The notes under the pieces were generated by a model. It had not been told where the DNA came from. It searched no databases and was given only the letters and a program-made list of their open reading frames with translations. Of a stretch of 64,000 nucleotides of DNA, positions 1 to 64,000 are shown piece after piece. Positions within the stretch are counted from its first letter, which is position 1; every line of letters starts with the position of its first letter. The translations under genes were made by a program, and so were the position numbers. The stretch comes from an uncultured Gammaproteobacteria bacterium (GTDB lineage: Bacteria > Patescibacteriota > Patescibacteriia > Patescibacteriales > UBA12465): NCBI GenBank assembly GCA_964648205.1, contig CAZYNT010000001.1:47765-111764 (forward strand), written 5' to 3'.

Positions 1-313
1 ATTTTTTTGAATTACAACCACAAAAATTACGAAAATTTAGATAAACAAAATTTGTTTGAACGGAAAAATCTTTGTTAACTTCAACAGAATACCTTTCAAC
101 ATTAAAAACTAAAGACTCTTCAGAATTATCACCATAACTCAGAATACAAGGACTACCTACCGGCAAATCAAATTGGTTAACTTCTTTTTTAAAGTGAGTG
201 TAAGATAAACTTTTCCCTCTAAATAATTCTCTCCGAGAAAATTCTTCCTCTAACTCATTACACAAACTTGAGTCTTTTAAAGACGCAAAACTAAGTACTA
301 AAATTTTTTTCAT
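1..313 (-). CDS. Hypothetical protein, partial (start codon in window at 311-313, continues past the window start)
   Basis: Open minus-strand frame from the ATG (MKKILVLSFASLKDSSLCNELEEEF...) with no stop before position 1. No recognisable motif. Confidence 0.35.
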   Translation of the reverse strand, partial: MKKILVLSFASLKDSSLCNELEEEFSRRELFRGKSLSYTHFKKEVNQFDLPVGSPCILSYGDNSEESLVFNVERYSVEVNKDFSVQTNFVYLNFRNFCGCNSKK

Positions 314-503
314 TTCAAAATATTTTTGTTAAGGTTAAAGAATATTGTTAAAGAATAATAAAAAAATAAGTATAATTGCTATATTCTTGTCAATGCACGG
401 GATGGAGGTGTTGCGCCCCCGCTTGAGGATTTGGAGTCCCCTGTACTACTGTTATACTAATCCCGCAATCCTCCGGCTTGGCCGGAGTATATGATTAAAA
501 AAA

Positions 504-1031
504 TTAATAATTCTCTGCCAAGAGCTCAAAGAAAGCTTGAGGGTGGCTGCAGGCCGGGCAGGAAGCCGGCGCCTCGAGACCCTCATGAATATGACCGCAA
601 TTAGCGCATTTCCAACGTTTGATTTCCGGCTTTTTAAACACTTCCCCTTTTTCAATATTCTCCAATAACTTGCGGTAGCGCTTCTCATGCGCTCTTTCTA
701 CTTCCGCCACTTCCTTGAATAGGCGGGCGACATCTTCGTGACCCTCTTCAAGCGCTTCTTTTTCCATAGTCGGATACATCGTCGTATTTTCATAATTCTC
801 TCCTTCGGCAGCAGCTTTTAAATTGGCGGCGACTTCTCCTATTAGGCCCAATTGTTTAGCCCAAATTTTGGCATGTTCTTTTTCATTATTCGCGGTTTCC
901 TCGAAAAGAGAGGCGATTTGCTCATAGCCAGCTTTGCGCGCGACTGAAGCAAAATAGGTATATTTATTTCTGGCCATGGATTCGCCGGCAAACGCGGCTT
1001 CTAAATTTTTTTGTGTTTTTGGTCCGAACAT
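504..1031 (-). CDS. rbr: Rubrerythrin (ferritin-like diiron domain plus C-terminal rubredoxin-like CxxC...CxxC)
   Basis: ORF translation has the diiron E..E..H pattern and the C-terminal CANCGH...CPACSH zinc ribbon. Confidence 0.9.
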   Translation of the reverse strand: MFGPKTQKNLEAAFAGESMARNKYTYFASVARKAGYEQIASLFEETANNEKEHAKIWAKQLGLIGEVAANLKAAAEGENYENTTMYPTMEKEALEEGHEDVARLFKEVAEVERAHEKRYRKLLENIEKGEVFKKPEIKRWKCANCGHIHEGLEAPASCPACSHPQAFFELLAENY

Positions 1032-1051
1032 AAATTTAAAATTAATTTATA

Positions 1052-2176
1052 TTAAGATTTATTCTTAAAACTTTTCGGCCTATCTTCTATGGCTTCTTTC
1101 TTAGCCTCTTCGCATCCCGTCCCCTCCAGGCTCCCGCAGAATTCTAATTCATAAAGATGTAAAACGGTTACGGCCAAAGCAACGATTAGCGGCCCCAAGA
1201 TCACCCCCCAGAAACCGAATACGACAATACCGCCTAAAATAGAAAATAAGACAAAAATCGGGTTTATCTCTGCTTTGTCTTTTATCATATAGGCGCGGAC
1301 GATATTATCGGTAGTGCCGATGACAATCGCTCCCCACAGAAAAATAAATATACCTTGCCAAATATCACCAATCAAGAGGTAAAAAATTCCGACCGGAACA
1401 TAAAAAATCATCGAACCGAGATACGGAATTAGAGACAATAGGGCGACCAATATCCCGGCGAGAAACGCCGGAAAACCGACGATCGCAAAACCAATAGCGC
1501 CGACTACGCCCTGGGCGATAGCGGCGACGAAAGTCGAAACGAAAGTCGTGTAGCTGACTGCGCGGAATTTACGGAAGAGCTCTTGATCATATTTATTCGG
1601 AAGTGGCGACAAATACATGAAGCGCGTCAGCATTTTTTTCCCGTCCACGAAAAAGAAGAACATCGCCAGTATTATAAGTACTATGGAAACCAAAAAATTT
1701 GTCGTTTCGACGATGGCAAAAGTCGCGCCGGACAGCAGCCAATCGCTTGATTGCTTGAGCGTGCTTAAAAATGCATCCTGGAAAGCTTGGTCTTGAAAAT
1801 TATATTTATCGAGGTTTAAATAGCGCAAAGCACTATTTTGGAAAAAATCATTTCGAAAAACATCATTTAAATTATGGTCGCTGAAAAAAGAAACAGTTTC
1901 ATTATAAGCCGCCACTGATTTATCGGCGCCGTAAACAATCAGACGGATAGTCGGGAGAATGATAACGGCTACCAATAGCAGACACATCAGGATAGCGGCC
2001 AAATTGCGCCGCCCTTTTAAAAATCTAGCGAGAGCGTTGAACGGACGATAAAAAATAGTGGCCAGTATTGCCGCTACTAAAATCTCCGTGAGAAACGGCC
2101 TAAACACCAAGTAGCAGCCGATGATGACCAGAAGGACAAGAATCAGCAGAAAAGGCTTGGTTAAATTTTTAGGCAT
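1052..2176 (-). CDS. AI-2E family (PerM/UPF0118) membrane transporter
   Basis: 374 aa polytopic membrane protein with AI-2E-like topology and a conserved glycine-rich C-terminal half. Judged by eye. Confidence 0.7.
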   Translation of the reverse strand: MPKNLTKPFLLILVLLVIIGCYLVFRPFLTEILVAAILATIFYRPFNALARFLKGRRNLAAILMCLLLVAVIILPTIRLIVYGADKSVAAYNETVSFFSDHNLNDVFRNDFFQNSALRYLNLDKYNFQDQAFQDAFLSTLKQSSDWLLSGATFAIVETTNFLVSIVLIILAMFFFFVDGKKMLTRFMYLSPLPNKYDQELFRKFRAVSYTTFVSTFVAAIAQGVVGAIGFAIVGFPAFLAGILVALLSLIPYLGSMIFYVPVGIFYLLIGDIWQGIFIFLWGAIVIGTTDNIVRAYMIKDKAEINPIFVLFSILGGIVVFGFWGVILGPLIVALAVTVLHLYELEFCGSLEGTGCEEAKKEAIEDRPKSFKNKS

Positions 2177-2182
2177 ATTAAA

Positions 2183-2338
2183 TTATTTAGTTTCTTTATG
2201 TAAAGTATGTTTTTTACATTTGTTGCAAAACTTCATCATTTCCAGGCGTTCTTTCAAAATTTTTTTATTTTTATGAGAATGGTAGTTTGTCGTCTTGCAA
2301 ACAGTACATTCTAACTTCATCATGTTGTCTTGGGACAT
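2183..2338 (-). CDS. rpmG: 50S ribosomal protein L33
   Basis: Manual translation of the minus strand gives [51 protein letters not shown] (51 aa) with the L33 CxxC...CxxC zinc ribbon and a KHTLHKETK tail. It is absent from the ORF track because it is under 60 aa. Confidence 0.8.
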
Positions 2339-2440
2339 ATTTTTCTTAAAATTAATTTATATATAAACAATATAGAAAAACGAGCTAAAAGTCAACCTGG
2401 GGCGGATAGAATTATTTAGTTATTCCTGGCTAAATTTTCT

Positions 2441-3316
2441 TTATTTTTGGCAATTCGGACAATAATGGGTTCCGCGGCCGGCCAGTTTGATGCGCCTGAT
2501 TTTACGGCCGCAAACCAAACAGTTTTCCTGGTGGCGGCCATAGACCTTTAAAAATTGGGAAAAATTGCCTTTTTGGCCCCGAGAATCTACATAATTATTG
2601 AATGTCGTGCCTCGATAAGCAATCGCTTTTTTTATTAATTTGTTGATTTCTTTAGTTAGCATCATTACTTCTCCGGCTTTCAATTTATTCGCTTTCCTGA
2701 GCGGACTAATTTTAGCGCCAAAAAGAGATTCGTCAACATATATATTGCCGAGTCCGGCGATTAACTTTTGATTCAGAAGCACCGCCTTGATATTAGTTTT
2801 CCGGGATGCAAAAATATTTTGCAGCCGGCTGGCCGTGAATTCTTCAGTCAAAGGCTCCGGCCCATAGCTGCTAATCAGTATTTTTTCCAAACCAGCTTGA
2901 TCTGCCAGCTTTAGATAGCCGAATTTTCTCAGATCATTAAAAAATAACCGCCCGCCGCCCGTAAATGAAAATTCCGCGCGCGTATGTTTATTCGGGAGTT
3001 TTCCGCCGACTGATTTTTCATAGAATCCGGAATTTAAACTGTGCCCGCCGACAATTTTTATTTTCGGCGATTGATAAATTAACTGGCCGGTCATCTTTAG
3101 GTGGATTAAAAGAAAAAAACCGTTTTCAAAAGAGAAAATTAATAGCTTGCCTCTCCTGCCGATAGAGGCCAGCCGGCGCCCGACCAAGATTTTTTTAAAA
3201 AAAGCCGCAGAGTGCGATGCGGTTTTATGAGAAAAAATTTTAAGCGCCTTAATTTTCTGGCCGATAAGCACGCTCAAATCACGTCGGATAGTTTCAACTT
3301 CTGGCAATTCGGGCAT
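2441..3316 (-). CDS. mutM: Formamidopyrimidine-DNA glycosylase (Fpg/MutM)
   Basis: N-terminal MPELPEVE catalytic Pro2/Glu3, an H2TH region and a C-terminal CxxC...CxxC zinc finger (LVCGRKI...HYCPNCQK). Confidence 0.9.
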   Translation of the reverse strand: MPELPEVETIRRDLSVLIGQKIKALKIFSHKTASHSAAFFKKILVGRRLASIGRRGKLLIFSFENGFFLLIHLKMTGQLIYQSPKIKIVGGHSLNSGFYEKSVGGKLPNKHTRAEFSFTGGGRLFFNDLRKFGYLKLADQAGLEKILISSYGPEPLTEEFTASRLQNIFASRKTNIKAVLLNQKLIAGLGNIYVDESLFGAKISPLRKANKLKAGEVMMLTKEINKLIKKAIAYRGTTFNNYVDSRGQKGNFSQFLKVYGRHQENCLVCGRKIRRIKLAGRGTHYCPNCQK

Positions 3317-3432
3317 ATTCTAGAAAGATAATAAAATAATAATCACGATTGCAAGCGCCGCAAAGAGGGCGGCAAATATCTTTACCAGGCTAAGACCCAG
3401 TTTGTCTGGATTGAATAATGGCATAATAATGA

Positions 3433-3516
3433 GGTGGGCCGAGTTGGATTCGAACCAACGAAGGCGTGAGCCAGCAGATTTACAGTCTGCCCCAGTTGAC
3501 CGCTTTGGTATCGACC
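3433..3516 (-). tRNA. tRNA-Tyr (anticodon GTA), long variable arm
   Basis: Reverse complement folds as GGGTCGA acceptor, D arm, anticodon loop CTGTAAA, a long variable arm, T arm GGTTCGAATCC and acceptor TCGGCCC-A. CCA is not encoded. Confidence 0.8.
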
Positions 3517-3617
3517 CTATTTTCTTATAATCCTTGTCTTATAATAAAAAAAATATCAACTCTTGTCAAACCGAACGAACCAAGCATCGGCCGCCGTTGA
3601 TATTTTTTAAAATTTTT

Positions 3618-3992
3618 TTATTTTACAGCTAAAATCAGGACGCGAACCAAACCATAGGAAGCGAAAATAATTACCAAGCCGATGGCTGACCAAATTATAA
3701 TATCGCGCCCTTTTTTAATTTTTTCCGCGCTGCCGCCGGATATCATCCAGGTTAGTCCCCCATAAATAAACATCAACAAGGCGATTGAACCGACTACTCC
3801 TAAAACAGAATTGATTATTTTAGCAATTAAAAGCTGCGGAGTTTTTGTCTCTCCCAAGGGGTTTTCCAGACAAGTGGCACAGGGGGTTTTAGGCGAATTA
3901 GTATTCGAATTGCCCGGTGCCACATCTGCTAAAGCCAGAGAAAATGGAATTAATATCAAAGCTGAAAACGAAATAAATAAAAACTTTTTCAT
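3618..3992 (-). CDS. Small secreted two-TM protein with TrbC/VirB2 pilin-like architecture
   Basis: Signal peptide, a Cys pair (CATC), then two hydrophobic helices separated by a short GG..SAEKIKKGRD loop. This layout is typical of VirB2-like small proteins that are common in small-genome bacteria. Confidence 0.4.
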   Translation of the reverse strand: MKKFLFISFSALILIPFSLALADVAPGNSNTNSPKTPCATCLENPLGETKTPQLLIAKIINSVLGVVGSIALLMFIYGGLTWMISGGSAEKIKKGRDIIIWSAIGLVIIFASYGLVRVLILAVK

Positions 3993-4107
3993 GTTTTTAG
4001 TGATAATTATTATTTAATATTATACCATATCATTAAAGAAAAAAAAACAGGCTGACCGAAATGGTGGTCAACCTGTGTAGAGTAGTGAAATGCTCTGGCT
4101 TAAGAAC

Positions 4108-5298
4108 TTACGAGCTTAATTTCAAGCTCATCTGTTCTTTGCTTAAGTTTTTCACTTTAAAAGTGTATTTCCCGGGCCAAGGCTTGCCGTCCCAGGAGTG
4201 AGCGATAGTTCCGTCCTTATAGGTAAGGATGAATGTCGCTTTTCTATTCGTAAACGTGTATGAGAGGCACTGGCCGCTGATTTTCAGCCAGCCCGATTCT
4301 TCGCCGTCGGCGAGATTAAGGGGATATTCTCCGGCCTGCCAATACTCAGTCACAGATTCTTCCGGCTGAGAACTGGGGATCGTTTCTTCCGAAGTGGTTT
4401 CGGGGTCCAATTCTATAGCTTCCCGCGAACCGATTTCCACCAAATCAACTTCGACCCACATCTTCTTGCCACCAACATAAGATCCGTTCGCTTTGGGCAA
4501 ACGGATTTCCACGAAACCCTGTCCGTTATATTCGAAGATCTCATTCTTGTGACTGACAAGCAGGAAAACATCATCCTTTTTAAGGTTGACGTTTATATCC
4601 CTGAGCACAGGGATATCATTAATGAGCTTTTTTTTGTAAGCTACTCGGACATCCTTTTTCAGATGTCCATATGTAGCGGTCGAATACGATTTGATGCGCA
4701 GACTTCCGCGATCGGCAGCCGTATTTTCCGCACCGCCAATCGCCTTCAAGAAACCAGTGTTGGCGCGATAAGTATCAGGAAAAATGTATTTGATTCCGGT
4801 AATGATAAGCAAGATAACGACGATGGGGAAAACGAGTTTTTCCAAAGCGTTAATCTTTACAGTCATCCCCGAAAAGATACCGACCGCCAAGGCAGTTAGA
4901 AGAATCAGTTTAAAACTCGATATAGTGTCCGGATAAAGAACACCGAGAAAACCGACAAAACATAACCAAGCGGCTAAAGCTTTAATCGATTTCGGAAAAG
5001 TTTTTACCCGGAAAATCCTGAGGATTATTCCTGCCGGTAGCCAGATGGCGTAAACCAAACCGGCAGCCAGGCCGAAAGCCAAACCTTTATAGACTCCCGA
5101 GGGGATAAACAGACCCGTGAAAACGAGCAGAACGATTACGCCCAGAACAACCAGCGCGGCAATCGAGTAGAGGCGGACGAAGTTTGCGGCTATCGTCGAT
5201 ATATTTGCCCCTGCATTCATAATGAAATTGCGGAATGTCGGCCAAGCGATAAAAAGTGTAATGGCGACAATGATTAAAAGCCAGAATATAGTTGACAT
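4108..5298 (-). CDS. Hypothetical membrane protein (N-terminal polytopic domain, C-terminal soluble beta-rich domain)
   Basis: 396 aa. First ~200 aa is strongly hydrophobic with several TM helices. C-terminal half is hydrophilic with no recognised motif. Confidence 0.5.
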   Translation of the reverse strand: MSTIFWLLIIVAITLFIAWPTFRNFIMNAGANISTIAANFVRLYSIAALVVLGVIVLLVFTGLFIPSGVYKGLAFGLAAGLVYAIWLPAGIILRIFRVKTFPKSIKALAAWLCFVGFLGVLYPDTISSFKLILLTALAVGIFSGMTVKINALEKLVFPIVVILLIITGIKYIFPDTYRANTGFLKAIGGAENTAADRGSLRIKSYSTATYGHLKKDVRVAYKKKLINDIPVLRDINVNLKKDDVFLLVSHKNEIFEYNGQGFVEIRLPKANGSYVGGKKMWVEVDLVEIGSREAIELDPETTSEETIPSSQPEESVTEYWQAGEYPLNLADGEESGWLKISGQCLSYTFTNRKATFILTYKDGTIAHSWDGKPWPGKYTFKVKNLSKEQMSLKLSS

Positions 5299-5329
5299 TT
5301 TTTGGTCTCCTTTTTCTTTTAGTTTCTTT

Positions 5330-5998
5330 TTATCTTCTCATTTTTCTTGCCCACCGATCAAGAAAGTTTTCCTGCGTCATCCTGGCTTCCAAATCTCCTT
5401 TCAGAGAATCAACGCTAGTCTTGACTTCATCCAAAACTTTCTTTACCTCGGGGTGATTCACTACGGCATTATAGCCCTTAGCTATATTTTCAGCCGTTTC
5501 TTTAATCCTCTTGTCCGAGGTATCGAGGGAGTTGCTGGCCTGGAAAAAGGCCTTAATTTGGTTTTTATTCATTTTCGCGAGTAAAGCGATAACCTGCGCG
5601 CCGCGGATATTAGCGGTTACAGTCGTTTCCTTGAAAACCTGTTTGCCTTTCTTATCGGTAACAGCTACTCCGTTTTCTACGATAGGGGTCTCAATCTTAC
5701 AGACTTGTTCGCTCTGGCCGATAATTTCAATTACGCGCCGCCTTTCATTGGCCGGCAGGCTGTTTATAACAATTATAATTTTGGCGATCTCGGCCGGGGT
5801 GACTTTAAACTCCGTCATCGCGTAACTGCAGGCTCCCTGGAAAAGTGCTTCGTCATGGACGCCGCGGCCACCAGTATGAGCCTTAAGAAAATCTTCACCG
5901 CTTTTTTTAAGCGGTTCTTTTACTGCGTCCAGGGCTTTGATAATAAACCCTTCAATCCCGCCTTCAAGGATGGCGTTTCCTATTGTCCTTGCATTCAT
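5330..5998 (-). CDS. Hypothetical protein
   Basis: 222 aa hydrophilic ORF immediately upstream of the previous gene on the minus strand. No motif recognised. Confidence 0.45.
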   Translation of the reverse strand: MNARTIGNAILEGGIEGFIIKALDAVKEPLKKSGEDFLKAHTGGRGVHDEALFQGACSYAMTEFKVTPAEIAKIIIVINSLPANERRRVIEIIGQSEQVCKIETPIVENGVAVTDKKGKQVFKETTVTANIRGAQVIALLAKMNKNQIKAFFQASNSLDTSDKRIKETAENIAKGYNAVVNHPEVKKVLDEVKTSVDSLKGDLEARMTQENFLDRWARKMRR

Positions 5999-6221
5999 GT
6001 TTTGGTCTCCTATATTTTTTGTTTGTTTTCAGTTTTTAAAGGGCTTTTTTGCCTAAGCATCCGAGCCTCATTGTTCAAATAATTATATCACTTTTTATTA
6101 TTTCTGTCAACTATTTAGCAACTACACAAAAATGTCCGAAACAAATACTTGTTCATTATAAAATAATTGACTAATAATAAACAAAAAAACCGCCTAAATA
6201 GCGATTCTTTTTATAAAACAG

Positions 6222-6295
6222 GAGCCGTTGACCGGGATTGAACCGGTGACCTTCTCCTTACCATGGAGATGCTCTACCAGCTGAGCTACAACGGC
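6222..6295 (-). tRNA. tRNA-Thr (anticodon GGT)
   Basis: Reverse complement GCCGTTGTAGCTCAGCTGGTAGAGCATCTCCATGGTAAGGAGAAGGTCACCGGTTCAATCCCGGTCAACGGCT is a cloverleaf with anticodon loop ATGGTAA. Confidence 0.8.
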
Positions 6296-6307
6296 GGTTT
6301 TTTGATG

Positions 6308-7114
6308 CTATAAATTTTTTATCTTCTCCTGCCAGTCGGACAATTTATTATTCTCCGGATTAACCGCCGCTAATTTCTCAAGTGAAGCGGCCGCCAATTC
6401 TTTATCTTTTTTTATTATACTTAAATCCAAAATTAAATCAAGGTAACGCGGGCTGTTCGGCTCTAAATCAAGCGCTTCGCGGACGCTTTCCAGAGCCGAA
6501 TCCAAGTCTCCCGCCTCCCTTTCAACCCAAGACAGAGAAAAATAAATTTCCTGGAGAGTTAATCCTTCCATAATCGTTTCATCGTCTTTATTTTGGCGCG
6601 CCAGTTTCAAAGCATATTCGTAGGTTTGCCTGGCCTCCGACCATTTCTTCTGTTCATCATAAAGCGAACCGAGTTTAAAGAAAGCCGACAAATTTTTTTG
6701 ATCCAAACTGATAATCTCCACTAATTTTTCTTCCGCTTCACTGAAATTTTCCTTTTTAAGCGCGTCGGCGTAAGCGATAAAAAGATCCTTGATCCTTTTC
6801 TGCTTCTCGATAAAAGGAATTTTGGCCGCGCTCTTATAATTCAATTTAATTTTCTTCAACTGCTCCTGCGATGATTTAAGGAACAACGAAATCCTCCGGC
6901 TCATAGCCAGCCAAAACCGAGCCGCCCTGCCCCCCAAGCGAGCCAAATCTCTTTCAACTTTTTGCTTGATAATCTGATCCTTAAACTTGGCCTCTTTTTC
7001 GCCCGGCATATTATTAATATCCAAAATCGCCAAAGCGGGGAATTTTTTTAAAATTATCACTAAAATAATAACCAAGCAAAGTCCAATTAAAATAATAGAG
7101 AAAATAGTGGGCAT
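6308..7114 (-). CDS. Tetratricopeptide-repeat protein with N-terminal TM anchor
   Basis: N-terminal hydrophobic helix followed by repeated TPR-like helical pairs (W..A...Y..AL.L...). Confidence 0.65.
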   Translation of the reverse strand: MPTIFSIILIGLCLVIILVIILKKFPALAILDINNMPGEKEAKFKDQIIKQKVERDLARLGGRAARFWLAMSRRISLFLKSSQEQLKKIKLNYKSAAKIPFIEKQKRIKDLFIAYADALKKENFSEAEEKLVEIISLDQKNLSAFFKLGSLYDEQKKWSEARQTYEYALKLARQNKDDETIMEGLTLQEIYFSLSWVEREAGDLDSALESVREALDLEPNSPRYLDLILDLSIIKKDKELAAASLEKLAAVNPENNKLSDWQEKIKNL

Positions 7115-7130
7115 ATATTTTTTAATCTGT

Positions 7131-7868
7131 TTATTTTATGATTTTAGAAAATTCCGCTATTTTCAAACTGGCGCCGCCGACAAGTAGGCCGTCGATATTC
7201 TCCCGGCCAAGAAAACTTGCTGCGTTCAGCTCATTAACGCTTCCTCCGTATATCACGCGCACTGATTTATGTAAAATTTCGCCGGCTTGATTCTTGATAA
7301 ATTTCTGTATTTCATCAGCCTCGGCAGGCATGATCGGCTTCGCGTTTTTATTCGTGCTTATCGCCCAAACCGGCTCATAAGCTATGACTAAATCGTTAGC
7401 GGTTTTAATCTTGACTCCTTTTAAGGCGTGGCGCAGCTCCGCCCGCAAATATTCCTTGGTCTGTCCCGCCTCCCTTTCGGCTAATTTTTCCCCGATGCAC
7501 AGAACTGGAACTAGTTTATTTATAAGAGCCGCTTTAATTTTACTGTTGATAATAGATGAATTTTCATGCAGATACTCGCGTCTTTCGCTGTGGCCTAAAA
7601 TAACATATTTAACGCCCAAAGTTTTTAAGCTGGCTGGCGAAACTTCACCGGTATAGGCGCCTTTGGCGGAAACCGCGCTGTCCTGCGCTCCCAAAATAAA
7701 CCGGGTCGGCTTTAAAATCGGACCAACAAACGGCAAAGCGGCATAATCCGGACAAACGACCACATCATTATTATAGATTTTTATTTTCTTTGCCAACTGC
7801 CGCGCCAGTGCCAAACTTTCTTTAATGGTCATCTGCATCTTCCAATTAGCCATGATTAATTTTTTCAT
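7131..7868 (-). CDS. tpiA: Triosephosphate isomerase
   Basis: MANWKMQ N-terminus, catalytic GHSERR, and AYEPVWAI and GGS motifs. Confidence 0.9.
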   Translation of the reverse strand: MKKLIMANWKMQMTIKESLALARQLAKKIKIYNNDVVVCPDYAALPFVGPILKPTRFILGAQDSAVSAKGAYTGEVSPASLKTLGVKYVILGHSERREYLHENSSIINSKIKAALINKLVPVLCIGEKLAEREAGQTKEYLRAELRHALKGVKIKTANDLVIAYEPVWAISTNKNAKPIMPAEADEIQKFIKNQAGEILHKSVRVIYGGSVNELNAASFLGRENIDGLLVGGASLKIAEFSKIIK

Positions 7869-7874
7869 ATGCTT

Positions 7875-8801
7875 TTAATTTTTTAAATCCTGCGCCCACT
7901 TGATGGTACGTTTAATCCCATCTCCTAAATCGACCTGCGGCGCCCAATCCAAGACTTCCTGAGCGCGGGTATAGCTTAGGCAGCTTCTTCTTTGTTCGCC
8001 CGGTTTGGCCGGCATTTCTTTTATTTTAACCGGGGCATCAAGCGCTTTGGCAATCCCTTCGCGGATATCAAGCAGGTTGGTTTCAATGCCGGAGCCGATA
8101 TTTATTTCCCCTCGGCAATCAATATTAAGCGCGAGGAATAAGCCGCGCACGACATCATCAACATAAACAAAATCCCGCGTCTGCCGCCCGTCGCCATATT
8201 GGAAACTTTCTAAATTCTTCACCGCATTATCAATGAAAATAGCAATCACCCCCGCTTCTCCGCCTTTAAACTGGCGCGGCCCGTAAACATTGGCGAAGCG
8301 CAAAACCGTATAATTCAAGCCGTAGACCTGGTAATAATAGTTCAAATATTTTTCCAGGGTAAGCTTGTGGATGCCATAGGGAGAAACCGGATAAGTCGGG
8401 GCTGTTTCCGGCGTCGGTATTTCCTCGGCGTCGCCATAAATTGCGCCTCCGGTTGAAGCCATAATTATTTTCTTCACTTTATTAAGATGCGAGTTCTGGA
8501 TAATATTCAATCCTCCTAGCACATTTATCTTATTATCATATTCCGGTTTTTCGACGGAAACGCGCACGTCAATCTGGGCGGCTAAATGATAGACAAAATC
8601 AAATTTTTCCTTTTTAAAAATCTTGGCGATCTTAGGCGAGCAGATATCCGCTTCGTAAAAAGTCGCCTGAGGATTTATATACTCTTTTTTGCCCGAAGAC
8701 AAATCATCAATAACGACAACTTCGTGCCTCTCGGCTATTAATTTATCCACTAGAGTCGAACCGATAAACCCGGCGCCGCCGGTAACAAGTATTTTTGACA
8801 T
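7875..8801 (-). CDS. NAD-dependent epimerase/dehydratase (UDP-glucose 4-epimerase-like)
   Basis: Rossmann motif VTGGAGFIGS and YxxxK active-site region. Start set at the second Met (MSKILVTGG) rather than the track start at 8819. Confidence 0.8.
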   Translation of the reverse strand: MSKILVTGGAGFIGSTLVDKLIAERHEVVVIDDLSSGKKEYINPQATFYEADICSPKIAKIFKKEKFDFVYHLAAQIDVRVSVEKPEYDNKINVLGGLNIIQNSHLNKVKKIIMASTGGAIYGDAEEIPTPETAPTYPVSPYGIHKLTLEKYLNYYYQVYGLNYTVLRFANVYGPRQFKGGEAGVIAIFIDNAVKNLESFQYGDGRQTRDFVYVDDVVRGLFLALNIDCRGEINIGSGIETNLLDIREGIAKALDAPVKIKEMPAKPGEQRRSCLSYTRAQEVLDWAPQVDLGDGIKRTIKWAQDLKN

Positions 8802-8825
8802 ATAACGATATGATAACATTATTTT

Positions 8826-8859
8826 TGGATAAAAAAAACCCCGAACGTAATCTTGTTCG
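8826..8859 (-). terminator. Intrinsic terminator (minus strand) ending about 25 nt upstream of the epimerase start
   Basis: Minus strand reads CACCCCGAACAAGATTACGTTCGGGG followed by TTTTTTTT. Confidence 0.7.
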
Positions 8860-9060
8860 GGGTGCCTCTTCGTGGAATTTTTTTCCTTTGAATTAAGCCC
8901 CGTGGGCGTAGGGGCGGCCGGCGGATCAGTGTTTTTTCGTCTTTGACGAAAACGGCTGACCGCGAATAATGTGCTTTCTCATGGCGTTTTTTTTGGTTTT
9001 GTTTTGACCGAACGTCAGCGTGACGCCGGGCATACTGGATCAAGCCATCGGTCATAGACC
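8860..9060 (-). ncRNA. GC-rich structured leader or small RNA of unknown class (candidate riboswitch/attenuator aptamer region)
   Basis: About 200 nt, far more GC-rich than the surroundings, with at least four strong hairpins on the minus strand. It sits directly upstream of the terminator at 8826-8859. No motif of a known riboswitch class was recognised. Confidence 0.3.
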
Positions 9061-9301
9061 ATGGCTAAAAAAACGGTAATTACACTATACACTATAAATA
9101 ATTTTTTGTCAAGATTAATGACTAATTTACATCAATAAATACCTCGTTTTTAAGCTCTTTTTCACCCTTGCTTTCATATAATTTTTTTGCTAAAATAATG
9201 GTAGATAATTAATTAATTCAGTCTGTTAACCAAGTAGAAAAAACAACCTAAAAATACCCAAAATAACGGGAATTTTTTGTTTTTAATTCTGTTTATAAAA
9301 T

Positions 9302-11350
9302 ATGCCTAAAGACCCAAAAAACCCCAACGCTTACGGCGCCGATCAAATTACAGTTTTAGAAGGATTGGAACCGGTTAGAAAAAGACCGGGCATGTACATC
9401 GGTTCAACTTCTGGAGCCGGCTTGCATCATTTGATTTGGGAAGTCGTTGATAATTCTATTGACGAAGCTATGGCCGGCTATGCTTCGGAAATTTCTGTTT
9501 CCCTGCTCCCCGATGGCATGGTTTCAGTAGTCGATAACGGCCGCGGCATCCCGGTCGAGAAGCATAAAGTAACCGGCGTTTCGGCTCTAGAAACAGTTTT
9601 AACCAAACTGCACGCCGGTGGCAAATTCGGCGACGGAGGCTATAAAGTTTCCGGCGGTCTGCACGGCGTCGGCGTTTCGGTCGTTAATGCTTTAAGCGAA
9701 TACCTCAAAGCCGAAGTCCATGTCGGCGGGAAAATTTGGGAGCAAGAATATAAAATCGGCAAACCGTTAAAAGCCGCCAAACCGGTCGACACTTGCAAAG
9801 ATACAGGCACGACCATTACTTTTAAGCCGGACAAAACCATATTTACTGAACTAGAATTTAGCTGGGGAAAAATTTTAGACCGCTTAAGGCAGCAATCGTA
9901 TCTGACCAAGGGCATTACGATCAGCGTCTTTGACAAGCGCGATGGCCATCGCGCCAAAAAATATAAATTCCACTTCGAGGGCGGCATTAAATCGTATATT
10001 AAATCCTTGCATCGCAATAAAGCTGTTAAAAACGACACTGTTTTTTATATCGATAAGGATACTAACGACTGCAAGATTGAACTGGCCCTGCAATATAACG
10101 ATGAATATAATGAAACCGTTTTAGCGTTCGCGAACAATATCCATAACCCGGAAGGCGGCACCCATGTCGCCGGCTTCCGTTCTGCCTTAACCAGAACTTT
10201 GAATAATTATGCTCGCGTTAAAAATCTTTTGAAAGATAAGGACGAAAATTTAACGGGCGAAGATGTCCGCGAAGGCTTAACCGCGATTATCAGCGTCAAG
10301 CTCCCTGATCCGCAATTTGAAGGCCAGACTAAAGGCAAACTCGGCAACGCCGAAATGAAAGGATATGTGGAAACTATCTTCGGCGAAACCTTTACGACTT
10401 TCTTGGAGGAACACCCGAAAGAAGCGGAGGCGATTATCGGTAAATGCGTTCTGTCTGCTCAAGCCCGTATGGCCGCCCGAACCGCGCGCGCCACTATTCT
10501 GCGCAAAAGCGCCCTGGAAGGCATGACGCTCCCGGGCAAGCTCGCGGACTGCTCAAGCCGCCACCCCGAAGAATGCGAATTATATATTGTAGAGGGCGAT
10601 TCGGCCGGCGGCAGCGCCAAACAAGGCCGCAACCGTAAATTCCAGGCCATCCTTCCTTTGCGCGGTAAAATTTTAAACGTCGAACGCGCCCGTCTCGACA
10701 AGATGCTCGCCAATAATGAAATTAAAAATTTGGTAATCGCGCTGGGCACCAATATTGATGATCAATTTGATATTGAAAAATTAAGATACCATCGCATTAT
10801 TATCATGACTGATGCGGATGTCGACGGCGCCCATATCAGAACTCTTCTCCTGACGCTCTTCTTCCGCCATTTTACCCCGCTGGTAACCGGCGGCTATATG
10901 TATATCGCGCAACCGCCGCTCTATCAATTGAAGAAAGGCTCGGTTGTCCGCTACGCCTACAGCGATGAAGAAAAAGAGAAAATAATTATTGAACTCGGAG
11001 GCGGCGTTGAAGAAGCGGTTGAGGTCGGCGAAGAAAATGATGAGGGTGAAAATATTGAAGTAGTCGAAGAGGAAAAAGAAGAAGGCAAAAAAGGCAAGAA
11101 GGGGAATGAAGATGAAAAAAAGAAACCGAACAAAATAACTATCCAGCGCTATAAAGGCTTGGGCGAAATGAACCCCGAACAACTTTGGGAAACGACCATG
11201 GACCCGGCCGGCCGCATAGTTAAACAAGTAACCATTGAAGACGCAGCGAAAGCCGACCAGATATTCGATATGTTGATGGGGGATAACGTTGCGCCGCGCA
11301 AGAATTTCATCCAGACCCATGCTAAAAAGGTACAAAATTTAGATATTTAA
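9302..11350 (+). CDS. gyrB: DNA gyrase subunit B
   Basis: GHKL ATPase motifs, Toprim EGDSAGG, and a C-terminal GLGEMNPEQLWETTMDP tail. Confidence 0.95.
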   Translation: MPKDPKNPNAYGADQITVLEGLEPVRKRPGMYIGSTSGAGLHHLIWEVVDNSIDEAMAGYASEISVSLLPDGMVSVVDNGRGIPVEKHKVTGVSALETVLTKLHAGGKFGDGGYKVSGGLHGVGVSVVNALSEYLKAEVHVGGKIWEQEYKIGKPLKAAKPVDTCKDTGTTITFKPDKTIFTELEFSWGKILDRLRQQSYLTKGITISVFDKRDGHRAKKYKFHFEGGIKSYIKSLHRNKAVKNDTVFYIDKDTNDCKIELALQYNDEYNETVLAFANNIHNPEGGTHVAGFRSALTRTLNNYARVKNLLKDKDENLTGEDVREGLTAIISVKLPDPQFEGQTKGKLGNAEMKGYVETIFGETFTTFLEEHPKEAEAIIGKCVLSAQARMAARTARATILRKSALEGMTLPGKLADCSSRHPEECELYIVEGDSAGGSAKQGRNRKFQAILPLRGKILNVERARLDKMLANNEIKNLVIALGTNIDDQFDIEKLRYHRIIIMTDADVDGAHIRTLLLTLFFRHFTPLVTGGYMYIAQPPLYQLKKGSVVRYAYSDEEKEKIIIELGGGVEEAVEVGEENDEGENIEVVEEEKEEGKKGKKGNEDEKKKPNKITIQRYKGLGEMNPEQLWETTMDPAGRIVKQVTIEDAAKADQIFDMLMGDNVAPRKNFIQTHAKKVQNLDI

Positions 11351-11354
11351 TTTT

Positions 11355-11786
11355 ATGTATATTTATATTTTAACGCCGATTGTCGCCTTTATTATCGCCC
11401 AAGGAGCCAAAGTTTTCCTGCGCTCCTTCCACCACAAAATTACCTGGCATGATGTTTTTGCTTATTCTGATATGCCGAGCGGGCATACGGCCGTAACTGT
11501 TTCCCTGGTTACTATCTTAGGGCTGAAGCTGGGCATTAGCTCTCCTGTTTTTGCGGCCGCTTTCGTCTTTACCGCGATTGTCATAACCGATGCGATTGGC
11601 CTGCGCAACTATCTCGGGCAGCACGGAAAAACTCTGAATGTACTGGTAAAAGATCTGAAAGAAGATGAATTCCTGGACAGATCTTATCCGAAACAATTGG
11701 AGCGTATCGGCCATACCCCGCTTCAAGTTATCGTCGGTGCTTTCGTCGGCATTATAACTAGTTTGATAAGTTTTCTTTTTTTCTAA
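11355..11786 (+). CDS. Divergent PAP2 family membrane protein (YuiD-like)
   Basis: 143 aa with the conserved MPSGHTA and RNYLGQHG motifs of the divergent PAP2 (DUF212) family. Confidence 0.75.
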   Translation: MYIYILTPIVAFIIAQGAKVFLRSFHHKITWHDVFAYSDMPSGHTAVTVSLVTILGLKLGISSPVFAAAFVFTAIVITDAIGLRNYLGQHGKTLNVLVKDLKEDEFLDRSYPKQLERIGHTPLQVIVGAFVGIITSLISFLFF

Positions 11787-11817
11787 AGAATTAATTTATA
11801 ACCCTCTGATATAAATA

Positions 11818-11846
11818 AGCCCCGTCTGCTGGCGGGGCTTTTTTCA
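11818..11846. terminator. Intrinsic terminator, probably bidirectional
   Basis: AGCCCCGTCTGCTGGCGGGGCT followed by TTTTTT on the plus strand, with an A/T-rich run on the other side. Confidence 0.6.
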
Positions 11847-12143
11847 CAAAAAGAGACTTTGACCGGTTAAGGGTAAGAATAAATCACAGATATTATCCGG
11901 CACATAACTTTTAAAGCCGCCACCAATTTTGGCACAAGCTTTTTTAAAGCTGAGAACCGATACTCCTAAGCTGTGAAATTTATATGGACCCCAACCCTTC
12001 TCTCTTAATTTTTGAATTACTTTTACCACCCCATCTTTGGTGGTGGCTTGTTCTAAGCTTAAATCAAGCTCCAGGTTTTTCACGATGAGCATCAGGATTT
12101 CCTTATCTCTGGCGCTCAAATTACTATTTTCTGGCACTGGCAT
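11844..12143 (-). CDS. Hypothetical small protein
   Basis: 99 aa ORF with no recognised motif. It lies between the terminator and the phosphoglycerate-mutase-like gene. Confidence 0.35.
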   Translation of the reverse strand: MPVPENSNLSARDKEILMLIVKNLELDLSLEQATTKDGVVKVIQKLREKGWGPYKFHSLGVSVLSFKKACAKIGGGFKSYVPDNICDLFLPLTGQSLFL

Positions 12144-12203
12144 TGGAACCTCCTTTTTTATTGTTTCTTTTATATTTTTTAACTATCAAATCTATCTTTT
12201 TTA

Positions 12204-13106
12204 CTATTTTTTGTCAATAAGAGAACTACCACTCATTTCTTCTGGTTTAGCTAGACCCATAATACTTAAGATGGTCGGGCTAACATCACTGAGACCACCC
12301 GCCGGAGCCAAGAGACTCAAATCATTATTTATGGGTTCCCGCAAACCGATTGTCTTGCCTTTATACTCTTCACCGACGATAATGAAGGGCACCGGATTAT
12401 CCGTTATATTTTTATCAACCAATTCCGTCGCCATGCTTTTTAAATATTCAGCGTTGCCGCAGGCCGAACTAATTATCAAAACTCCTCTTTCGCCTAAAAC
12501 TAGGCTGACAATTTTCCGCAAATGTTTGTCGATTGTCTCGACCACCTTTTTTACAGCCTTAAAGTCGCCGCTTGCGGCCACTAAATCAAGCGTCGGAATC
12601 GCCGCCACTAAAAAATTATATTTTTCCGATTCTAAAGCTTTTATTAATTCCCGGTTGATTCTGTTCAAAACGAGAACCGGTTTTATATTATGATCGCCGG
12701 ATTGCGAAGAAACTATTTTCCAATCTTCTCCTAATACTCTGGCTTCTTCATGCCCGTTAAAAAAATGGGTCAAAGCAGCCAAACGCTCCGTTTCGGTAAT
12801 TTTAATCTGCTTTATGTTATGGCTCGACAATATCTTGCTAAGCGTCAGATTGGGCACAAAATTTTCATCCGCTAAATCCTGGCCGGCACCTAAACTTAAA
12901 TAACGAGCATTAATTGTTTTATTGTGCGCTTCAATTAGAGCCACCGGATATTCTTTAACCAGGCTATCCAAACAAGGTGTTTTCGCGCTCGTCATGGCAT
13001 TGGCTTCGCTGAGCGGCGCCACGCCCCAGCCATCAAATAATAAAAAAACTACCGGCCTGGCCGCCAGAGGAATTTCCGAGTTTTCGGTAGAAATAATATT
13101 AGTCAT
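12204..13106 (-). CDS. Short 2,3-bisphosphoglycerate-independent phosphoglycerate mutase-like protein (alkaline-phosphatase superfamily)
   Basis: N-terminal VVFLLFDGWGV (iPGM LDGWG motif) and C-terminal SSACGNAEYL / PTILSIMGL (compare iPGM TADHGNAE ... PTVLDLLG). Last gene of the pgk-eno operon. Only 300 aa, with the DH replaced by AC. Confidence 0.5.
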   Translation of the reverse strand: MTNIISTENSEIPLAARPVVFLLFDGWGVAPLSEANAMTSAKTPCLDSLVKEYPVALIEAHNKTINARYLSLGAGQDLADENFVPNLTLSKILSSHNIKQIKITETERLAALTHFFNGHEEARVLGEDWKIVSSQSGDHNIKPVLVLNRINRELIKALESEKYNFLVAAIPTLDLVAASGDFKAVKKVVETIDKHLRKIVSLVLGERGVLIISSACGNAEYLKSMATELVDKNITDNPVPFIIVGEEYKGKTIGLREPINNDLSLLAPAGGLSDVSPTILSIMGLAKPEEMSGSSLIDKK

Positions 13107-14361
13107 TTTGTTTTATGAGGTCGGCGATTTCAAGCAAGCGATTGTATTTTGCCAGCCTCTCCCCTCTTGATAAGGAGCCGGCCTTAAGATAGTCCGCTCC
13201 GCTGGCGACGGCTAAATCAACAATGAAATCATCGACCGTTTCGCCGCTGCGATGCGATACGATTATCTTATAATTATGCTTCTGGGCTAATTTTACACAA
13301 TCTACCGTCTCCGTCAAGGTTCCGATCTGATTGGGCTTAATGATTATGGCGTTAGCCGCCTTTTCTTTCAGCCCCTGGCGCAAACGGTTAGAGTTCGTTG
13401 TAAATAAATCATCGCCGACAACCATGATTTTATCTCCCAATTCGGCCGTCAGCTCGCGCCAATTTTCCCAATCATCTTCAGCTAAGCCGTCTTCAATATA
13501 AAGGAAGGGGTATTTTTTTAACCACTCATTATACAAGCCTATCAAACTGTCCGAACTGAAATAAGCCTTATCAAGCGAAAATAAATATTTTTTAGTGTCC
13601 GCATCATATAGAACCGAAGAGCCGACATCAACCCCGAGCTTAAGGTCTTCGCCCGGCTTATAGCCGGCTCGAATGGTGGCGGCCAGTATCAATTCAATCG
13701 CTTCAATGCTGGAATCAAGGTCCGGCGCATAGCCGCCTTCCGCTCCAGTGTCGGTATCATAATCCGATTCTTTCAAAACTTTGCCTAATTCATGAAAAAC
13801 CTCTGCGCCCATTTGCACCATTTTAGCGGCGGCCATCGGCCGGGGGATTATTAAAAATTCCTGGAAGTCCAAATTAGTATCGGCGTGCTTGCCGCCATTA
13901 AAAATATTAAAAAGCGGCGTCGGTATTTTCGGACGGCCGGTGAAAGCAAAAGTGTCCTGCAAATAAGAAAATAATTCCTGCTTCCGGCTTAAAGCGGCCG
14001 CCCGGGCGCAAGCTAGAGAGACGGCGAGAGTCGCATTCGCCCCCAGATTATTTTTATTCGGCGTGCCGTCGAGAGCGATTAAAGCCTGATCAATTTCACT
14101 TTGTTTTAAAACATCAAAACCGATTAATTTCGGAGCGATAATTTCCCGGATTTTACCGACCGCCCGCAGAACTCCTAAGCCGCCATAGCGTTTTTTATCG
14201 CCATCGCGCAATTCAACCGCTTCATAGCTTCCGGTCGAAGCGCCGCTCGGCACGCTTGCCTTGGCGCTTAAATCGTTAGCCAGGATGACTTTCACTTCAA
14301 TCGTTGGATTGCCCCGTGAATCTAATATTTCACGGGCTAAAATATTTTTTATCTTTGGCAT
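13099..14361 (-). CDS. eno: Enolase
   Basis: SRGNPTIEV N-terminal motif, a SHRSGET-like metal site and a KxNQIGT-like region. Confidence 0.95.
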   Translation of the reverse strand: MPKIKNILAREILDSRGNPTIEVKVILANDLSAKASVPSGASTGSYEAVELRDGDKKRYGGLGVLRAVGKIREIIAPKLIGFDVLKQSEIDQALIALDGTPNKNNLGANATLAVSLACARAAALSRKQELFSYLQDTFAFTGRPKIPTPLFNIFNGGKHADTNLDFQEFLIIPRPMAAAKMVQMGAEVFHELGKVLKESDYDTDTGAEGGYAPDLDSSIEAIELILAATIRAGYKPGEDLKLGVDVGSSVLYDADTKKYLFSLDKAYFSSDSLIGLYNEWLKKYPFLYIEDGLAEDDWENWRELTAELGDKIMVVGDDLFTTNSNRLRQGLKEKAANAIIIKPNQIGTLTETVDCVKLAQKHNYKIIVSHRSGETVDDFIVDLAVASGADYLKAGSLSRGERLAKYNRLLEIADLIKQND

Positions 14362-14372
14362 ATCTTTAATAA

Positions 14373-15560
14373 TTATTTAGTAGCTATTTTAGCGAGCCCG
14401 GGCATCTTCCCGCCTCCTAAATAAGTCAGCATCGCCCCGCCCGCAGTTGAAACCCAATCAACATATTCGGCCATCTTCGTTAATTCCAAGGCCTCGATAG
14501 TTTCCCCGCCGCCCACGAGACCATAGGCCTTGCCGGAAGAGCGCGAAGCGATCAAGCGGGCGATAGAAAGAGTTCCCTGCCGAAAACCCTCTTCTTCAAA
14601 TTTGCCCATCGGTCCGTTCCAAACTAAGGTTTGCGCTTCTTTTATATAATGCGAGAAGAGTGAAATTGTTTCCGGGCCGATGTCTAAAATCATTTCATCT
14701 TTCTTTACTTCTTCCGGCCGGCGGAGTTGAGCCGAACCTGATTTCGTGCGGACAACCACATCGACCGGTAAAATTATTTTCGCAGCCTTCTTTTTGACTC
14801 GACACAACTTGCTAACGCAGACCAGGCTATCCGCATCAAACAAAGATTCGCCGATTTCTTTTTTTTGATACTTAAAAAAATTATTAGCCAAAGCGCCTCC
14901 CAAGAGAATATGGCTGGCCGAAGAATATAGTTTAGAAATAAGGGGCGCTTTAGTCGCGATCTTTGCTCCTCCCATAATTACAACCAGCGGCTTTTTGGGT
15001 TTAATAATTTTATTTAAAGCCGTGATTTCTTTGGCGAGCAATAAGCCGGCATAAGCGGGCAGATATTTTTTGATAGCGGAAACGGAAGCTTGATCGCGAT
15101 GGCAAACCGCGAAAGCGTCATTAATATAAATATCAGCCAAACCCGCCAATTCCCGGGCGAACTTATTATCATTAATTAATTCGCCGGCATTAAAACGCAG
15201 ATTTTCAATCATTAAAATTTCTCCGGCTTTTAAGCGGGAAATCGCTTTGGCGGTTTTCGGTCCTATGGTCTCGGCGCAGAATTTAACCGGTTTCTTTAAA
15301 AGCTTCTGCAAGCGCGCCGCTACCGGCTTAACTGAATAGGCAACTTCGGGCTTTCCCTTGGGCTCTCCTAAATGAGTAGCGACTATAAGCTTCACGCCTT
15401 TTTCTAAAAGATAATTAATTGTTTCGAGTCCGGACTTAATCTTATAATCTTCTTTGATCTTTCCTTTTTGAAGGGCGACATTAAAATCAACCCGTAAAAA
15501 AGCTACTTTATTTTTTAAATTTTTCACCTTTTCAATAGTAGCAATAGTAGCAATTTTCAT
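14373..15560 (-). CDS. pgk: Phosphoglycerate kinase
   Basis: RVDFNV N-terminal motif, the GGGA / GGG(D)S hinge region, and a typical length of 395 aa. Confidence 0.95.
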   Translation of the reverse strand: MKIATIATIEKVKNLKNKVAFLRVDFNVALQKGKIKEDYKIKSGLETINYLLEKGVKLIVATHLGEPKGKPEVAYSVKPVAARLQKLLKKPVKFCAETIGPKTAKAISRLKAGEILMIENLRFNAGELINDNKFARELAGLADIYINDAFAVCHRDQASVSAIKKYLPAYAGLLLAKEITALNKIIKPKKPLVVIMGGAKIATKAPLISKLYSSASHILLGGALANNFFKYQKKEIGESLFDADSLVCVSKLCRVKKKAAKIILPVDVVVRTKSGSAQLRRPEEVKKDEMILDIGPETISLFSHYIKEAQTLVWNGPMGKFEEEGFRQGTLSIARLIASRSSGKAYGLVGGGETIEALELTKMAEYVDWVSTAGGAMLTYLGGGKMPGLAKIATK

Positions 15561-15573
15561 AGTTTAAAAAGGG

Positions 15574-16722
15574 TTACTTTAACTCGCCCAATTTAAGGCC
15601 GACCTCCTTTTCCTGGCCGGCGCGAATATAGGTAATAGTAATCTTATCGCCGGCCTTATAGCCGGCAATTATATCCGCCAAATCGTTGGCGGCATTAATT
15701 TCCTGATTATCTATCCAGGTGATTATATCGCCCGGCAAAAGCCCAGCGGCCGCGGCCGGACTATTTTTAACGACCGCGACTTTATCGGCGTCGGGATAAA
15801 TCAAAGACCCTTTATAAATATTCATATCGGGGATGCGTTTAGCCGCCAAATCCAAATAATTAACCCCCAAGAAAGGGCGGGCGACCGGGATTTGCCGGCT
15901 GAAGCTCTGCCAATAGCCGCTATAAGAAAAGGCTGGAATTATTTCTTTATTAGTGCCGATAACCGCGGTTAAATCGCCGGCTAAATTAAAAACAAAAGAA
16001 TTTTTCTGAATCGCCTCCGAATTGTTGGCCAGGGCTAAGCGGGCGTTTGTTAGGTCGCTATTTAAAATCTCCGGCGTCTTTTTGAGCGAAGACAGAGTGG
16101 TCGGCCAGACATTATTATAATTATCAACCACTATCAGCGATTGACCCAGAGACAATTCGGCGCGGGCGGCAATCTTTCTGACCGGCAGATTCGCGGCGGC
16201 GTTCAAATGAAAAAAAACCACATCGCCGGAAGAATTATTCAAGACAGTCACCTTGTCAATCTTATAGATTTTTCTGTCAGAAGCAACGGCCACGTAGCCT
16301 TTAGCGGCAAAGACCTCTTTCATTTCGGCGGACAAAGATGACATTGCCCAGCCATCGCTTGTGATAATTAAACCGATGAATAAAGGATTATCCAAAGAAT
16401 AATACTCCGGCTTTATTGAGTTGCCGGCGGTTTTCTGATCAATTTCCTTAAAAACGCTGACTAGCGACGGAGCAAGAGAATTGATGGTTTCTGCCACCTT
16501 TAAATCCTGATTAACGACTACTTTTTTAGCGTCGCGGATGATTAAATTAGAACGATTATTATTTAAATCAGTTAAATTTAATTCTTGATTGGAAGAGGGG
16601 AAAGAAAAATCACCCAAAAAATAAACCCTGGTTATGATTTCCCCGCAGATGCCGGCGGCTAAGCCGCAAACGACCGTTAAGAAAACCATCAGAAAAAAAT
16701 TGTTTTTGATCTTATTAAACAT
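15574..16722 (-). CDS. Membrane-anchored PDZ-domain protein (HtrA-like but lacking a protease Ser motif)
   Basis: N-terminal TM helix and a C-terminal PDZ-like segment (ITWIDNQEINAANDLADIIAGYKAGDKITITYIR). No GNSGG catalytic motif was seen. Confidence 0.55.
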   Translation of the reverse strand: MFNKIKNNFFLMVFLTVVCGLAAGICGEIITRVYFLGDFSFPSSNQELNLTDLNNNRSNLIIRDAKKVVVNQDLKVAETINSLAPSLVSVFKEIDQKTAGNSIKPEYYSLDNPLFIGLIITSDGWAMSSLSAEMKEVFAAKGYVAVASDRKIYKIDKVTVLNNSSGDVVFFHLNAAANLPVRKIAARAELSLGQSLIVVDNYNNVWPTTLSSLKKTPEILNSDLTNARLALANNSEAIQKNSFVFNLAGDLTAVIGTNKEIIPAFSYSGYWQSFSRQIPVARPFLGVNYLDLAAKRIPDMNIYKGSLIYPDADKVAVVKNSPAAAAGLLPGDIITWIDNQEINAANDLADIIAGYKAGDKITITYIRAGQEKEVGLKLGELK

Positions 16723-16734
16723 AAAATAATTTAA

Positions 16735-17496
16735 TTAAAGCCAGCGGGCCGATAAAAGAATAAGAATAATGATTAAGGAGCCGATGACGAGCAGCCATTT
16801 TAAATTTTTATAATAAAGACGCCCGTCGGCGCGCCAATCATCAAACAAAACCAAGAGATAAAAAATGACCGCCAAAAGAAGCCCGAGAATATTATAATTG
16901 AGAGGTAGAAGGAAGAGAGCTCCGGCCGATTCGGCCAAGATCAAAACTTTTACTCCCCAAAAAATCTTCTGTTCCGCTCTAATATTTTTTTCCAATATCA
17001 AGAATTGGCCGAAGAGCCCGAAACTAATCAGGGCAAAAACCAAGAGTAGGATAGAAAAAGGCCAGCTCAAAAAAATAGGCAAAGCGTATAAAGACGAGGC
17101 GATGGCGAAAGTCGAGAGAAAGGAGCCGCTGGTAAGCAAACGGCGCAGCTTGATTGCGCGTTCCGGAGCGCCGAAAGAAAAATAATAATAAATATTTTGC
17201 AGATAAAAAAAGATGAACCAGGCATTTAAAAGAAAAATTACCTGGATCCAGAATTGGCTGACAATCATGGCGCTATAAAAAGAAAAGCTCAAATAAAATA
17301 AGCTGGGCGGCAGAACGAAAACCAGCCAAAATTTAAGACTTTGTTTTCTTATAAGCCGGCGGACGCCGAAAGTAATAATTAACAAGCCCAGACTCAAAGC
17401 GATAAAGAAAAAATCCGGTTTGAAGATAAAAATCTCGTCCAGAACCCAAAGCAAAAACGGAATCAAAATTAAATACAAATAATTATTTTTCATCAT
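16735..17496 (-). CDS. Hypothetical polytopic membrane protein
   Basis: 253 aa, strongly hydrophobic throughout with six or more predicted helices. Confidence 0.5.
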   Translation of the reverse strand: MMKNNYLYLILIPFLLWVLDEIFIFKPDFFFIALSLGLLIITFGVRRLIRKQSLKFWLVFVLPPSLFYLSFSFYSAMIVSQFWIQVIFLLNAWFIFFYLQNIYYYFSFGAPERAIKLRRLLTSGSFLSTFAIASSLYALPIFLSWPFSILLLVFALISFGLFGQFLILEKNIRAEQKIFWGVKVLILAESAGALFLLPLNYNILGLLLAVIFYLLVLFDDWRADGRLYYKNLKWLLVIGSLIIILILLSARWL

Positions 17497-17505
17497 AAGC
17501 CTAAA

Positions 17506-19935
17506 CTAAGGATTAGTTGAGCTGCCTGTGTCCGGAGCAGAGCTTCCCTCTGCGGCGAGCGGCGGAATAGGCGGTTCTAGAGACGGCGTGCTTGAACCTA
17601 GAGACGAAGCTGGCGCGGAGGCGGATGTTCCGCCCTCGGAAACGCCCGCTTCGCCCGACAAAGGAGCCGGAACGGGGTTCGGAGCCGGAACGGGGTTCGG
17701 AGTAATAATATAATCGTTGCCGCCGCTTGTCAAAATCAAGCTTTTTACCGAACCAAGATCTTTCAGGCTGTTAATCTTTAAAAATTTGTTGGAAAAAGTA
17801 TAAAGATCGTCATTGATATACAAGCTGCGCTTGACTGTATTATCATAATAATTATATCCGCCCCAATAATCTGACCCGGAAAAATTCCCGCCCTCCGAAT
17901 GGTCTATTCCTCCCTTGAAAGTGAATTTATTGTTATCCGTATTGAAAACTAACGATCCGGCAAAGGAGATCCGCCCGTTCTCCCGCAGGACCGCCGGCAG
18001 CACTAATAAATTTTTCGCTTCCGAGTAAAGAAACGCCTTATGATCCTGCAAAGCAATTGAATCGCTCCCCGAATCGCCGAACATATATGAATCTAATTCT
18101 TTGGGCTTGTCCAGGTCAGTAAAATCAAACAGGGATATTTTTAAACCTTTTACCTTTACGCTGCCGCCCGCATCTTCTTCCGCGTCTCGCCCGAAGCCGA
18201 TTATTTTATTGCCATTTTTATCGGCTGGATGGAGATAATTTGAAAACCCGGGCAGCTTGATAGCGCCCAATACGCTCGGCTTAGCTGGATCGCTTAGGCT
18301 GATGGCATATAGCGGATCGGTCTTTTTGAAAGTTACCAGATAAAGCCGGTCTCCCATGAAGCGGGCCGCATAAATACGCTCCGTAGTCGCCAGATTCTCT
18401 AAACTGCCCACCACTTTCAATTCGCCATTTAAGATATATACATTACTGTAAGAATCTTCCGGCTTATCGGTCAGGCGCGACCATATAGGATTGCGGGTGG
18501 TGGCGATACGGAAATAATCGCCGTTTTCATCCATAGAAAATTGATTTAAAACCTGGCCGCTTACTTCTCCCATTCCCTTATACTCCACGCTTTTACCATT
18601 AATCGCAATCTTGTGGATGACGGTTTTCTCCATATTCTTGGCCTGCTCAATCAGCTTCTGCTTTAAAGCATCATCAAGGTTGGCTTGCAAATTTTTCTGG
18701 GCTTCTTCGCTCAAACTATTCAAATAGCGATCAATAATCGCCGCCACTTTCGCCTTCTTCTCGTTCTTAGCCAAGATGAAGTTGGCTGAAGCCTCAATCT
18801 TAGTGATTTTATCCTGATCATCGGCACTTAGCTGCGAAAAAACTATTTCCCTTTTCACGGTCTGTTCTAAATCATATTCATTAATATATTCCGTATAGGT
18901 AATATAAATATTGGACGGGGAAACGTAGAGATTCTGGCCGTAATTCATCAAATATGATTGGCCGTTAATGGCTTCGCCATTATCTTTGATGTTGATTGCG
19001 GTGACATTGGAAAAATTATACGAGTCGTATGGGATGTCAAAATAATAAACATCGGGCGCAAAGCATTTTTCAAACTGATCGCACGCATTTGATAAAACGA
19101 CCCCCTTATCCAAAACTCTGGGCAGAAGCGGCTCATTCTCAATATAATTAGCCGAGCTGTTAGTGAATAAATAAACGTAATCGCCGATTAAACGGGCGTC
19201 GGAATACGAGCCTTCAAAATCCAAATCGCGCGCTAATTTCGGGTCAGCCGGATTAGCCAAATCAAAAACCTTGAAAAAAGTATACGGATTTTGGCGGCGG
19301 AAGCTTCGATATGTCTCCATGGCGTAAATCTGCTGGTCGGCCCCGAAAACAACCAAGCTGGAGCCGCTTATAAAAATATCTTGCGGACGCGACTTGAAGG
19401 TAATCGTGCTCAAAACCGCAGACTCCGTGGCGGGGTTAACTTTTATTATCTTTAATTCATTGCGCACGAGCGCATAAATATAATTGCCGTCTGTTTTAAT
19501 AATATCAGCTTCATCAACGCCGGCGACTTGGTTGTTGGTTGTCGAATAGTCGTTTGCCGCCGATGCTTCCAAACTACCAGTTCCCGCGCTGGCGCTGCTT
19601 TCAGATATAGCGGAATCAGCCGTCGGCGCCATGGTGGATGTTAAGGCTTTAGTCGAAAAACTACCCGCTTGCTCGCGCATCACAATGTTGCCGCCGCTAC
19701 CTGAACTATTATTCTCTTCCAAAAAAGCTTTGAGTTCGTCATAATTCGCGAATTTCTTAATTTGTTTTGTGCTGGTCGCCGTTTCTTCTTCTTTAGCCTC
19801 TTCAATATTATTAGCGTCATTAACATTATTTAATGCATTATCGACCGTTTTCTTTTTCCAAGGAAGCGTGCATCCGCTTATTAAAACAGTTAAAACCGCT
19901 AGAACTAGGGTTAATTTAAATATTTTTTTTAACAT
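17506..19935 (-). CDS. Secreted lipoprotein with a beta-propeller-like domain and a Pro/Ser/Ala-rich C-terminal tail
   Basis: Lipobox LISGCTL after the signal peptide. Repeated beta-strand blocks through ~650 aa. C-terminal PNPVPAPNPVPAP repeats and a Ser/Gly/Ala low-complexity tail. Confidence 0.55.
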   Translation of the reverse strand: MLKKIFKLTLVLAVLTVLISGCTLPWKKKTVDNALNNVNDANNIEEAKEEETATSTKQIKKFANYDELKAFLEENNSSGSGGNIVMREQAGSFSTKALTSTMAPTADSAISESSASAGTGSLEASAANDYSTTNNQVAGVDEADIIKTDGNYIYALVRNELKIIKVNPATESAVLSTITFKSRPQDIFISGSSLVVFGADQQIYAMETYRSFRRQNPYTFFKVFDLANPADPKLARDLDFEGSYSDARLIGDYVYLFTNSSANYIENEPLLPRVLDKGVVLSNACDQFEKCFAPDVYYFDIPYDSYNFSNVTAINIKDNGEAINGQSYLMNYGQNLYVSPSNIYITYTEYINEYDLEQTVKREIVFSQLSADDQDKITKIEASANFILAKNEKKAKVAAIIDRYLNSLSEEAQKNLQANLDDALKQKLIEQAKNMEKTVIHKIAINGKSVEYKGMGEVSGQVLNQFSMDENGDYFRIATTRNPIWSRLTDKPEDSYSNVYILNGELKVVGSLENLATTERIYAARFMGDRLYLVTFKKTDPLYAISLSDPAKPSVLGAIKLPGFSNYLHPADKNGNKIIGFGRDAEEDAGGSVKVKGLKISLFDFTDLDKPKELDSYMFGDSGSDSIALQDHKAFLYSEAKNLLVLPAVLRENGRISFAGSLVFNTDNNKFTFKGGIDHSEGGNFSGSDYWGGYNYYDNTVKRSLYINDDLYTFSNKFLKINSLKDLGSVKSLILTSGGNDYIITPNPVPAPNPVPAPLSGEAGVSEGGTSASAPASSLGSSTPSLEPPIPPLAAEGSSAPDTGSSTNP
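17666..17701. repeat. 18-bp perfect tandem duplication (AGCCGGAACGGGGTTCGG x2) inside the 3' end of the lipoprotein gene
   Basis: Read directly in the sequence. It encodes the PNPVPA repeat on the minus strand. Confidence 0.8.
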
Positions 19936-20029
19936 AAATAAAAAATATTAGCGCTAATATGGCTTAAGTAAATTATATCATCTTAGAGCAGGAAAAACAA
20001 CGCAAAAATTTTAACGGCTGGAGAGTTAA

Positions 20030-20728
20030 TTATTTTATTTCCACTTCTAACCCCACCGCTACGCGATCATAAATATATTGGGCCGGACCGATGCCTAAAC
20101 GGATACATCCGTGAGAAACCGGTTTTCCGAGATGGTCTGCGCCTTCGCGATAACCGCTGGGCCAAACCGGCAGTTCATGAATACCGAACTGGCCGCTACC
20201 CAAGCCAAGCCAAAAAGGCATCCATAACTTATAAGTTTTCGACCACGCTTTGGGAACTTTATTGACTATCTTAAACTTACCCTTTGGAGTCGGCATAGCC
20301 GGCTTTCCCGTAGATACAGGGGATTCTTTCCAGAGATTACCGGCGACATAATATTTTAATTTCTGATTTTTCAAATCAATTTCTAATTTTTGTGCTAACT
20401 TTTTAGTGGAACTCGACAGCGGATCATAAGCCCAATCAACTTCCAGACCGTCTTGCCATCCATCGCCATCCGAATCCGGGTTCAAAGGGTCGGTCTTAAA
20501 TTTTAATTCAAAATAATCGCTTAAGCCGTCCTTATCAACATCGCTCTTTGCCAATCTTATCTTCTCTGGATTGAAAGGAGAATAGCCGTTGCTTATTTCT
20601 TGAGTATTGTTATAGCCATCATTATCGGAATCAAGCGCTTCTTCGGCTCTAATCGGCGCGGCCATAAAAAAATAAATGAATAAAAGCAAAACCCCGTAAA
20701 TAATTGGTCCCTGTCTTTTGAGTCTCAT
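20030..20728 (-). CDS. L,D-transpeptidase (YkuD domain) with N-terminal calcium-binding DxDxDG-type repeats
   Basis: Signal peptide. DSDNDGYNN, DVDKDGLSDYFE and DSDGDGWQDGLEVDWAYDPL repeats. Catalytic HxG...SHGCIRL motif. Confidence 0.8.
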   Translation of the reverse strand: MRLKRQGPIIYGVLLLFIYFFMAAPIRAEEALDSDNDGYNNTQEISNGYSPFNPEKIRLAKSDVDKDGLSDYFELKFKTDPLNPDSDGDGWQDGLEVDWAYDPLSSSTKKLAQKLEIDLKNQKLKYYVAGNLWKESPVSTGKPAMPTPKGKFKIVNKVPKAWSKTYKLWMPFWLGLGSGQFGIHELPVWPSGYREGADHLGKPVSHGCIRLGIGPAQYIYDRVAVGLEVEIK

Positions 20729-22305
20729 ACTGATTTTCTTAATGAAAATTCACAGCCGCAAAACTTCTGTTGATAAATGCCCAGCTCCCTGGCCAAGTTC
20801 TGCGACTGGCGGTAACCATTATCTTTTTGAAAATCATCGTCCAAAAATTTTAAACCATTCGCGCCAGCCAGCTCATGGCCGATTCTTTTTATCGCCTCCG
20901 TATCCTTATAGGGGCTGACGAGCAGGCTGGTGCTGAAATAATCAAACTTGTTTAAGCGCGCCAACTCGGCCGTCTTGGCTAATCGGCCGCGATAGCAAAT
21001 CTGGCAGCGCGCCCCGCGCTCCGGAGATTCCTCATTCCCCTTGACTGTTTCCAGCCAAACCGCATGTTCATAGGGCTCAATCAGCAAGGGTATATTGAAT
21101 TTACGGGCGACTAATCTAACTGCCTCCAGCCGAAGATTATATTCGGCCAGCGAGCTTAAGTTGGAGTTATAAAAATACCAAGTCAGCTTATATTTAGGAA
21201 GCAGGCGCTCGCGGCTGATATACGCGCTGCAAGGCGCGCAGCAAACATGGAGAAGCAGAGATGGTTTTCTGTTTCGGCGATCCAAGAGCCAGAAAACGAT
21301 AACAATAATGAACATGACAGCCAGAAGCCCGATTAAGGCGAAAAATTTTCCTCGACTTTGCAAAAATAAGCCGCTTAAACCAAAAGCTAAAGAAAGGCTA
21401 TAAAAAATAAAAACCGTTTTCTTTTGTCCAAGCCCCAGCGCTAAGAGGCGGTGATGAAGATGCTTTCTGTCGGCGAACCGAAAAGGATTTTTCCCTTGAA
21501 AAAGGCGACGCAAAATTGTCCAGGCAACATCTAAAATCGGTATACCCATAATAAGCAGGGCAATGGCAATCTTACCACCGGAGATAATTGCCAGCACTCC
21601 TAATATATAGCCCAAGAGAAGAGCCCCCCCCTCGCCTAAGAATATTTTTGCCGGATGCCAATTAAAAATCAAAAAGCCTATTGCCGATCCGACCAAAGTA
21701 ATGGCGGCGAAAGCAATATCTGGCTGATAATAGCGGGTCGTCAAAGTAAACAAAAAAATCACCAAGCCGCCGATAGCGGCGACCCCTGAAACCAAGCCGT
21801 CGACGCCGTCAAGAAGCTTGGTTGTATACATCATGCCTAAAAGCCAGGCGGCAATCAGTATGGGGCCGACGACAATCAGCGACTTTAAATAAACATAACC
21901 CCCAAAAGGGTTGGTTATCTTTTCAATTTCCACCCCTCCTAAAATTAAAATCAAGACGGCTAATAAAGGAAAAATAATCTGCCGGCTGGGCCGCAAATTA
22001 TATTTATCATCAAGCGCGCCGCCGATAATAATAACCAAGGCGCCGACAAAAAAGGCGATTAAATGCGACCAATGCAGATTGCCGGACAAGAAGCGGGAGG
22101 CGAAAGCGAACAATAGAATAAAATAAGCAATAAAAATAGCGACGCCGCCCAAAAGCGGAGTCGCGGTCGTATGTATCTTTCGGCTCGCGCCGCCAGCTGT
22201 GTCCGGACGATCAACAATGTCTAGCTTCAAAGCAACTCTCTTCACTAAAAAAGTGAGGACGGCCGCTAAAATTAAACTAGCCAAGAAAATAAGAAAGTAA
22301 AACAT
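20725..22305 (-). CDS. Fusion: family-4 glycosyltransferase (WecA/MraY-type polyprenyl-phosphate HexNAc-1-P transferase, ~340 aa) joined in frame to a QueH-like (DUF208, epoxyqueuosine reductase) domain (~185 aa)
   Basis: N-terminal part has 10 or more TM helices with the DDxxN and LDGVDGL motifs of MraY/WecA. C-terminal part begins LLLHVCCAPCS and ends ...CGCEFS, which I recognise as the cysteine signature of DUF208/QueH. No stop lies between them. Confidence 0.65.
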   Translation of the reverse strand: MFYFLIFLASLILAAVLTFLVKRVALKLDIVDRPDTAGGASRKIHTTATPLLGGVAIFIAYFILLFAFASRFLSGNLHWSHLIAFFVGALVIIIGGALDDKYNLRPSRQIIFPLLAVLILILGGVEIEKITNPFGGYVYLKSLIVVGPILIAAWLLGMMYTTKLLDGVDGLVSGVAAIGGLVIFLFTLTTRYYQPDIAFAAITLVGSAIGFLIFNWHPAKIFLGEGGALLLGYILGVLAIISGGKIAIALLIMGIPILDVAWTILRRLFQGKNPFRFADRKHLHHRLLALGLGQKKTVFIFYSLSLAFGLSGLFLQSRGKFFALIGLLAVMFIIVIVFWLLDRRNRKPSLLLHVCCAPCSAYISRERLLPKYKLTWYFYNSNLSSLAEYNLRLEAVRLVARKFNIPLLIEPYEHAVWLETVKGNEESPERGARCQICYRGRLAKTAELARLNKFDYFSTSLLVSPYKDTEAIKRIGHELAGANGLKFLDDDFQKDNGYRQSQNLARELGIYQQKFCGCEFSLRKSV

Positions 22306-22322
22306 AATTTATTATTCCATTT

Positions 22323-25019
22323 TTATAACTCAGCGGCCTTTTCAATTTCAATTTCCGCCCGCGAATTGATAATTACCGTATCCCGCCGCTTGAGTTCGCC
22401 GCTTAATATTTTGTTGGCGATGCTATCTTCAACTTTGTCTTGGAGCAAGCGCCGGAGCGGCCGGGCGCCGAATTTCGGATCGTAGCCCTCATGCGCGAGT
22501 ATGGCCGCACCGTCCTTATCCGCCTTAAGATTTATCCCTTTATCGCTTAAACCTTTTTTAATCTTCTTGAGCATCAACGTAGCAATCGCCAAAACATCCT
22601 TCTCGCTGAGCGGCTTGAAGACGATAATCCCGTCAAAACGATTAATGAGCTCGGGGCGCATATATTTATTCAATTGGTTGTCGATAAGCTCTTGCTTGAT
22701 AATATTAATATTTGCTTTAGCGCGAATCTGCTCCTGGATGTAAAGAGCGCCGATATTGGAGGTCGCGATAATGATCGATTCCGTGAAACTAATAGTTCTT
22801 CCCTGGCCGTCGGTTAAGCGGCCATCATCTAACAGCTGCAAAAACAGATTTAAAATATCAGGATGCGCCTTTTCGATTTCATCTAAAAGAATTAAGGAAA
22901 ACGGTTTTTTGCGGACGGCCTCGGTTAAATACCCCAAAGCGCCGTCGACGTCTCCAATCATTTTTCGGACGCTGTCCGGATACTGGTATTCGCTCATATC
23001 AACCCGAATCAAGTAATCTTCATCGCCGAAATAAACCTGACTGACCGCTTTAGCAAGCTCTGTTTTACCGACGCCGGTCGGACCGAGAAAAAGGAAGCTG
23101 GCAATCGGGCGTTTCCCTTCCTTGAGCTGAGCGCGGGCGCGGCGCAAGCTGGAGGCGACCGCCTTGACCGCCTCCTCTTGATCTACCAAGCGCTTATGAA
23201 TTTCTACCTCTAAATTTAATAACTTCTGGCTCTCGTCAACCGTAACTTTATTGGCGGGAATCCCGGTAATTTCACCAATAGCCGCCGCCACCTCTTCGCT
23301 GCCGCAAAAACATTTCGTCGGATCGTTTTGAAAATTTTTCGCTGCAATAAGCGCCGCTTTCTCGAGCAGATTAATCGCTTTAAGCGGCAAGAATTTATCA
23401 TGCAGATAGCGTTCAGACATTTTTACCGCCTGTTCTAAAGCGCCGTAAACAATATAGACGTCATACTTGGATTCTAAGAAACCGACCTTACTCTCAAGAA
23501 TCTGAATTGCTTCATTGAATTCTGGTTCTTTTATGCCGACGGTTGTTAAAACCGTGCCAAGCGATTTATTCTCTATATACTTAGAATAATTTTCCGTGGT
23601 CGCCGAAGCTAAGCACATTAAATGTTTGCGGCTTAGCGCCTCGGCCAAAACTTCCGATAAATCCAAGCTTTCTTGGCTGCCGGCGCTTATTCCAATCAAA
23701 TTTTCAATATTATCAATATATAAGATAATATTGCCGGAATGGTTGATTTCGCTGATTGCGGTCAATAGGCGTTCTTCCGCTTGAGCTGCATCAGCGCCGC
23801 TTACAAGGCGCGAAACATCAAGCTCGACTAAGCGCTTGTCCTTCAAAAAAGCGGGGACTCGTTCTTCAACCATCAGCTGTGCTAATCCGGTAATAATTGT
23901 GCTCTTGCCGACGCCGCTGGGGCCGACCAAAAGAACGCCGCTATGACCGCCGATGAAAGACTCGAAAATAGAATTGATTTCTTTCTGCCGGCCGACGCAG
24001 ATGTCGTTAGCTCCATATTTTGATTGGATGGTAACGTCGTGGGAAAAATGATCAAGGGTCGGCGTGGCAATGGCCGTATACGCGCGGTTCATGCCCGTAC
24101 CAGGCTTAAGAAGCGCTAATTTACGATATGATTTATAACTTGCCAGCATGCGGCGATTGACTCTGAACCATTCAACCGTGTTGACGATTTTATTATTATC
24201 AATCTCTAAATCATATAGAATTTCGGCCAAACGCGGATCTTTCTGATAGCAGAAGGAAATAAGGTTTAAAACGTCGACGCTATCTTGATTCAAATTATAA
24301 GCCTCGACAAAGGCCAATATTAAAACTTCTTCCAGATTTGGAGCCAATTTGCTTCGTCCGGAAAAACCATTATCTTGCGATTTAATTAAACGGCGATCGA
24401 CGAGTTCGACTAATTTTTTAGCATCAACATTAAGGCGGATGAAAAGGGTTTGTATCTCTTTAACTTTAAGCAATACACGAAAAAGATGGATAATGGTCAC
24501 TTCTGTTTGGCGCAACTTATTGGCCAAAAGATAAGCATCTTCCAGTGCTTTGCTCGCGACCGTGTTGTAGGCCTTAGAAACGTTATATTTTTTTGGCTTT
24601 TCTCTCTTCCTGACTTTGTCGGAAGTAAAATTCCGATAATCGATCTTTTTAAGAGCCGCGCGCGCCTCGCTCTTCTTATAAAACAGAAACAAATCAAACC
24701 ATAAAGAAAGCACAAAAACTAAAATGAGTGGATGACTCTTATTCCAGAAGACTAAAAAGCGCAAAGGATGAGCAGACAATGTTCCCCAATTATAGAAAAC
24801 CCATAAGCCGAAAGCGAGCCAACCGGCAAAAATAATGAGCCAGGTTAAAAATTCAAAAATTCTTTCCGTATTTTCTTTAGTGCGCTCAATCGCAATCACT
24901 GACTTTTTTAAAACCTTATCCCAATATAAAAATCTTCCCAGAAACCAAGCGCCAGGACGGGCGCTGCTTGAATCGGGGCTAAAGACAATTTCTTCAGGAT
25001 TTGTTTTTTCAATTACCAT
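22323..25019 (-). CDS. Membrane-anchored Clp/Hsp100-family AAA+ protein (two N-terminal TM helices, Clp_N repeats, degenerate D1 and intact D2, no ClpB-type middle domain)
   Basis: D1 Walker A GPSGVGKS but Walker B IILYIDNIEN (canonical is IDELH), and the arginine-finger region SLGTVLT in place of ALERRFQ. D2 Walker A GPTGVGKT, Walker B LILLDEIEKAHP and GARPLRR are intact. Start set at the internal Met MVIEKTNPEE (25019). The 86 codons upstream overlap the next gene and look non-coding. Confidence 0.8.
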   Translation of the reverse strand: MVIEKTNPEEIVFSPDSSSARPGAWFLGRFLYWDKVLKKSVIAIERTKENTERIFEFLTWLIIFAGWLAFGLWVFYNWGTLSAHPLRFLVFWNKSHPLILVFVLSLWFDLFLFYKKSEARAALKKIDYRNFTSDKVRKREKPKKYNVSKAYNTVASKALEDAYLLANKLRQTEVTIIHLFRVLLKVKEIQTLFIRLNVDAKKLVELVDRRLIKSQDNGFSGRSKLAPNLEEVLILAFVEAYNLNQDSVDVLNLISFCYQKDPRLAEILYDLEIDNNKIVNTVEWFRVNRRMLASYKSYRKLALLKPGTGMNRAYTAIATPTLDHFSHDVTIQSKYGANDICVGRQKEINSIFESFIGGHSGVLLVGPSGVGKSTIITGLAQLMVEERVPAFLKDKRLVELDVSRLVSGADAAQAEERLLTAISEINHSGNIILYIDNIENLIGISAGSQESLDLSEVLAEALSRKHLMCLASATTENYSKYIENKSLGTVLTTVGIKEPEFNEAIQILESKVGFLESKYDVYIVYGALEQAVKMSERYLHDKFLPLKAINLLEKAALIAAKNFQNDPTKCFCGSEEVAAAIGEITGIPANKVTVDESQKLLNLEVEIHKRLVDQEEAVKAVASSLRRARAQLKEGKRPIASFLFLGPTGVGKTELAKAVSQVYFGDEDYLIRVDMSEYQYPDSVRKMIGDVDGALGYLTEAVRKKPFSLILLDEIEKAHPDILNLFLQLLDDGRLTDGQGRTISFTESIIIATSNIGALYIQEQIRAKANINIIKQELIDNQLNKYMRPELINRFDGIIVFKPLSEKDVLAIATLMLKKIKKGLSDKGINLKADKDGAAILAHEGYDPKFGARPLRRLLQDKVEDSIANKILSGELKRRDTVIINSRAEIEIEKAAEL

Positions 25020-25027
25020 ATTATTGA

Positions 25028-25396
25028 TTATTTCAGTACTTGAAAAATAAAAGCGAAAATTAATAAAGGAGGCAAAGCCAGCCAAAAGATTATAACTATC
25101 AGGCAAACTGCCAGCCAAATAAGTAGCGCGAAGCCGCGAAAGATTACTTGCACCAGACGCACCAAGAAGCTTATCAGGCGACCGGCCCAATCCGACTGCC
25201 CGTACATAGGCACAAAAATATTTTTCGCCCAGACGGAGAACCCTAATGATTTTTCTTGATCGCGCCAAAAATTCCAAACATTTCTGACAAGGCGGCCGAA
25301 CCCGACGCTATACCACCAGAGAGGAAAATAAACCACTTCTAAAAGCAAGGAAACGATTATTTTTCCGCTATATGTAAGGAAATTGTGTTTAAACAT
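25028..25396 (-). CDS. Small polytopic membrane protein (122 aa), first gene of the Hsp100 paralog operon
   Basis: Trp-rich hydrophobic ORF. Its stop lies 8 nt before the proposed Hsp100 start. Confidence 0.5.
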   Translation of the reverse strand: MFKHNFLTYSGKIIVSLLLEVVYFPLWWYSVGFGRLVRNVWNFWRDQEKSLGFSVWAKNIFVPMYGQSDWAGRLISFLVRLVQVIFRGFALLIWLAVCLIVIIFWLALPPLLIFAFIFQVLK

Positions 25397-25524
25397 ATTT
25401 ATTTTATTTTGTTCAATCTTTCAATCTAATTGTTTATATTTTATCATAAAACAAAAAAAATCACTAATGAATTAACGGCGCCAAATTAAAAAAGATCTAA
25501 CTTTTATTAATATTTAATCGTAAT

Positions 25525-25553
25525 TTGACAAGCTGCCTGCTCTAGCTTATTAT
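25525..25553 (+). promoter_or_regulatory. Sigma70-like promoter for clpB (TTGACA-N17-TATTAT)
   Basis: TTGACA at 25525-25530, a 17-nt spacer, and TATTAT at 25548-25553. Confidence 0.6.
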
Positions 25554-25558
25554 TATAA

Positions 25559-25585
25559 TTAGCAGTCTTAAACTAGGAGTGCTAA
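25559..25585 (+). promoter_or_regulatory. CIRCE-like inverted repeat (HrcA operator) immediately upstream of clpB
   Basis: TTAGCAGTC-N9-GAGTGCTAA versus the consensus TTAGCACTC-N9-GAGTGCTAA, one mismatch. The track's GTG start at 25579 lies inside this element. Confidence 0.7.
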
Positions 25586-25602
25586 AAATAATTATAAAAA
25601 AT

Positions 25603-28239
25603 ATGTTCAACAAATTTACTGATAAATCGCAAGAAGCTATCATTAATGCCCAAATAATCGCCTCTTCTTACGGCCAATCTAATATTGAGGCTCTCCATAT
25701 TTTACTCTCTCTGCTCCAGCAAAACGAAAGTTTGATTAAGCCGATACTCGAAAAAATGAAAATTGATCCGGAAATGATTGAAGATCTCACGATTAAGGAG
25801 CTGCAAAAGTTGCCACGCTTGAAAATCAACCCGACGAACGGCCCGGTTCAGGCTGTTTCGGGCACAGCTGAAACGGCCATTATTTTAGAGCGCGCGCAGA
25901 AAGAAGCGGATGGCATGAATGATGAATTTATTTCGACCGAACATATCCTGCTGGCTCTAATCGGCGTCCCTTCCCCGGCCCAAGCCGTTCTTCTCAGTTT
26001 TAAAGTAGAATATAAAAATATTAAAGAAATTTTAAAAGAGTTGCGCGGCGCGCAAACCATAAACGATCCTTACCCCGAAAACAAATACAAGGTCTTGGAA
26101 AAATATACGACCAATCTGACCGAACTGGCCCGCCAAGAGAAACTCGATCCGGTTATTGGCCGCGACTTGGAAATCCGCCGCATCATGCAGGTGCTTCTGC
26201 GCCGCACTAAAAATAATCCTGTCCTAATCGGTGAAGCCGGAACCGGCAAAACCGCCATCGTTGAGGGTCTAGCGCAAAGAATTATCGCCGGCGATGTACC
26301 GGAAAACCTGAAGAATAAGGAAGTCGTGACACTTGATTTGGGCGCTTTAGTAGCCGGGGCAAAATTCCGCGGCGAATTTGAAGACCGCCTTAAAGCCGTT
26401 CTTAAAGAAGTGAAATCGCAAAACGGACGAATCATTTTATTCATCGACGAGCTCCATACTTTAATCGGCGCGGGCGCTTCCGAAGGCTCGATGGACGCTT
26501 CAAATATGCTAAAACCGGCGTTAGCCCGCGGCGAACTGCGCACTATCGGCGCGACAACCACAAAAGAGTACCAAAAATATATTGAACGTGATGCCGCCTT
26601 GGAGAGACGTTTCCAGCCGATTATGGTTAACGAACCGAGCGTTGAAGATACTATCTCAATGCTCCGCGGACTTAAAGAAAAATATGAAGTCCATCATGGC
26701 GTCCGCATTACCGATAACGCGGTCATTGCCGCCGCTAAATTATCCAACCGCTATATCAGCGACCGTTTTTTGCCCGACAAGGCGGTGGACTTGATCGATG
26801 AAGCGACTTCATCGCTCCGTATGGAAATAGATTCGATGCCCGACGAGCTCGACCAGTTAAAACGCAAGATGAACCAGCTTGAATTAAACAAAGCCGGCAT
26901 CATGACAACTGATAAAAAATCCTCCCGGCTTAAAGCCGTCAACCAAGAGCTCGCGAGAATAAAAGAGAGGGCCAACCAGCTGGAACTGCACTGGAATAAT
27001 GAAAAAAATATCATTTCTCAAATCCGCAATTCAAAAAAAGAGATTGAAGATTTAAAAATCCGCGCCGAAATTACTCAGCGCCAAGGCGCCGATCTGACCG
27101 AAGTCGCGAAAATCAAATATGGCTTGATCCCGGAATTAGAAAATAAAATTAAGAAGCTCCAGGATGAATTGATAAAAATCCAAAAAAAAGGACAGCGTAT
27201 TCTAAAAGAAGAAGTTGACGAAGAAGATATTGCTAAAGTTATCGCCCGCTGGACCGGCATTCCGGTAAACCGGATGCTCCAAGATGAAATAACAAAACTG
27301 AGCGAAGCGGAAAATAAGCTGGGCGAAGAGGTGGTCGGGCAAGAAGAAGCAATCAAGGCCGTAGCTAATGCTCTACGCCGCAGCCGCGCCGGCATTAATG
27401 AAGAAAAAAAACCGATCGGATCATTTTTATTTGTCGGACCGACCGGCGTCGGAAAAACTGAACTCGCCAAGGCCCTGGCCACTTTTATGTTCGACGATGA
27501 AAAAGCTCTTATCCGCTTGGACATGAGTGAATTTATGGAGAAGCATTCGGTCGCCAAGCTGATCGGTTCTCCCCCCGGCTATGTCGGACATGACGACGGC
27601 GGCCAATTAACCGATAAGGTGCGGCGGCACCCCTATAGCGTCGTCCTCTTTGACGAAATCGAAAAGGCAAATCCTGATATGTTCAATGTGCTCCTCCAAA
27701 TTCTTGACGATGGACGGCTGACCGATTCTAAAGGACGAACCGTTAATTTTAAAAATACGATTATTATCATGACTTCTAATCTCGGCAATGAAGTTATTAA
27801 ACAGTATTCCATCGGCTTCGCCGATGAGAGCGACAAACAGGCGGCGGCGAAAATGCGCACCGGTGAGATGAAAGAAAAAATCGATAAAATTTTAAAAAAT
27901 CATTTCAAATTAGAATTCCTCAACCGAATCGATGAAATCGTCCTCTTTAGAAGCTTGTCGGGGGCGGCGCTGGAAAAAATTGTCGATCTTGAATTGTTAA
28001 AAGTAGAAAAACGCCTTCATAATAAAAATATCGCGCTCCGCATCAGTCCCAAAGTAAAAAAACTGCTTGCCGAAAAGGGCTATGATATTACTTATGGCGC
28101 CCGCCCCTTGAAGCGCATCATCCAAACCATGATTCTTGATGAACTCGCTTTAGAGATTATAGAAGGCAAAGTTAAAGAGGGCGATAAAGTAAGAATTGAA
28201 CTAGAAGACAAAGAAAAAGTTCTCATCCGTGTTAATTAA
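25603..28239 (+). CDS. clpB: Chaperone ClpB (Hsp104/ClpB disaggregase with coiled-coil middle domain)
   Basis: Start set at ATG 25603 ([13 protein letters not shown]). Both AAA modules have intact Walker A/B ([24 protein letters not shown]). A long coiled-coil M-domain lies between D1 and D2. Confidence 0.95.
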
Positions 28240-28256
28240 ACCGACTTGAACTAATG

Positions 28257-28288
28257 AAAAACCTGCCTTTCGGGGGCAGGTTTTTTTG
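28257..28288. terminator. Bidirectional intrinsic terminator between clpB and the convergent membrane-protein gene
   Basis: ACCTGCCTTTCGGGGGCAGGT is flanked by an A-run upstream and a T-run downstream. Confidence 0.75.
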
Positions 28289-28290
28289 TA

Positions 28291-28803
28291 TTAAATGAAC
28301 CAGATAAATTCCAGCCAGGCCAGCAAGCCCGTGATAATAATCTGGAACAAATTAATAAAATACAATTTCCCGGCGGCGATTGAGAGCGCGCGGCATAAAA
28401 CGAAACTGACAAGCGGCGGGATGGTCAGCGCAAACCAGGCGATTATTTCCGACCAGAAGCCAAGCTGATCGCTCAAATATTCATCGTAAAGCCAGAAGGC
28501 CAGGATGAGCCCGATGAGCGTCATAACTAGCGGTATAACTCCGGCAATCACGTTTCTCTCCTGGTCATACATGGAGCCGAGAGTAATAACCAGCGTCATA
28601 AAAAAAATATAAACTGCGGAAAAAAATAACAGCGTTCCGGCCATTGCGCTTAAAGTGGTGGATTCACGGGAGACAAAAAGCCCGCAAATAACCGCACTAA
28701 AAACAAGGGCTACCAGATTGAATTTGAAATAACGCTTGGTAACTGCGTTTAAAGATTGGATTTTAGCTTTGAGAGTTTCTCTCTCATTAAAGTTTGGCTT
28801 CAT
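28291..28803 (-). CDS. Hypothetical membrane protein
   Basis: 170 aa with 4-5 hydrophobic helices. Confidence 0.5.
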   Translation of the reverse strand: MKPNFNERETLKAKIQSLNAVTKRYFKFNLVALVFSAVICGLFVSRESTTLSAMAGTLLFFSAVYIFFMTLVITLGSMYDQERNVIAGVIPLVMTLIGLILAFWLYDEYLSDQLGFWSEIIAWFALTIPPLVSFVLCRALSIAAGKLYFINLFQIIITGLLAWLEFIWFI

Positions 28804-28972
28804 GAGGCAGGGTTTATTTGGTTTATACTGTATTTAAAAAGAACTTTTTTTATTTTAAGGTTTAATAAATTTATCCTTAAAATTATCATAGCATTTAACC
28901 TCTTTTTTAATTTCTTGTCAAGAAAACTTTATCCCCTTTGTCTCAAAACGAAAATTATATTATAATGTAACC

Positions 28973-30439
28973 ATGAAAACAAAAAAAATAATCACTCTTT
29001 TTTTATTTTGCCTGGTTATCCCCTGGCCGGCGGTCGCGCAAACAGAAATCGATCCTAATTTCAACCCCAACAAAATCATCGAGGATGGCGACCTTTTGAA
29101 TTATGATGCCATGAGCCTGCCTGATATCCAAAATTTCTTACAAAGTAAAAATAGCTACCTGGCTAATTATATAACCAGCAATGCGCACGGCACCGCAAAG
29201 TCAGCCGCGGAAATTATCTACGATGCCAGCCATAATAATTATGACTGCGAGGGCATAGCTTTAAGCGAAGCGCCGACAGAACTTGAAAAGCAGCAAAAAT
29301 GCCGAAAGATTACTACGGTCAATCCAAAATTTTTGCTTATCCTTTTACAGAAAGAGGCCAGTTTGATTGAAGATTCGAACCCGCCGCAAGCCCGCCTTGA
29401 TTGGGCGACCGGCTATGGCTGCCCTGACGGCTGGGTCTGCAACCCTTACTATAAAGGATTCGGCAAACAAGTTAACAGCGCCGCCCTGCAATTTCTCGCC
29501 TACATGAACGAACAGGATCACTATACTTATAAAGCCGGCCAAACATACACTTTTTCTAATCCTTACGGCACCATCTCCAAAGAACCGATAGTAGTCACGC
29601 CGCTTAACAAAGCTACGGCGGCTCTTTATAACTATACCCCCCATGTCTTTAACGGAAATTATAACGTCTATAAGCTTTGGAATCGTTATTTCCCAAAAGG
29701 AAATGCTATTATGTACCCAGACGGCTCTATCTTGCAAGTTAAGGGCGACCCGGGCATCTGGCTAATCGAAAACGGAAAAAAGAGGCCATTCTTAAATTAC
29801 TCCGCTTTTGTCTCCCGCTTCAAAACCGACCAAATCATTACGATTGGCGAGGACGAACTTGATAATTATGCTCCCGGCGAGGCGATAAAATTTGCCAACT
29901 ATTCTTTGGTCCAAACTCCGGATAAAACAATTTATTTGCTGGTCGATAAAGAAAAAAGACCATTCGCCAGTTTGGCTGTCTTTAAAAAAATCGGCTTCAA
30001 CCCTGAAGAAATTGAAAAAGCCAGCAGCTCCGATCTAACAATTTATACTACCGGCAAACCGATTACCGCCACTTCGACTTATGTAACCGGCGTCTTAATG
30101 CAAGACACAAAAACGGGCGGAGTTTTTTATGTCGTCGATGGAACCAAGGCGCCACTCACCGATAAAATACTCCTATCCACAAAATTTAAAGGCAAAAAAA
30201 TAATCAAAGCGACTACTAAAACCCTTAATACTTACACCAAGGTCGACCCGGTTATGTTTGATGACGGCACCTTGGTCAAAACTGACAGCTTCCCGACCGT
30301 TTATTTAATTTCCAATAAGCAAAAAAGACCGTTCGCCAGCGAAGAGATTTTTAATAAACTCGGCTATAATTCTAAAAATATCATCTCCGTCTCCTCAAAA
30401 TTCTTATATAATTACACCCAGGGAGAAACGATAAAATAA
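28973..30439 (+). CDS. Secreted protein with four internal ~60-aa repeats
   Basis: Signal peptide MKTKKIITLFLFCLVIPWPAVAQ. Repeated modules of the form (I/V)YL(L/I)xxxxKRPF(A/L)SxxxFxKxG(F/Y). Confidence 0.55.
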   Translation: MKTKKIITLFLFCLVIPWPAVAQTEIDPNFNPNKIIEDGDLLNYDAMSLPDIQNFLQSKNSYLANYITSNAHGTAKSAAEIIYDASHNNYDCEGIALSEAPTELEKQQKCRKITTVNPKFLLILLQKEASLIEDSNPPQARLDWATGYGCPDGWVCNPYYKGFGKQVNSAALQFLAYMNEQDHYTYKAGQTYTFSNPYGTISKEPIVVTPLNKATAALYNYTPHVFNGNYNVYKLWNRYFPKGNAIMYPDGSILQVKGDPGIWLIENGKKRPFLNYSAFVSRFKTDQIITIGEDELDNYAPGEAIKFANYSLVQTPDKTIYLLVDKEKRPFASLAVFKKIGFNPEEIEKASSSDLTIYTTGKPITATSTYVTGVLMQDTKTGGVFYVVDGTKAPLTDKILLSTKFKGKKIIKATTKTLNTYTKVDPVMFDDGTLVKTDSFPTVYLISNKQKRPFASEEIFNKLGYNSKNIISVSSKFLYNYTQGETIK

Positions 30440-30485
30440 GTTTTGCCCGATACCTGAAAAAATATCGCCTCAAAATAAAAAAAAC

Positions 30486-30512
30486 TCCGATACGTCGGGG
30501 TTTTTTATTAGA
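30486..30512 (+). terminator. Intrinsic terminator after the secreted repeat protein
   Basis: CTCCGATACGTCGGGG followed by TTTTTTATT. Confidence 0.55.
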
Positions 30513-30601
30513 TTAAAATATAATATATTTTTAATATACTGTCAACTTCTCTAAAGAGATTAATTATACTATACTAAAAATACCTAAAAATAACAAAATT
30601 T

Positions 30602-31399
30602 ATGGCTCTAATTAAAACCATGATCCTCCCCCATTCTCCCCTATTGATTCCGGAAATCGGCCGAGCTAATTATAATTTTCTTGATAAAACCGTTAACGCT
30701 TATAAGCAAGTTGGGGAAAGTTTGAAAAATCTTGAAATCGACACTCTAGTTATTATTAGTCCCCATGGTCTATCCCAAGATAATGCTTTTACTGTCAATG
30801 TTGCTCCGGAAATGACTATTAATTTGCAAGACTTCGGCTTTATCCCTCCGAAAACGATTTTAAAAGGAGACTCTCTTTTAGCCGATCAGATTAAGAATGC
30901 TCTCCATAATGAATTTCCGCTTCAATTAATCTCCGAGAGTATTTTAGATTACGGCAGCGCTATCCCGACATATATTTTGAAAGCTCTGACGCCCAGTTTC
31001 AAAATCATCATCCTTACCCCCGCCAGCGGCTTAAGCCTTGAAGAACATTTTAAATTAGGCGAAAATCTTAAAAAAATCCTTGAATCAAGCAATAAAAGAA
31101 TTGCCGTCTTAGCTTCAAGCGACCTGTCTCATCGCCTTAAAAGAAAATCACCTGGCGGCTATTCGCCCAAAGGCGCCAAATTTGATAACAAATTAATCGA
31201 ATATTTAAGCGAACCAAAAACAGCGGCGGAAAATATATTAAAAATGGACACCAATTTTATAAAGGACGCGGGTGAATGCGGCTTAAAGCCGATAGTGATT
31301 TTGCTGGGTATTTTAGAAGATAAAAACACTAAGCCGCGTATCTTGTCTTACCAGACAGATTTCGGAATCGGCTATCTGAGCCTCGAGCTTGAATTCTAA
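30602..31399 (+). CDS. MEMO1 / AmmeMemoRadiSam system protein B-like (class III extradiol dioxygenase fold)
   Basis: ILPHSPLL and IISPHG His motifs, SSDLSHRL, and GECGLKP near the C-terminus, matching the MEMO1 family pattern. Confidence 0.55.
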   Translation: MALIKTMILPHSPLLIPEIGRANYNFLDKTVNAYKQVGESLKNLEIDTLVIISPHGLSQDNAFTVNVAPEMTINLQDFGFIPPKTILKGDSLLADQIKNALHNEFPLQLISESILDYGSAIPTYILKALTPSFKIIILTPASGLSLEEHFKLGENLKKILESSNKRIAVLASSDLSHRLKRKSPGGYSPKGAKFDNKLIEYLSEPKTAAENILKMDTNFIKDAGECGLKPIVILLGILEDKNTKPRILSYQTDFGIGYLSLELEF

Positions 31400-31697
31400 T
31401 TTCCTAGTTTTCAGCTTTATGAGCGAAGATAAATTTATGAGCGAAGATAAATTTCAATCTTTTGCGGACATAATAAAAATGAAACCAAAGATAAAAGCTC
31501 CCGCCTATCCTTGGCAGGATCTCGCTTTGCGTATTATAAAAGAATTAAATATCCCCAATTTCAAGCGCGCCGCGGTTTTTAAAGTTTGCCGGGACCTGCC
31601 CGCCCATAAAGTTTCGCTTGCCCTTAACGACACCAAGGAGCTCTGCAAAGCCGGAGCCGCTTGGAAATATTTTTTCAAAATCATCGATCAAAAATAA
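31389..31697 (+). CDS. Hypothetical small protein (contains a 15-bp tandem duplication FMSEDKFMSEDKF)
   Basis: 102 aa ORF. The repeat TTTATGAGCGAAGATAAA x2 is at 31427-31456. Confidence 0.35.
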   Translation: MNSNFLVFSFMSEDKFMSEDKFQSFADIIKMKPKIKAPAYPWQDLALRIIKELNIPNFKRAAVFKVCRDLPAHKVSLALNDTKELCKAGAAWKYFFKIIDQK

Positions 31698-31701
31698 TTT
31701 T

Positions 31702-32181
31702 ATGCCCAAGCAATTAGAAATATTAATAAATCCTCATCCGATTCTGCGGAAAAAGTCAGCGCCGCTTGACGAAGCAAAAATCTTAAAACCGGAATTCCAA
31801 TCCTTTTTGGCCGACATGGCCGAAACAATGATAAAAAAAGACGGCGCCGGCTTAGCTGCTCCGCAAATCGGCCAGAATATCCGCGTCGTGGTTATCCATT
31901 ATGAAAACCGAACTTTATTCCTTATCAACCCGCAAATAACCAAAAAATCCTGGGCCAAAGAAATAGAGGAAGAGGGCTGCCTGTCAGTGCTTGATGAAAA
32001 AGGCGAAATAATTTACGCGCCGGTCGAACGCCATAAAAAAGTAAACTGCGTCTATATTGATGAAAAAGGCGAAAAGAAAAAAATTATCGCCGAAAAATTA
32101 TTAGCGCGCATCATCCAGCACGAGCTCGACCATCTGGACGGAGTTTTATTCATCGACAAAATCACCAAAAATAAAAAATAA
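31702..32181 (+). CDS. def: Peptide deformylase
   Basis: GxGLAAPQ, EGCLS and HELDHLDG motifs. Start set at the second Met (MPKQLEIL), 4 nt after the upstream stop. Confidence 0.9.
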   Translation: MPKQLEILINPHPILRKKSAPLDEAKILKPEFQSFLADMAETMIKKDGAGLAAPQIGQNIRVVVIHYENRTLFLINPQITKKSWAKEIEEEGCLSVLDEKGEIIYAPVERHKKVNCVYIDEKGEKKKIIAEKLLARIIQHELDHLDGVLFIDKITKNKK

Positions 32182-32184
32182 ATT

Positions 32185-33129
32185 ATGCCTGATTCAAAAA
32201 GCGACAAAAAAATTCGCACTATTTTCATGGGAACGCCCGAGTTTTCCCTGCCCGGATTGGCGAGTTTGATTGCTTCTGCGAATTTTGAAATTGTCGGCAT
32301 TTTTACGCAACCCGATAAGCCGTTCGGACGCAATCAAATATTAACTCCGCCCCCAATAAAAGACCTGGCCTTAAAGCATAATTTAAAAATATTCCAACCA
32401 CTAAAAATAAGATCGGAAATTGAAACCATTAAAAATTTACAGCCCGATCTAATCGTGGTCATCGCTTACGGAAAAATTATTCCGCCAGAAATTTTAAGCA
32501 TTCCAAAATACTCTTGCATTAATGTTCATGCTTCCCTTTTGCCTCGTTACCGCGGTGCCGCCTGTCTGAACGCTCCGATCTTAAACGGCGACGGAGAAAC
32601 CGGGGTCACAATCATGCAAATGGAAGCCGGCCTTGATACCGGGCCGATTCTCAGGCAAGAAGCGATTAAACTAACGGGCGCGGAAACTTTGGAAACAGTC
32701 CACGACGAATTATCCACTCTGAGCGCTAAATTGTTAGTCCCAACTCTAAATGATTTTATTGCCGGAAAAATTACTCCGCAAATCCAAGATGATTCCCGAG
32801 CCAGCTATATCAAAACTTTAAAAAAGGAGGACGGTAAAATTGATTGGGCTAGACCGGCGCTTGAAATCGAAAGAATGGTGCGCGCTTACAACCCCTGGCC
32901 GGGAACTTACACCGTAAGCAACGGCAAGACAATAAAGCTGATATCGGTCGACCATGAAATTTTTAAATCAAATAATCATAAAACTGGAGAATCTTTCTTG
33001 GCCGATGGCCGCTTGGCCATCCAGTGTGGACAAGATTCTTTGGTTATATTAAAATTACAACTTGAGGGTAAAAAAATGATGGAGAGCGCCGAATTCTTGC
33101 GCGGTCACAAAATTGGTCCCTTCGTCTAA
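32185..33129 (+). CDS. fmt: Methionyl-tRNA formyltransferase
   Basis: Formyltransferase N-terminal domain (HASLLPRYRGAAC) and C-terminal domain. The last 5 codons and the stop lie inside a copy of the tRNA-Glu 5' end. Confidence 0.9.
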   Translation: MPDSKSDKKIRTIFMGTPEFSLPGLASLIASANFEIVGIFTQPDKPFGRNQILTPPPIKDLALKHNLKIFQPLKIRSEIETIKNLQPDLIVVIAYGKIIPPEILSIPKYSCINVHASLLPRYRGAACLNAPILNGDGETGVTIMQMEAGLDTGPILRQEAIKLTGAETLETVHDELSTLSAKLLVPTLNDFIAGKITPQIQDDSRASYIKTLKKEDGKIDWARPALEIERMVRAYNPWPGTYTVSNGKTIKLISVDHEIFKSNNHKTGESFLADGRLAIQCGQDSLVILKLQLEGKKMMESAEFLRGHKIGPFV

Positions 33130-33136
33130 CGGTTAG
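33113..33136 (+). repeat. Direct repeat copy 1: 24 nt identical to the 5' end of the tRNA-Glu gene (TTGGTCCCTTCGTCTAACGGTTAG)
   Basis: Exact 24/24 match to 33428-33451. It overlaps the fmt stop codon. Confidence 0.85.
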
Positions 33137-33179
33137 CTCGCCTCGCTTCGCTCCGGCGAAGCGGGGGCGCCAGATTGAT

Positions 33180-33425
33180 ATGTATAAAATTTACTGGCTA
33201 ATAAACGAAACTAAAGATAAAAGCTATATAGGCTTCACTAATAATTTAGAGCAACGGCTGCAAGAACATCGCTAAGGCAAAACTAAAACAACAAAAAACT
33301 TTGGCAAATTTTCTTTCTCTATCCTAGAAGAAGCAAACAATATAAATGAAGCCAGAAAAATGGAAAAATATTGGAAATCTGGCGGTGGAAGAAAAAAATT
33401 AAAAACAAAATTTAAATTAATATAA
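33180..33425 (+). pseudogene. GIY-YIG nuclease (YhbQ/UPF0213-like) interrupted by an in-frame TAA at 33273-33275
   Basis: N-terminal part MYKIYWLINETKDKSYIGFTNNLEQRLQEHR, then a stop, then in the same frame GKTKTTKNF...EARKMEKYWKSGGGRKKL. Read through, the two halves form a complete GIY-YIG / YhbQ-type protein. Confidence 0.6.
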
Positions 33426-33427
33426 AT

Positions 33428-33451
33428 TTGGTCCCTTCGTCTAACGGTTAG
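33428..33451 (+). repeat. Direct repeat copy 2 (start of the intact tRNA-Glu)
   Basis: Identical 24-mer. Confidence 0.85.
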
Positions 33452-33501
33452 GACGCCAGGTTCTCATCCTGGTAACAGGGGTTCGATTCCCCTAGGGACT
33501 A
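33430..33501 (+). tRNA. tRNA-Glu (anticodon CTC)
   Basis: GGTCCCT acceptor, D arm GTCTAACGGTTAGGAC, anticodon loop TTCTCAT, T arm AGGGGTTCGATTCCCCT. Closely resembles E. coli tRNA-Glu. Confidence 0.8.
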
Positions 33502-33507
33502 CTAACT

Positions 33508-33540
33508 AAAAACATCCAGTGAATACTGGATGTTTTTAGT
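33508..33540 (+). terminator. Intrinsic terminator after tRNA-Glu
   Basis: AAAAACATCCAGTGAATACTGGATGTTTTTAG: a 9-bp stem followed by a T-run. Confidence 0.75.
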
Positions 33541-33544
33541 TAAT

Positions 33545-33760
33545 AATTCGCAACTAGGGGAAGCGAACAGACGGCGAGCCTGCCTACCGGCAGGCAGGCG
33601 AGGCTCGAGTTCGAGTAGAGCGAGAGAGGATGAGCGACGATAAACGCGAGTTGGCGAGCGTTTAGCGGGTCCGTTAAGGGCAACGAGCGGCGCCGAATCA
33701 GGCGTCGTGAGGTGGAATCCACCTAGAGACTAGAGATAAAAATATCTCGTAAGGGTATTC
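33545..33760. other. GC-rich structured ~215-bp element of unknown function at the tRNA-proximal end of a low-GC island
   Basis: About 60% GC against an AT-rich background. Hairpins CCTGCCTACCGGCAGG (nested in CGAGCC...GGCTCG), GGTGGAATCCACC and GAGATAAAAATATCTC. No credible ORF; the 60-aa minus-strand ORF is rejected. Confidence 0.3.
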
Positions 33761-33766
33761 TTTTAA

Positions 33767-34420
33767 TTATTTCTCTAAAATTAATTCTCCGTTTTTAAGT
33801 GCTTGATCATGAGAGGGACAAGTTGGCCATGGGCGATCCAATACATCTTCAGAATCAAAAAGGAATATGAAACAATCACCAGGAGGAACTTTGCCGTAAT
33901 TATTTGTTAAAATATAATCCTTATCTTTCCAAATAATTCGTGAATAAATAGACCACGGATCAGTCCCAGTCTCAACTCGATGATGTATAACATGAAGACT
34001 AGCCTCTTTGCCATTGCACATATCCCCGGGATGAAACTCACGCACACCCTTCTCGGTTTGCAGATAAAGATTAGATTTATAGTCTGGCGCGTATTCTATA
34101 ATACTACTACCAATTGCCTCAAAAAATGAACTTAATAAAACATACTCATTATTTATAACAAAACCGTCGGCAATAACACTGCCTGATTTACTATGCGCGA
34201 ACAGACCGCCCCTTTTTGTTTTAAGAGCTTCTTCATCTACTTTTAAAAAAATCTCCTCACCACAAGCAAATATACGATAATCAACTCTTGATAAAAGTCT
34301 TTCCATTCCTTTGCTTTTCTCTTTATTTTTTAATACAAAAAATATACTTATGAAAATAATTAATACCGCCAAAAAGCATAAAATCCCAAATTTATAAATA
34401 TGGTTTTTTATTAATTTCAT
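33767..34420 (-). CDS. Hypothetical membrane-anchored protein (single N-terminal TM, extracytoplasmic domain); possible immunity-like partner of the upstream gene
   Basis: 217 aa with N-terminal hydrophobic helix FGILCFLAVLIIFISIFFVL. The start is 3 nt after the upstream gene's stop. Confidence 0.45.
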   Translation of the reverse strand: MKLIKNHIYKFGILCFLAVLIIFISIFFVLKNKEKSKGMERLLSRVDYRIFACGEEIFLKVDEEALKTKRGGLFAHSKSGSVIADGFVINNEYVLLSSFFEAIGSSIIEYAPDYKSNLYLQTEKGVREFHPGDMCNGKEASLHVIHHRVETGTDPWSIYSRIIWKDKDYILTNNYGKVPPGDCFIFLFDSEDVLDRPWPTCPSHDQALKNGELILEK

Positions 34421-34422
34421 AT

Positions 34423-35382
34423 TTAATCAATAACTTCAAGCTCGCCCACGCTTAGAAAATCTCCTTTGCGCGCTTTGATTAATTTATCATAGATCTCATT
34501 CCATTTTTCAATTTCAATTATTGTGATACAGCCAAGCGAAACTCTGCCTGTATGTAAATATCTTTCTCCTTCATGCCCGATTCTAAACCAACTCATCGCC
34601 CTCAGTGCCCTCTTCTCATAATTCCGTCCTTTAGGATGCGGATAATCAGGCAATTCAATGTCATACCAACCTTTTTCCCATGGCGATTCAGGATAATCTG
34701 TAACTTGATATTTTTTATTACCAATAATCAGTTTCTTTTGAGAGGTGGAATATTGCAGATGAATTAAAGACTCATGCTTTACGTCTATTAAAAGACGGGA
34801 ATTACCATTGTTTAGGCTGACAGAGGCTTTTTGATTTTTATATAAACCCTCTAACACCATAAAATATTCCCGCCCGCTTTCAATATATTCTGATTGTACT
34901 TTTAAAAAGGCGGGAAGAGAAACCGTCTCACCACCCGTTATCTTAACTTTAAGCCAGCCATTATCAACATCAGGGATATATCTTACCGTTTTCGTAACCA
35001 AAGCTTCAATCGTAACTTCAAAAAGAGCGGCGGACTTGCCCCACGTCTTGCCAAAACGATTTTCACGAAGTTCAATATTATAGGTGAAATTTTGCTGCTT
35101 AACGTTATCCGTATCAACTTTAATTATCTTTTCTATTTTTCCGATATCGTTAAATAATATATCTTTTTCTAAAACGATGATTTTTACTTTGGCAGAAAAT
35201 GTTTTCTGGTCAGAAGAAAAATCGCCTATCACTTGATTAAATTCGGCGGTTTTTCTATCCCGCATCCTTTTATCAGCGTGAAAAATTTTATCCAATAATT
35301 CTATATCAATATGGATGTCGTTGCCAATTGATTTACCTGTATATTTTATTTTTATAAGTTTGAATTGAATTTTTTTAAGCAT
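34423..35382 (-). CDS. Hypothetical protein with a C-terminal L,D-transpeptidase-like (YkuD/Tlde1-like) His...Cys motif
   Basis: No signal peptide. C-terminal FRIGHEGERYLHTGRVSLGCITI resembles the YkuD catalytic segment (compare IHGT...SHGCIRM) in both spacing and residues. Confidence 0.45.
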   Translation of the reverse strand: MLKKIQFKLIKIKYTGKSIGNDIHIDIELLDKIFHADKRMRDRKTAEFNQVIGDFSSDQKTFSAKVKIIVLEKDILFNDIGKIEKIIKVDTDNVKQQNFTYNIELRENRFGKTWGKSAALFEVTIEALVTKTVRYIPDVDNGWLKVKITGGETVSLPAFLKVQSEYIESGREYFMVLEGLYKNQKASVSLNNGNSRLLIDVKHESLIHLQYSTSQKKLIIGNKKYQVTDYPESPWEKGWYDIELPDYPHPKGRNYEKRALRAMSWFRIGHEGERYLHTGRVSLGCITIIEIEKWNEIYDKLIKARKGDFLSVGELEVID

Positions 35383-35392
35383 ACAGATTTTT

Positions 35393-35872
35393 TTAAATTT
35401 TTAATACATCTTGCTCATTTAATATCGACTTCAGCTCCTTGACTTTTATCAACAGAGTTTTAGCGTCTGCATGGGCTTGGTGTAATTCTGCTTCTGAAAT
35501 TCCGATAAAATCACCATATTCGATTCTATTTCTTTTCTTTCTCATTTGCTGAAATCTTTGAAACTCATTACCGAGTTCGCCATTAAGGAAGACGGCGGCG
35601 GCATTAATTACAATATAATGATGACCCTCTCCACTTGCTTTTACTCTATATCCGTTAATTAACAATATGGCTTCACAGCCTAATCTTATAGAATCGTAGA
35701 TATTATTGTACACAATGTCCTCGTCCCCGGTGCCTAATCCGGACAAGTTTTTATTTGCAAAATTATATAATCTATCAGCCTTCTCGATTTTTATTTCAAC
35801 CCCCTTTAAATTGGGTAAAAAAGGCTCAATGGAATTATTACTTAATAATGTTTGAATCTCTTGTAAAATCAT
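35393..35872 (-). CDS. HEPN-like helical protein (putative toxin partner of the upstream nucleotidyltransferase)
   Basis: 159 aa, predicted all-helical. Overlaps the upstream NTase gene by 35 nt. The canonical Rx4-6H motif is not clearly present (KRNRIEYG), so the assignment rests on the gene pairing. Confidence 0.4.
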   Translation of the reverse strand: MILQEIQTLLSNNSIEPFLPNLKGVEIKIEKADRLYNFANKNLSGLGTGDEDIVYNNIYDSIRLGCEAILLINGYRVKASGEGHHYIVINAAAVFLNGELGNEFQRFQQMRKKRNRIEYGDFIGISEAELHQAHADAKTLLIKVKELKSILNEQDVLKI

Positions 35873-36425
35873 ATGGATCCCCTTTTAATTTAATTATTGG
35901 TGATAAGAATATATTAGATATAAAATTATTTTTTTCTTTAATCTTTTTAATAATTTCCTGACTACTGTAAATATGATAATTTATTTCTCTGGCAATTTTG
36001 CCCTCTATAGAACTTACCATGATAGTAAGGGCCTCTTGATCGATGTTTCCAATTAACATTAAATCAATATCGCTATTATTATTTTCCGTTCCTCTGGCTA
36101 TTGATCCGAAAATAAAAGCGCATTCCACATTATCAAGTTTATCGATTAACTTTTTTAGTTCATTTTCTAAGCCGCTTGTTTTCGAAATAATGCTTTTTAT
36201 TTCTTCATAAAGTGGGTGTTCTTTATTTAATCTAAAAAAACGCATATTTCCGCGACGTTCATCTAATAAGATTTTATCATCCACCAAATTATCTAAATAT
36301 TTTTGATAATGACTCGGCTCTTTTTTTAGATTTTTAGCAATTTCTCTAAAATAATATTCTTTTTTTGAGTCTTCAAAAAAAAGCTTAAGGATTTCCCCTT
36401 CCCCGTTTTTTAAAAAATTTAGCAT
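35838..36425 (-). CDS. Winged-helix HTH plus minimal nucleotidyltransferase (MNT, Pol-beta superfamily) protein, putative antitoxin/regulator
   Basis: N-terminal HTH-like region (YYFREIAKNLKKEPSHYQKYLDNLVDDKIL) and NTase motif FGSIARGTENNNSDIDLMLIG. Confidence 0.7.
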   Translation of the reverse strand: MLNFLKNGEGEILKLFFEDSKKEYYFREIAKNLKKEPSHYQKYLDNLVDDKILLDERRGNMRFFRLNKEHPLYEEIKSIISKTSGLENELKKLIDKLDNVECAFIFGSIARGTENNNSDIDLMLIGNIDQEALTIMVSSIEGKIAREINYHIYSSQEIIKKIKEKNNFISNIFLSPIIKLKGDPYDFTRDSNIIK

Positions 36426-36473
36426 ATAGTATGTTTAATAATTTTTATTTCAATTATTCTTGATTATATTATA

Positions 36474-36512
36474 CATAATTTATGTACAATTGTACATACT
36501 TTATGTACATAA
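36474..36512. promoter_or_regulatory. Palindromic operator overlapping the promoter of the HTH-NTase operon
   Basis: Perfect 14-bp palindrome TGTACAATTGTACA flanked by further TATGTACA half-sites, about 50-90 nt upstream of the ATG. The minus strand has TATAAT adjacent. Confidence 0.55.
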
Positions 36513-36603
36513 GCTAATATTAGCCAACGATTACACACTTATTAAGAAAAATATATTATCTCAAAACTTTCCTCCACCTCTCAATTTCGCCCATATCCTA
36601 TAT

Positions 36604-38115
36604 TTATAACTCATACAAAAATATCATATAAGAGGTGCCTTCCAGGTGGCCTTTTTCTGTAAAGTTCTTCCGGAAGTCATTCTTTAAAGTCGCAGCAAAT
36701 GGATTATCTTCTGTAAAAACCAGCCAAACCCTCTTACTGCCAGATGATTTAATATTATTTATCAATACATCCGAGCTCGGAAATGTGTTGTTATTATTTT
36801 TAATAATCTTATTTACATCTTGGTAAAGTTGATGAGTAGCCATTTCTTCGGGGAATGACTTTTTTATAAAAAACTTAAGATTAATATTCATGCGACCTAT
36901 ATAATAATCAATCGTTGGCCTCGAAAGTCCGGTAAACACTAGCCAATCATTATCCTGGGCTATCGATAAAAAATTGGACACAACTGTCCGCTCATTAATT
37001 TTTTGGTTTTTGATGTTATTCTTTTCCCTAATTACCTCTGCATAACTAAAAATAATCAATAATAAAATTAAAGAGCAGACAATCCATTTATTTTTAAGAC
37101 GAGAAAACAATATGGCGAATAGAAGAATAAAAGCCGGCAAAACTACGGCCTCATAGCGCCCCGGCTCATAAAAATTTACAAAATGACCCACAATCCATGC
37201 CACCAACAATGGGATAAATAGGTAACCAAGCAACCATGATAAGTTGGAAATAATCTTATTATAATTAATTTTTTTTAACTTAAAATAGATTCTATCTTTT
37301 GTTTCTTCTAAGTAACCAAAAATAGCAAGAGCCGATATTAGACCAAATATTATATAAATTCCAGTAGCCCCGTACATAAAATAATGGAAAGTATCGAATA
37401 TTGTTTTAAATGATGTTAAAGAAATCCAGCTGCTTGCTCCATTTTCCCTATATTGCCACAAGATTACTATCCAGGGCGAACTAATAAATACGGCAGCAAT
37501 TTGGCAAAAGAGTATTTTAAAAGATTTTTTATAAAGCAGCCAGCTAATAAATTGGGATCCCAATAATAACAAGAACCAGGGATGAGAACAGACGCCTAAA
37601 ACAGTAAAAAACAAATACCAAATAACATTTTTATACCGAAAGTGCTTTAGTAAAATATAAAATTGAAAATACGAAAGAATGCTCAGTAGTATGACCAATG
37701 AATACTGCCTGGCTTGAATAGAATAGAAAATACTAAAATAATTTATTGCCAGTAAAAAGGCCGCCCATAGGCCGGTACGCACACCTCTAATTAATACTCC
37801 GAGTTTATAAATTGCTATAAGTGAAAGCAAGCTTAAAATTACAGATAAAGAACGGAGTCCGATCTCATTATTTCCAAATAAAACCGACCAAAATTTTAAT
37901 AAATAAAAGTAAGCGACATTGCTGCCAGAATTAACCAAATTGGACCACGAGTTAATCAAATTTGTATTAAGGGCATTGGCTACCCCAGCCTCATCTAGCC
38001 ACAATGGCCTTAAAGATAAATGATCTAATCGTAAAATACTGGCTAAGACAAAAATAGCTAAAAAAATTAAGACATTTCGATTCTTTTTTATTATCTTTCT
38101 TAAATTATTTACCAT
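36604..38115 (-). CDS. GT-C fold membrane glycosyltransferase (family 39/83-like, ArnT/PMT-type)
   Basis: 503 aa polytopic. N-terminal LRLDHLSLRPLWLDEAGVA matches the first-loop DE motif of PMT/ArnT-type transferases. Low GC. Confidence 0.55.
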   Translation of the reverse strand: MVNNLRKIIKKNRNVLIFLAIFVLASILRLDHLSLRPLWLDEAGVANALNTNLINSWSNLVNSGSNVAYFYLLKFWSVLFGNNEIGLRSLSVILSLLSLIAIYKLGVLIRGVRTGLWAAFLLAINYFSIFYSIQARQYSLVILLSILSYFQFYILLKHFRYKNVIWYLFFTVLGVCSHPWFLLLLGSQFISWLLYKKSFKILFCQIAAVFISSPWIVILWQYRENGASSWISLTSFKTIFDTFHYFMYGATGIYIIFGLISALAIFGYLEETKDRIYFKLKKINYNKIISNLSWLLGYLFIPLLVAWIVGHFVNFYEPGRYEAVVLPAFILLFAILFSRLKNKWIVCSLILLLIIFSYAEVIREKNNIKNQKINERTVVSNFLSIAQDNDWLVFTGLSRPTIDYYIGRMNINLKFFIKKSFPEEMATHQLYQDVNKIIKNNNNTFPSSDVLINNIKSSGSKRVWLVFTEDNPFAATLKNDFRKNFTEKGHLEGTSYMIFLYEL

Positions 38116-38131
38116 AAAGTAATAATACGAA

Positions 38132-40372
38132 TTAAAAAAGCACTTCGATTTTGCCTTTCATAGAATCATTAACAGAAAAAGTGAAGCGCAAGGATAGGCC
38201 GACCCGGCTGACATATAAGCGGCCGCCCTCCGACTCTTCAATCTTGTAACCTCTCCCTTCATAATATTTCTGGACAGCTTCAACGTCGGCGCGTGTCACC
38301 GGGCGAGAAAGATAATAAGTCAGCCACATGCTATCCATACTATCAACCATCTTCACTTGATTACTAAAAATAGGGTTTAGGATTAGCAACAGTTCATCAT
38401 GAATACTCTGATTTTTAGCTGAGCCTATCTTGGCTTCTTTAGCATTCTCAAAATTTATTTCCACCCAAGTTTTGGTCGTAGGCGTTATGGCGGCTTGCCC
38501 GAGCGGCGAGCTGACGGTAGAATCCGGGCGAGAACAGGCCGGGATTATTTTATTTTTAAAATACTGGCAGATATTTTTAACTATATTTTTGGCGACGGCG
38601 GTTTTTTCTTTTACTTTCTTATTAATCTTTAGAGCTGATTTTTCCGCGCCAGCGACTGCCATATTTTGAGCCACTAAATAAGCGCTTTGATCTTCTATTT
38701 TCGCCCCGGTGCGATTAGAAACTTGCATACACTTATTCGTGCTTCCATTAGCATCCAATTTGATAAGCGCCGCTTCCGTATACGGGGTCATAATGCCCAT
38801 TACCTTGCGCGTCTTATTAGTAAGCATGCTTCCCGCAATTATAATCCCCTTATCGGCTGTCGGCTGCAAGCTGTAACCCGACAATTCTCTTTCAGCGTCG
38901 ATTTTCTTTACCCAAATCGGATTAAAATCGGCGTCGGTTTTGACCAAACCAATATTTATCGCCGAAGCCGCTACCATTTTTTTTAAAGCTTCGTTCATTG
39001 CCTTGGCAAAAGGCTGGATCTTCGGAGCCAACTTTTCAATATTGACGCAATCGGCTTCATGCTTAGCGCATTCGTCTAAATAAGCTCGTCTTTTTTTGGC
39101 AGCGTCTGCTTCTTTAGCTTCCAGCCCATCGCCATCACGCACAGTATTTTTCATGATGACAAAATTGTGGTCAAAGGTTTTAACTACATGAAAATCATTA
39201 ACCGCTCCTCCGGAAATAAGATTGATATCCAGCTTTTTCGCCCATTGATAATTGCCGGCGGCGTCAAATTTCACGGCCATGAGCGGACGCAAGCCTAATT
39301 CCGTCAAAGATATCGCAGCCCCTCCTGACAAGCCCTGGGTTAATAATTGGTTGGCGAAACCGAAAACTAAAAAACCGCCATCCGGCGCTAGCTGGACGGA
39401 TCTAAAATCACCGCCCGCCAAACGAATCTTCGTTTTGCCGATAGTGACCGCATTTCCCGTATAGCTAGTTGGAGCGCTTATCTCAGAGGGTATCATTTCC
39501 AGGCTTTTAGCCCAAGAAACATTTAGATTACGGTCTAATCTTATTGCTGTCGGGATATCGCCCATAACTATTTCCGGTCCTACAATATTTTCCGGTTGTT
39601 CTGTTTTATAAATAGCGATATTGGCTAAAGCGATAAAGCTCCCATCGGCCAAGCGCTGCATATCAAGAGCGTTCCAACTCATCTTTTTAAAAGACTGGAC
39701 TGATCCTTTCTTATCGACTTGAATCAGCGCACTGTATTTGGGCACGGCCTCCGTGTCCGCGACGTCCTTGCCGTGTCCGGTTTCCATAAAACGCGCTAAG
39801 AGCATTATGCCGCCATCAGGCAGAGCCCAAATCTTTTGTGGGCGATCGATACTATAATCACCGATTAAAATTGACCACGATTGAATCCCCTTAGAATTAA
39901 ACCTGGTTATTAAAATATCCCCATAAAGTTCCTTGGTTTTTTCATCGACAAAATCAACAACATCGCTGGCCGTAATTATGCCGCCGTCCGATGTTTCAAC
40001 GGCTAGGCGGCCGAAGTGGCTGGAACTCATATTGCCGAGAGCATTGCTTGCGCTGCTAAAATCACGGGTCCAGAGCTTATTGCCCTTCGCGTCCGTTTTT
40101 ACAACATACGGATAAGGCTCTTGCATACCTCCGGCTCGAATAGTCTCGCCCGTAAGCACGAACCCGCCGTCCTTAGTCGGCAAAACGCCAAAACCTTCCG
40201 TATTGTCACGCAAATGGTAAGTCTTTAGAAAGCTCGTCGCATCAATTTGTTTCTGAGGGCATTCTGCCGCCGGCTGCGCCGCGGCCGGCTGATCGCCGGT
40301 TATCTTTAAAACCGCAAAAATTGTAAAAAAAATAATTACGGATAATAATAAATACTTAATTTTCATACTCAT
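38132..40372 (-). CDS. Large secreted hypothetical protein
   Basis: 746 aa with a signal peptide, beta-rich with repeated G-rich segments. No recognised motif. Confidence 0.5.
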   Translation of the reverse strand: MSMKIKYLLLSVIIFFTIFAVLKITGDQPAAAQPAAECPQKQIDATSFLKTYHLRDNTEGFGVLPTKDGGFVLTGETIRAGGMQEPYPYVVKTDAKGNKLWTRDFSSASNALGNMSSSHFGRLAVETSDGGIITASDVVDFVDEKTKELYGDILITRFNSKGIQSWSILIGDYSIDRPQKIWALPDGGIMLLARFMETGHGKDVADTEAVPKYSALIQVDKKGSVQSFKKMSWNALDMQRLADGSFIALANIAIYKTEQPENIVGPEIVMGDIPTAIRLDRNLNVSWAKSLEMIPSEISAPTSYTGNAVTIGKTKIRLAGGDFRSVQLAPDGGFLVFGFANQLLTQGLSGGAAISLTELGLRPLMAVKFDAAGNYQWAKKLDINLISGGAVNDFHVVKTFDHNFVIMKNTVRDGDGLEAKEADAAKKRRAYLDECAKHEADCVNIEKLAPKIQPFAKAMNEALKKMVAASAINIGLVKTDADFNPIWVKKIDAERELSGYSLQPTADKGIIIAGSMLTNKTRKVMGIMTPYTEAALIKLDANGSTNKCMQVSNRTGAKIEDQSAYLVAQNMAVAGAEKSALKINKKVKEKTAVAKNIVKNICQYFKNKIIPACSRPDSTVSSPLGQAAITPTTKTWVEINFENAKEAKIGSAKNQSIHDELLLILNPIFSNQVKMVDSMDSMWLTYYLSRPVTRADVEAVQKYYEGRGYKIEESEGGRLYVSRVGLSLRFTFSVNDSMKGKIEVLF

Positions 40373-40480
40373 AAATCTTTAAAAAATAATTTACTATGCT
40401 TGATTATATTTTATCATTAACAGCCAAAAATTGGTATTTAAGACCGCCAATGATATAATCCAATATATAACAGTGCATTT

Positions 40481-41635
40481 ATGTTAAAAACTTTCATAAG
40501 CTGGTTTAAAAAATTTTTTCCTTTCCTGGGCTTGAGCGCTTTATTCTTTTTGTTCGTCCTTTTAATCACCTTCTTGTTCAACTACTATAATGCCGATTCC
40601 CTCGCTTGGGCGCAGAGAGTCAATCCTTATTATTTATTGGTGCGCTGGGATTCTATTCATTATTTAGAAATCGCCTTAAACGGTTTCGGCGCCCCTTCGA
40701 CATTTTTCCCTTTTTATCCTTTCCTAATAACCTTATTTTCTTTATTTTTACCAACTATTTTTTCCGGATTCTTAATCAGCTTCTTGTCCTTAGCGGCGGC
40801 CCTCTACTATTTGAATTTAATATTGGAAGAGGCTGGCCTCGGAAAAATTTATGGCCGAACTGTTATTTTATTGTTATCTTTCCCGGCCGCCCTATTTTTT
40901 TCCCTGATTTACACAGAATCTTTATTTTTTTTTCTAGTCATCGCCTTTTTTTATTACTTGCAAAAACGTTACTGGCGTGTCGCCGCTCTTCTCGGCTTTT
41001 TGGCCGTTCTAACGAGAAATGTCGGAATTTTTTTATGGCCAGTCTACTTAGTCTTTCTGCTAACCACCCTCTACGATTTTAACTTGGGAAAATTCTGGAA
41101 AAATTTGGCTGCTTTGATTAAGAAAAAAGAATTTTGGTTTTCTCTGGCTATTCCCGCCGGTTTGTTCTTATACTGCTTCTATTGCTATCTCCAATTTGGC
41201 GATTGGCTTACTTTTATTCGCAGCCAGCAGGGTTGGGCGCAGTGGCGGGCTTTCGTGTGGCCCTGGAAAACCTTCGCTAATTTCTTTAAAATAATTTTTC
41301 TCGACTCAATCGGAGAAACCAGCCTCTATAATTTTATCAGGATAGTAATCATTGAGGGTGGGTCTTTTCTGCTTCTGCTTGCGGCCACGATATATTGGCT
41401 GAAGAAAAAACATTGGCCTTATGCTGTGTTTTGTTTACTCAATACTCTTCTTTTCTCTTTCATGTATCCTATGCTTTCCGTCAACCGCTATGTGGTCGTC
41501 GTCTTCCCGATTTTTATATTTCTCGCTAGTCTTACCAAAAAATATAATTGGCTATTTTATAGCACTCTTTTTATATTTATTATCTTCTTTATCTTAAACG
41601 TCTCTCAATTTTCCATCGGATCTTGGGCGGGCTAA
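40481..41635 (+). CDS. GT-C fold membrane mannosyltransferase-like protein (PIG-V/GT76-like)
   Basis: 384 aa polytopic. The RWDSIHYLEIALNGF motif resembles the WDS.HY..IA..GY signature of PIG-V-type mannosyltransferases. Confidence 0.45.
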   Translation: MLKTFISWFKKFFPFLGLSALFFLFVLLITFLFNYYNADSLAWAQRVNPYYLLVRWDSIHYLEIALNGFGAPSTFFPFYPFLITLFSLFLPTIFSGFLISFLSLAAALYYLNLILEEAGLGKIYGRTVILLLSFPAALFFSLIYTESLFFFLVIAFFYYLQKRYWRVAALLGFLAVLTRNVGIFLWPVYLVFLLTTLYDFNLGKFWKNLAALIKKKEFWFSLAIPAGLFLYCFYCYLQFGDWLTFIRSQQGWAQWRAFVWPWKTFANFFKIIFLDSIGETSLYNFIRIVIIEGGSFLLLLAATIYWLKKKHWPYAVFCLLNTLLFSFMYPMLSVNRYVVVVFPIFIFLASLTKKYNWLFYSTLFIFIIFFILNVSQFSIGSWAG

Positions 41636-41674
41636 AAAACAAAAGGCCTCGAATTGCTTGCGGCAATCCGAGGC
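41634..41674 (-). terminator. Intrinsic terminator for the minus-strand gene 41695-42360
   Basis: GCCTCGGATTGCCGCAAGCAATTCGAGGC on the minus strand, followed by TTTTGTTTTTT. Confidence 0.6.
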
Positions 41675-41694
41675 TAAAAATAGAGAACTAAAGA

Positions 41695-42360
41695 CTAAAA
41701 GAGCCAAAAACCAGAAATTTGAAAAACGACGAACGCAAAACCACCGCCACGACTCCACCGGTCGTCAGGATTGCCACAGTCGGCACTCAACCAAGAATCA
41801 TCGTCATCGCGATGAGCGTAGAGAAGTGAGAGATCACCTTCAAAATCTTTTATTGGTTCGTGCATAACGACAATCCAAAGAAGTCCCATAGCTTCCAGTT
41901 CTTTATCAGAGAATTTCTCTCTGATAAGACAAGCGGTTTCAGTGTTTGGCGTGATGAGCTTACGATTTTTAGCGTCCTTACGAATGTTTTGAGTGATAAG
42001 TTCGCTGTCACTGAAAATTTCATCTTTAAAAACGGCAATTTCGTAGGTGACACCGCTTGTCGGTTTAAATCTTTTTGAACGAAGTACGCTCTTAGCATAA
42101 TTTCCGACATGAAAACCCTTATCTTCCAAACGAGTAATCCACTGTTCGCCGGTAGTGCCGTCAGATGTGACCGAGAAACGGATAATGCCGTCTTTTTCTG
42201 TCCATTTAGGTCTGGGCGTGAAGAGCTGTATTTCTCCGGCGTTCACCATGCGGACAGCTTCATTGGGATCATTTACTCCGATTTGTTTCATGATGTTTTT
42301 CACCAAAGCATTTAGCTTACCCGGCAAAACATCGGCGATTACAAAAAAATCATTATTCAT
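41695..42360 (-). CDS. Hypothetical protein
   Basis: 221 aa with a strong AAGGAGGG ribosome-binding site. No motif recognised. Confidence 0.5.
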   Translation of the reverse strand: MNNDFFVIADVLPGKLNALVKNIMKQIGVNDPNEAVRMVNAGEIQLFTPRPKWTEKDGIIRFSVTSDGTTGEQWITRLEDKGFHVGNYAKSVLRSKRFKPTSGVTYEIAVFKDEIFSDSELITQNIRKDAKNRKLITPNTETACLIREKFSDKELEAMGLLWIVVMHEPIKDFEGDLSLLYAHRDDDDSWLSADCGNPDDRWSRGGGFAFVVFQISGFWLF

Positions 42361-42635
42361 TTTGCCCTCCTTGCGCTTATTCGCGCTTTTTACTTGCTCT
42401 CATCCGAAGCAGGAGCTCTAACCATTGTGGCCACAGCCAGGAAATGGCTAACTTGTTAACCATTTTTTGGCTGTGGCCTGTTCGCAAATTATTTTTTTAA
42501 AGTCCGATTTTTATAAGATAATTATAGCATAATATCATAATATTAATATTTTTTCAATAACAAAAAAATAGAGATATTAACTCTATTTTTCTGTATCTAC
42601 GGAGAGGATAGGGTGAAAACTTTTTTGTGTAAATA

Positions 42636-43427
42636 TTAGTATTTTTTAAAATATGGATGAAAAATTCTAAAACCATCTTTTTTGTCTAATTCGGATTTTA
42701 TAAAACTTTCTTTTATTTCTATTTCTCTAGCATTTAAAGGAGTTTCGCCCTTGTTCGCCCTTTTATTGAACCACCAAACACCAATATCGCGTTTATAGAT
42801 TGGTATTTTAAATATTTTTGCATATGTAGGTATTTTATATTCAAGCATTCCAATCTCCCTGTCTTCGACAGTTAACCATTTATCGAAAAAAATTCTTGGA
42901 AAGATTTGAAAAATAAATAAACTGCATAATAACCTATTTCTATAAGAATACTTTTCTTTTATATATTTTTTGAATTCAAGATAATTTTTTCTATGTTTTT
43001 TTCCTTTTTTTGTCCAATCCCATTTTTTTTCTATATACTCATCTAATATCCTTGTACCCGAAATAAACAATTCTCCTTTTTTCATCCTAGGAAATTGTTT
43101 TTTAATATTTCCCAATATTAAAGCGTCCCATTGAACTATAGCGACTCCATCCCAATTTTTTAAGTTTTGTCCCCTTTCTTTATACCAATCTAATATCATT
43201 AAATCCCCATGAATCCATTTATACTTACGTGGCTTGCTGCAAAGAGAGCTAACATGAAAATCATCCAAATAACTTTTTAATTTATTTTTAAAGCTACCAG
43301 CCTTTGCCTTATCTCCACCGTACAATCCAAAAATTTTGACATTCGGATTATGTTTTTTTATCAATTTAAGTCTATTCAAGCAAATTTCAGGGTCTTTGTA
43401 GAACCAAAACAAAATAGCTAACTTCAT
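42636..43427 (-). CDS. Hypothetical protein (very AT-rich gene, first of a low-GC cassette)
   Basis: 263 aa, Lys/Trp-rich. No recognised motif. Confidence 0.4.
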   Translation of the reverse strand: MKLAILFWFYKDPEICLNRLKLIKKHNPNVKIFGLYGGDKAKAGSFKNKLKSYLDDFHVSSLCSKPRKYKWIHGDLMILDWYKERGQNLKNWDGVAIVQWDALILGNIKKQFPRMKKGELFISGTRILDEYIEKKWDWTKKGKKHRKNYLEFKKYIKEKYSYRNRLLCSLFIFQIFPRIFFDKWLTVEDREIGMLEYKIPTYAKIFKIPIYKRDIGVWWFNKRANKGETPLNAREIEIKESFIKSELDKKDGFRIFHPYFKKY

Positions 43428-43432
43428 ATTGC

Positions 43433-43819
43433 TTAAAAACCGAAGTATTTTAAAACGGGTTTAATGTTTGGGGCCAAATCTTCTTTATCTAAATCTTGTA
43501 TATCTATCCAACGCCATTCTTTTATATCTTTACCTGGCATAATTTCTCCAATTCTTTTAGCCAGGAAATGAACCAAGATAACACTTAACCTTTCTTCTCC
43601 CTTTTCCGTATAGAAAAAATAGGGGTTATTATTTAGTATTTCTATATCTAGTCCCATCTCCTCCTTGACTTCTCTAATGGCAACTTCTTTTAAATTAGTT
43701 TCATCTTCTTCAACTCTTCCGCCACAAAATTTCCAAAATTGATCTTCACCATGTTTATTAAGTAAAACGTGATTATTTTCTACAATTACGGGACCGGATG
43801 CGATAATAATTTTAGACAT
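43433..43819 (-). CDS. NUDIX hydrolase
   Basis: Nudix box GGRVEEDETNLKEVAIREVKEEMGL. Confidence 0.8.
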   Translation of the reverse strand: MSKIIIASGPVIVENNHVLLNKHGEDQFWKFCGGRVEEDETNLKEVAIREVKEEMGLDIEILNNNPYFFYTEKGEERLSVILVHFLAKRIGEIMPGKDIKEWRWIDIQDLDKEDLAPNIKPVLKYFGF

Positions 43820-43898
43820 ATATTTTATAATTGCTATTTTACAATTATACCACGCCTTGCCGAAGCCATAAATTTCTTATTAAAAATAACTCGAAATC

Positions 43899-44732
43899 TT
43901 ATGGCTTTTCACTCTCAAATTTAATGTTTTCGTCTAATATTGTAACAATTTCATTATTCAAAATAGGAATGTCATATTGTTTGGTTTCAGGATTAAATTT
44001 TTTTCCGCTAACAGACATTTTAGAAATTATTTTACCCACAATTTGCGGATTTCTAAATTTCCCCTCATTTTTTGCTTTTATTGATCTTTCTCTTATTGAA
44101 TCAATCCCATAATTAATGGCCTCCTCATTCATGCGAGTATCAACATGACCAGGATTAACTAAAAAGACTTGAATGTTTTTATTTTCTTCTTTGCTAGAAA
44201 AATCTTTAAGCCAGTCCTCAACATTTTTTTTCGCTTGTCCGTAATGTTCATGCCCCTCTATAAATTTACTGGCCTGAGTAGAAGTAAGAAATATTATGCG
44301 TCCATTTGAAGAACGCAATAAATCAGAGGCCGATTCAACTAGATTTTTTTGAGCCTCATAATCAACTTTTAAGGTATAGCCTTTCGATTCTCTTATGCCA
44401 GTCACGGCGGCGTTTAGTATTAAAATATCCAAACCGCCTAATTTTTCAGAACCTTGTTTTATAAAATCTTCTATTTTATCGGTATTGCTTAAATCAAGTT
44501 GATATGCCTCAACTTTACTTGAATTTTTCATTTCGTCTAGTTTTTCTTGTGTACGGGCGCAAATAACGACATCATGATTTTGTCCAGACAATTCCAACGC
44601 TATGGCCCTACCAATTCCCTCGGTCCCACCAGTTAAAATTATTTTTTCTTTTTCTATCGCTGGCGATTGTATTTTTTGCTCAAAATTCATATTTATATAT
44701 CTCAAATATATTTTAAAATTATCAATCAACAA
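43899..44732 (-). CDS. Short-chain dehydrogenase/reductase (SDR)
   Basis: TGGTEGIGRAIA Rossmann motif, and NAAV and YxxxK elements. Confidence 0.8.
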   Translation of the reverse strand: MLIDNFKIYLRYINMNFEQKIQSPAIEKEKIILTGGTEGIGRAIALELSGQNHDVVICARTQEKLDEMKNSSKVEAYQLDLSNTDKIEDFIKQGSEKLGGLDILILNAAVTGIRESKGYTLKVDYEAQKNLVESASDLLRSSNGRIIFLTSTQASKFIEGHEHYGQAKKNVEDWLKDFSSKEENKNIQVFLVNPGHVDTRMNEEAINYGIDSIRERSIKAKNEGKFRNPQIVGKIISKMSVSGKKFNPETKQYDIPILNNEIVTILDENIKFESEKP

Positions 44733-44734
44733 AA

Positions 44735-45337
44735 TTATTTCTGCACGATTATTCTAGCCACTTCGTGCTTATGTGGATTCGGAAAACCAGGATGACCGGG
44801 GTCTAAAATAATATTTTCTAAATAATATAACACTTTATAGCCAGAAAAAAGATGCAATAATTCCTGCTCATCGAAATAACCGCTAAATTTATTACCTGAA
44901 GTAAAACTGGGGTCATCTTTGGTAAAAGCTTCGATGATTATATAACCGCCTTTTTGGATATTATCTTGCAGGCTATTTAATATTTTTAAAGTTTCATCTT
45001 TGCCTAAAAAATTTAAAACATTACGGCAGGCAATTACTTGGTATTTATCTTTTTCAATATTAAAATCTTTTATATCACCATAAATTAATTCTAAATTATC
45101 TAGTTTAAGCTCATCTTTTTTAGCTTTTAATTGATCAATGACCACGGATGAACTATCTATCGCCGTAACCGGAAAACCCTTTTCAGCTAAAAACAAAGAA
45201 TCGACTCCCTGGCCACAACCCAAATCCAATACCGCGCTACCCGGTAAAAAATTTTTCCAGATAAGGTTTAAAATTTGGCTGGGCTTAATTTCCTCACCAA
45301 CATTAAAGGTTGAATATATTTTATTATAATTTGGCAT
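44735..45337 (-). CDS. Class I SAM-dependent methyltransferase
   Basis: VLDLGCGQGVDSLFLAEKG motif I and an acidic motif II. Confidence 0.8.
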   Translation of the reverse strand: MPNYNKIYSTFNVGEEIKPSQILNLIWKNFLPGSAVLDLGCGQGVDSLFLAEKGFPVTAIDSSSVVIDQLKAKKDELKLDNLELIYGDIKDFNIEKDKYQVIACRNVLNFLGKDETLKILNSLQDNIQKGGYIIIEAFTKDDPSFTSGNKFSGYFDEQELLHLFSGYKVLYYLENIILDPGHPGFPNPHKHEVARIIVQK

Positions 45338-45390
45338 TTTATTGATAACTTTAATTTATTGTTTTTAAATATGTTTCAAATATCATTAAA

Positions 45391-45825
45391 TTAACAATTT
45401 TTAAACATAACTACAAAATCATCAGCCAAAGAATAGCCGCGCTTCTCATAAAAATCCAGCAAACGCTTATCTTTTTTAGTCCAAAGCATCGCCGATCTAA
45501 CACCTCGCGCCTTTAAATACTCCTGGGCATGCGCCATCAGCGCCGTGCCGACGCCATTATTTTGATTTGCGGGGTTGACTACTATCTCTTCCAAAATAGC
45601 TTGGGAGCCAACGCTCCAGGTCGATAATCTTAAAAATATAAAACCCAATATTTCGTTCCCTTCAACAGATACAAAACTATCATTCTTACAATTATTATAT
45701 TTTTCTAAAATATATTTATAAGCATTATCACCAACGAAATTTTCGTTGTAGGGCGGTTTACCATAAGCCGCCTGCAATAAATTGGCGCAAACCGACAAAT
45801 CTTCTTCTGTTATATTTCTAATCAT
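45391..45825 (-). CDS. GNAT family N-acetyltransferase
   Basis: Acetyl-CoA binding segment VVNPANQNNGVGTALM. Confidence 0.8.
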   Translation of the reverse strand: MIRNITEEDLSVCANLLQAAYGKPPYNENFVGDNAYKYILEKYNNCKNDSFVSVEGNEILGFIFLRLSTWSVGSQAILEEIVVNPANQNNGVGTALMAHAQEYLKARGVRSAMLWTKKDKRLLDFYEKRGYSLADDFVVMFKNC

Positions 45826-45945
45826 ATTATTTTAGGCATTATCCGTTTAATATTATTATAACATTTTCATTCCTATAACTAAAATCCCGGGTTATTCTTA
45901 CGGCTCGCGTTTATTATGATAACATCGTAATATACTTTCTATAAT

Positions 45946-46584
45946 TTGCCTCAATTTAACCTCTATGCTATTTTAACTGTATATATATTTTTTATGTTTG
46001 ATCTTGTCGCTCTCATAAAAGCTGCCGGCTACCTCGGGCTCTTCGGCATCATCTTTGCTGAATCGGGTTTGTTTTTCGGTTTCTTCTTCCCCGGCGACAG
46101 CCTTCTTTTTACGGCCGGCTTTCTCGCCTCCAAGGGCTTTCTAAATATCTATTTTCTAATTGTCCTGACTTTTTTGGCCGCAGTTCTTGGCGACAATGTC
46201 GGCTATTGGTTCGGTAAAAAAACCGGGCCGAAAATTTTTACTCGAGATGATTCTCTTTTATTCCATAAAGACCATGTAACTAAGGCGGAGAAATTCTTTA
46301 AAAAATACGGGCCGAAAACAATAATTTTCGCCCGCTTCGTCCCTATCGTGCGCACTTTCGCGCCTATTCTTGCCGGCGTGGGAAAAATGCATTACCGGAC
46401 TTTTTTTATTTATAATCTGGTCGGCGGCGCCCTTTGGACTATCAGTCTTTCCCTGCTTGGCTATTTTCTCGGCCAAATAGTACCGAACATCGACAAGTAT
46501 CTTCTGCCGATAGTCGCCCTTATCATCATTGTTTCTGCGCTGCCCAATATCTATCAGATTTTAAAAATAAAATTTAAAAAATAA
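45946..46584 (+). CDS. DedA family membrane protein
   Basis: ESGLFFGFFFPGDSLLFTAGFLA signature of the DedA/SNARE-associated family. Confidence 0.85.
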   Translation: MPQFNLYAILTVYIFFMFDLVALIKAAGYLGLFGIIFAESGLFFGFFFPGDSLLFTAGFLASKGFLNIYFLIVLTFLAAVLGDNVGYWFGKKTGPKIFTRDDSLLFHKDHVTKAEKFFKKYGPKTIIFARFVPIVRTFAPILAGVGKMHYRTFFIYNLVGGALWTISLSLLGYFLGQIVPNIDKYLLPIVALIIIVSALPNIYQILKIKFKK

Positions 46585-46594
46585 TCTGATATAA

Positions 46595-46630
46595 AATATA
46601 TAAAAAAGTCGCTAATTCTCAAAAGCGACT
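46595..46630 (-). terminator. Intrinsic terminator on the minus strand ending a short GC-rich transcript
   Basis: AAGTCGCTTTTGAGAATTAGCGACTT on the minus strand, followed by TTTTTTATATATTTT. Confidence 0.5.
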
Positions 46631-46644
46631 TAAATGCTTTCGCC

Positions 46645-46827
46645 TCAACGATCTTTGCGGCCACGGTTTTCCTGGCGGCGGATTGGCGTTATTTTTTTGT
46701 ACCCGGGGCAAATATGGCCGGAATGATTTACCGGCAGATTGGTCGCGGCTCCTTCGGGCGGATGAATAATAATTTCTTCGTGCGGCAATGTGCCGCAGCC
46801 TACTCTGATTCCTTCTTTTTTTGCCAT
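46645..46827 (-). CDS. Small hypothetical protein (60 aa, Cys/His-containing), or else part of a small RNA
   Basis: ATG-initiated ORF MAKKEGIRVGCGTLPHEEIIIHPPEG... inside a GC-rich ~250-nt unit. The minus strand has a TTGACA box upstream and a terminator downstream. No family recognised. Confidence 0.25.
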   Translation of the reverse strand: MAKKEGIRVGCGTLPHEEIIIHPPEGAATNLPVNHSGHICPGYKKITPIRRQENRGRKDR

Positions 46828-46947
46828 TTATAAAGAATTTTAGATGTAAAATCAATCTAGCATAATTAATGAAATGTGTCCAGCCTAATTTAATAAATAC
46901 AAAGACTTGTCAAAATTAAAATCATTTGTTATCATCAATTTTGTTAA

Positions 46948-47020
46948 GCGCCTATAGCTCAGTTGGTAGAGCGGCTCCCTTTTAAGGAGATGGTCGCAGG
47001 TTCGAATCCTGCTGGGCGCA
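46948..47020 (+). tRNA. tRNA-Lys (anticodon TTT)
   Basis: GCGCCTATAGCTCAGTTGGTAGAGCGGCTCCCTTTTAAGGAGATGGTCGCAGGTTCGAATCCTGCTGGGCGCA. Close to E. coli tRNA-Lys. Confidence 0.85.
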
Positions 47021-47105
47021 CAATGGATAGGCCCGATTACCGGGCTTATTTTTATTTAAAAAAACCATCTATTTGATGGTTTAATTGTAGCTTTGATTTT
47101 TTCTT

Positions 47106-47525
47106 TTATTCAAGCGGCTTTAAAACAACTTTCCCGTCTTGCATCACGGCAACAAAACGATTTTGCCTGCAAAGATTTGGGTCCTGCGTAAATTCAACGC
47201 CTTCAAAAAAGAAAACTCGCCTCTTTTCATCCTTGCCCCAAAAACCAAGAACCGCGCCGACTGTTTCCATTTTTCCCCGGCCTTTTTCTGCTTTGATTAG
47301 TTTAATCAAAACATATCGCCGATTGGCGACGATTTTGGCTTGGGTATATTGGAGATGGATAGAGTTTGCTTGTAAACTCAAGAGAAATAAAGTTGCTAAT
47401 CCAGTTAGTGAGAACGCGACAATATTCAAAGTTTTTTCGCAAAAAAAATATTGCAAAACAACGTTTAATACTGTCATGGATAAAACAACCCACAAACAGG
47501 TTGAGAAAGAACGGTTGATTTTCAT
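47106..47525 (-). CDS. Hypothetical membrane-anchored protein
   Basis: 139 aa with an N-terminal hydrophobic region. Lies between two tRNA genes. Confidence 0.4.
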   Translation of the reverse strand: MKINRSFSTCLWVVLSMTVLNVVLQYFFCEKTLNIVAFSLTGLATLFLLSLQANSIHLQYTQAKIVANRRYVLIKLIKAEKGRGKMETVGAVLGFWGKDEKRRVFFFEGVEFTQDPNLCRQNRFVAVMQDGKVVLKPLE

Positions 47526-47643
47526 CTTATAAGATTTAGGGGGTTAACATCTGGTTCGGCTGAATATTAACCTTATAATTTAGCAACTATTTTGTCAAGC
47601 TCTTCCCAAAATTAAATAAATAATTTATATTTAAGAGAGCCGC

Positions 47644-47719
47644 GCCATCTTAGCTCAGTTGGTAGAGCAGCCGCCTTGTAAGCGGCAGGTCGTCGGTCCG
47701 AGCCCGACAGATGGCTCCA
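47644..47719 (+). tRNA. tRNA-Thr (anticodon TGT), CCA encoded
   Basis: GCCATCTTAGCTCAGTTGGTAGAGCAGCCGCCTTGTAAGCGGCAGGTCGTCGGTCCGAGCCCGACAGATGGCTCCA. Confidence 0.85.
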
Positions 47720-47728
47720 TAAAAAAGA

Positions 47729-47768
47729 CCGCCCTTTAACCTTACGGTTTGGGGGCGGTTTTGTTATT
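47729..47768. terminator. Bidirectional intrinsic terminator
   Basis: ACCGCCC...GGGCGGT 7-bp stem with T-runs on both strands. Confidence 0.6.
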
Positions 47769-48150
47769 GAGAGCAGTCTTTTCCGTCTTTTTTCTTAATA
47801 ACGACCTGAAAATCCGCTCGAAGCCAAGGGCTTTCTCTGTCGAGCTTGAATCTTCTTTTGATCTGGTTGTAAATCAGATCTTTGAGGAGAGAAATGTCTT
47901 CTCCTATGTTCTCATACTCGCGAGATTCTTCTTCATTGGCAGTTTCTATTTCTTCGGCGCGCTTAGCCTTCTTTAAAAGGAGAGCGTAAATTTTCTGCTC
48001 AAAATCGTTCAAGTTGCCGATTGGTTTTTCCATCGTGGTTGCAGTATCTTTTGCCAGACTTTCCTTGGCTTGACCGATTTCGTCAGGGGTAATCTGGAAC
48101 ACCTCCCCCAGGAGGGTTATGGCTATGTCTTCGGGTTTAATTGTATTCAT
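47764..48150 (-). CDS. Hypothetical acidic protein
   Basis: 128 aa ORF with no motif. Confidence 0.4.
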   Translation of the reverse strand: MNTIKPEDIAITLLGEVFQITPDEIGQAKESLAKDTATTMEKPIGNLNDFEQKIYALLLKKAKRAEEIETANEEESREYENIGEDISLLKDLIYNQIKRRFKLDRESPWLRADFQVVIKKKDGKDCSQ

Positions 48151-48361
48151 CTTTTAGGTTTTTTAAGGGTAAAAAACTACTAATATATATGGGGTTAAGG
48201 TACTATTTTTTAATATGATAAATTAACAAGAAACAAAAATTATGTCAATATCTTAATAATCAGTTAATAAAAGGTTGATAAAATATCCTTGAATAATCGC
48301 TGTATATAAGTTAAAATAAGCTAACGAGAACTAATGGAAATTATCGCCTAATAATATAAAT

Positions 48362-49759
48362 ATGGCCAATAATCAATTGATTGAAAAAATACCCCCCCAT
48401 AGCTTAGAAGCGGAAGAATCTTTAATCGGCTCCCTTTTAATTGATAAGGACGCCATTATTAAGGTGGCGGACAGTATAATGCCCCAAGATTTTTATAAGG
48501 ATGCCCATAAAACTCTTTTTGAAACAATCAAAGAGTTATACAGCAACCAAGAACCGATTGATATTATTACTTTGTCAAACCGCCTTGAAGAAAAAAAACA
48601 ATTAACCGGAATCGGCGGCCGGTCTTATCTGGCTCGTTTATCGAACGTCGTCGCGACGTCCGGCAATATTGTCCAATACGCTGGCATTATCCAGCGCAAA
48701 GCTACTTTGCGGCGGCTGCAGCAAGCGGCGGCGGAAATTTCCTCGATGAGCTTCGACGAAGAAAAAGAAATCGACGAAGTGCTTGATGAAACCGAAAAAA
48801 AAATATTCGGCGTGTCGCGGAAATATTTAAAAAACGCTTTTATTCCCATAGACACTCTTTTAACCAACGCTTTTGACCGCATTGATGAGCTCCATAAATA
48901 CAGCGGCAAGCTGCGCGGTCTTTCGACCGGGTTCCCCGATCTCGATCATCTTTTGGCGGGCCTGCAAAAGTCCGATTTAATTATTTTAGCCGCCCGTCCT
49001 TCTGTCGGAAAAACTGCTTTCGCTTTAGATATCGCTCGCCAAGCCGCCATAAAAAGCAAGGAAGGCGTCGGCATCTTTTCTCTGGAAATGAGTAAGGAAC
49101 AATTAGTCGACCGCCTGCTCTGCGCCCAAGCGAATGTCAGTTTATGGAAAATGCGCACCGGGAATCTGTCAGATAAAGAAGAAGATAATGATTTCGCACG
49201 TATTGGAGAAGCGATGGGTAAACTGGCTGAAGCGCCGATTTACATCGACGATTCCGGCACTCTTTCAATCATGGAAATAAGAGCTAAGGCGCGCCGTTTG
49301 CAGATGGAAAAAGGGCTGGGTCTTATAGTTATCGATTATCTGCAGTTGATGGAAGGACGGGGAAAATACGGCGATAACCGTGTTCAAGAAATAGCGGAAA
49401 TCAGCCGCGGGCTTAAATCTATCGCCCGCGAACTTAATATCCCGATTCTCGCTCTCGCCCAGCTTTCCCGGGCGGTTGAAGCGACTCATCCGGCCATCCC
49501 GAAACTATCTCACTTGCGCGATTCCGGTTCCATAGAACAGGACGCAGACGTAGTTATGTTTATTTACCGCAAAGCGGCGGACCGCGGCTATAATCCGGCC
49601 GACCTCCCCATGGATGAGCGCTATAAAGCGGAAATCCATATTGCCAAACACCGCAATGGACCGACCGGCAAGGTTGACTTATATTTTGATGAAAACACCG
49701 TAAACTTCAAAAGCTTGAGCAAGATGCCAAGCGGCAATATCGCCCCTGTAGAATTTTAA
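48362..49759 (+). CDS. dnaB: Replicative DNA helicase DnaB
   Basis: N-terminal LPHSLEAEESLIGSLL, Walker A ARPSVGKT and RecA-like C-terminal motifs. Confidence 0.95.
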   Translation: MANNQLIEKIPPHSLEAEESLIGSLLIDKDAIIKVADSIMPQDFYKDAHKTLFETIKELYSNQEPIDIITLSNRLEEKKQLTGIGGRSYLARLSNVVATSGNIVQYAGIIQRKATLRRLQQAAAEISSMSFDEEKEIDEVLDETEKKIFGVSRKYLKNAFIPIDTLLTNAFDRIDELHKYSGKLRGLSTGFPDLDHLLAGLQKSDLIILAARPSVGKTAFALDIARQAAIKSKEGVGIFSLEMSKEQLVDRLLCAQANVSLWKMRTGNLSDKEEDNDFARIGEAMGKLAEAPIYIDDSGTLSIMEIRAKARRLQMEKGLGLIVIDYLQLMEGRGKYGDNRVQEIAEISRGLKSIARELNIPILALAQLSRAVEATHPAIPKLSHLRDSGSIEQDADVVMFIYRKAADRGYNPADLPMDERYKAEIHIAKHRNGPTGKVDLYFDENTVNFKSLSKMPSGNIAPVEF

Positions 49760-49789
49760 TTAAATAACTTATAATTAACTGAACCCTTT

Positions 49790-50083
49790 TTGGGTAAAAT
49801 ATTTTTTATGTTCAGCAAATTAAAACAGTTCAAAGATTTACGCAGCCAAGCGAAAATTATGCAGAATGCGCTCTCCCAGGAAACCATCACCGAAGAAAAA
49901 AACGGCGTGAAGATTGTCTTAAACGGCAATATGGAGGTAACTGAATTAACTTTAAGCGAGGCTTTGCCGAAAAGCTCTCAGGAAGCAATTCTTAAAGATT
50001 GCTTTAATGACGCCGTCAAACGCGCCCAAAGAATCATGGCCAAAAAATTACAGGATATGGGGGGAATCCCGGGAATGAATTAA
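49790..50083 (+). CDS. YbaB/EbfC nucleoid-associated protein
   Basis: About 95 aa with the typical ...LQ.MGGIPGMN C-terminus. Located upstream of recR as in many bacteria. Confidence 0.8.
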   Translation: MGKIFFMFSKLKQFKDLRSQAKIMQNALSQETITEEKNGVKIVLNGNMEVTELTLSEALPKSSQEAILKDCFNDAVKRAQRIMAKKLQDMGGIPGMN

Positions 50084-50100
50084 TTATTATCTTAATTTCC

Positions 50101-50697
50101 ATGCGCTATCCGCAAGCGATCCAAAATTTAATCGGAAAATTCGCAACGCTGCCCAGTGTCGGCCCCAAAACCGCCGAACGTTATGTTTTTCATCTTCTCC
50201 GCCAGAGCGAAGAAAACTTAAACGAACTGGCGGAAGCGGTTAAAAACTTAAAATCAAAAACGACGCTTTGTTCGTCCTGCCAAGCGATTACAGAAACTAA
50301 TCCTTGCTCTATTTGCGGCAACCAAAATCGGGCAAATGACATCCTCTGCTTGGTCGAAAACACCCAAGATCTCTTAACGATTGAAGCAACAAGGCAATTC
50401 GACGGAAAATACTTCGTGCTCGGCGGCCTAATCAATACCATTAACGATGTTTCGCCTAATGATTTAAATATCGCTAAATTAACCAAGCGCATCAAGGACG
50501 ATAAAATAAAAGAAATAATTCTGGCGCTCAATTTTACGCTTGAGGGCGAAACCACTTCTCTTTATTTAAATAAGCTCCTGCGAAATCACATAAAAATAAC
50601 GCGCCTCGCCAAGGGTTTGCCCGCCGGTTCGGATTTAGAGTACGCCGACGAAACAACACTTGCGAATGCGCTTAAATATCGTAATGAAATAAAATAA
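50101..50697 (+). CDS. recR: Recombination protein RecR
   Basis: HhH N-terminus, C4 zinc finger CSSCQ...CSICGN, and a Toprim domain. Confidence 0.9.
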   Translation: MRYPQAIQNLIGKFATLPSVGPKTAERYVFHLLRQSEENLNELAEAVKNLKSKTTLCSSCQAITETNPCSICGNQNRANDILCLVENTQDLLTIEATRQFDGKYFVLGGLINTINDVSPNDLNIAKLTKRIKDDKIKEIILALNFTLEGETTSLYLNKLLRNHIKITRLAKGLPAGSDLEYADETTLANALKYRNEIK

Positions 50698-50713
50698 AAT
50701 ATTTTAAAAGGAG

Positions 50714-50998
50714 GTGAAGATGATTGCTGGTTCTATGTTGATTTTTATTATTTTGGCTTTTATTTTATTTTCCATCATCGGGATCTTTAACAAAAAAATC
50801 GGTCGGTTCATGAGAATGATTATTTTCTACCTAAAAAACCTGCGGCTGACAAAAAGAAATATTTATAAGCTGCCGAAAACAGCCAAAAAAATATACCCCG
50901 TACTTCGCCGGCGTCGCACTCTATTTATAAACAAACTTTTTCAGAACTACCAAAAAAACAAAAAATTAAAAGATGGATCCCGAACTTTAAGCCAATAA
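50714..50998 (+). CDS. Small hypothetical membrane protein
   Basis: 94 aa with a strong AAAGGAGGTGAAG ribosome-binding site and one hydrophobic helix, followed by a basic tail. Confidence 0.4.
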   Translation: MKMIAGSMLIFIILAFILFSIIGIFNKKIGRFMRMIIFYLKNLRLTKRNIYKLPKTAKKIYPVLRRRRTLFINKLFQNYQKNKKLKDGSRTLSQ

Positions 50999-51040
50999 AA
51001 AAGTCCGCTCCCCGAACCGGGAAACGGACTTTTTAATTTT
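50996..51040. terminator. Bidirectional intrinsic terminator between the small membrane ORF and rplU
   Basis: AAGTCCGCTCCCCGAACCGGGAAACGGACTT flanked by A- and T-runs. Confidence 0.65.
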
Positions 51041-51047
51041 TGGATTA

Positions 51048-51356
51048 TTAAGCGATTTTCAAAATCTTAAGGGCGGTAAACTTCTGGCGATGGCCGACTG
51101 TCTTCTTATAACGAGTCTTATTCTTATACTTAACTACTGTAACTTTTTTACCTTTGGCCGTTTCGAGCACCTCGGCTTCAACCTTTTCGCCTAGTGAAGG
51201 TTGGCCTAATTCTAAATTAGCGCCGTCAGCTATTAAAAGAGTTTCCAATTTAACGGTTTTCCCTTTTTCCGCCTCCAGCTTTTCGACTTTAACCGTATCG
51301 CCAACAGCTACCTTATATTGCTTGCCGCCGGTCTTGATTACTGCAATTTTTGCCAT
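51048..51356 (-). CDS. rplU: 50S ribosomal protein L21
   Basis: MAKIAVIKTGGKQYKV N-terminus. Start set at the internal Met rather than the track start. Confidence 0.85.
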   Translation of the reverse strand: MAKIAVIKTGGKQYKVAVGDTVKVEKLEAEKGKTVKLETLLIADGANLELGQPSLGEKVEAEVLETAKGKKVTVVKYKNKTRYKKTVGHRQKFTALKILKIA

Positions 51357-51474
51357 AAAATTTAATAAAATTAACATTTCTGTTTAACATTAATAAATAA
51401 TAACAGATATTTGAAAAATGTCAATAAATAAGTTATAGTAATGAAAGAAACTATAAATCATAATCTTTACAAAT

Positions 51475-52737
51475 ATGCCAAAATTTATCATTACCGGTGG
51501 CAAAAAGTTAAGCGGTGAAATCGCGGTCGGCGGAGCAAAAAACTCAGCCTTAAAAATAATACCGGCCGCTATTCTGTCAAAAGAACCGATTACGATTAAA
51601 AACCTGCCGAATATTGAAGACGTTAATCGTTCTTTAGAGCTCTTGGAATCGCTTGGCGCTCAGATAACTCATTTTAAAAATGGCGTAATCATTAATACCA
51701 AACAGATAAAAACAATAGAATTAGAGCAAAAAATGGCTGATAAATTCCGCGGCTCGATTATGTTTGTCGGGCCGATGCTGGCTCGCTTCGGCGAGGTTAA
51801 GTTCCCTCATCCCGGCGGCTGCGTAATCGGCGCCGGCGGCCGCCCCATTGATCTATTTATTGAAGGCTACAAATCTTTTGGCGCAGAGGTTGATGAAAAC
51901 TCCGGCCACTTTTACCACATCAAGGCAAAAAAATTAAAGCCGGCGAATTATTTCTTTCCTTTAGTTTCGGTAACGGCTACCGAGAGCATGCTTATGACCG
52001 CCTCAATTATTCCCGGAAAGACGATTTTAAATAATTGCGCCATGGAACCGGAGATTGAAGCTTTAGCTGAATATTTAAATAAGCAAGGCGCTAAAATCAA
52101 AGGCGCCGGCTCTCCGACCATAACTATTGAAGGGGCGCGCCAGCTTAAGGCCGGAGCTTTTACTGTTATTCCCGACAGAATTGAGACCGGCTCTTTCGCC
52201 ATACTGGCAGCCGCGGCTAACGCAGAAATCAAAATCACAAAATGCAACCCAGACCACATAATGACCCTTCTAACGGTCTTTAAAAAAATTGGCGTTAATT
52301 TTAAAATCGGCAAAGATTGGATACAAATTAAAAAAAGCGGGCGCCTGACGGCTAATGATGTTAAAACGCATGAATACCCGGGTTTTGCCACTGACCTGCA
52401 ATCGCCCTACGTTGTGTTAATGACACAGGTACACGGCTCGGCCATGATTCATGAAACTATTTATGATCGGCGCCTAATCTGGACCGATATGCTCTCACAG
52501 ATGGGAGCAAATATCACCATGTGCGATCCGCATAGGATTTTAGTGCAAGGACCGACTAAACTATACGGGAAACGCTTAATATCCCCGGACTTAAGGGCCG
52601 GAATCGCCCTGATTATCGCCGGTCTTATCGCCGAAGGAACAACAGAAATCGACAATATCTATCAAATCGACCGCGGATACGAACAATTAGACGCCCGCCT
52701 TAAAAAATTAGGCGCCGCCATTGAGCGTGTTGACTAA
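51475..52737 (+). CDS. murA: UDP-N-acetylglucosamine 1-carboxyvinyltransferase
   Basis: EPT-fold repeats and an active-site Cys region (GGCVIGAGGRPID). 420 aa. Confidence 0.95.
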   Translation: MPKFIITGGKKLSGEIAVGGAKNSALKIIPAAILSKEPITIKNLPNIEDVNRSLELLESLGAQITHFKNGVIINTKQIKTIELEQKMADKFRGSIMFVGPMLARFGEVKFPHPGGCVIGAGGRPIDLFIEGYKSFGAEVDENSGHFYHIKAKKLKPANYFFPLVSVTATESMLMTASIIPGKTILNNCAMEPEIEALAEYLNKQGAKIKGAGSPTITIEGARQLKAGAFTVIPDRIETGSFAILAAAANAEIKITKCNPDHIMTLLTVFKKIGVNFKIGKDWIQIKKSGRLTANDVKTHEYPGFATDLQSPYVVLMTQVHGSAMIHETIYDRRLIWTDMLSQMGANITMCDPHRILVQGPTKLYGKRLISPDLRAGIALIIAGLIAEGTTEIDNIYQIDRGYEQLDARLKKLGAAIERVD

Positions 52738-52746
52738 AAATCTAAT

Positions 52747-54078
52747 ATGTCTAAAAAAGTTCGGGACTATCTCCTAATAATATTTATCATCCTTTTTATA
52801 ATTATGACTGGGGGCACATCTTTATATGCCTCCGGCTATAAATTCAATCTCAGCTGGCCCCTTAAATTCAACCGTCTCCTGCAAAAAACCGGGATGCTCG
52901 CCGTCGCGACCGAACCGTCCCGCTCTCTTATTTATCTTAATGATAAGCTGCAGAAAGACTTGTCTCTCAAACCCTGGAAAAAAGATTATCTTCTGACGCC
53001 GACAAAAATAAAAAATATTCTTCCCGGCGAATATGAATTGCGCCTGGAGCAGCCCGGCTACTGGCCGTATAAGCAAAGAATTTTTATTAATTCGGGCGAA
53101 ACCACCTTCGTTGAAGATGTTAATTTATTCCGGGAAAACCTGCCTCTGCTTCTTGTCTCCGTACCGGAAAACGCCCTGGCTATAAGCCCGGACAAAAAGT
53201 ATTTATACCTGGAAGCAGCCAAAAAAATAATCATTTTAAAAACCGAAGCGATAAGAGCCTTAGATCTTCCGGAAAAAGCAGACGGTTTCTGGCTTAAAAA
53301 CAACAAGCTTCTGGCATCGGGAATAATATTTGACCCCCTAAAATCTACAAACGATGTTAATTACGCCAAATTAATCGGAGCGGAAGCAAGCAATTGGTAT
53401 TTAGACGAAGCGGGCGGCCAGCTTTATTATCAAAACAAAACATCGCTTAACCGCTGGGAAATAAATACCAAAACCAACACCTTGCTACTAAGCGGCGATG
53501 ATTATCTAGCCTATGAGCCGCGAGTTGACAAATTATTTGTTATTGTCAATATAAAAAATCAAATTCATTTACGCTCCTATTCTCTAAAAGATTTACAGTT
53601 AATTCGCGACACTACCCTGCCTACAAACGGCCACTATCTCTTTACTAAAGATATTCCCGGCTACCTATCCATCTACGATGGCCCGAATAAGACTCTTTAC
53701 TTGTACAATGAAAATAAGCTGGAAAACGAACCGGCCATAATCCGGGGAGTGAAAAATTGGGCTATCTATGATTCTGATACTCTTATCTATGCCAACGACT
53801 TGGAAATTTACACTTTCTCGCTTATTAACGGCCGCACCGATCTGATAACACGGCGCAGCGAAGCCATTGAAAAAATAGTTTGGAACGCAACCGGCAACTA
53901 TCTGCTTTTCTCAACCCTTAACACTTTAAACGTCTTAGATTTCAAAAATCGTAATGCCACCCTGCTCTTCCGCGCCGAAAAAATCTCCTCACCCGCGCTA
54001 GACGAAAAAAATAACAATCTTTACTTCTGGGCTAAAGTCGGCCAGCAAGAGGGTGTCTATAAAATGATAATGCAATAG
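52747..54078 (+). CDS. Membrane-anchored PEGA-domain protein with a beta-propeller-like C-terminal region
   Basis: N-terminal TM helix, a PEGA-like block (LPGEYELRLEQPGYWPYKQRIFINSGETTFVE), then repeated beta-strand segments. Confidence 0.5.
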   Translation: MSKKVRDYLLIIFIILFIIMTGGTSLYASGYKFNLSWPLKFNRLLQKTGMLAVATEPSRSLIYLNDKLQKDLSLKPWKKDYLLTPTKIKNILPGEYELRLEQPGYWPYKQRIFINSGETTFVEDVNLFRENLPLLLVSVPENALAISPDKKYLYLEAAKKIIILKTEAIRALDLPEKADGFWLKNNKLLASGIIFDPLKSTNDVNYAKLIGAEASNWYLDEAGGQLYYQNKTSLNRWEINTKTNTLLLSGDDYLAYEPRVDKLFVIVNIKNQIHLRSYSLKDLQLIRDTTLPTNGHYLFTKDIPGYLSIYDGPNKTLYLYNENKLENEPAIIRGVKNWAIYDSDTLIYANDLEIYTFSLINGRTDLITRRSEAIEKIVWNATGNYLLFSTLNTLNVLDFKNRNATLLFRAEKISSPALDEKNNNLYFWAKVGQQEGVYKMIMQ

Positions 54079-54118
54079 AATTAACCACTATATTTACCGT
54101 CCTTTAAACAAAAAAACC

Positions 54119-54685
54119 ATGAACATTTATCAATTTAAGAAAGCAATTGCTTTCCAGGAACCCCTTTTGTGCATTCAGGGTGACATCTTCCAAACACCGG
54201 CCGATCATATTGCTTTTGCGGTAAACTACCCCAATTGTGCTGGCGAATACAATAACTCGGGGGGATTTGCCGGGCAAGTTTGTGCTGAGGCTTGGCCAGA
54301 GCTGAAAAATATAAAATTTGCTAAGGGTGAAATTCGCCATCATCTATTTATGGGCAAGACTTATCATGCTATGGCAGTCCACACCAATGAAGTAAACGGC
54401 TGGAAAGAAACTCCGGAGCTCCTTGAATTCTGCCTCAACAGGCTGCCCGTAGACAGCACGGAAGTAATCGCTATCGTCCTTATAGGCGGCGGCAAAGCCG
54501 GCGCTAAATGGAAAGCTAGTGTTAACAACATTATTGGTATGGCGCGTTCATATAAAACAATCGCCCTGTACGTCAAGGAGGAAAAGCCCTATCAAGCTCT
54601 CTTGGCATTAGGAATTGTTTGCCAGACGATTCCGCTAAACTTCTTCCCTAAAACAAAGAAGTATCGGGCTGAGTTAGTCGCTTAA
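54119..54685 (+). CDS. Macro-domain-like protein (ADP-ribose binding/processing fold)
   Basis: IQGDIFQTPADHIAFAVNYPN...SGGFAGQVCAEAWPEL resembles the macro domain N-terminal signature (VQGDIT...DAIVNAAN..GGGGVDGAI). Confidence 0.45.
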   Translation: MNIYQFKKAIAFQEPLLCIQGDIFQTPADHIAFAVNYPNCAGEYNNSGGFAGQVCAEAWPELKNIKFAKGEIRHHLFMGKTYHAMAVHTNEVNGWKETPELLEFCLNRLPVDSTEVIAIVLIGGGKAGAKWKASVNNIIGMARSYKTIALYVKEEKPYQALLALGIVCQTIPLNFFPKTKKYRAELVA

Positions 54686-54697
54686 AATTAAACAATC

Positions 54698-54732
54698 AAA
54701 AAAAGCCCCGAGAAATCGAGGCTTTTTTATTT
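54698..54732. terminator. Bidirectional intrinsic terminator
   Basis: GCCCCGAGAAATCGAGGC with an A-run before and a T-run after. Confidence 0.6.
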
Positions 54733-54757
54733 TCTAAAACTTCTTGCCAACTAAATT

Positions 54758-55627
54758 TTATTTAGTGCTCAACTCATTAATTAATTTCTGCAGGTCGCTG
54801 CCGATTTCTTCATCTTTTAATCCCACCTTAAGACTAGCTTTAATGAAATTAAATTTATTGCCGGTGTCCAGCCATTCGCCGTCTAATTTTTTGCCATAAA
54901 TCGGAATTCCATTCTCGAGCATAATTTCAAAAGCATCGGCTAAGCGGATTTCCCCCGATTTGCCCGACTGCATTTTTTCTAACACGGAAAATACTTCCGG
55001 CGTAATCGCGTAAATACCGACCGCCACTAAATTTGAGGGTGCGGCTTCTACGGCCGGCTTTTCAACGATTTTTTTAATCTCATAAACACCATCCCCTAAA
55101 TCAATACCATCGATTACCCCGTATTTATTTACTTCAGCAGGCGGCACTTCGGACAAGCCGATTACTGGATAATCATATTTTTCAAAAACCGCCAGAACTT
55201 GAGGGGAAATAGCACTGTCATACAAAGTATCGCCGAAAACGACCAGAGCCGATTCGTCTTCGCCTACCAAATGAGCCGCGCAGCTAACCGCATGGCCGTC
55301 ACCGAGCGGAATCGGCTGGCGCACATAGGAAAATTTGGCCAGGCTCTCTACTTCCTTAACTTTTTTGACCAAATCTAACTTATTTTTTTCGACCAATGTC
55401 TTTTCTAGTTCAAACGAGTAGTCAAAATGATCTTCGATTGCACGCTTGCCTCGTCCGGTAACAAAGACGATTTCTTCAATCCCGGCGCGAGTCGCCTCTT
55501 CCACTAAATATTGGATAACCGGCTTGTCAACAATCATAAGCATTTCCTTGGGCTGCGCCTTGGTGGCCGGCAAAAAACGAGTGCCGAAACCGGCTACCGG
55601 AAAAATCGCTTTTTTAATTTTTGGCAT
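54758..55627 (-). CDS. galU: UTP--glucose-1-phosphate uridylyltransferase
   Basis: FPVAGFGTRFLPATK and EMLMIVDKP motifs. Confidence 0.9.
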   Translation of the reverse strand: MPKIKKAIFPVAGFGTRFLPATKAQPKEMLMIVDKPVIQYLVEEATRAGIEEIVFVTGRGKRAIEDHFDYSFELEKTLVEKNKLDLVKKVKEVESLAKFSYVRQPIPLGDGHAVSCAAHLVGEDESALVVFGDTLYDSAISPQVLAVFEKYDYPVIGLSEVPPAEVNKYGVIDGIDLGDGVYEIKKIVEKPAVEAAPSNLVAVGIYAITPEVFSVLEKMQSGKSGEIRLADAFEIMLENGIPIYGKKLDGEWLDTGNKFNFIKASLKVGLKDEEIGSDLQKLINELSTK

Positions 55628-56438
55628 AAGAGTTATCTTTAAATTTTATTCCCCACTTTAAAAAATATTTAAGCCAAGAACCGATGTGGCGCCAGGCCAA
55701 ACGATCAAGAAAGATAGCTAGATACCAAGGATATTTGGCGCTCTCCCGCGCATGGTCGTGCGTTAGAATCGCTTCCGGATTATAGATAACCTTAAAACCC
55801 TTCTGCCAGGCGGTTCGGCAGAGATCCGTATCTTCAAAATACATAAAATAACGCTTATCAAAACGCGGCTCCCAAATTCTTCCGTCTTCAAGGGTTAACT
55901 GTTTTTTAAACATTAAAGCCGAACCCATAAGCCAATCAACCGGCTTGATGGTATTATGATCGAACTCTTGCATTTGAAAATGGTCGCGTAGAATCGCAAA
56001 ATAATCACCCAAAAAAGTTCGCCGGAGAATCGGCATGTAGACTTTCGGGAAACGGGAGCAAGAAAACTGCAGGCTGCCGTCGGGATTTAATAGTTTTGGT
56101 CCGACAATGCCTATCGCCGGATTATTTTTTATATAAGTAAACAATACTTTAAGCGCATCTCCTCTAATAACCGTGTCCGGGTTGAGAATAAAAATGTATT
56201 CGCCGCCAGCGGCCTTAATCCCTAAATTATTCCCTCCGCCCATGCCTAGGTTTTGCGGGCTGACTATCAATTTTATCTTCTCACTTAAACGAGCTAAGCC
56301 GCTTAAATCATCACCGGAATTATTCTCAACCAAAATAATTTCATAATTAAAAGCTACCTCAGACTGAAGAATTGAGGCCAAACAAGTCTCAAGTTTATTT
56401 TTACTATGATAATTAACGATAATTATTGATAAATCCAT
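55614..56438 (-). CDS. Glycosyltransferase family 2
   Basis: IIIVNYHS N-terminus, DxD region, and a GT-A fold. Confidence 0.85.
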   Translation of the reverse strand: MDLSIIIVNYHSKNKLETCLASILQSEVAFNYEIILVENNSGDDLSGLARLSEKIKLIVSPQNLGMGGGNNLGIKAAGGEYIFILNPDTVIRGDALKVLFTYIKNNPAIGIVGPKLLNPDGSLQFSCSRFPKVYMPILRRTFLGDYFAILRDHFQMQEFDHNTIKPVDWLMGSALMFKKQLTLEDGRIWEPRFDKRYFMYFEDTDLCRTAWQKGFKVIYNPEAILTHDHARESAKYPWYLAIFLDRLAWRHIGSWLKYFLKWGIKFKDNSYAKN

Positions 56439-56439
56439 A

Positions 56440-57507
56440 TTAAATGAGGCGACGCGCTATTTGCCAATAAATATTAAACAAAGGATTGACAATGTATTTC
56501 AAAATTGGATTGGCGATTTCCTGAAACTCTATTTTTCCGGAAAACCCCTTAGCCAAAGAGGTAAACGGTTGAACCTTAAATTTTTCAATCGCGTCTCTCT
56601 CTGCTTGAATCTTAACATAGTTTTTAAAATGGCAAAAATAACCGTATATTTTTATCTCTTCTTTGGTCCAACCGTTCAAAAGAGAAAACAAAAACATACC
56701 AATATCCATAATTAGGCCCGGCAGACCGATTAAAATCAAAAGCCAAAACGGATAGAAAGCCAGCAGGGTTAAATAACGATTGCGCTCCATATAGTAAATC
56801 ATCTTAGTGCTCCGCTTAAACTCGTATTTATGATAAACCGCCGAACAAGGGGCTAAAATTACTTTATAACCGGCTAACTTGGCCTTGAGGCTTATCTCTA
56901 AATCATCATGATACATGTAATATTCCTCATTATAGCCGCCAATTTTATCCAATACTTCGGAGCGGATAATAAAAGAACAGCCGCTGGCATAGCCTTTTAT
57001 TTCCGGATAGCCGGAAATTTCGCGATCTGGCTCTCCGTAGCCAGAGGTAAACCCGAAGCCCAAAAAATGAATAACATTGCCCAGGCTGTTTATTCTCGGA
57101 TTTTTCTTGGCTTCTTCTGTTTTGGGAAATAACAATATTTTTGATTGGGCGATGCCCGCCTCGAGATTATTATCTAGGGCTGAAACCAATTCGCTTAACC
57201 AGGCCGGCTCCATTTCCGTGTCCATATTGACGGTCACTAAGTACTCGCAATCGTCTTTTTTCGCCTGCCTAAACCCAAGATTATTAGCCGCCGCATAATT
57301 GCCATCATCTCTCGCCAAAATAACCGCCTCGGGATAATTGTCTTTTAAATATTTAAAAGACTCCACCGTGGACGCATTATCAACAATATAAACTTTTGTA
57401 AGTTCAGCCGGATAATTTTGTCTGCGCAAAGAATCGCGGCAGGGCGCCAAAAAGCGCTCGGCGTAATCCTTATAGTTTATTAAAATTATCCCGACTTTTT
57501 TATTCAT
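56440..57507 (-). CDS. Glycosyltransferase family 2 with C-terminal membrane helices
   Basis: ILINYKD N-terminus, YLVTVNMDTE (DxD-like), and a C-terminal hydrophobic region. Confidence 0.8.
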   Translation of the reverse strand: MNKKVGIILINYKDYAERFLAPCRDSLRRQNYPAELTKVYIVDNASTVESFKYLKDNYPEAVILARDDGNYAAANNLGFRQAKKDDCEYLVTVNMDTEMEPAWLSELVSALDNNLEAGIAQSKILLFPKTEEAKKNPRINSLGNVIHFLGFGFTSGYGEPDREISGYPEIKGYASGCSFIIRSEVLDKIGGYNEEYYMYHDDLEISLKAKLAGYKVILAPCSAVYHKYEFKRSTKMIYYMERNRYLTLLAFYPFWLLILIGLPGLIMDIGMFLFSLLNGWTKEEIKIYGYFCHFKNYVKIQAERDAIEKFKVQPFTSLAKGFSGKIEFQEIANPILKYIVNPLFNIYWQIARRLI

Positions 57508-57518
57508 ATTCCGGCTAA

Positions 57519-57932
57519 TTAAATTAGATTTACAATCATAGCATTGACTACCCTCCTCGTATTGGGGCTAATATCATCTCTTTTAATCACATTCAAGGCT
57601 TGGTGCCATTCTCCTCTCTTGCCCTCATGAACGACGACTTGATTGGCAAAATTTTCGCCAACCTCTTCAATATAATAATTTGATACTGAATGATTGGTCT
57701 CAAAGGCGCCAAGCAAAACATAGTGTTCCGGGGTGTATTCTAATTCTTCCATTATTTCACGTAACAAAGCCTCCTCATTATTTTCATCAGCTTCTAAGCC
57801 GCCACCGAAAGCGCCCAGGCGGCCAGGGTTACGAGGCGCATCATCACTGCGTCTTTGCAAAAAAACATAAAGATTGGTGTCCTTGAAATAATAAGGAACT
57901 AGCATTGAATTATGTCTTTTGTTTTCCATCAT
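57519..57932 (-). CDS. NUDIX hydrolase
   Basis: Nudix box GAFGGGLEADENNEEALLREIMEELEY. Confidence 0.75.
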   Translation of the reverse strand: MMENKRHNSMLVPYYFKDTNLYVFLQRRSDDAPRNPGRLGAFGGGLEADENNEEALLREIMEELEYTPEHYVLLGAFETNHSVSNYYIEEVGENFANQVVVHEGKRGEWHQALNVIKRDDISPNTRRVVNAMIVNLI

Positions 57933-58768
57933 TTTTTAATAAAGATTTTAACCGCAAGCCAAACCAGGCGCAAAACTGCGCCTTGCCATTTTGCTTCCCA
58001 TTTCTCGAAATATTTTATCATCGAATCGCTAAAATATTTTTGCGCCCTACCGCGAGGAACTTGCTTGAAGCTCTGCCCGACATAATCAAGGCACTGTGCG
58101 GCCGGCGTATACCAAACCTCGCCGCCCAAACGATAGACATCGCGGCAAAAATCAACCTCTTCAAACCAAATAAAATAACGATCGTCAAGCAAGGGAAAAT
58201 TGCGGCCGCTAATTTTTTGATAATTCCCCCGATTAATCAGGAAAAAGGCGCCGCGGATAGAATCTACTTTAGCCGCCTGATTATAATTAAAATCCGAAAC
58301 TAAATATTTATCAACGATTCTCGGAAAAAGATGAGGCAATTTTAAAGTAATTGCCAATTGATCACAAAACTTCGGAAAGCGGCGCACTTGTTTAATAATT
58401 TCTCCTTTTTCGTCCACTAATTTGCAACCCGTTACTGTCGCTTGCGGATTATTACGCGTCCAATCTAAAATATTACTCAGAGTATCTGGTCCGACCTGCA
58501 TATCGGGGTTAAGGAGCAAGATATATTTTCCGGCGCTTACTTTCATTGCTTCATTATTAGCCGAGGCGAACCCAAGATTTTCCGAATTGACGATTAATTT
58601 CACTTGCGGAAATTCCTCCTTGATCATTTCCGCGCTACCATCCTGAGAATTATTATCAACCACGAATACTTCAATTTTAAAATCGCCTTGTGATTCAAAC
58701 AAAGCGCTCAAGTTGGCTTTTAATTTATCTTTAACTTTCCAAGAAACAATAACTACTGATAAATCCAT
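57929..58768 (-). CDS. Glycosyltransferase family 2
   Basis: VVIVSWKV N-terminus, DNNSQDGS and a DxD region. Confidence 0.85.
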   Translation of the reverse strand: MDLSVVIVSWKVKDKLKANLSALFESQGDFKIEVFVVDNNSQDGSAEMIKEEFPQVKLIVNSENLGFASANNEAMKVSAGKYILLLNPDMQVGPDTLSNILDWTRNNPQATVTGCKLVDEKGEIIKQVRRFPKFCDQLAITLKLPHLFPRIVDKYLVSDFNYNQAAKVDSIRGAFFLINRGNYQKISGRNFPLLDDRYFIWFEEVDFCRDVYRLGGEVWYTPAAQCLDYVGQSFKQVPRGRAQKYFSDSMIKYFEKWEAKWQGAVLRLVWLAVKIFIKK

Positions 58769-58783
58769 AAAAGTAATAATTTA

Positions 58784-59062
58784 CTAACGGCTGACCTTGA
58801 GAAGTTTGGCTCTTTCAGTTAATCCGCCAATAATTTTTACTTGGTATTTTCTAACCCCAAGCATTTTGGCGATATAATTAATTAACTCTCGATTGGCCTC
58901 TCCCTTTTCCGGCGGCGCCGCCAAAGCAACTTTAAAGGTCCCGTCAGCCATTTCTCCACGGATTTCTGTTTTTGGAGCTCCGGGAATAACTTTGACGTTA
59001 AAATAAACTTCTTTATTATTAGCTAAATTTTCAATAATTTTTTCTAACATATCCATAATCAA
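58784..59062 (-). CDS. YggU/DUF167 family protein
   Basis: VKVIPGAPKTEI...VALAAPPEKGEANRELINYIAKMLGV matches the YggU pattern (KV.PGA....I...L.V...APP..GKAN..L...LA..L.V). Confidence 0.75.
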   Translation of the reverse strand: MIMDMLEKIIENLANNKEVYFNVKVIPGAPKTEIRGEMADGTFKVALAAPPEKGEANRELINYIAKMLGVRKYQVKIIGGLTERAKLLKVSR

Positions 59063-59216
59063 TTAAATCCTGGGCTAAGACCGATTCTCTTCTTATAGTT
59101 TAACCCTTTTTCTTGGTTTTTTAAAGCCCATAAGGACAGAAAGCGCCATCTGTCAAGATTTATTTTATTGTAATAATATATTAAAATATAGATACTAAAA
59201 CATTAAAGAAAATATT

Positions 59217-59705
59217 ATGTCCGAGGCCTACAAACGTCCCTCCTGGGATGAGTATTTTATCAAAATAATGGAGATGGTCGGCAGTCGTGGTTCTTGCGAT
59301 CGCGGTCGTTCCGGCTGTGTTATTACGCGCGATAGACGGATAATTTCTACCGGCTATGTTGGTTCTCCGGTTGGTTTGCCGCACTGCGATGAAGTCGGCC
59401 ACGAAATGCATACCGTTATTCATGAAGATGGCGAACAACATCGTCATTGTATTCGAACCGCTCATGCCGAACAAAACGCGATTTGCGAAGCAGCCAGAAT
59501 GGGCATCGCGCTTGAAGGTGCGACCCTCTATTGTCAGATGACTCCCTGCTACACCTGCGCCAAGATGATTATTAATTCTGGAATTAAAACAGTTGTTTGC
59601 GCGAAAGACTACCATGCCGGTGCTCGGAGCAAAGAAATTTTCAAAGAAGCGGGCATTCAATACACTCTAGTGACCGACGAATTGACTAAATACGAAGATC
59701 AATAA
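59217..59705 (+). CDS. dCMP deaminase (ComEB/deoxycytidylate deaminase family)
   Basis: HAEQNAI and PCYTCAKMI zinc-binding motifs. Confidence 0.85.
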   Translation: MSEAYKRPSWDEYFIKIMEMVGSRGSCDRGRSGCVITRDRRIISTGYVGSPVGLPHCDEVGHEMHTVIHEDGEQHRHCIRTAHAEQNAICEAARMGIALEGATLYCQMTPCYTCAKMIINSGIKTVVCAKDYHAGARSKEIFKEAGIQYTLVTDELTKYEDQ

Positions 59706-59722
59706 AATAACCGCTTAATCAT

Positions 59723-60538
59723 ATGAAACAATACCTTGATTTACTGCGCGATGTTTTAGAAAACGGCCAAGGCAAAGATGACCGGACCGGAACCGGAACT
59801 ATTAGTGTCTTCGGGCGCCAAGTTCGTTATGATTTGAATGCCGGCTTCCCGTTATTAACCACCAAAAAAGTCCACCTGAAATCAATCATTTATGAATTGC
59901 TCTGGTTTTTAAAAGGCGATACCAATATTAAATATTTAAATAACAACGGCGTAACCATCTGGGATGAATGGGCAGACGAAAATGGCGACCTTGGTCCAAT
60001 TTATGGTAAACAGTGGACCGCCTGGGAAGCGCCCGACGGTTCAAAAATAAACCAAATTGCGGAAGCGGTAGCGACTTTAAAAAATAATCCGACTTCCCGG
60101 CGCATAATCATTAGCGGCTGGAATGTCGGCGACCTAAGACAATTAATCGGCGGCAAAAAAACCGCCCCGCCGCCTTGCCATACCATCTTCCAATTCTATG
60201 TTTCTCATGATAACAAGCTATCCTGCCAACTTTATCAACGCAGCGCCGATATCTTTTTAGGAGTACCTTTTAACATTGCTTCCTACGCCCTTCTGACCAT
60301 GATGATAGCCCAAGTTTGCAATTTAAAATTAGGAGAATTTATTCATACCTTTGGCGACCTTCACATTTATAATAACCATCTGGAGCAAGTAAAACTACAG
60401 CTATCTCGTACGCCCAAAACTTTGCCTAAAATGATTATCAATCCCGAAGTAAAAGACATATTCAATTTTAAGTATGAAGATTTTACTCTCGAGGGCTATG
60501 ATCCCGAACCGGGAATAAAAGCCCCGATAGCCATTTAA
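59723..60538 (+). CDS. thyA: Thymidylate synthase
   Basis: MKQYLDLL N-terminus, active-site PPCH, and the ALPPCH/QFYV region. Confidence 0.95.
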
Positions 60539-60542
60539 TTTT

Positions 60543-61046
60543 ATGATCCCAGTAACCATGATGATGGCGATAACTGTCGACGGAAAAATCGCTAAAGACA
60601 AAACGCAGTTTGCCGACTGGACCAGCCGCGAGGACAAAAAATTATTTGTCGAGATCTCAAAATCTCATGGCGTTATCATGATGGGCGAAAATACTTTCCG
60701 CACTTTTCCCGCCCCCTTGAAAGAAAGGCTAAATGTAGTCTTCTCTGAAAAAGATAATCCGGAACCAATGGCGGGCGTAAAATGGGTCAAAGGCGAACCC
60801 GAAACCGTCTTGCTGGAGTTAGAAAAAATGGGTTACAAATCCGCCTTGCTCGGCGGCGGCTCTTTCCTTAATTCTCTTTTTCTTGAAAAAAAACTAATTT
60901 CGGAAATCATTCTAACCGTTGAACCAAAAATTTTTGGCGCCGGCCTATCCCTCTTCAACAAAGACTTGGACGCTAATTTAAAACTTTTAGAAACCAGGAA
61001 TTTAAATGACAATACTTTAATGCTTCGTTATCAAGTTGTTTATTAA
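60543..61046 (+). CDS. Dihydrofolate reductase family protein
   Basis: 167 aa. N-terminal IAVDGKIAKD-type NADPH region and LLGGGS glycine motif. Position next to thyA. Confidence 0.65.
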   Translation: MIPVTMMMAITVDGKIAKDKTQFADWTSREDKKLFVEISKSHGVIMMGENTFRTFPAPLKERLNVVFSEKDNPEPMAGVKWVKGEPETVLLELEKMGYKSALLGGGSFLNSLFLEKKLISEIILTVEPKIFGAGLSLFNKDLDANLKLLETRNLNDNTLMLRYQVVY

Positions 61047-61602
61047 TATGAAAAAGACCATCATCGGACTTGTCGGAGAACTGGCCAGCGGCAAAGACGT
61101 GACTAAAAAATATTTAGAAGACCATTACGGCGCCAGCTGCCATCGTTTTTCCACTATTTTACGCGATGTCCTGCGCCGGCTCTACCTGCCGATAACCAGA
61201 GAAAATCTCCAGGATCTCTCCACTATTTTGCGCCGCCGCTTCGGCGAGGACTTGCTTGCCAAAATTATTGCTGAAGATGTTAAAAATGATCCCCATGAAA
61301 TTATCGTTGTCGACGGCATCCGCCGCGATGCCGATATCACTTATTTAAAAGCTCTCCCCGGTTTTGTCTTGTTAAGCTTGGAGGTTGAAGCCAAAACACG
61401 CTATGAGCGCCTAATCAAACGGCAAGAAAATGCCGATGACGCTTCAAAGACCTATGAACAGTTTCTGACTGACGGCCAGAAAGAGGCTGAGCTAGAAATC
61501 CCCAGTGTAATGGCTAAAGCTAACTACAGGCTTAATAACAACGGACCGCTCGAAAAGCTTTACGAACAAATCGAAAAAATTATTATTGAGTTGGAAAAAT
61601 AG
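61036..61602 (+). CDS. P-loop kinase resembling phage T4-type deoxynucleoside monophosphate kinase
   Basis: IGLVGELASGKDV (compare T4 gp1 IFLSGVKRSGKDT) and VVDGIRRDAD (compare T4 PDTRQDHE). Surrounded by nucleotide-metabolism genes. Confidence 0.4.
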   Translation: MFINMKKTIIGLVGELASGKDVTKKYLEDHYGASCHRFSTILRDVLRRLYLPITRENLQDLSTILRRRFGEDLLAKIIAEDVKNDPHEIIVVDGIRRDADITYLKALPGFVLLSLEVEAKTRYERLIKRQENADDASKTYEQFLTDGQKEAELEIPSVMAKANYRLNNNGPLEKLYEQIEKIIIELEK

Positions 61603-61603
61603 T

Positions 61604-62785
61604 ATGAAAAATAGTATGAATAACTACCCCGGGAAATTAATAGTTTTTTACGGCATAAATAACCTCGGCAAGAGCACGCAGGCAAAGTTGCTCGTAGAAA
61701 GATTAAAGGCTAATGGCTATCAGGCCGAATACTTAAAATACCCAATCTACGATTTATCCCCCTCCGGCCAAATGCTTAACGACTATTTACGAAACGCCAA
61801 TCCCTATAACCTGCATTCCCGCGAAGCGCAAATAATGTATGCCATGAACCGTACGCAATATCAGGCCGAATTAATCGCCAAACTTAAAGCGGGAATAAAT
61901 GTTATTGCCGAAGACTATAAGGGTACCGGTATCGCCTGGGGACTAGGCGCTGGAGTTGATGAAAAATTTCTTAAGGACGTTAATTCTCACTTAATCTCCG
62001 AGGATTTAGTTTTTCTTTTTGACGGCGAGCGCTTCCGCCAGGCCATAGAAAACAACCATAAACATGAAAACGATGAAGACCTGATGATAAAAGTGCGCTG
62101 GGCGCATTTAAAATTAAGGGAGGAATATGGCTGGTGGAAAATAAATGCCAATCTGGCTATAGAAGAAATTCATGAAGAAATCTGGCAAAGCGTCCGCGGG
62201 CTACTCGAAGGACCGAGAACAGAAGAGCCGATGACCACAAAATCCAAAGAAACTTACAGCTATTCCGGTTTCCAGGCTATCGGCGACATTATCACCGATA
62301 ACCGCCAAACCGTCATTACTGATAGCCCGAAACCGACGGAAAGCGGCCCGGAAACTCCTGATAAAATCTTGCGGGTTGAAAAACTAATCAATTCAGCCAA
62401 GCTGCCGCAAAAAGCTCATTTAGGCGACGCCGGCTATGATTTATATTCTAGCGACTATTATTCGATTCCTCCCTACGGCCAAGCGCTGGTCACTACCGGC
62501 CTAAAAATCGCTATTCCCGACGGATATGTTGGCTTGATTTGGGACAAAAGCGGCCTGGCTTTCGAAGGTATAAAAACTATGGGCGGGGTAATCGATTCTA
62601 ATTACCGCGGCGAAGTAAAAATAATTATAAAAAATCTAGGCGAAGAAGTTTTTAACATTATTCCCAGACAAAAAATCGCCCAGCTTCTGGTTCAGACAGT
62701 AACCGACCTGAAAGTCAAAGAAGAAATAATTGAAGACCAGACGGAAAGAGCGGCCAACGGTTTTGGCAGTTCCGGCCGATTTTAA
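61604..62785 (+). CDS. tmk: Fusion protein: thymidylate kinase (N-terminal) plus dUTP diphosphatase (C-terminal)
   Basis: N-terminal LIVFYGINNLGKSTQ P-loop of Tmk. C-terminal dUTPase motifs AGYDLYS, GLIWDKSGLA, GVIDSNYRGE and PRQKIAQLL. Start set at ATG 61604. Confidence 0.8.
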   Translation: MKNSMNNYPGKLIVFYGINNLGKSTQAKLLVERLKANGYQAEYLKYPIYDLSPSGQMLNDYLRNANPYNLHSREAQIMYAMNRTQYQAELIAKLKAGINVIAEDYKGTGIAWGLGAGVDEKFLKDVNSHLISEDLVFLFDGERFRQAIENNHKHENDEDLMIKVRWAHLKLREEYGWWKINANLAIEEIHEEIWQSVRGLLEGPRTEEPMTTKSKETYSYSGFQAIGDIITDNRQTVITDSPKPTESGPETPDKILRVEKLINSAKLPQKAHLGDAGYDLYSSDYYSIPPYGQALVTTGLKIAIPDGYVGLIWDKSGLAFEGIKTMGGVIDSNYRGEVKIIIKNLGEEVFNIIPRQKIAQLLVQTVTDLKVKEEIIEDQTERAANGFGSSGRF

Positions 62786-62802
62786 AAATTAACAACGAAT
62801 AT

Positions 62803-63027
62803 ATGGGGTTATTAAATTTTTTCAAATCAATGGAAGCGCCGAATAGAGAACCAGTCGAAGCGCCTAAGCTTAAGCGGGTGTCGGCCGAAAAAAACGACGG
62901 CCATTGGGCTCCCGAGAATGAAGCGCCAAGTTATAATAACAACTCGGAAATGCTCGCCAAGATACGCAGGCAAATGGATGAAGAGTATGCTGAAATAAAA
63001 AAAGATTTAGAGTCCCGCAAAAATTAA
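62803..63027 (+). CDS. Hypothetical small acidic protein
   Basis: 74 aa ORF with no motif. Confidence 0.35.
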   Translation: MGLLNFFKSMEAPNREPVEAPKLKRVSAEKNDGHWAPENEAPSYNNNSEMLAKIRRQMDEEYAEIKKDLESRKN

Positions 63028-63045
63028 TTATACTATTATATAAAA

Positions 63046-64000
63046 ATGAAATACGATATAATCATCGGCCTGGAAATCCACGCCGAATTAAAAACTAAGA
63101 GCAAAATGTTTTGCGCGTGCAATAATGACGCTAGCCAGAAAGCGCCCAATTCCACTGTTTGCCCGATCTGTTTGGGGCATCCGGGAACCCTGCCCGTCCC
63201 CAACCAAGAAGCTGTTAATTGGACTATTATGACCGGCTTGGCAATGCACTGCAAAATCAATCGCCTTTCCAAATTTGATCGGAAAAATTATTTCTATCCC
63301 GATCTTCCTAAAGGCTATCAAATCTCACAATACGATTTTCCTTTCTGCTACGACGGTTATTTAGAGGTCGACGGCGCCAAAATCATGATTACGCGCATCC
63401 ACCTTGAAGAAGACACCGGAAAGTCAACCCACTTCAAGGATAAAGACTATACCCTGCTCGATTTTAACCGAGCAGGCACGCCGCTGATGGAGCTTGTCAC
63501 CGAGCCGGTGATTAAAGACGCCCTGGAAGCTAAAAAATTCTGTCAGGCTTACCAGCAGATATTGCGTTACCTAGATATTAGTAACGCCGACATGGAAAAA
63601 GGCGAAATGCGCTGCGAAGCTAATATCAGTCTCCAGGAAAAGGGCAAATGGGAATATAAAAACGGATTAATCAAGCCTAAGAAAGGCTATACTTTAAACA
63701 ATAAGGTTGAAATAAAAAATATTAATTCTTTCCGGGCGGTGGAAAAAGCGATTAACTTTGAAATCGCCCGCCAAAGCGCGGCTCTAGACAAGGGCGAAGC
63801 AATCGTAGCTGAAACTCGCGGCTGGGATGATAACAAGGCGGCGACTATCAGCCAAAGAATAAAAGAAACTTCAGCTGATTACCGTTATTTCCCCGAACCG
63901 GACATTCCACCTTTAAAAATCGACGACAACTGGCTCGCGAAACTGGAAGCCGAACTGCCGGAGATGCCCCAAGCTAAAAAAACGCGCTTTATCCGTGAAT
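63046..64000 (+). CDS. gatB: Asp/Glu-tRNA amidotransferase subunit B, partial (continues past the window end)
   Basis: Manual translation from ATG 63046: MKYDIIIGLEIHAEL...CPICLGHPGTLP...NRAGTPLMELVTEP. Canonical GatB N-terminus. The frame is open to position 64000. Confidence 0.85.
   Translation, partial: MKYDIIIGLEIHAELKTKSKMFCACNNDASQKAPNSTVCPICLGHPGTLPVPNQEAVNWTIMTGLAMHCKINRLSKFDRKNYFYPDLPKGYQISQYDFPFCYDGYLEVDGAKIMITRIHLEEDTGKSTHFKDKDYTLLDFNRAGTPLMELVTEPVIKDALEAKKFCQAYQQILRYLDISNADMEKGEMRCEANISLQEKGKWEYKNGLIKPKKGYTLNNKVEIKNINSFRAVEKAINFEIARQSAALDKGEAIVAETRGWDDNKAATISQRIKETSADYRYFPEPDIPPLKIDDNWLAKLEAELPEMPQAKKTRFIRE

Follow-up and report, generated by a model that had tools for sequence, protein, structure and literature searches.

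Gene c, the third of four genes in a low-GC cassette of the window (the whole 64,000-nucleotide stretch of DNA analysed here, from a tiny, symbiotic bacterium of the CPR/Patescibacteria), founds a large and previously uncharacterised protein family that is almost entirely confined to CPR bacteria. Structure prediction gives its C-terminal domain an L,D-transpeptidase-type fold, and the best-supported reading, to which we assign a probability of about 0.6, is that c and its downstream neighbor d constitute an effector/immunity pair, with d most likely protecting the producer from c. We favor this reading because the toxin module is shuffled between proteins, c is syntenic with a partner gene, partners are replaced by other partners, and decayed copies of c are accompanied by intact partners. 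The L,D-transpeptidase-fold enzyme was previously undescribed; the NTase/HEPN pair encoded upstream of it, a/b, is of a known type. The a/b and c/d pairs are two separable modules that have been linked repeatedly, at least three independent times, and that are best explained as being transcribed here as one operon.

Layout and borders of the cassette

An ORF check of the window located all four genes on the minus strand, in the same direction: a (35838-36425; 195 aa, containing GSIARGTENNNSDIDL), b (35393-35872; 159 aa), c (34423-35382; 319 aa, containing FRIGHEGERYLHTGRVSLGCITI), and d (33767-34420; 217 aa). Genes a and b share 35 nt, a gap of 10 nt separates b from c, and the stop codon of c lies 2 nt from the start of d. 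The first-pass annotation had proposed four co-directional genes in a low-GC block beside a tRNA-Glu gene, which these ORFs bear out, as they do the adjacency of c and d. GC content is 0.26-0.38 over 33.8-38.1 kb, compared with some 0.40-0.46 in most of the window, and the low-GC block also takes in a fifth gene (36604-38115). On one side, the cassette is bordered by tRNA-Glu(CTC) (33430-33502, plus strand; ARAGORN and Rfam), and its position differs among genomes.

The border next to this tRNA gene (33503-33735, no strand assigned; fold z-score −7) comprises a perfect 18-bp hairpin (33503-33542) and a GC-rich non-coding element of ~190 nt (33543-33735), for which Rfam holds no family and which is closed by a degenerate copy of the tRNA-Glu 3′ end (33717-33733). 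L022 has this element conserved in the corresponding position (73% over 190 nt), flanked there by perfect GTAGTCCCTAGGGGAAT repeats, and d adjoins tRNA-Glu in L022, L024, L025, L027, and L028 as well. Upstream of a lies the core of a boundary repeat termed M1 (36563-36588, minus strand). An M1-related repeat of ~75 nt occurs about 164 nt upstream of a in eight cassettes, that of the window among them, and in four loci it lies 126-183 nt downstream of d; L012 harbors four M1 copies in the same orientation. M1 reads like a conserved peptide tail, yet none of the intact genes at these loci has such an end, and we discarded this interpretation.

Gene c, its family, and its membrane-anchored partners

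Sequence searches revealed little about c. Direct searches of c and d in Pfam, NCBIfam, PADLOC, and PHROGs returned nothing useful, full-length c had no Pfam match at E≤1, and profile searches with c and its C-terminal module against PDB sequences gave no meaningful match. In the full-length model (pLDDT 85), the N-terminal module (residues 1-135; 34978-35382, minus strand) is a C2-like beta-sandwich, for which Foldseek returned C2 domains (E about 1e-4, TM about 0.5). It is a candidate targeting or trafficking domain and is also fused to SH3+SLT in two other proteins (P0333, P0357). As this domain swamped the whole-chain fold search, which missed the catalytic domain, we modelled the C-terminal toxin module (residues 136-319; 34426-34977, minus strand) separately. 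The resulting AF2 model (pLDDT 95.5, pTM 0.90) consists of a beta domain (136-230) followed by a predicted, divergent Tlde1/YkuD-fold L,D-peptidase domain (231-319). Foldseek against the PDB placed 29 L,D-transpeptidases at the top of the list, with probabilities of about 1.0, and nothing else below E 0.1, so that the comparison with YkuD and Tlde1 folds suggested earlier came out in favor of such a fold.

Alignment columns single out H249 (34636-34638), H277 (34552-34554), S282, G284, and C285 (34528-34530; all on the minus strand) as invariant, giving the motif H277-x4-S282-x-G284-C285 with a following hydrophobic residue and a His-Cys spacing of H-x7-C. Of the His...Cys motif noted at first pass, the ‘IGH’ histidine (H270) is not conserved in distant relatives; H249, H277, and C285 are the invariant His and Cys residues. 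Positions H121/S128/G130/C131 of Tlde1a correspond to the c motif, as does the short His-Cys spacing of DUF2778 (PMC9638812; bioRxiv 10.1101/2020.02.18.954545). When searched alone against Pfam, the catalytic domain matched only Tlde1_dom, over the His...SxGC stretch and with E 0.21 (12.4 bits, the cut-off being 30.1), and the same family (PF10908) was matched by 12 of 26 distant stand-alone relatives (best 1.3e-06). These matches connect c by sequence to Tlde1_dom and YkuD. As annotated at first, c is a 319-aa protein devoid of a signal peptide: it has no hydrophobic N-terminus, and no signal peptide was found in any full-length homolog.

The closest characterised counterparts are the Tlde1/Tldi1 pairs (Tae5/Tai5; DUF2778, PF10908) of the Proteobacterial T6SS, with which c/d had been likened from the start. 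Tlde1 resembles c in the L,D-transpeptidase-type fold predicted for the latter, in a His...S-x-G-C sequence with short His-Cys spacing, in the lack of a signal peptide on the (candidate) effector, in a neighboring gene for a putatively extracytoplasmic protein, and in that the module also forms the C-terminal end of larger polymorphic toxins. On the other hand, c falls below the PF10908 threshold, and d is unrelated to Tldi1. Moreover, the second His of (S/T)HGC is replaced by Leu or Ala in the c family, c has two extra N-terminal beta domains, and its hosts are CPR in which no T6SS genes were seen. The adjacent partners of c show no homology to DUF2195 of Tldi1; d is TM-anchored rather than secreted by a signal peptide, and the partner gene lies downstream of c, not upstream. 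The best structural matches are housekeeping L,D-transpeptidases/carboxypeptidases of the YkuD fold (LdtMt2, LdtMt3, DpaA/LdtF, Csd6), and LdtMt2 resembles the C-terminal module of c in having a beta (Ig-like) domain before the catalytic one. Unlike these enzymes, however, c has no Pfam YkuD match, a shorter His-Cys spacing, neither signal peptide nor lipobox, and a mobile, modular, toxin-like distribution.

In the family search 697 representatives match; among the best 150 of these, 56 are full length and 62 contain the C-terminal module only, 24 of them with other extensions. The toxin module is found fused to eCIS_core (in one case within a contractile-injection cluster), Peptidase_C70, and Amidase_3, and it also occurs alone, some of the stand-alone modules lying behind signal peptides. 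The module is shuffled in the manner of polymorphic toxins: it is common to different N-terminal domains, an immunity-type gene lies downstream, and orphan modules exist. As with polymorphic toxins and eCIS cargo toxins (DUF4157/eCIS_core), the same C-terminal module is combined with varied N-terminal trafficking domains, the immunity-type gene follows directly, orphan tips retain intact partners, and several pairs may be present per genome. In contrast to these toxins, the C2-like N-terminal module of CPR is tied to no known secretion route, and conservation of the toxin module greatly exceeds that of typical tips. Identity of c is 50-80% across CPR classes, which is high for a toxin.

Gene d was confirmed as a single-TM protein. 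Its TM segment starts at residue 3 and anchors a domain with four invariant cysteines (C53, C135, C183, C201), making it a candidate extracytoplasmic immunity protein; neither Pfam nor a profile search of PDB sequences yielded a match. Among 185,579 species genomes, a pattern-limited scan recovered 74 c loci, nearly all with a co-directional gene for an N-terminal-TM protein at −26 to +9 nt from c. These partners belong to three unrelated membrane-anchored families; d represents one of them (D2) and directly follows c in 15 of the 74 loci, as it does in the window. The proposed synteny check was thus positive for d or one of the two other anchored families, and d is not a housekeeping gene. 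Remote homology among the partner families was considered and rejected, as hhalign aligned the TM segment alone, with a probability below 30%. Some genomes encode several c/partner pairs, each with a different partner family, and in L082-L089 the c copies have decayed next to intact partners. Partner family does not follow c sequence, in that two c proteins of the d-associated clade are paired with a D1 partner (L021, L031). Recombination of toxin tip and immunity gene as one unit is not supported, since all three regions of c behave alike toward partner family.

The NTase/HEPN module and its predicted operator

The description of a as a winged-HTH plus a minimal nucleotidyltransferase (MNT) agrees with our searches: PADLOC PDC-M05A matches over the full length (E 2.5e-46), Pfam gives Polbeta (4.4e-10) and NTP_transf_2 (1.8e-07), and residues 22-70 give a weak ArsR/SmtB HTH match. 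The HEPN-like character ascribed to b is supported through its family, and the protein is probably a divergent member of the PF05168/UPF0332 type. PDC-M05B matches b at E 1.9e-11; b itself has no Pfam match at E≤1, but PF05168 is matched by 12 of 16 close family members (best 1.9e-05) and is carried by P0431, which is 56% identical to b, and family members are labelled UPF0332 by JGI. We found no match of b to HepT (PF01934), and no meaningful one in a profile search against PDB sequences. The invariant motif of b, R114-N115-x3-Y119, has a Tyr where the catalytic His of HEPN R-x4-6-H is expected, and no His.

With both models matching adjacent, overlapping genes, a/b is assigned to PDC-M05 (ArsR-like HTH plus KNTase-like NTase, and HEPN), from which it shows no structural difference: models, gene order, overlap, and domain content are the same. 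It is distinct in that it comes from CPR bacteria, whereas the type is found mainly in archaea, and in that it is here probably co-transcribed with an unrelated candidate toxin/immunity pair. PDC-M05 is a defense candidate, widespread mostly in archaea and without c/d (PMC12988326), and one representative, unrelated to a/b, protected E. coli from phage (bioRxiv 10.1101/2024.09.26.614923). The toxin-antitoxin likeness initially drawn for a/b holds insofar as this is an NTase plus HEPN pair, but not for MntA-HepT (type VII) in particular. Both combine a minimal NTase (GS...DxD) with an overlapping HEPN gene downstream, and MntA provides the best PDB sequence matches of a (5yep, E 0.002); a, however, scores 28.2 bits in NCBIfam, where the MntA equivalog requires 60, and contains a wHTH domain in addition, and b belongs to the PF05168/UPF0332 branch, with Tyr for the catalytic His.

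NTase/HEPN genes occur directly upstream of c in three independent lineages and with two different HEPN families, including one translational HepT-c fusion. The fused HepT domain and b represent different families, as there is no similarity between them. No NTase/HEPN pair adjoins c in 64 of the 74 loci. Whether the four genes are one conflict system or two, as had been asked, is thus answered in favor of two modules, joined at least three independent times.

The promoter of the operon (36468-36509, minus strand) was said to be overlain by a palindrome with extra half-sites, and we find this to be a conserved footprint over the –35 box. The –10 box TATAAT (36468-36473) and the –35 box TGTACA (36491-36496) form a promoter-like TGTACA-17-TATAAT arrangement (10 of 12 matches). 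The window contains a single copy of the palindrome TGTACAATTGTACA (36483-36496; chance expectation 0.06), and a third TGTACA copy lies beyond it at 36504-36509. In eight of ten related cassettes the palindrome is intact while its flanks drift; L016 and L030 have one altered half-site each. Given that the palindrome covers the –35 box, the predicted binding of the a wHTH to TGTACA-AT-TGTACA would most likely lead to autoregulation of the whole operon.

Possible roles of the c/d pair

As an effector, c would combine a C2-like beta-sandwich and a second beta domain with a divergent Tlde1/YkuD-fold cysteine L,D-peptidase that uses His277/Cys285 as its catalytic pair. Its predicted action, outside the cytoplasm, is to remove or replace the last residue of stem peptides in peptidoglycan, whether that of a neighbor, of a host, or of the producer itself; at the producer's wall, the membrane-anchored and probably disulfide-bonded, outward-facing d would neutralise it. 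We infer enzymatic activity, toxicity, neutralisation by d, and an export route of c. Several observations weigh against an effector/immunity pair. No secretion system is known for c or seen nearby, and the 4-8 kb around c at about 90 loci examined contain neither T6SS nor Rhs or PAAR genes; together with the lack of a signal peptide, this leaves the access of c to peptidoglycan unexplained. In addition, c is unusually strongly conserved and often has housekeeping neighbors, it scores far below the Tlde1_dom gathering score and has Leu or Ala for the second His of (S/T)HGC, and a partner family that is independent of c sequence is odd for lock-and-key immunity. Finally, no known fold can be recognised in d, and the catalytic His of HEPN proteins is missing from b.

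Some of these points would suit a non-toxic pair for CPR wall maintenance, in which c remodels the cell's own peptidoglycan as an L,D-carboxypeptidase/transpeptidase and the partner serves as scaffold, activator, or localisation factor. The strong conservation of c, its many loci among housekeeping genes (e.g., enolase, polA, or the tRNA nucleotidyltransferase gene), partner families that do not covary with c, and the usual housekeeping role of YkuD-fold enzymes are consistent with it. Yet we consider it unlikely, given the patchy-looking spread of c (74 loci among 185,579 species genomes in the pattern-limited scan), the co-occurrence in some genomes of several pairs with different partner families, the survival of partners where c decays, the fusion of the catalytic module to eCIS_core, Peptidase_C70, and Amidase_3 (once within an injection-system cluster), the missing signal peptide, and the low-GC, tRNA-adjacent setting of a cassette whose position varies between genomes. 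Quite unlikely, in our view, is a single abortive-infection or stress system of all four genes, with the NTase/HEPN pair sensing or regulating, c executing on the cell's own wall, and d controlling c. The recurrent placement of NTase/HEPN just upstream of c, in three lineages and once as a fusion, the single operator-controlled promoter with gaps of 10 and 2 nt in the window, and the defense candidacy of PDC-M05 (PMC12988326) speak for such a system; against it, most c loci have no NTase/HEPN neighbor (64 of 74), PDC-M05 is widespread without c/d (PMC12988326), three unrelated extracytoplasmic partners suit immunity better than control, and a toxin module that serves as eCIS cargo or follows signal peptides is aimed at other cells.

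A wall-active fold without signal peptide, followed by a small membrane protein in a cassette that adjoins a tRNA and att-like repeats, might also recall the lysis genes of a phage or prophage, c acting as endolysin and d as a holin- or spanin-like protein. This is highly improbable: searches of PHROGs (no match over the catalytic part of c), viral structures (best E 0.23), and 2.9 million viral contigs (two matches at 38% identity, both stand-alone C-terminal modules) led us to reject c as a phage lysin, no phage genes occur in any examined c locus, and the large, Cys-containing globular ectodomains of d and the other partners are unlike holins. The effector/immunity reading might be extended to a composite in which CPR would use c-type proteins as a weapon or feeding tool of their own: the C2-like module sets a signal-peptide-independent exit, the peptidoglycan of the bacterium that carries these episymbionts is attacked, three interchangeable anchored proteins shield the producer, and the NTase/HEPN pair is functionally coupled, e.g., in regulation or as a further warhead that brings its antidote along. 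In that case the window would encode one four-component system; we regard this composite as doubtful.

CPR/Patescibacteria account for a large share of bacterial diversity, and their cultured members live attached to other bacteria. To our knowledge, almost nothing is known of the proteins with which CPR act on hosts or competitors, and the classical machines for toxin delivery are absent from them. Conserved, widespread, and easily recognised, the c family offers a testable entry point: a candidate peptidoglycan-targeting toxin with three alternative candidate immunity families. As a candidate toxin, it would widen the Tlde1/YkuD toxin superfamily past the Proteobacteria that have a T6SS; its C2-like N-terminal module is new and may mark an unknown export route. 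The repeated, independent recruitment of NTase/HEPN genes beside c, including a gene fusion, provides a new clue to the role of these very abundant modules.

The low-GC cassette, its putative operator and its borders

The four co-directional ORFs reported in the first-pass annotation were confirmed, on the minus strand: gene a (35838–36425; 195 aa), gene b (35393–35872; 159 aa, sharing 35 nt with a), gene c (34423–35382; 319 aa, starting 10 nt past b), and gene d (33767–34420; 217 aa, 2 nt past the c stop). They do lie in a low-GC island beside a tRNA-Glu(CTC) (33430–33502), with a GC content of 0.26–0.38 across 33.8–38.1 kb versus ~0.40–0.46 in most of the window. As this block also includes a fifth gene, encoding a PMT_2-like membrane glycosyltransferase (36604–38115, minus strand; 503 aa, multi-TM), the island comprises five genes and ~4.3 kb. 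A second low-GC block (~0.32; 42636–45825), near a tRNA-Lys (46948), encodes NUDIX, short-chain dehydrogenase, methyltransferase, and GNAT-acetyltransferase-like proteins—assigned by reading translations, not by family search—and accessory genes resembling these neighbor the cassette at L012, a locus in another genome. A sixth tRNA (396–466, minus strand; 47 bits in Rfam) is absent from the ARAGORN list. Going by the organisms named for its nearest homologs, the window belongs to a Patescibacteria/CPR bacterium close to Falkowbacteria.

The palindrome said to overlie the operon promoter, TGTACAATTGTACA, occurs once in the window (36483–36496; 0.06 occurrences expected), and a third TGTACA is found at 36504–36509. 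A promoter scan returned TGTACA-17 nt-TATAAT (10/12 matches; 36496–36468), so that the palindrome's left half forms the –35 hexamer. Eight of ten related four-gene cassettes carry the intact palindrome 5′ of a TATAAT box while the flanks drift; L016 and L030 each have one half-site changed. Such conservation is a phylogenetic footprint and agrees with autoregulation through putative binding by the winged helix-turn-helix (wHTH) of a.

In the window and at five further loci (L022, L024, L025, L027, and L028), d adjoins tRNA-Glu. Directly after the tRNA, a perfect hairpin with an 18-bp inverted repeat (33503–33542) probably serves as a bidirectional terminator common to the tRNA and the converging operon. 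Between d and tRNA-Glu there is also a GC-rich (~58%), strongly structured non-coding element of ~190 nt (33543–33735) that had no match in Rfam, is kept at 73% in the corresponding position in L022 (5637–5809), and also occurs in L012 (7650–7709). Perfect copies of the tRNA-Glu 3′ end, GTAGTCCCTAGGGGAAT, form direct repeats on both sides of this element in L022 and L025, and the window holds a single degenerate copy (33717–33733); the element resembles either an att-type scar or a small RNA of no known family. A repeat of ~75 nt, M1 (core at 36563–36588 in the window), lies ~164 nt 5′ of a in eight cassettes and 126–183 nt 3′ of d at four loci. Its copies border the four-gene cassette as well as other gene blocks, all in one orientation, with four copies between gene blocks in L012 (4128, 4786, 7799, 9911) and others in, for example, L020 (1884, 2773, 5727) and L023 (2812, 5756). 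Always preceded by a terminator hairpin and starting with GTAGTC, M1 reads in one frame as a conserved peptide tail (...SEISQNFDGIIGEIERWAEIL, then a stop) that is never the end of an intact gene; it may represent a site of recombination or the duplicated end of a gene. No recombinase was seen; the border features are compatible with a cassette that recombines at a tRNA hotspot.

Protein c and its putative toxin module

Homologs of c form 218 clusters (~320 aa, 50–100% identity), all annotated as hypothetical, devoid of Pfam domains, and from CPR wherever a source is named; an exhaustive profile search retrieved 697 representative proteins, and a literature search found no description of the family. 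The full-length model (pLDDT 85) is almost wholly beta, and its first ~135 residues (the N-module) moderately resemble C2 domains (E about 1e-4, TM about 0.5). Residues 136–319 (the C-module), modeled separately with distant relatives, reached a pLDDT of 95.5 and a pTM of 0.90. Each of the top 29 PDB matches of this model was an L,D-transpeptidase (LdtMt2, LdtMt3, M. abscessus Ldt2, DpaA), with no other match at E < 0.1, which supports the L,D-transpeptidase-like C-terminus proposed for c from the sequence.

Among 26 distant stand-alone relatives, 12 matched Pfam Tlde1_dom (best 1.3e-06) and two YkuD; the catalytic domain of c alone returned Tlde1_dom as sole family (E 0.21), in an alignment spanning the His...SxGC stretch. 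Every full-length family member has H249, H277, G279, S282, G284, C285, and T287, and in the distant relatives all of these are likewise invariant except S282, kept in at least 90%; H270 is invariant among close homologs only. H277-x4-S282-x-G284-C285 is the counterpart of H121/S128/G130/C131 in Tlde1a (PMC9638812), and DUF2778 typically shows such a short spacing between His and Cys (bioRxiv 10.1101/2020.02.18.954545). Protein c looks like a putative Tlde1-type peptidoglycan-targeting effector, and c/d resembles an effector/immunity pair. Formally, however, c falls outside Tlde1/PF10908, the second Tlde1a histidine (H129) is Leu or Ala in the c family, no T6SS of the kind found in Tlde1 systems accompanies c, and d is unrelated to Tldi1.

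In the best 150 representatives of the family, 56 proteins have all three domains and 62 the C-module only, 24 of the latter with other extensions. The domains to which the C-module is fused include eCIS_core/DUF4157 (P0295, P0299, P0332), Peptidase_C70 (P0286), and Amidase_3 (P0298); the P0332 gene lies within an extracellular contractile injection system cluster (Pvc16, AAA ATPase, tube, spike, and baseplate genes), and some stand-alone C-modules bear signal-peptide-like leaders. Such a pattern is typical of a delivered toxin domain, which would act outside the producer's cytoplasm. The N-module is itself joined to SH3 and an SLT lytic transglycosylase in P0333 and P0357, a second wall-degrading enzyme using this module without a signal peptide; in P0333 (L090, 2070–3857), a TM segment and an FG-GAP-like region follow.

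Membrane-anchored partners of c

Four cysteines of protein d are invariant, and its N-terminus carries a TM segment; searches of Pfam and of PDB sequences gave no match. At 74 c loci from species-representative genomes, nearly all CPR, c was followed at –26 to +9 nt, wherever sequence was available, by a co-directional ORF whose product begins with a hydrophobic segment, in agreement with the effector/immunity architecture first suggested for c/d. These partners belong to three families: D1 (~175 aa; 35 loci), D2 (that of d; 15 scanned loci and, additionally, the window), and D3 (~247 aa; 12 loci), the last with a weak PdaC-like match. In profile comparisons among them, the TM segment alone aligned (<30% probability).

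A D1 pair and a D3 pair coexist in one MAG (L039, L054). At eight loci (L082–L089) c has decayed, to 38–104-aa tips that lack a start codon, a disrupted frame, or an internal deletion, and the partner is intact in most; L014, a high-GC non-CPR relative, has the same c-then-partner layout. All this fits toxin-immunity evolution. Strict lock-and-key immunity is disfavored, since L021 and L031 encode a d-clade c across all three regions, yet a D1 partner. The deletion in L084 (4001–4459) is in frame and joins N-module residues ~1–70 straight to catalytic residues 228–319, with an intact D1 partner 3′ of it. At L058 (JBBCAX010000043.1, 'Deltaproteobacteria bacterium TL4', GC 0.455), a D1 partner accompanies a full-length c of 46% identity, a finding that could reflect transfer, contamination, or mislabeling. 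The 'uncultured Gammaproteobacteria' titles of many TPA_asm loci are doubtful, as their cassettes are clearly CPR-like and low-GC.

The probable NTase/HEPN module and its linkage to c/d

Gene a, annotated initially as a wHTH plus nucleotidyltransferase, matched PADLOC PDC-M05A along its whole length (E 2.5e-46); its core is a Polbeta/NTP_transf_2 nucleotidyltransferase, residues 22–70 weakly match an ArsR-type HTH, and its best PDB sequence matches are MntA antitoxins. Gene b, noted earlier as HEPN-like, matched PDC-M05B (E 1.9e-11); b itself had no Pfam match, but 12 of 16 close family members matched HEPN PF05168. In the invariant family motif, R114-N115-x3-Y119, Tyr occupies the catalytic His position of HEPN R-x4-6-H, leaving RNase activity uncertain. 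Family members carry the JGI label UPF0332, and a member 56% identical to b has PF05168; no sequence relationship between b and HepT was found. PDC-M05 is described as pairing an NTase with a HEPN protein, M05A bearing an ArsR-like HTH, and as enriched in archaea (PMC12988326), and one representative shielded E. coli from at least one phage (bioRxiv 10.1101/2024.09.26.614923). We therefore consider a/b, with high confidence, a further member of this candidate type.

Since a/b lies directly 5′ of c at just 9 of the 74 loci, in a single clade, and PDC-M05 is frequent elsewhere without c/d, the two pairs are separable. Within that clade, identity to the window is 77–90% for a, 70–90% for b, 63–81% for c, and 47–79% for d, in rank orders that are discordant between loci, which suggests recombination within the cassette. 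The CPR locus L065 encodes an MntA-type NTase (Polbeta 3e-19), HepT (1e-22), c, and a partner, and L014 an NTase (7.7e-21), a HepT::c translational fusion, and a partner. The L065 c groups with the CPR clade (~30% identity to the fusion clade) and the two HepT proteins share 23–28% identity; these are two further, independent NTase/HEPN-c juxtapositions. Assuming that any given gene has a 0.5% chance of an NTase/HEPN pair directly 5′ of it, we roughly infer a probability of ~0.004 for three independent joinings by chance in ~60 lineages, and the HepT::c fusion is hard to explain by chance. The coupling could stabilize the cassette, supply a further toxin together with its antidote, or serve regulation.

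This recurrent linkage would suit a single integrated abortive-infection system of all four genes, a reading that leaves unexplained the 64 of 74 c loci without an NTase/HEPN pair. Were c instead a housekeeping wall enzyme and its partner a scaffold, the conservation of c and some genomic contexts would follow; module shuffling, orphan partners, and multiple pairs per genome are at odds with this. The third rival, a phage lysis cassette, is all but excluded. We put the probability that c/d is mechanistically an effector/immunity pair at roughly 0.6; the observation made in the first-pass annotation is real, and its interpretation is supported. New here are a CPR-wide divergent branch of Tlde1/YkuD toxins, the N-terminal C2-like module of c, three interchangeable membrane-anchored partner families, and the recurrent recruitment of NTase/HEPN pairs beside c.
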